A DNA stretch of 7,068 bases from the NCBI GenBank assembly GCA_035387745.1, contig DAOOON010000033.1, forward strand, positions 1 to 7,068. The letters run 5' to 3'. The DNA is from an archaeon. Lineage in GTDB: Archaea > Iainarchaeota > Iainarchaeia > Iainarchaeales > CSSED10-239. Within the stretch, counting starts at the first letter, position 1. Each line of letters opens with the position of its first letter. Below the pieces are notes generated by a model, which saw only the letters and a list, made by a program, of their open reading frames with translations, made no database searches and was not told the DNA's origin. The position numbers were made by a program, and so were the translations under genes. Shown here in pieces: positions 1 to 7,068 of the stretch.

Positions 1-1319
1 TGCACCTCAAATAATTCTTGTATAATACTAATAATATTTATCATTATTATTATAAAACCATATATCAACAACAGAAAAATAATTGGCAGAATATAACTTG
101 AATCTAATTTGTGATTTGTATACTTAAAAGACAGGCCCATAAAGTATATTGAAACCAATAAAGAGACAAATAAGATTATGATAATTGAATTAACATTTAA
201 AATGTTTGATAAATTAATAGTAATGTCCCCCCAAACAATACCATATTGAATAAAATTTAATAGATGATAATAAGAATATTCAATAAAATTTGCAATAATA
301 TTATAAGCAGATCTAAAAATTAAAGCCATACTCATAATTAATATAAATAAAGAATAGGGCAGATAATAACCAAAGATACCCAACTTTTTATTAAATAAAA
401 AAGACAAATATCTATTTGTGGTATCGATTCCCCCTCTTGCCCATCTTATTCTTTGTATATAATATTTCTTCCAAGTATTCGGGACATCGGTCTTCGCTTT
501 TGCATCAACCACAAAATGGATAGTTTTCCCTCTATCGATTAATTTATATGCTAGATCTTTGTCTTCTGTAATATTGTGCTCGTTGTAACCACCAACTGCT
601 AGAAAATCCTTTCTTTTAAATAAGCATAAAGCGCCGGTTCCAATATCTAATGACCCCATTGATGTTAATACCATTCTGGGTAACCCAAAACTAAAATTAT
701 ATTCTATGGCCTGAATCTTTTCAACAAATTTTTTTGTATTTGTTACTCCGATTACTCCCACAACAATACCAACATTCCCTTTTAAAGAACCAGTCATCTT
801 CATTAATGCGTCTTTTTCTGGGAGGGTGTCTCCATCAACTTCAAAAATGTTTTCTTCGGTTATGTGCTTTAGGCCTTGGTTTATGATTACTGACTTTAGA
901 TTCTTCTTACTTTTTAAAAAATATTTCTTGTCAATTAGTATAGGCTTTACTTGTTTATCTTTTTTTAAGAATGTACATGTGCCATCTGTAATAACATAAA
1001 TATTAAATGGAATAGGATATTTTAATTTTTTTAATTGGTTTATTGTTTTCTTTATCGGTGTCCAATTACCAAAAGCATATGTTACAACTGCAACAGTTGG
1101 CGGGTTTTCTGGAAATGGCTCTGCTTTTGAAATTTCAGAATATTTTTTAGAAATAAGTATAGACAATATCAAAAAATAAAAATAAACAGCCAAAATAAAC
1201 AATTGAAGATAAACGCTTATGGCTTTTACAAAGATAGTGAAAGACAAAATAATTAGAATGACCAATATATAAAATAATTTTCGTTTTAAAAATGATTTTA
1301 TATTATTTAAGAATGCCAT
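1..1319 (-). CDS. Family-2 (GT-A fold) membrane-embedded processive glycosyltransferase; C-terminus cut off by the window edge
   Basis: Absent from the ORF track because it has no stop in the window. Translating the minus strand from ATG 1319..1317 gives 439 uninterrupted codons down to position 3 (checked triplet by triplet), with an in-frame TAA 21 nt upstream of the ATG. The product starts MAFLNNIKSFLKRKLFYILVILIIL and has two N-terminal hydrophobic helices. It carries the processive GT2 signature: VAVVTYAF/YVITDG, DxD-type VDGDT (825..839), TEDKDL (555..569) and QRIRWARGG, i.e. Q(R/Q)xRW (432..455). Several C-terminal hydrophobic helices follow. Confidence 0.85.
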   Translation of the reverse strand, partial: MAFLNNIKSFLKRKLFYILVILIILSFTIFVKAISVYLQLFILAVYFYFLILSILISKKYSEISKAEPFPENPPTVAVVTYAFGNWTPIKKTINQLKKLKYPIPFNIYVITDGTCTFLKKDKQVKPILIDKKYFLKSKKNLKSVIINQGLKHITEENIFEVDGDTLPEKDALMKMTGSLKGNVGIVVGVIGVTNTKKFVEKIQAIEYNFSFGLPRMVLTSMGSLDIGTGALCLFKRKDFLAVGGYNEHNITEDKDLAYKLIDRGKTIHFVVDAKAKTDVPNTWKKYYIQRIRWARGGIDTTNRYLSFLFNKKLGIFGYYLPYSLFILIMSMALIFRSAYNIIANFIEYSYYHLLNFIQYGIVWGDITINLSNILNVNSIIIILFVSLLVSIYFMGLSFKYTNHKLDSSYILPIIFLLLIYGFIIIMINIISIIQELFEV

Positions 1320-1342
1320 ATTTTTCAGAATATCAAAAATTT

Positions 1343-1358
1343 AAAAAAAGAAATAAAA
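1343..1358 (-). terminator. Oligo-T tract downstream of Alba (possible archaeal intrinsic terminator)
   Basis: The minus strand reads TTTTATTTCTTTTTTT immediately after the Alba TAA stop. Archaeal RNA polymerase terminates at oligo-T runs. A TTTAAATT TATA-like element follows about 26 nt upstream of the GT2 ATG. This is sequence pattern only. Confidence 0.3.
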
Positions 1359-1637
1359 TTATTTATTTAATTTTATTTCGATTGCTGACACTTTCATAGG
1401 GGTATTATTTTCTGTAGTTATCTCTTCTGTTGAAATAACTATGTCAGATACCTTTACTGTATTAACAAATTTGTTCTTCACAATCTCTGCAACATCAACG
1501 GCTTTAGAAATTGTCTTTCCTCTTGCTTTGATCATAACAGTATCTGTGCCTTGATTGAATTGTGTTATAACTGCTAATACATATGACATTGTACCTTTTT
1601 TTCCGATGTATATTGTATTTCCTTCCATTTCGCTCAT
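1359..1637 (-). CDS. albA: Alba (Sac10b family) archaeal chromatin / DNA-RNA-binding protein
   Basis: The 92-aa product matches the Alba family along its whole length: NTIYIGKKGTMSYVLAVITQFNQG...IKARGKTISKAVDVAEIVKNKF...IEIKL. A strong Shine-Dalgarno sits 5 nt upstream and the stop is TAA. Confidence 0.95.
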   Translation of the reverse strand: MSEMEGNTIYIGKKGTMSYVLAVITQFNQGTDTVMIKARGKTISKAVDVAEIVKNKFVNTVKVSDIVISTEEITTENNTPMKVSAIEIKLNK

Positions 1638-1642
1638 TGTAT

Positions 1643-1652
1643 ATCATCCCCC
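1643..1652 (-). promoter_or_regulatory. Shine-Dalgarno site for Alba
   Basis: The minus strand reads GGGGGATGAT, complementary to the archaeal 16S rRNA 3' end consensus, with 5 nt spacing to ATG 1637..1635. Confidence 0.6.
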
Positions 1653-1729
1653 TTTAATAGATGTATTATTGAATTATATATTTATTTAAACAAAATGTTT
1701 AAAAACAGGCATTTTTATATATTTATATT
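1653..1729. promoter_or_regulatory. AT-rich divergent promoter region between Alba and the 1743 gene, with TATA-like boxes
   Basis: TTTATTTAAA (1681..1690) and TTTTTATATATTTATAT (about 1712..1728) resemble the archaeal TATA consensus TTTAWATA and can be read on either strand. No transcription start site data are available. Confidence 0.3.
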
Positions 1730-1735
1730 GGAGGT
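1730..1735 (+). promoter_or_regulatory. Shine-Dalgarno site for the 1743 CDS
   Basis: GGAGGT lies 7 nt upstream of ATG 1743. This supports the internal start over the track start at 1695. Confidence 0.6.
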
Positions 1736-1742
1736 AATTACT

Positions 1743-2165
1743 ATGCCTAGTATTGAAGTACATTGTGCAATTTCAAAAAAAAGAACAGGGGAAAGTTTTA
1801 AAGAACTACATGAATGGATTGATGAACCCGGAACTTTAAAAGGAGCAGAACATAGACTTGATAGACACAGATATACAGAAGAAGATAGAGATTATATTAA
1901 GAAAATATGGGATCTTAAACTTGGTGCGGGTGGCGGAAACAAAGCCATAGTTGAATGGTTATTTCACATTGCTATGGACTATATGGATGTTGGATTTAAA
2001 ATGTCAAATACTATTTATGAAAATAATCAAAACAATGTATTTATGTTTGGATTTAATAATGAAGGAAACATACATACAACATTTGGTACGATAGATAAGA
2101 CAGAATTAAACAAAATTTCAGAAAGCTATCTTTATGACCCAAATGCAGACTTTGAATATTATTAA
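1743..2165 (+). CDS. Small conserved-looking hypothetical protein (140 aa) with a His/Asp-rich N-terminal motif
   Basis: The track ORF is 1695..2165. I prefer the start at M17 (MPSIEVHCAIS...) because of the GGAGGT site upstream, and because the 16 extra residues (MFKNRHFYIFILEVIT) look like AT-rich noise. The N-terminal half shows the pattern H-x3-S-x11-H-x-W-x-D-x9-HR-x3-H, followed by VEWLFHIAMD. The stop is TAA. Function is unknown. Confidence 0.7.
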   Translation: MPSIEVHCAISKKRTGESFKELHEWIDEPGTLKGAEHRLDRHRYTEEDRDYIKKIWDLKLGAGGGNKAIVEWLFHIAMDYMDVGFKMSNTIYENNQNNVFMFGFNNEGNIHTTFGTIDKTELNKISESYLYDPNADFEYY

Positions 2166-3364
2166 ATTATTTTTTTTATTTTTTTCAAAGTTTCTGCTAA
2201 TTTTTCTATTTCTTCTTTTGTGTTATAGAAATAAAATGAGGCCCTAACAAGCCCATCTTTATTAAATCTCGAAACAATTGGCTCTGCACAATGCATACCT
2301 GCACGCGTTGCAATGTTACCATATTCGTCAAGAAGAGAAGAAAGCTCTCTTGATTTTATGCCTTTTAAATCGAAAAGGACAATTGAACCTTGCTTTTTAG
2401 AATCGCAAGGATTGTAAAGTTTTAAACCTGGAATATTATTTAATTTGTCAAACGCATAATCTGTTAAAATCTTATCTTGTCTTTCAATATTATCCATTCC
2501 CACTTTTTTTAAATAATCAATTGCAGCTAGTGTCCCAAAGGCACCAGCAATGTTTGGCGTTCCTGCTTCGAATTTATTTGGCAAATCATTCCAGGTTGAT
2601 CTTTGTAAAGTAACGTGCTCAATCATATCCCCACCAAATCTTACCGGAGAAAATTTTTCAAGAAGTTTTTCTTTACCAATCAACACGCCAACACCTGTAG
2701 GCCCAAGCATCTTATGCATTGTACAAACAAAGAAATCAATATTTAATTTTTTAAAATCGATTTTTCTGTGTGGTGCAGACTGAGAACCATCAACACACAC
2801 TAAAATGTTTTTTTCTTTTGCAATATCTACAACCTCTTTAATAGGAGCAATAACTGCTGTGGTGTTTGAGATGTGCGCTATAGTTATTAGCTTTGTTTTA
2901 TTTGTTATTTTCTTTTTAAAATCAGAAAGATTTAAGGTATAGTCTTTATTGATCTCTGCAAATTTTAATTTCAAACCAAGCTTTTGAGAAAGAAACTGCC
3001 AAGGCACAAGGTTTGCGTGGTGCTCATAGACTGTTGTTAAAATCTCGTCTCCTTTCTTGAAATAATTGCTATTGTATAGCATATACATTATGACATTAAG
3101 AGAATCAGTACTGTTATGAGTCAATATAACTTCTCTAGGAGAACAATTAAAAAATTTAGAAAGATCTGTGTGACAATCCTCATAAGCAATGCTTGCTTCT
3201 TGAGATAATTTGTAAACTCCTCTATGAATATTAACTGGGCAATTTCTATAATAATAATCTATGGCTTTAATTACAGAAAGAGGTTTAAAACTTGTTGCAG
3301 CATTATCTAAATATGTTGTTTTGTTTAATATTGGAAAGTCTTTTCGATATTTTTCTAAATTCAT
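2162..3364 (-). CDS. sufS: Cysteine desulfurase, SufS/CsdA-type (group II, class V PLP aminotransferase fold)
   Basis: MNLEKYRKDFPILNKTTYLDNAATSFKP is the canonical SufS N-terminus. The PLP-lysine motif is CTMHKMLGPTGVGVL (Lys codon 2711..2713). The group II active-site motif is TRAGMHCAEP (Cys codon 2288..2290). I place the start at ATG 3364..3362 (400 aa) rather than the track start at 3565, because the 67-aa extension is low-complexity and hydrophobic and overlaps rpl44e on the opposite strand. Confidence 0.9.
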   Translation of the reverse strand: MNLEKYRKDFPILNKTTYLDNAATSFKPLSVIKAIDYYYRNCPVNIHRGVYKLSQEASIAYEDCHTDLSKFFNCSPREVILTHNSTDSLNVIMYMLYNSNYFKKGDEILTTVYEHHANLVPWQFLSQKLGLKLKFAEINKDYTLNLSDFKKKITNKTKLITIAHISNTTAVIAPIKEVVDIAKEKNILVCVDGSQSAPHRKIDFKKLNIDFFVCTMHKMLGPTGVGVLIGKEKLLEKFSPVRFGGDMIEHVTLQRSTWNDLPNKFEAGTPNIAGAFGTLAAIDYLKKVGMDNIERQDKILTDYAFDKLNNIPGLKLYNPCDSKKQGSIVLFDLKGIKSRELSSLLDEYGNIATRAGMHCAEPIVSRFNKDGLVRASFYFYNTKEEIEKLAETLKKIKKII

Positions 3365-3495
3365 GTGTTTTTCACGTTTACCTCTTGAAATTAATATATA
3401 GGCAATCTTTTTAAATAAATATGGGACAATATATATTATATAGAGTAAGCTAAAAAAGGACTCTTTTTTTAATATTTCTAAAAAAATGATTATAT
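3365..3495. promoter_or_regulatory. AT-rich divergent intergenic region between sufS and rpl44e, with TATA-like elements
   Basis: The region contains several TTTAAATA / TATATATT-type elements on both strands. TTTAATAT lies about 27 nt upstream of the rpl44e ATG. This is pattern only. Confidence 0.25.
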
Positions 3496-3780
3496 ATGAA
3501 GATACCAAAGCAAATAAAGACATACTGTAGAAAATGTAAAAAACACCAGCCACATAAGCTTTCACAATACAAATCTAGAGGCGCAAGAACCTTGGCCGTA
3601 GGTACTAGAAAAAATGTTAGAAAGCACAAAAAAGGTTATGGTGGAATGGCAAAGCACATTGCAACAGTTAAAAAGCAGAATAAAAAACCAGTGTTTACTG
3701 CGGAATGCTCTGTATGTAAAGCAAAGCATTACTATGTTATTCCAAAGAAAATGAAAAAAACAGAATTTAAGACCGACTAA
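3496..3780 (+). CDS. rpl44e: 50S ribosomal protein L44e (eL42)
   Basis: The 94-aa basic protein starts MKIPKQIKTYCRKCKKHQPHKLSQYK and contains GYGG. It has the four-Cys zinc ribbon C11/C14 and C71/C74 (CSVCKAK) typical of L44e. The stop is TAA. Confidence 0.95.
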   Translation: MKIPKQIKTYCRKCKKHQPHKLSQYKSRGARTLAVGTRKNVRKHKKGYGGMAKHIATVKKQNKKPVFTAECSVCKAKHYYVIPKKMKKTEFKTD

Positions 3781-3784
3781 AGTC

Positions 3785-3803
3785 TTTATTTTTCTGTTTC
3801 TTT
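3785..3803 (+). terminator. T-rich tract downstream of rpl44e (possible terminator)
   Basis: TTTATTTTTCTGTTTCTTT begins 5 nt after the rpl44e stop, which fits archaeal oligo-T termination. Confidence 0.3.
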
Positions 3804-3807
3804 AGTA

Positions 3808-3837
3808 TTTTTAAATTCATCTATAATATATTTATAG
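3808..3837 (+). promoter_or_regulatory. TATA-like elements upstream of the membrane-protein/ATPase gene pair
   Basis: TTTTTAAATT (3808..3817) is centred about 27 nt upstream of ATG 3839, consistent with a leaderless or short-leader transcript. A second element, TATAATATATTTATAG, follows. Confidence 0.3.
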
Positions 3838-3838
3838 T

Positions 3839-4513
3839 ATGAAATTTGATACAATATATAAATTTGTAGCCGCTAGTTTGGCTATAGCTTATTTTATTGG
3901 ATTGCTTGTGGGACTTGTTGTTTTTAATTTTAATATTAGAAATTATCAAGAAACAGATATCACTAGATCTTTTTATTTCTCTGGACAAATTAGTTTTAGC
4001 GAAGTCTTTTCAGAGACGCTAGAAAGTTCTTTTAAAATCGCTATATTGCCTTTTTCTTTTATTATTATTGGAACTAAAACAGGATTTACGCATGCAACAT
4101 ATATATTGTCACCATTTTTAGGGCAAATTAAACTTGCAACTCTTTTAATCCCTGCTATTTTTTATTTTATAACTTATATTATTTTGTCTGCTATTGGAAT
4201 AAAATTGTTTGCTACAATAATTATATTTTTTGTAAACAAAATACTTAAAAAAGAAAAAAAACAAATTATAAAAACAAAATTATTACAGAAAGACGATATC
4301 TTTTTATTATATGTTGCGATTGTCTCGATAATTATTGGGGCAATAATACAAGTATATCTTTCTAGAATATTTTTTATATTTTTGATTAATCTTCAACTTA
4401 TAACTTATATTCTAATTATAATTATATATCTTGGAATTATTATAGTTTCTTTTACTATACTTTATAATATAATTAAATCAGTTATTGGAAATAATAAACA
4501 AAAATTATGGTAA
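3839..4513 (+). CDS. Polytopic integral membrane protein of unknown family (224 aa)
   Basis: By eye there are about 5-6 hydrophobic helices, for example FVAASLAIAYFIGLLVGLVVFNF, LATLLIPAIFYFITYIILSAIG, IFLLYVAIVSIIIGAIIQVYL and ITYILIIIIYLGIIIVSFTILY. A Lys-rich loop (KILKKEKKQIIKTKLLQKDD) lies in the middle. The TAA stop at 4511..4513 is 3 nt before the ATPase ATG, and both genes share one frame. Confidence 0.75.
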   Translation: MKFDTIYKFVAASLAIAYFIGLLVGLVVFNFNIRNYQETDITRSFYFSGQISFSEVFSETLESSFKIAILPFSFIIIGTKTGFTHATYILSPFLGQIKLATLLIPAIFYFITYIILSAIGIKLFATIIIFFVNKILKKEKKQIIKTKLLQKDDIFLLYVAIVSIIIGAIIQVYLSRIFFIFLINLQLITYILIIIIYLGIIIVSFTILYNIIKSVIGNNKQKLW

Positions 4514-4516
4514 AAT

Positions 4517-7068
4517 ATGGGAATTGATTTTGAATCTGAAGAAATAATTGTGGGCAGAATCCAAAGCCACATAAAAAAATACGGAAAGAAAGGAACAGGC
4601 TATATAGGTAAAGTCGTGGTATCTAGCGGAGAAGAACCAGTACTTGGAAAAAAAGTTTTAATGGATGTCTCTAGATCACATGTTGCAATTGTTTGCGGAA
4701 AAAGAGGTGGGGGTAAATGCCTTACTGGAAACACCTTAATTACATTAGAAGACGGCAGAGAGATACCAATCAAAGATTTAGAAAAAGAAAATAAAAAAAT
4801 AATTTCTTTACAAAACAATCTTAAATTAAAATGCAATAAAAAATATCAATTCTATAAACGTACTGCTGATAAAACTTTAAAAATAACCTTAAGAAGCGGT
4901 AAAAAAATAGAATTAACCCCCGAACACCCGCTATTAACAATAAATGGTTGGAAAGAATCTAAGGAATTAAAAAAAGGAAGTCGTATTGCCACCCCCAGAA
5001 TTATTCCTAAATTTGGAAATAAAAAGCTTCCTGACTGCGAAGTTAAATTATTAGCGTATTTAATCGCAGAGGGCCATTTAGGGAATAGTTTTGTGTTATT
5101 TTGTAATACTGATAAAAAGATTATTTCAGAATTTACTGCTGCCGTAAACAAATTTGATAACAAACTCACAATTAACAAACACGGCAATTTTAACCTACGA
5201 ATTGTTGATAACAATAACATCAGAAAAATAATCAAAAATCAAAGAAATGACAGACAACAATTTAGTAAAGGCATCGTTTTTGATAAAAAATCTTCGATTA
5301 GAAAATATCTTGAAAAAATTAATTTGTATAATGTAAAATCAGAAACTAAATTTGTCCCAGAAACTATATTTCAATTACCTAAAGAACAACTTTCCATTTT
5401 CTTAAATAGACTGTTTTCTTGTGATGGCACAATTTATTTTGATAAAAATAAAAATGAATATAATATATCTTATTCGTCTTCATCTCCTAAATTAATACAA
5501 CAGATCCAAAGTTTACTTTTAAGATTTGGATTGCTTTCGATAATTAGAACAAAGAAAACCAAAAAATTACCAAATTATGAACTAAAGATCCTTTCGTCTC
5601 AAAATATTGAATTTATTAAAAAAATCGGGTTTTTTGGAAATAAAAAAGAAATACAAAAAAAAGTAAAACTAAAATCTAGTAATCCGAATGTAGATACAAT
5701 TCCTAAAGAAATTTGGAATATCTATAGACCAAAAAACTGGGCAATAATTGGTAAAGAATTTGGATACAAATTACCAAAAGCATTAAGGTCATCAATCAAT
5801 AATTCTCCATCAAGAGAAAAACTATTTAAAATTGCAAATTTCGAAAAAAATGAAGAGCTTAAAAAAATTGCGACAAGCGATATCTTCTGGGACGAAATTC
5901 AGGATATAAAAAAAATAAACAAAAAACAAATTGTGTATGACATAACAGTTCCAGAAACTCACAATTTTGTAGCAAATAATATTATTGTTCATAATAGTTA
6001 CACTATGTCTGTTCTGATAGAAGAATTTGCAAAACAACCATTTGAAATTAAAGAAAGGTTATCTGTTATTGTTATTGACACTGTCGGAATATTTTGGACT
6101 ATGAAATATCCAAATAAAGACGAGACGGAACTTCTTGAAAAATGGAATCTAAAACCAGACGGAATAGAAATCAGAAACCTTGTGCCTTTTGGTAAGAAAG
6201 ACTTCTATGAACAAAAGAATCTCCCACATGACGGGTATTTCTCTATAAGAACTTCGCAAATGGATATTGAAGACTGGTTGGGTGTATTTAGACTTAATTG
6301 GAGGGATGCAGAATCGTCTTTGCTTTCAAGAACCATAGAGAAAATAAAAAATAAGGTTGGAAGCCTCTTTGATATTGACGATATCATGAATGAAACAAAA
6401 AAAGACGCAGAAACCTCACAAGAAATAATTAATTCTCTTAACAACAGATTTCTTGTTGCTAAATCTTGGGGGCTTTTTTCTAGATCCGGAACAACAATGA
6501 AAGAGTTTGCAAAGCCAGGAACAATAACTATTGTTGATACTAGTACCTACAAAGAAGCAATTGGCATGGAATCCATTAAAGAACTAATTGTTGGAATACT
6601 AGGTAAAAGATTATATGAAGAAAGAATGCTATACAGAAAAGAAGAAGAGATGAGTTTATTAACTGGCGGAAGAAAAGAAAGCGAGATGCCAATTATCTGG
6701 ATGATGATTGATGAAGCACACATGTTTATGCCTAGCGACAGACAATCAATGGCGCTTGATGTTTTGTTACAGTGGATTAGAGTTGGGCGGCAGCCTGGTT
6801 TATCTTTACTTCTTGCAACACAAAGACCAAACAAACTTCATAACGAAGCAATATCGCAATGTGATTTTTTCTTAAGCATGAGAATGACTTCTCAAGAAGA
6901 CATTATGGCTGTTTCGTCTATTAGGCCAAGCTATCTTAATATTCCTATGGATAAATATTATGGACAGATGCCAAAAGACCAAGGCTTTGCAATACTTCTA
7001 GATGATAATTCTGAAAAAGTAATGCTAATAAAAGTTAGACCCAGAATTACTTGGGATGGTGGAAAGAC
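4517..7068 (+). CDS. FtsK/HerA-superfamily (DUF87/COG0433-like) P-loop ATPase precursor containing an intein; 3' end beyond the window
   Basis: Absent from the ORF track because it has no stop in the window. Translation from ATG 4517 gives 850 uninterrupted codons to 7066 (every codon checked). The N-extein is 67 aa and ends ...LMDVSRSHVAIVCGKRGGGK. The C-extein begins SYTMSVLIEEFAKQ... After removing the intein, Walker A reads GKRGGGKS. Walker B is IIWMMIDEAH (6692..6721). A superfamily-typical LLLATQRP motif follows (ATQRP = 6815..6829), and the visible end reads VRPRITWDGG. Confidence 0.85.
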   Translation, partial: MGIDFESEEIIVGRIQSHIKKYGKKGTGYIGKVVVSSGEEPVLGKKVLMDVSRSHVAIVCGKRGGGKCLTGNTLITLEDGREIPIKDLEKENKKIISLQNNLKLKCNKKYQFYKRTADKTLKITLRSGKKIELTPEHPLLTINGWKESKELKKGSRIATPRIIPKFGNKKLPDCEVKLLAYLIAEGHLGNSFVLFCNTDKKIISEFTAAVNKFDNKLTINKHGNFNLRIVDNNNIRKIIKNQRNDRQQFSKGIVFDKKSSIRKYLEKINLYNVKSETKFVPETIFQLPKEQLSIFLNRLFSCDGTIYFDKNKNEYNISYSSSSPKLIQQIQSLLLRFGLLSIIRTKKTKKLPNYELKILSSQNIEFIKKIGFFGNKKEIQKKVKLKSSNPNVDTIPKEIWNIYRPKNWAIIGKEFGYKLPKALRSSINNSPSREKLFKIANFEKNEELKKIATSDIFWDEIQDIKKINKKQIVYDITVPETHNFVANNIIVHNSYTMSVLIEEFAKQPFEIKERLSVIVIDTVGIFWTMKYPNKDETELLEKWNLKPDGIEIRNLVPFGKKDFYEQKNLPHDGYFSIRTSQMDIEDWLGVFRLNWRDAESSLLSRTIEKIKNKVGSLFDIDDIMNETKKDAETSQEIINSLNNRFLVAKSWGLFSRSGTTMKEFAKPGTITIVDTSTYKEAIGMESIKELIVGILGKRLYEERMLYRKEEEMSLLTGGRKESEMPIIWMMIDEAHMFMPSDRQSMALDVLLQWIRVGRQPGLSLLLATQRPNKLHNEAISQCDFFLSMRMTSQEDIMAVSSIRPSYLNIPMDKYYGQMPKDQGFAILLDDNSEKVMLIKVRPRITWDGGK
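4718..5995 (+). mobile_element. Class-1 intein (426 aa) with LAGLIDADG homing endonuclease, inserted in the Walker A P-loop
   Basis: Block A is Cys1, CLTGNTLITLEDG (TGC 4718..4720). Block B is TPEH (4916..4927). LAGLIDADG motif 1 is LLAYLIAEGHL (5048..5080) and motif 2 is FLNRLFSCDGT (5399..5431). A block H-like segment reads SSPKLIQQIQSLLLRFGLLS. Block F is VYDITVPETHNFVAN and block G is IIVHN (Asn 5993..5995). Ser+1 follows at 5996..5998. Excising 1278 nt (426 codons) keeps the frame and restores GxxGxGKS. Confidence 0.9.

Follow-up and report, generated by a model that had tools for sequence, protein, structure and literature searches.

The window, by which we mean the whole 7,068-nucleotide stretch of DNA that was analysed, comes from an archaeon of the Iainarchaeota, a DPANN lineage, as the earlier note had suspected in calling its source possibly DPANN-type. 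Downstream of rpl44e it carries two genes in close succession, one for an orphan membrane protein and one for an ATPase interrupted by an intein. Rfam and tRNA scans of the whole window gave no matches. The features of the locus are the following:

3783-3803, + strand: T-rich tract, read from the sequence, adjoining the rpl44e stop codon (3778-3780)
3808-3815, + strand: TATA-like box TTTTTAAA, at -31 to -24 relative to the ATG of the membrane gene
3839-4513, + strand: ORF of the orphan polytopic membrane protein, 224 aa, with 4-6 predicted transmembrane (TM) helices
4509-4513, + strand: weak Shine-Dalgarno-like GGTAA, which runs into the stop codon of the membrane gene and lies 4-8 nt 5′ of the ATPase ATG
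4517-4717, + strand: ATPase N-extein, residues 1-67; short N-terminal part, rich in beta structure, that closes with Walker A GKRGGGK (4697-4717)
4718-5995, + strand: LAGLIDADG homing-endonuclease intein, C68-N493, within the P-loop (Walker A GKRGGGK/S)
5996-7068, + strand: ATPase C-extein, from S494 (+1), with Walker B WMMIDEAH at 6698-6721 and GRQPGLSLLLATQRP at 6785-6829

The T-rich tract is a plausible candidate for an archaeal terminator, and the box that follows it probably serves as the promoter for a leaderless mRNA carrying both genes. Homologous loci provide 23 distinct upstream regions; in 22 of them a TATA-like motif starts between -35 and -28, compared with 1-9 of the 23 in control windows, and its register is kept whatever gene lies upstream. 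The box is hence more than a reflection of AT-richness. The pair had been described as sitting behind its own TATA-like element, after a T-rich tract that closes rpl44e, and as separated by only 3 nt; both descriptions proved correct, and the position of the box is moreover conserved in homologous loci. At the junction, the membrane gene stop codon (TAA, 4511-4513) is followed by AAT and then by the ATPase ATG at 4517. This gap leaves no room for a promoter between the two genes, although one inside the membrane ORF is conceivable from sequence alone. Relatives show GTGA, GGAA or AGGAA 6-14 nt 5′ of the ATPase start, and in 12 of the 24 loci listed for the junction comparison start and stop codons overlap by 4 nt (ATGA/GTGA).

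To be counted for adjacency, a locus had to extend at least 199 nt downstream of the membrane gene, and in all 32 such loci the ATPase gene was found 3′ of it. In 31 of them the two genes are separated by -4 to +15 nt, and in the remaining one (L098), in which the membrane ORF looks truncated, by 104 nt. On its upstream side the pair has rpl44e or unrelated inserts as neighbours, with rpl44e either absent or 48-3972 nt away, and the pair is intact regardless; downstream lie convergent genes that vary among loci, again without breaking the pair. That adjacency survives upstream insertions of up to ~4 kb as well as differing downstream genes demonstrates that the two genes form a real operon. 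Within the paired loci, identity ranges from 36 to 88% for the membrane protein and from 73 to 97% for the ATPase, and across pairs of loci the two values correlate (Pearson 0.90). The membrane gene evolves ~3 times faster than the ATPase gene and has a GC content of 22.7%, against 35.5% for its neighbour; such fast evolution and AT-richness would also fit a functionally unrelated passenger.

The membrane protein family occurs only at loci whose ATPase is at least ~73% identical. The conservation of the gene neighbourhood, which the earlier note had put forward as a test, holds among close relatives (all 32 loci) but does not extend to broader relatives, from which the pair is missing. Even inside the clade there is one exception, L014, nested among the partnered loci: the clade that includes it has a bootstrap of 100/100, while monophyly of the partnered loci excluding it receives 7/100. 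In this locus the membrane gene's place is occupied by an oppositely oriented CxxCxxCC gene, and there is no adjacent membrane gene. The ATPases of the clade have 14 residues specific to them, all of which L014 keeps except for a T to S change at profile column 230. We considered these residues as possible marks of a docking surface and found them uninformative, since a locus without an adjacent membrane gene shares 13 of the 14.

A profile search of the membrane protein against 5.8 billion proteins recovered 67 clusters, every one at E ≤ 1e-53, with no weaker matches and no bridge to a known family. The alignment of the family contains 36 invariant columns, which together with the 67 clusters establishes that the ORF is a real gene. 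Kyte-Doolittle windows mark residues 10-28, 89-137 and 148-218 as hydrophobic; the AlphaFold2 model (pLDDT 79) has seven helices, including four long hydrophobic ones (5-30, 93-138, 151-184 and 186-216). From these predictions we read 4-6 TM helices, close to the 5-6 proposed earlier. The sequence SPFLGQIKL (residues 91-99) is invariant, FFIFLIN (178-184) is conserved, residues 134-153 form a basic loop, and strongly conserved polar residues (H85, Q96, K98, K122, Q171 and N184) lie in or beside the predicted helices.

The impression that this protein carries no recognised motif was borne out by every comparison, and none placed it in a known housekeeping family, an outcome that the earlier note had named as a refutation. 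Searches of Pfam, NCBIfam, PADLOC and PHROG, with the single protein or with 21 members of the family, gave no match; the family profile found nothing better than E = 0.84 among PDB sequences; and Foldseek of the model against PDB and BFVD gave a best E of 1.3 with TM < 0.3. SpoIIM, one of the families named earlier for comparison, finds no support: none of the 21 members matches SpoIIM/DUF95 (PF01944) in a Pfam search even at E ≤ 10. A viral or mobile origin was rejected too, the family having no relatives on viral contigs and its context being housekeeping.

The ATPase frame is open from 4517 to the end of the window (850 codons), which falls short of the stop by the last 7 codons when compared with an intein-free allele (P0024/L007; 431 aa, 97% identical). 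The intein matches Pfam Intein_splicing (3e-29) and LAGLIDADG_3 (4e-18), as well as TIGR01445 and TIGR01443; its boundaries are C68 and HN493/S494, and both the splicing blocks and the endonuclease domain are present. Because the intein-free allele reads through as GGGK/SY, the splice junction is fixed. The spliced ATPase scores 49.1 bits (E = 1e-12) against the DUF87/HerA central domain of Pfam (PF01935, cut-off 23.2). No VirB4/TrbE-type or FtsK family of Pfam is above threshold, PF01580 (FtsK_SpoIIIE) reaching 19.3 bits for a gathering threshold of 24, and the protein has no TM segment. Ten residues (G61, K62, G64, G66, K67, S68, E307, H309, R332 and Q343) are invariant across 20 diverse members. 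In Foldseek searches of the PDB with the AlphaFold2 model (pLDDT 88), the best 50 matches are all HerA proteins (E down to 6e-19, TMq up to 0.66); the best structural matches have TMq of 0.59-0.66 over 412-458 columns, and the fold matches include Thermococcus kodakarensis HerA-NurA (9X1M, TMq 0.66) and Sulfolobus solfataricus HerA (4D2I). By sequence and predicted fold, then, the ATPase is a member of the HerA clade within the FtsK-HerA superfamily. In the 'HerA/FtsK-like' label given to it earlier, the HerA part stands, while the matches give no support to an FtsK-like or VirB4-like protein.

With archaeal HerA the ATPase shares a RecA-like core into which a helical bundle is inserted, a Walker A motif, a Walker B 'IDEAH' (DEAH-like) and the 'ATQRP' motif. 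It is nevertheless shorter (431 aa compared with ~500-580 aa), and instead of the full HAS barrel of canonical HerA (~100 residues) it has ~55 residues that form four short strands before the P-loop in the AlphaFold2 model and may represent a reduced HAS barrel. Its scores against the HerA equivalogs of NCBIfam are far below cut-off (36.5 vs 970 bits for NF040819 and 27.3 vs 800 bits for NF040937). Neither the window nor the related loci contained domains of NurA, Mre11 or Rad50, the link to canonical HerA; unlike in HerA-NurA, the operon partner in this clade is a membrane protein.

The ATPase family extends far beyond the clade. It comprises more than 3366 clusters and at least 524 species loci in Iainarchaeota, Micrarchaeota, Aenigmatarchaeota, Woesearchaeota, Nanoarchaeota and Nanohaloarchaea, with identities to our ATPase of 55-60% across Iainarchaeota outside the clade and ~40% in other DPANN phyla. 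Where no membrane gene is present, the ATPase gene has its own TTTAAATA box ~30 nt upstream. Outside this one Iainarchaeota clade, no homologue of the membrane protein was found beside the ATPase, and neighbours in an operon-like arrangement that have two or more TM helices are not enriched (7/41, for a background of 113/627). Clustering the neighbours from 80 species loci outside the clade revealed only lineage-specific ones and no conserved partner. Longer relatives of the ATPase contain no fused TM domain, their extensions (DUF835, subtilase, wHTH or acidic tails) being soluble, and the genes around the ATPase are housekeeping ones such as rpl44e, Alba and cysteine desulfurase. Our results show that this is a soluble, stand-alone and strongly conserved family found throughout DPANN. 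By homology with HerA, its members should be ring-forming motors that translocate nucleic acids and have a housekeeping role, one that is independent of the membrane protein since most lineages lack the latter.

How the two proteins of the operon relate to each other is a matter of probability. The account that we tentatively prefer, at a little under an even chance, is that of a lineage-specific operon in which a fast-evolving membrane adaptor tethers or recruits the HerA-clade ATPase; the operon itself and the family assignments are established, while the physical interaction and the recruitment to the membrane are inferred. The TATA box, ~30 nt 5′ of the initial ATG, would drive a leaderless transcript of both genes, from which the orphan 4-6-TM protein would be made and then, 3 nt further on (often with the 4-nt overlap in relatives), the 431-aa ATPase, which would splice the LAGLIDADG intein out of its Walker A motif before use. 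At the root of this clade, which has the rank of a genus or family, the membrane gene would have come to lie directly 5′ of the ATPase and have taken over its promoter, the ATPase start later gaining a Shine-Dalgarno-like or overlapping-stop coupling. The membrane protein could then hold or draw a fraction of the ATPase molecules to the cytoplasmic membrane, perhaps through the basic loop at residues 134-153. That it should instead be a channel for substrates pumped by the ATPase is less likely.

The membrane gene might instead have no functional tie to its neighbour, having simply been inserted between the ATPase and its promoter and being transcribed along with it. We regard this as a real though lesser possibility, well below even. 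Adjacency would in that case be preserved solely because DNA inserted between the genes would shut off an ATPase that the cell needs. In nearly all DPANN the ATPase family functions without the membrane protein, L014 lacks the adjacent gene with no visible change in its ATPase, the family as a whole shows neither the enrichment of membrane neighbours nor the TM fusions mentioned above, and the membrane gene evolves much faster than the ATPase, all of which speaks for a passenger; unrelated genes are also often tightly packed in compact DPANN genomes. Yet the pair is kept at every one of the 32 loci, down to 36% identity of the membrane protein and with both flanks rearranged, the 4-nt overlap in half of the listed junctions implies translational coupling and fixed stoichiometry, and the conserved polar residues of the membrane protein indicate selection for a function of its own. 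An adaptor or a mere co-transcribed passenger, attached in either case to a housekeeping HerA-like motor, is the most likely role of the membrane protein; the pairing is a narrow, lineage-specific feature.

The earlier note had seen in the two genes a candidate membrane translocase module. On this reading the polytopic protein would form a channel through which the ATPase pumps DNA or another macromolecule, as in Ced/Ted, T4SS or FtsK, and which could serve a host-dependent life. Motors of the HerA/FtsK superfamily do translocate DNA, the two genes form a tight, conserved operon, and charged or polar conserved residues lie in or beside the predicted helices of the membrane protein, which also has a predicted basic cytoplasmic loop. 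The functional analogy proposed earlier is with the Ced/Ted DNA import of Thermoproteota, which likewise joins an archaeal ATPase from the FtsK-HerA/VirB4 assemblage with a polytopic membrane protein and consists of the VirB6-like channel CedA/TedA (6-7 TM), the VirB4 homologue CedB/TedB and the pilin CedA1/TedC (PMC9905601). The ATPase studied here is, however, of the HerA clade and not of the VirB4 type or FtsK-like; the membrane protein has no VirB6- or CedA-like match by sequence or fold in comparisons made with the PDB rather than with CedA/TedA themselves; and there is no VirB2-like pilin gene, nor any small 2-TM gene conserved beside the pair in the loci examined. In contrast to Ced/Ted, hardly any member of the ATPase family has the membrane partner, and L014 inside the clade is without it as well. 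At 224 aa and 4-6 helices it would be small for a DNA conduit unless oligomeric, and the locus contains no further secretion components. FtsK/SpoIIIE belongs to the same superfamily and embodies the idea of a membrane-anchored DNA pump, but there the motor and the TM domain are fused in one protein, whereas the membrane protein here is encoded by a separate gene and the ATPase lacks a gamma domain. What survives of the proposed module is the conserved operon in this lineage, and a dedicated translocase is unlikely.

A quite unlikely and speculative variant for this clade is a HerA-driven trans-membrane conduit of a kind not described before, unrelated to T4SS/Ced and to FtsK, in which the orphan protein would oligomerise under a HerA-like hexamer and pass DNA or another polymer, inward or outward, between the host-dependent DPANN cell and its host.

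In HerA defence systems, HerA and a variable effector make up an operon of two genes, and the best PDB sequence matches of the ATPase (E ~1e-10) and the best PADLOC ones are to anti-phage HerA. A defence module with a HerA-type sensor or motor and a membrane-disrupting effector, after the manner of the HerA hexamer with variable partner in Sir2-HerA, DUF4297-HerA or TdpAB, is nonetheless very improbable, given that the similarity does not extend beyond the C-terminal half of the core of the ATPase, that the NCBIfam HerA_antiphage scores are far below cut-off (42 vs 850 and 33 vs 800 bits), that the ATPase is a vertically inherited, DPANN-wide chromosomal gene amid housekeeping genes rather than part of a patchy defence island, and that the partner is upstream, membrane-embedded, unrelated to known effectors and without PADLOC match or relatives on viral contigs.

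If the two proteins do interact, this would be the first motor of the HerA clade with a dedicated membrane partner and an entry point to DNA handling at the membrane in ultra-small, host-dependent DPANN archaea. To our knowledge, the known partners of HerA (NurA, Sir2 and DUF4297) are all soluble. More notable than the membrane pairing is the compact HerA-like ATPase itself, conserved in essentially all DPANN phyla; a motor so conserved in reduced genomes is a good target for functional work, for instance on chromosome segregation, repair or DNA exchange. We found no description of this DPANN-wide family in the searchable literature. It is possibly linked to HVO_1301 of Haloferax, a HerA-domain protein that localises to midcell (bioRxiv 10.64898/2026.07.16.738847).

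The window holds seven genes at a GC content of 29%, and tRNA and Rfam scans of it found nothing. These genes, and the elements ahead of the pair, are arranged as follows:

running off the 5' end, minus strand: GT2 glycosyltransferase
1359-1637, minus strand: Alba
1695-2165, plus strand: 156-aa ORF with no family match, flanked by Alba and the cysteine-desulfurase-like gene
2162 to about 3367, minus strand: class-V aminotransferase or cysteine-desulfurase-like gene
3496-3780, plus strand: rpl44e
3783-3803, plus strand: T-rich tract, after the rpl44e stop
3808-3815, plus strand: TATA-like box TTTTTAAA, at -31 to -24 relative to the ATG of the membrane gene
3839-4513, plus strand: hydrophobic membrane ORF of 224 aa
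4517 to the window end, plus strand: open frame, the ATPase

GC content is 22.7% in the membrane gene, 26.6% in the intein, 34.4% in rpl44e and 35.5% in the ATPase exteins (4517-4717 and 5996-7066). The slot of the 156-aa ORF is taken by a 140-aa gene in the homologous loci L007 and L008.

The last open frame encodes a P-loop ATPase that is split inside Walker A, between GKRGGGK and S, by a Hint/LAGLIDADG intein (C68-N493, nt 4718-5995). An intein-free allele on a related contig (431 aa, 97% identical) pins the splice junction, and comparison with it reveals that the window falls short of the stop by the seven final codons only. In Pfam, the spliced protein clears the threshold of the HerA central domain. 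Furthermore, when an AlphaFold2 model built from 20 diverse members (pLDDT 88) was compared with the PDB using Foldseek, the best 50 matches were all HerA (E down to 6e-19, TMq up to 0.66), including T. kodakarensis HerA-NurA, S. solfataricus HerA, D. radiodurans HerA and anti-phage HerAs, and sequence searches concur. FtsK_SpoIIIE stayed below threshold and no VirB4-type family was reported. Our results show that the ATPase is a HerA-clade member of a DPANN-wide soluble family: the HerA half of the HerA/FtsK-like label in the earlier note stands, the FtsK half does not. Among known systems the protein most resembles archaeal HerA, of which it represents a compact, distinct subfamily; in contrast to canonical HerA it is shorter (431 aa), has about 55 residues before the P-loop, falls far under the NCBIfam HerA equivalog cut-offs and lacks a NurA, Mre11 or Rad50 neighbour.

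For the membrane protein, hydropathy, the AlphaFold2 model (pLDDT 79, pTM 0.73; seven helices, four of them long and hydrophobic) and the positive-inside rule give a predicted topology of 4-6 transmembrane (TM) helices with both termini inside, close to the 5-6 helices counted previously; hydropathy and the model also place a lysine-rich loop at residues 134-153. Thirty-six positions are invariant, among them the motif SPFLGQIKL (91-99), and conserved polar residues (H85, Q96, K98, K122, Q171, N184) are found within or close to the predicted helices, which argues that selection acts on the protein itself for some function. Database searches show it to be an orphan family, in agreement with the earlier remark that it carries no recognised motif: Pfam, NCBIfam, PADLOC and PHROGs, PDB sequences, PDB and BFVD folds, and viral contigs all returned no match, and the profile search for the family has a sharp edge, every match being at E <= 1e-53 and none weaker.

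To assess the conservation of the pair, homologues of the membrane protein were gathered in the protein database, where a single-sequence query gave 23 clusters and a profile 67, as well as in species-representative genomes and metagenomes; adjacency was counted at the 32 loci where the sequence continues for 199 nt or more downstream. In 32 of 32 the next gene on the same strand is the ATPase, with a gap of -4 to +15 nt in all but L098 (104 nt), a locus where the membrane ORF is seemingly truncated. Upstream, the distance from rpl44e to the pair ranges from 48 nt to about 4 kb, and rpl44e is absent in two loci; downstream, the genes vary between loci. Since the pair stays intact through rearrangements on either flank, down to 36% membrane-protein identity, its conservation reflects more than passive synteny. 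Pairwise identities of both proteins correlate (Pearson 0.90), ranging over 36-88% for the membrane protein and 73-97% for the ATPase, so that divergence of the former is about threefold faster. Insertions are tolerated between rpl44e and the pair, as seen in L091 (1430-4567), with a RiPP-like three-gene radical-SAM cluster including a PqqD-like gene and a 44-aa ORF, and in L092 (1042-4865), with two R-M-like DNA methyltransferases of the N6/N4 and D12 classes.

The membrane gene ends with TAA at 4511-4513 and the ATPase begins with ATG at 4517; this 3-nt gap had been described correctly, as had the T-rich tract following rpl44e and the TATA-like element after it. We aligned 23 distinct homologous upstream regions on the ATG of the membrane gene. 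Of these, 22 had a TATA-like motif beginning between -35 and -28, whereas control windows farther upstream gave 1-9 of 23. This register is kept with either rpl44e or another gene upstream. The geometry fits a leaderless archaeal mRNA. As for the ATPase, Shine-Dalgarno-like GTGA, GGAA or AGGAA lies 6-14 nt 5' of its start, and at 12 of the 24 loci compared this start overlaps the stop of the membrane gene as ATGA or GTGA. ATPases in lineages devoid of the membrane gene carry a TTTAAATA box of their own, about 30 nt before the ATG. Together, the conserved TATA register, the Shine-Dalgarno-like or overlapping starts and the separate box of unpartnered ATPases are the signature of a bicistronic operon in which, judging from these sequences, the ATPase would have given up its own leaderless promoter.

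We then surveyed the ATPase neighbourhood at 80 species loci. A membrane-protein homologue was found only beside ATPases that share at least about 73% identity with one another (L011, L012, L013, L015 and the earlier-collected loci). The partner is hence not general to the ATPase family, and the adjacency proposed in the earlier note holds at every counted locus with the membrane gene and, among the 80 species loci, only within this clade. This shows a clade-restricted leaderless bicistronic operon. Outside the clade no membrane enrichment was found, operon-like co-directional neighbours with at least two TM helices numbering 7 of 41 against a background of 113 of 627. In other Iainarchaeota the upstream neighbour of the ATPase is a soluble coiled-coil/wHTH protein of about 160 aa (16 loci, for example L009 4333-4812 and L016 3390-3866). 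Downstream, 14 loci, the window's own clade among them, have a convergent gene for a soluble protein of about 227 aa that matches nothing in Pfam (for example L001 10856-11539 and L007 9988-10674). Aenigmatarchaeota carry, directly upstream of the ATPase, between one and four ORFs whose signal peptides are of class III (type IV pilin-like), such as MKAQVWSLD... and MKGQAAFEY... (L040 983-2445, L046 1917-2393, L062 2117-3461, L073 272-745, L041 1446-1922), together with an adjacent conserved divergent ORF of 86-104 aa. In L038, L046 and L056 a small ORF with 2-3 TM helices follows the ATPase. In Woesearchaeota and Nanoarchaeota the context is housekeeping. No conserved operon partner spanning phyla was found among loci L009-L090.

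One locus, L014, lies within the partnered clade in a neighbour-joining tree of exteins (bootstrap 100/100 for the clade including it, 7/100 for monophyly of the partnered loci excluding it) and has no adjacent membrane gene. Its order is rpl44e, an opposite-strand CxxCxxCC gene (2178-2501, minus strand; 107 aa, putative Zn/Fe-chelating, PF03692-like) and the ATPase. This nested position indicates that the membrane gene was secondarily lost or moved. Thirteen of the 14 clade-specific ATPase residues are kept in L014, the exception being S for T at profile column 230.

The ancestor of a genus- or family-level Iainarchaeota clade would have acquired the membrane gene, which would have remained coupled to the ATPase since. 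The likeliest reading, which we hold tentatively, is that the product of the membrane gene acts as a lineage-specific adaptor that recruits some of the cell's HerA-like motor, a housekeeping protein, to the membrane. The main rival, somewhat less probable, is that the gene is a functionally unrelated passenger, held in place by promoter dependence. A dedicated translocase, as proposed in the earlier note by likeness to FtsK, VirB4 and Ced, is unlikely: the conserved operon speaks for that proposal, but no defining feature of Ced/Ted, type IV secretion or FtsK is present among those tested. Ced/Ted systems comprise VirB4-like ATPases, VirB6-like channels and VirB2-like pilins (PMC9905601), whereas the window locus lacks a VirB4-like ATPase and a VirB2-like pilin gene, and the likeness may be one of functional analogy only. 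A defence module is very improbable. Anti-phage HerA systems likewise set HerA beside a changing partner, but their phyletic pattern differs.

What is new here is that a motor of the HerA clade has a membrane protein as its clade-specific operon partner; more general than this pairing are the compact HerA-like ATPase, found DPANN-wide, and the mobile intein in its P-loop. Clustered at 90% identity, the ATPase family comprises more than 3366 clusters; at 50% identity and E <= 1e-30 there are 212. Species-representative genomes contribute at least 524 confirmed loci, under the labels Iainarchaeota, Micrarchaeota, Aenigmatarchaeota, Woesearchaeota, Pacearchaeota, Nanoarchaeota and Nanohaloarchaea. 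The window ATPase shares 55-60% identity with members throughout Iainarchaeota and about 40% with those of other DPANN phyla; the ATPase is a strongly constrained, vertically inherited gene. The compact form (about 430 aa) is present in essentially all DPANN phyla (window, L009-L090), and a literature search found neither a description nor a characterised member of it. Relatives at 31-38% identity (P0197, P0257, P0215, P0200-P0291) reach 600-1650 aa through fusions to DUF835 (P0197, P0257) or to subtilase S8 and PaaX/wHTH (P0215), and through wHTH domains or long acidic N-terminal tails; the extensions scanned were soluble, with no TM fusion. HVO_1301 of Haloferax volcanii is a midcell-localised HerA-domain protein (bioRxiv 10.64898/2026.07.16.738847), and these long forms are possibly related to it.

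The Walker A intein also occurs in L001, L004, L012-L015, L032-L035, L037, L091 and L092. Among close relatives, intein-free alleles (430-435 aa) and intein-bearing ones (837-865 aa) are interspersed, and the same site is filled in more distant Iainarchaeota, which suggests that homing and loss are still ongoing.

Follow-up and report, generated by a model that had tools for sequence, protein, structure and literature searches.

Results

A 426-codon insert splits the Walker A motif of an ATPase gene

The DNA stretch analysed here (the window, 7,068 nucleotides, from a tiny uncultured archaeon; its closest relatives with a name carry the label Iainarchaeum/Diapherotrites, DPANN) raises the question of what a long additional segment is doing in the middle of the P-loop of an ATPase gene. 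The reading frame of the ATPase runs from an ATG at 4517, with an upstream in-frame stop at 4511, to the window end (850 open codons). Host residues 1-67 terminate in HVAIVCGKRGGGK; a Cys codon (4718-4720) then begins an in-frame insert of 1278 bp, which ends with NNIIVHN at 5995, and the Ser codon at 5996-5998 opens the downstream host part, SYTMSVLIEEF. Within the Walker A motif GKRGGGKS, the insert separates Lys67 from Ser68. For the base composition of the window, the chance of 426 stop-free codons is about 6e-17 and that of 850 about 5e-33; the DNA has 29% G+C, and the frame of the gene is open over 857 codons.

Comparison with an intein-free syntenic contig (L001) gave independent confirmation of the boundaries of the insert. 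Window positions 1-4717 correspond to L001 3483-8201, and 5993-7068 to L001 8199-9274, with 91% nucleotide identity. Exactly the 1278 bp from 4718 to 5995 are absent from L001, which is otherwise collinear with the window and in which the uninterrupted insertion site reads TGCGGAAAAAGAGGAGGGGGAAAA directly followed by AGCTACGCTATGTCTGTTCTGATA. The initial annotation, made from the sequence alone, had placed an intein in the P-loop at these positions and was exact to the base. It had also held that removal of the insert restores an intact Walker A motif, and this was confirmed by the alignment: CGKRG[G/S]GKS[Y/F] is uninterrupted in 13 of 13 aligned sequences (the in-silico spliced extein and 12 intein-free homologues, 54-97% identical). 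The intein-free product P0001, 97% identical to the host extein, has CGKRGGGKSY. Across 54 homologues without an intein, residues G61, K62, R63, G64, G66, K67 and S68 do not vary, and the P-loop, Walker B and other motifs of the extein are the same as in intein-free orthologues. Cys60, located 8 residues ahead of the intein Cys1, is likewise invariant.

The gene is not reported as a closed ORF in the window because the window was cut 7 codons ahead of the stop. The expectation that no closed-ORF caller would report it holds within these limits but not for the full contig: all of the window recurs, at 100% identity, within JGI contig Ga0116242_10000850 of metagenome 3300010355, on which a closed 857-aa gene has been called that already bears precomputed Intein_splicing and LAGLIDADG_3 Pfam hits. 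The complete end of the C-extein, WDGGKTANVFVD followed by the stop, was read in locus L084, in which the 857-aa precursor is encoded at 6679-9252. Three antisense ORFs overlapping the insert (4600-4836, 4852-5235 and 5822-6037) were judged spurious, the opposite strand being under strong purifying selection. The features of the locus are collected in Table 1.

Table 1. Coordinates of features in the window
Feature	Positions	Strand	Basis
224-aa polytopic membrane protein; ends 3 nt ahead of the ATPase start codon	3839..4513	+	several hydrophobic stretches, which would fit about 4-6 transmembrane helices
N-extein, 67 codons: small beta domain at the N-terminus plus the beginning of Walker A	4517..4717	+	ATG with in-frame stop at 4511; 82-97% identity to orthologue N-termini
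N-terminal part of Walker A, GKRGGGK, ending at invariant Lys67	4697..4717	+	translation; conservation
Class-1 intein, 426 codons: Hint splicing domain interrupted by LAGLIDADG homing endonuclease	4718..5995	+	Pfam/NCBIfam hits; absence from L001; AlphaFold model; dN/dS
Intein block A, CLTGNTLITLEDG, with the Cys1 nucleophile	4718..4756	+	Cys1 and Gly13 invariant in 38-sequence alignment
Intein block B, TPEH (Thr67, His70)	4916..4927	+	T67 and H70 invariant in 38-sequence alignment
Homing-endonuclease region (about intein residues 106-385), including helical C-terminal part	5033..5872	+	LAGLIDADG_3 66 bits; model secondary structure; dN/dS 0.073
LAGLIDADG motif 1, LLAYLIAEGH, catalytic Glu118	5048..5077	+	Glu kept in 16/17 alleles
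LAGLIDADG motif 2, LNRLFSCDGT, catalytic Asp236	5402..5431	+	Asp kept in 15/17 alleles
Intein blocks F and G, QIVYDITVPETHNFVANNIIVHN (Asp408, His415, His425, terminal Asn426)	5927..5995	+	TIGR01443 hit; motif reading
Ser+1: C-extein nucleophile, Walker A Ser68 of the mature protein	5996..5998	+	translation; homologue alignment
C-extein: RecA-like ATPase core, 357 of 364 codons in the window; 7 codons and stop beyond it	5996..7068	+	DUF87 hit; 97% identity to P0001
Walker B region, MMIDEAH, uninterrupted in this gene	6701..6721	+	D306, E307, A308 and H309 invariant

Splicing and endonuclease domains of the insert

Profile searches with the insert gave scores above the curated cut-offs in every case: Pfam Intein_splicing (PF14890), 102 bits (cut-off 35.8); LAGLIDADG_3 (PF14528), 66 bits (22.5); TIGR01445, 52 bits (24.5); and TIGR01443 (intein_Cterm), 32.9 bits (15.6). 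Both the N- and the C-terminal splicing regions pass. The canonical class-1 blocks that had been proposed for it (Cys1, TPEH, two LAGLIDADG motifs, block F, the terminal HN and Ser+1) are all found at their places, and the residues required for splicing (C1, T67, H70, D408, H415, H425, N426 and S+1) are intact and conserved across 17 alleles. The AlphaFold model of the intein has a pLDDT of 92.8, and its best Foldseek matches are TliVMA (TM 0.73), PhoVMA, PI-PfuI, PI-TkoII and PI-SceI. Its splicing halves superpose on the Mtu RecA and Npu DnaB mini-inteins with an rmsd of 1.2-1.5 A; by sequence, it matches the Npu and Ssp DnaB, TliVMA and Pho RadA inteins. In-frame insertion, profile hits, catalytic residues and a Hint fold flanking an inserted domain, taken together, place the segment among the class-1 inteins, and splicing of the precursor would be expected from these features.

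The inserted domain is a two-motif LAGLIDADG monomer, as shown by the profile hit and by two helices each ending in a catalytic acid; in the model it consists of two alpha-beta-beta-alpha-beta-beta-alpha halves. Two alleles carry a decayed endonuclease, as the homing cycle predicts: D is changed to N in L011, and L075, of 355 aa, shows a change of E to T together with a deletion. The endonuclease in the window could itself have lost activity through changes outside both motifs.

When the window was compared with the intein-bearing locus L008, dN/dS was 0.08 for the whole intein (splicing part, 0.084; endonuclease part, 0.073) and 0.057 for the extein, the range of extein values being 0.027-0.057. 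Both halves of the intein are under purifying selection.

The host is an ATPase of HerA fold

The in-silico spliced extein matches Pfam DUF87 (PF01935) with 49 bits (cut-off 23.2). Its AlphaFold model (pLDDT 88) is closest, in Foldseek searches, to HerA of T. kodakarensis (9x1l, E 1e-18) and of S. solfataricus (4d2i, TM 0.67), and it combines the elements of the HerA fold: an N-terminal barrel-like beta domain, a RecA-like ATPase and DUF87. The host had been described as a HerA/FtsK-type ATPase. This description stands for the fold class, but the extein stays below the cut-offs of the equivalogs for HerA, the double-strand-break repair helicase that partners NurA (NF040819, 47.6 bits versus 970; NF040937, 33.6 versus 800) and below the gathering score of FtsK_SpoIIIE (PF01580, 19.3 bits versus 24). 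Thousands of further host homologues were detected. In five distant ones (P0243, P0245, P0267, P0281 and P0285), a second intein site is found at Walker B, VDE↓C...HN↓CHEF (arrows mark the junctions).

A membrane protein is located immediately upstream of the ATPase gene in 15 related loci; the one encoded in the window matches no Pfam family. The immediate neighbours in L001 and L084 are ribosomal protein L44e, the membrane protein and proteins without a Pfam hit. Within about 6 kb in these two loci, no neighbour gave a profile hit to NurA, Mre11, Rad50, or a nuclease or defence effector (SIR2, DUF4297), several of these neighbours having no family hit. Assignment of the host to the HerA proteins of defence systems was considered and rejected: PADLOC matches were partial and confined to the C-terminal ATPase core, and the neighbourhood is of housekeeping type (Alba, class-V aminotransferase, ribosomal protein L44e). 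A scan of the window for Rfam families and tRNAs gave no hit, and neither promoter-like nor terminator-like signals rose above background.

Distribution and inheritance of the intein

Prevalence was taken from a scan of loci in GTDB species genomes. The protein search was unreliable for this purpose: intein-bearing members are absent among its matches listed, probably because the pieces of an interrupted extein are scored one by one. Of 80 related loci, at least 20 have a Cys codon directly after GKRGGGK; in 19 of these, the measured insert is 355-433 aa long, and from the remaining one (L014) a 422-aa intein was extracted. Two more loci (L079 and L080) are probable intein bearers. The intein bearers among the 80 loci include the complete genome of 'Ca. 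Forterrea multitransposorum'. An intein at the same site is also found in 105 of the best 120 hits to the intein, all in the same host family and from sources named under six DPANN phylum names. Every copy of the segment has GK↓C and HN↓S as its borders, and in no homologue was it found as an ordinary domain, an outcome that would have spoken against an intein.

The distribution is patchy. Intein-bearing and intein-free genes form sister pairs on the extein tree, and the closest relatives of the host (97, 93 and 90% extein identity) have no intein. In Woesearchaeota-type hosts extein identity drops to 33-40% while intein identity holds at about 47-55%, which we count in support of a probable horizontal spread of the element. 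Between the window and L008, dS is 1.05 for the intein and 1.05 for the extein, values that are near saturation and so rough; because they are equal, the intein looks vertically co-inherited in this sub-lineage, with losses in L001, L004 and L003, and does not look like a recent acquisition. No co-conversion tract was apparent: in 30-nt bins on both sides of the insert, the flanks show no excess likeness to the donor L008 over L001. A scan of IMG/VR with the intein, performed in search of a viral vector, gave a single match of 23% identity, too distant to be informative.

Discussion

A probable homing intein and its alternatives

We conclude, with a probability of about 93%, that positions 4718..5995 are a canonical class-1 intein with a LAGLIDADG endonuclease, residing as a selfish homing element in a chromosomal gene for a HerA-fold (DUF87) ATPase. 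Judged from sequence features, it is a genuine and probably active homing intein, and not a rare one. The mechanism would be as follows. The 857-aa precursor is translated, and its split P-loop should keep it ATPase-inactive. Cys1 would carry out the N-S acyl shift at the Lys67-Cys1 bond; the resulting thioester would be attacked by the hydroxyl of Ser+1 to give a branched intermediate, from which cyclisation of Asn426, aided by His425 and block F, would release an intein of about 49 kDa. An O-N shift would then create the Lys67-Ser68 peptide bond of a mature 431-aa ATPase with GKRGGGKS. The free intein would cut the intein-less P-loop coding sequence site-specifically, repair from an intein-bearing copy would complete homing, and the element would be gained, kept and lost within the lineage. 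Indirect evidence for cleavage and homing comes from the patchy presence of the intein, from the decayed endonucleases of L011 and L075 and from the dN/dS of 0.073 in the endonuclease part.

It is highly improbable that the insert is the relic of a dead intein, or a non-splicing domain, with the gene being a pseudogene or encoding a permanently split P-loop protein with another role. Decay of the endonuclease in two sister alleles would fit such a relic, but every splicing residue is intact, the frame is open over all its 857 codons, the extein keeps the motifs of its intein-free orthologues, and purifying selection acts both on the extein (0.027-0.057) and on the intein (0.08). The origin of the window from a metagenome contig also brings to mind a chimera made during assembly or binning, the assembler having fused this gene with the intein of another. 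Against this, the same insert occurs at the same codon in many independent assemblies and in a closed genome, CP045477.1, both flanks are collinear with L001, and the insert keeps the reading frame and has junctions specific to the extein; the chance of such an artefact is negligible.

An explanation that accepts the intein and changes the reason for its presence is that of a domesticated conditional switch, in which splicing is held until a cue (redox, temperature or metal) and controls activation of the HerA-like ATPase, the intein being retained for that reason. PMC4513877, PMC6195587 and PMC7360933 document conditional splicing for inteins in P-loops or ATPase domains, those of Pho RadA and mycobacterial DnaB, and selective retention of P-loop inteins has been argued (PMC4760082). 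The invariant Cys60 could in principle form a disulfide with Cys1, and the equal dS of intein and extein fits a long vertical retention. We nonetheless regard a switch as quite unlikely: the intein is dispensable, as indicated by its patchy presence and by its absence from the closest relatives; its endonuclease, which a switch does not need, is selected as strongly as the splicing part, as continued homing would give; and no feature specific to regulation was found. The selfish homing element remains our preferred reading.

Relation to known inteins and ATPases

The closest solved splicing domains by sequence are those of the Npu and Ssp DnaB mini-inteins (PDB 4o1r and 1mi8; E 1e-18 and 1e-16), with a nearly identical block F/G (HNFVANNIIVHN). 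In contrast to the present intein, they are bacterial, engineered or natural mini-inteins lacking an endonuclease, and they lie in motif H4 of DnaB, not in the P-loop. The Pyrococcus RadA intein is of the classic P-loop type, at K↓S/T. By structure, the best matches are TliVMA and PhoVMA (PDB 7qss and 7qst; PMC8966425; TM 0.73 and 0.61 on query length), which are also archaeal, bear a homing endonuclease and are located in an ATPase, but share only 18-20% sequence identity with the present intein and have as host the A subunit of a V-type ATPase, not a HerA-like protein.

The insertion site itself is not new. K↓S/T has been described as the 'classic' P-loop position (PMC5050341), occupied in mycobacteriophage TerL1-a (PMC5050341) and in DnaB site b, MCM site a and RFC-S site a (PMC4760082). 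The intein in the DUF87 host shares with the classic P-loop inteins the identical GK↓S/T position, class-1 chemistry (Cys1 ... HN), a nested LAGLIDADG endonuclease and a +1 nucleophile that doubles as the Mg-coordinating residue of Walker A. What differs is the host, a DUF87/HerA-fold ATPase of DPANN archaea. Whether site and host had already been catalogued was left open in the initial annotation; the position proves to be known and the allele frequent in public DPANN genomes, and in the papers searched on inteins with HerA, DUF87, COG0433, DPANN or Forterrea we found no report of this allele or of this host family. Known HerA translocases (S. solfataricus 4d2i, T. kodakarensis 9x1l, and the anti-phage SIR2-HerA and DUF4297-HerA) have the fold of the host, a small N-terminal beta domain and a RecA-like core (TM 0.60-0.67), but are only 12-19% identical to it and longer (500-600 aa versus about 431 aa), and it is the present host that is directly preceded by a polytopic membrane protein.

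The nearest non-allelic relatives of the intein (32-37% identity) are all located at K↓S/T of other ATPases (DnaB-like, DnaX/RFC-like, Rad51-like and AAA_5) and of one unassigned P-loop protein. Transfer of inteins from P-loop to P-loop between non-homologous proteins has been proposed for Anaeramoeba (PMC10710043); there, as here, one and the same P-loop position is taken by related inteins in ATPases that are not related to each other. Here no eukaryote is involved: the hosts are DPANN archaea plus one bacterium with the label Pacebacteria, and the relation is a ranking by similarity, not a phylogeny. To this extent, the locus lends archaeal support to an idea based on a eukaryote. A bolder picture, which we find doubtful, is that one K↓S/T intein lineage jumps between non-homologous ATPases (HerA-like, DnaB-like, DnaX/RFC-like, Rad51-like, MoxR/AAA_5) by way of the short P-loop coding sequence that they share, with the small genomes of DPANN and candidate phyla as its reservoir, and that its retention could provide a post-translational on-switch for the HerA-like ATPase.

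The current understanding of inteins is not changed by this locus. It adds to the hosts of classic Walker A invasion at K↓S/T an apparently new family, the DUF87/HerA-fold ATPases of about 431 aa from DPANN archaea, and it offers an unusually clean set for the homing cycle: genes with a full-size intein, with a decaying one and with none are intermingled on a single gene tree, and the protein of one intein-free partner shares 97% identity. For practical use, the intein is a well-behaved candidate module for splicing and DNA cleavage by its endonuclease, with Ser+1 at the junction. Annotators should be aware that public records list these genes as 'LAGLIDADG family homing endonuclease' or 'replicative DNA helicase', names that hide the function of the host.

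Anatomy of the insert

The ATPase frame is read on the + strand from an ATG at 4517, with an in-frame stop upstream at 4511, and translation remains open for 850 codons up to the window end. The N-extein (residues 1–67), the C-terminal end of which reads HVAIVCGKRGGGK, is followed at codon 68 (4718–4720) by a Cys, the first residue of a 426-codon insert that terminates at 5995 with NNIIVHN. The Ser codon at 5996–5998 starts the C-extein, SYTMSVLIEEF. The initial annotation had placed an intein at 4718–5995; translation bore out these coordinates, and every motif quoted was found at its place. The succession of 426 stop-free codons has P ~ 6e-17 at the base composition of the window (29% G+C).

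Motifs of the insert in the ATPase gene
Feature	Position	Strand	Translated sequence
Intein block A	4718–4756	+	CLTGNTLITLEDG
Intein block B	4916–4927	+	TPEH
LAGLIDADG 1	5048–5077	+	LLAYLIAEGH
LAGLIDADG 2	5402–5431	+	LNRLFSCDGT
Intein blocks F/G	5927–5995	+	QIVYDITVPETHNFVANNIIVHN

G+C content is 26.6% in the intein versus 35–37% in the two exteins, the GC3 gap being smaller (0.20 versus 0.24–0.29). As the intein value is near those of the whole genome (29%) and of the adjoining membrane-protein gene (23%), nothing in this composition speaks for a recent foreign origin.

Ga0116242_10000850, a 64-kb contig of JGI metagenome 3300010355, contains the window at 100% identity. ORF callers had been expected to miss the gene, which is correct for the window alone, but the full contig has a closed call of 857 aa (431 + 426) ending in WDGGKTANVFVD and a stop codon; the claim reflected a window-edge effect. 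The JGI record of this gene includes precomputed Intein_splicing, LAGLIDADG_3 and DUF87 matches.

Intein-free relatives define the boundaries

A protein search with the in-silico spliced extein yielded thousands of homologues, the best 120 being nearly all 430–436 aa long and none of them (0/120) containing an insert. As had been predicted, removal of the insert restores the P-loop: in the alignment of the spliced extein with intein-free homologues the junction is an uninterrupted CGKRG[G/S]GKS[Y/F] in 13 of 13 sequences. P0001, the intein-free product of locus L001, is 97% identical to the spliced extein. Its gene is located on a 429-kb contig with the gene order of the window: glycosyltransferase, Alba, hypothetical protein, class-V aminotransferase, ribosomal protein L44e, 224-aa membrane protein and ATPase. 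At the DNA level (91% identity), window nucleotides 1–4717 align with L001 3483–8201 and nucleotides 5993–7068 with L001 8199–9274, and a clean in-frame 1278-bp insertion in the window sets the two apart.

Profiles, fold, catalytic residues and selection

All profile matches obtained with the translated insert exceed the curated cut-offs: Pfam Intein_splicing (102 bits; cut-off 35.8) and LAGLIDADG_3 (66; 22.5), and NCBIfam intein_Nterm (52; 24.5) and intein_Cterm (32.9; 15.6). By sequence, the Npu and Ssp DnaB mini-inteins come closest among splicing domains of solved structure, with the TliVMA, CDC21 and Pho RadA inteins next. The AlphaFold model (pLDDT 92.8, from an alignment of 38 sequences) has as top PDB matches full-length, endonuclease-bearing inteins, namely TliVMA 7qss (TM 0.73), PhoVMA, PI-PfuI, PI-TkoII and PI-SceI, and its splicing halves fit mini-inteins at 1.2–1.5 Å. 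The class-1 catalytic set is complete (C1, T67, H70, D408, H415, H425, N426 and S+1), the endonuclease acids E118 and D236 are both present, and all these residues are conserved across 17 genome-derived alleles. Profiles, fold, residues and intein-free orthologues thus support the original reading of a class-1 intein with a LAGLIDADG endonuclease in the P-loop.

Compared with the closest allele (locus L008, 85% amino acid identity), dN/dS is 0.084 in the splicing part, 0.073 in the endonuclease part and 0.057 in the extein. Both intein parts are under purifying selection, and with such low values splicing and endonuclease activities appear to be kept by selection. The insert is genuine, and we consider it a probably active homing intein, located at the classic P-loop position in a HerA-fold ATPase of DPANN archaea.

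Proposed splicing and homing pathway

By analogy with the established class-1 pathway, splicing would start with an N–S acyl shift at the Lys67–Cys1 bond, followed by trans-esterification with the Ser+1 hydroxyl as acceptor and by cyclisation of Asn426; an O–N shift would then generate the Lys67–Ser68 bond, completing GKRGGGKS. The freed LAGLIDADG enzyme would cleave intein-less alleles in the P-loop coding sequence, and repair would copy the intein in. That coding sequence is highly conserved at the insertion site (consensus TGCGGAAAAAGAGGAGGGGGAAAA^TCCTAC..., carets here and below marking junctions). The Walker A Ser of P-loop NTPases is the Mg-coordinating residue. Ser68 would be doubly used, as splice nucleophile and as Mg-coordinating residue, and it is reasonable to expect that the unspliced precursor is ATPase-dead.

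The host ATPase and its neighbourhood

The host had been described as HerA/FtsK-type. The HerA part of this description stands as regards fold: Pfam DUF87 ("Helicase HerA, central domain") recognises the spliced extein at 49 bits, and the AlphaFold model of P0001 (pLDDT 88) has HerA hexameric translocases as nearest structures, those of T. kodakarensis (9x1l) and S. solfataricus (4d2i; TM 0.67), at 12–19% sequence identity. The model also resembles the anti-phage SIR2-HerA and DUF4297-HerA complexes, again at 12–19% identity. In profile searches, however, the spliced extein scores far under the curated cut-offs of the HerA equivalog and under the gathering score of Pfam FtsK. "HerA-fold ATPase" is therefore a justified name and "HerA orthologue" is not. 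Homologues with an organism name come under Candidatus Iainarchaeum, Diapherotrites or ainarchaeum.

Directly upstream, a gene for a 224-aa membrane protein (3839–4513, +) stops 3 nt short of the ATPase ATG. Its product has several hydrophobic segments, consistent with about 4–6 transmembrane helices, and a profile search assigned it to no Pfam family. The gene occupies this position in 15 related loci and is fast-evolving (36–88% identity). Such a positionally conserved polytopic neighbour hints at a membrane-associated role for the ATPase. No family match to NurA, Mre11, Rad50 or defence effectors was found among the ATPase neighbours, several of which match no family.

Elsewhere in the window, an open frame at 3–1340 (−) runs off the start; its counterpart in L001 and in L084, a locus on the same contig as the window, is a family-2 glycosyltransferase-like gene of 444 aa. 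A 156-aa ORF without Pfam family (1695–2165, +) lies between Alba and the aminotransferase, with counterparts at the same position in L001 (140 aa), L084 and L085 (156 aa each). Downstream of the window, L084 10038–10406 and 11284–12218 contain genes additional to those of L001: an Asp_decarbox-like gene and a UPF0175/DUF3368 pair (weak matches), which could be a toxin-antitoxin-like module.

Distribution and inheritance

The intein is widespread and polymorphic in public genomes. In GTDB species-representative genomes, GKRGGGK is followed directly by a Cys in at least 20 of the best 80 loci of the ATPase family; one such carrier is 'Ca. Forterrea multitransposorum', whose genome is complete (CP045477.1). 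Inserts measured in 19 of these carriers comprise 355–433 aa; that of locus L014, extracted as an intein, has 422 aa. Loci L079 and L080, in which the extein match is interrupted at this same position, are probable further carriers. An exhaustive search found full-length precursors of 853–873 aa among representatives. In a collection of 5.8 billion proteins, 105 of the 120 nearest intein matches share the junction (G[KA][RK]GxGK^C or HN^S[YF]); nearly all 105 match the host extein too, and their source names include Diapherotrites, Woese-, Nano-, Pace-, Micr- and Parvarchaeota. In public records, intein-bearing members (P0121, P0122, P0124, P0133, P0165 and others) appear as "replicative DNA helicase" in JGI or as "LAGLIDADG family homing endonuclease" in NCBI. 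Such names derive from the intein itself or from DnaB inteins and obscure the host ATPase.

On a neighbour-joining extein tree the intein is patchy, with intein-bearing/intein-free sister pairs (window/L001, L072/L016, L078/L029 and L082/L056). The endonuclease has decayed in two alleles: in L011 the Asp is replaced by Asn, and L075, 355 aa long, combines a change of Glu to Thr with a deletion. Within the window's clade, intein identity is somewhat lower than extein identity (85 versus 90%, 56 versus 77%), whereas in Woesearchaeota-type hosts extein identity falls to 33–40% and intein identity levels at about 47–55%, a plateau indicative of spread by horizontal transfer among DPANN lineages. 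Between the window and L008, dS is equal in intein and extein (1.05 each), which suggests co-inheritance in this sub-lineage and loss in the L001, L004 and L003 lines; being near saturation, dS makes this a rough estimate. No co-conversion tract is visible around the insertion site.

Related inteins at other ATPases

P-loop inteins are described by PMC4760082, as far as its main text goes, in DnaB (site b), MCM (site a), RFC-S (site a) and many other ATPases; that text does not mention HerA, DUF87 or FtsK. The Lys^Ser/Thr position is termed 'classic' for P-loop inteins in PMC5050341. Our literature search found no paper joining inteins with DUF87 or COG0433, and those joining inteins with HerA, DPANN or Forterrea do not, judging mostly by titles and abstracts, deal with the present allele. 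In the literature searched, the DUF87/HerA-fold family does not seem to have been described as an intein host. The element itself is ordinary and belongs to a very familiar kind of intein; automated pipelines already flag it in public records.

The 12 nearest non-allelic intein matches (P0210, P0213, P0215, P0218, P0222, P0225, P0232, P0234–P0236, P0239 and P0240; 32–37% identity) all occupy the Walker A Lys^Ser/Thr position in other ATPases. One host is an unassigned P-loop protein; the others are DnaB-like, Rad51-like, AAA_5/MoxR-like or DnaX/RFC-like, the last from a bacterium labelled Pacebacteria. Their positions and identity suggest a P-loop-specific intein lineage moving between non-homologous genes, a parallel to the transfer from one P-loop to another that has been proposed for Anaeramoeba (PMC10710043).

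The Walker B motif of the window (6701–6721, MMIDEAH) is uninterrupted, and the +1 residue there is Ala, no possible splice nucleophile. In distant members of the ATPase family (P0243, P0245, P0267, P0281 and P0285) a second intein, endonuclease-bearing and unrelated-looking to the P-loop intein, is present in Walker B (VDE^CLP...VHN^CHEF). Some distant members, of about 1300 aa, have both inteins, and in P0267 the P-loop site is occupied by a mini-intein of roughly 190 aa.
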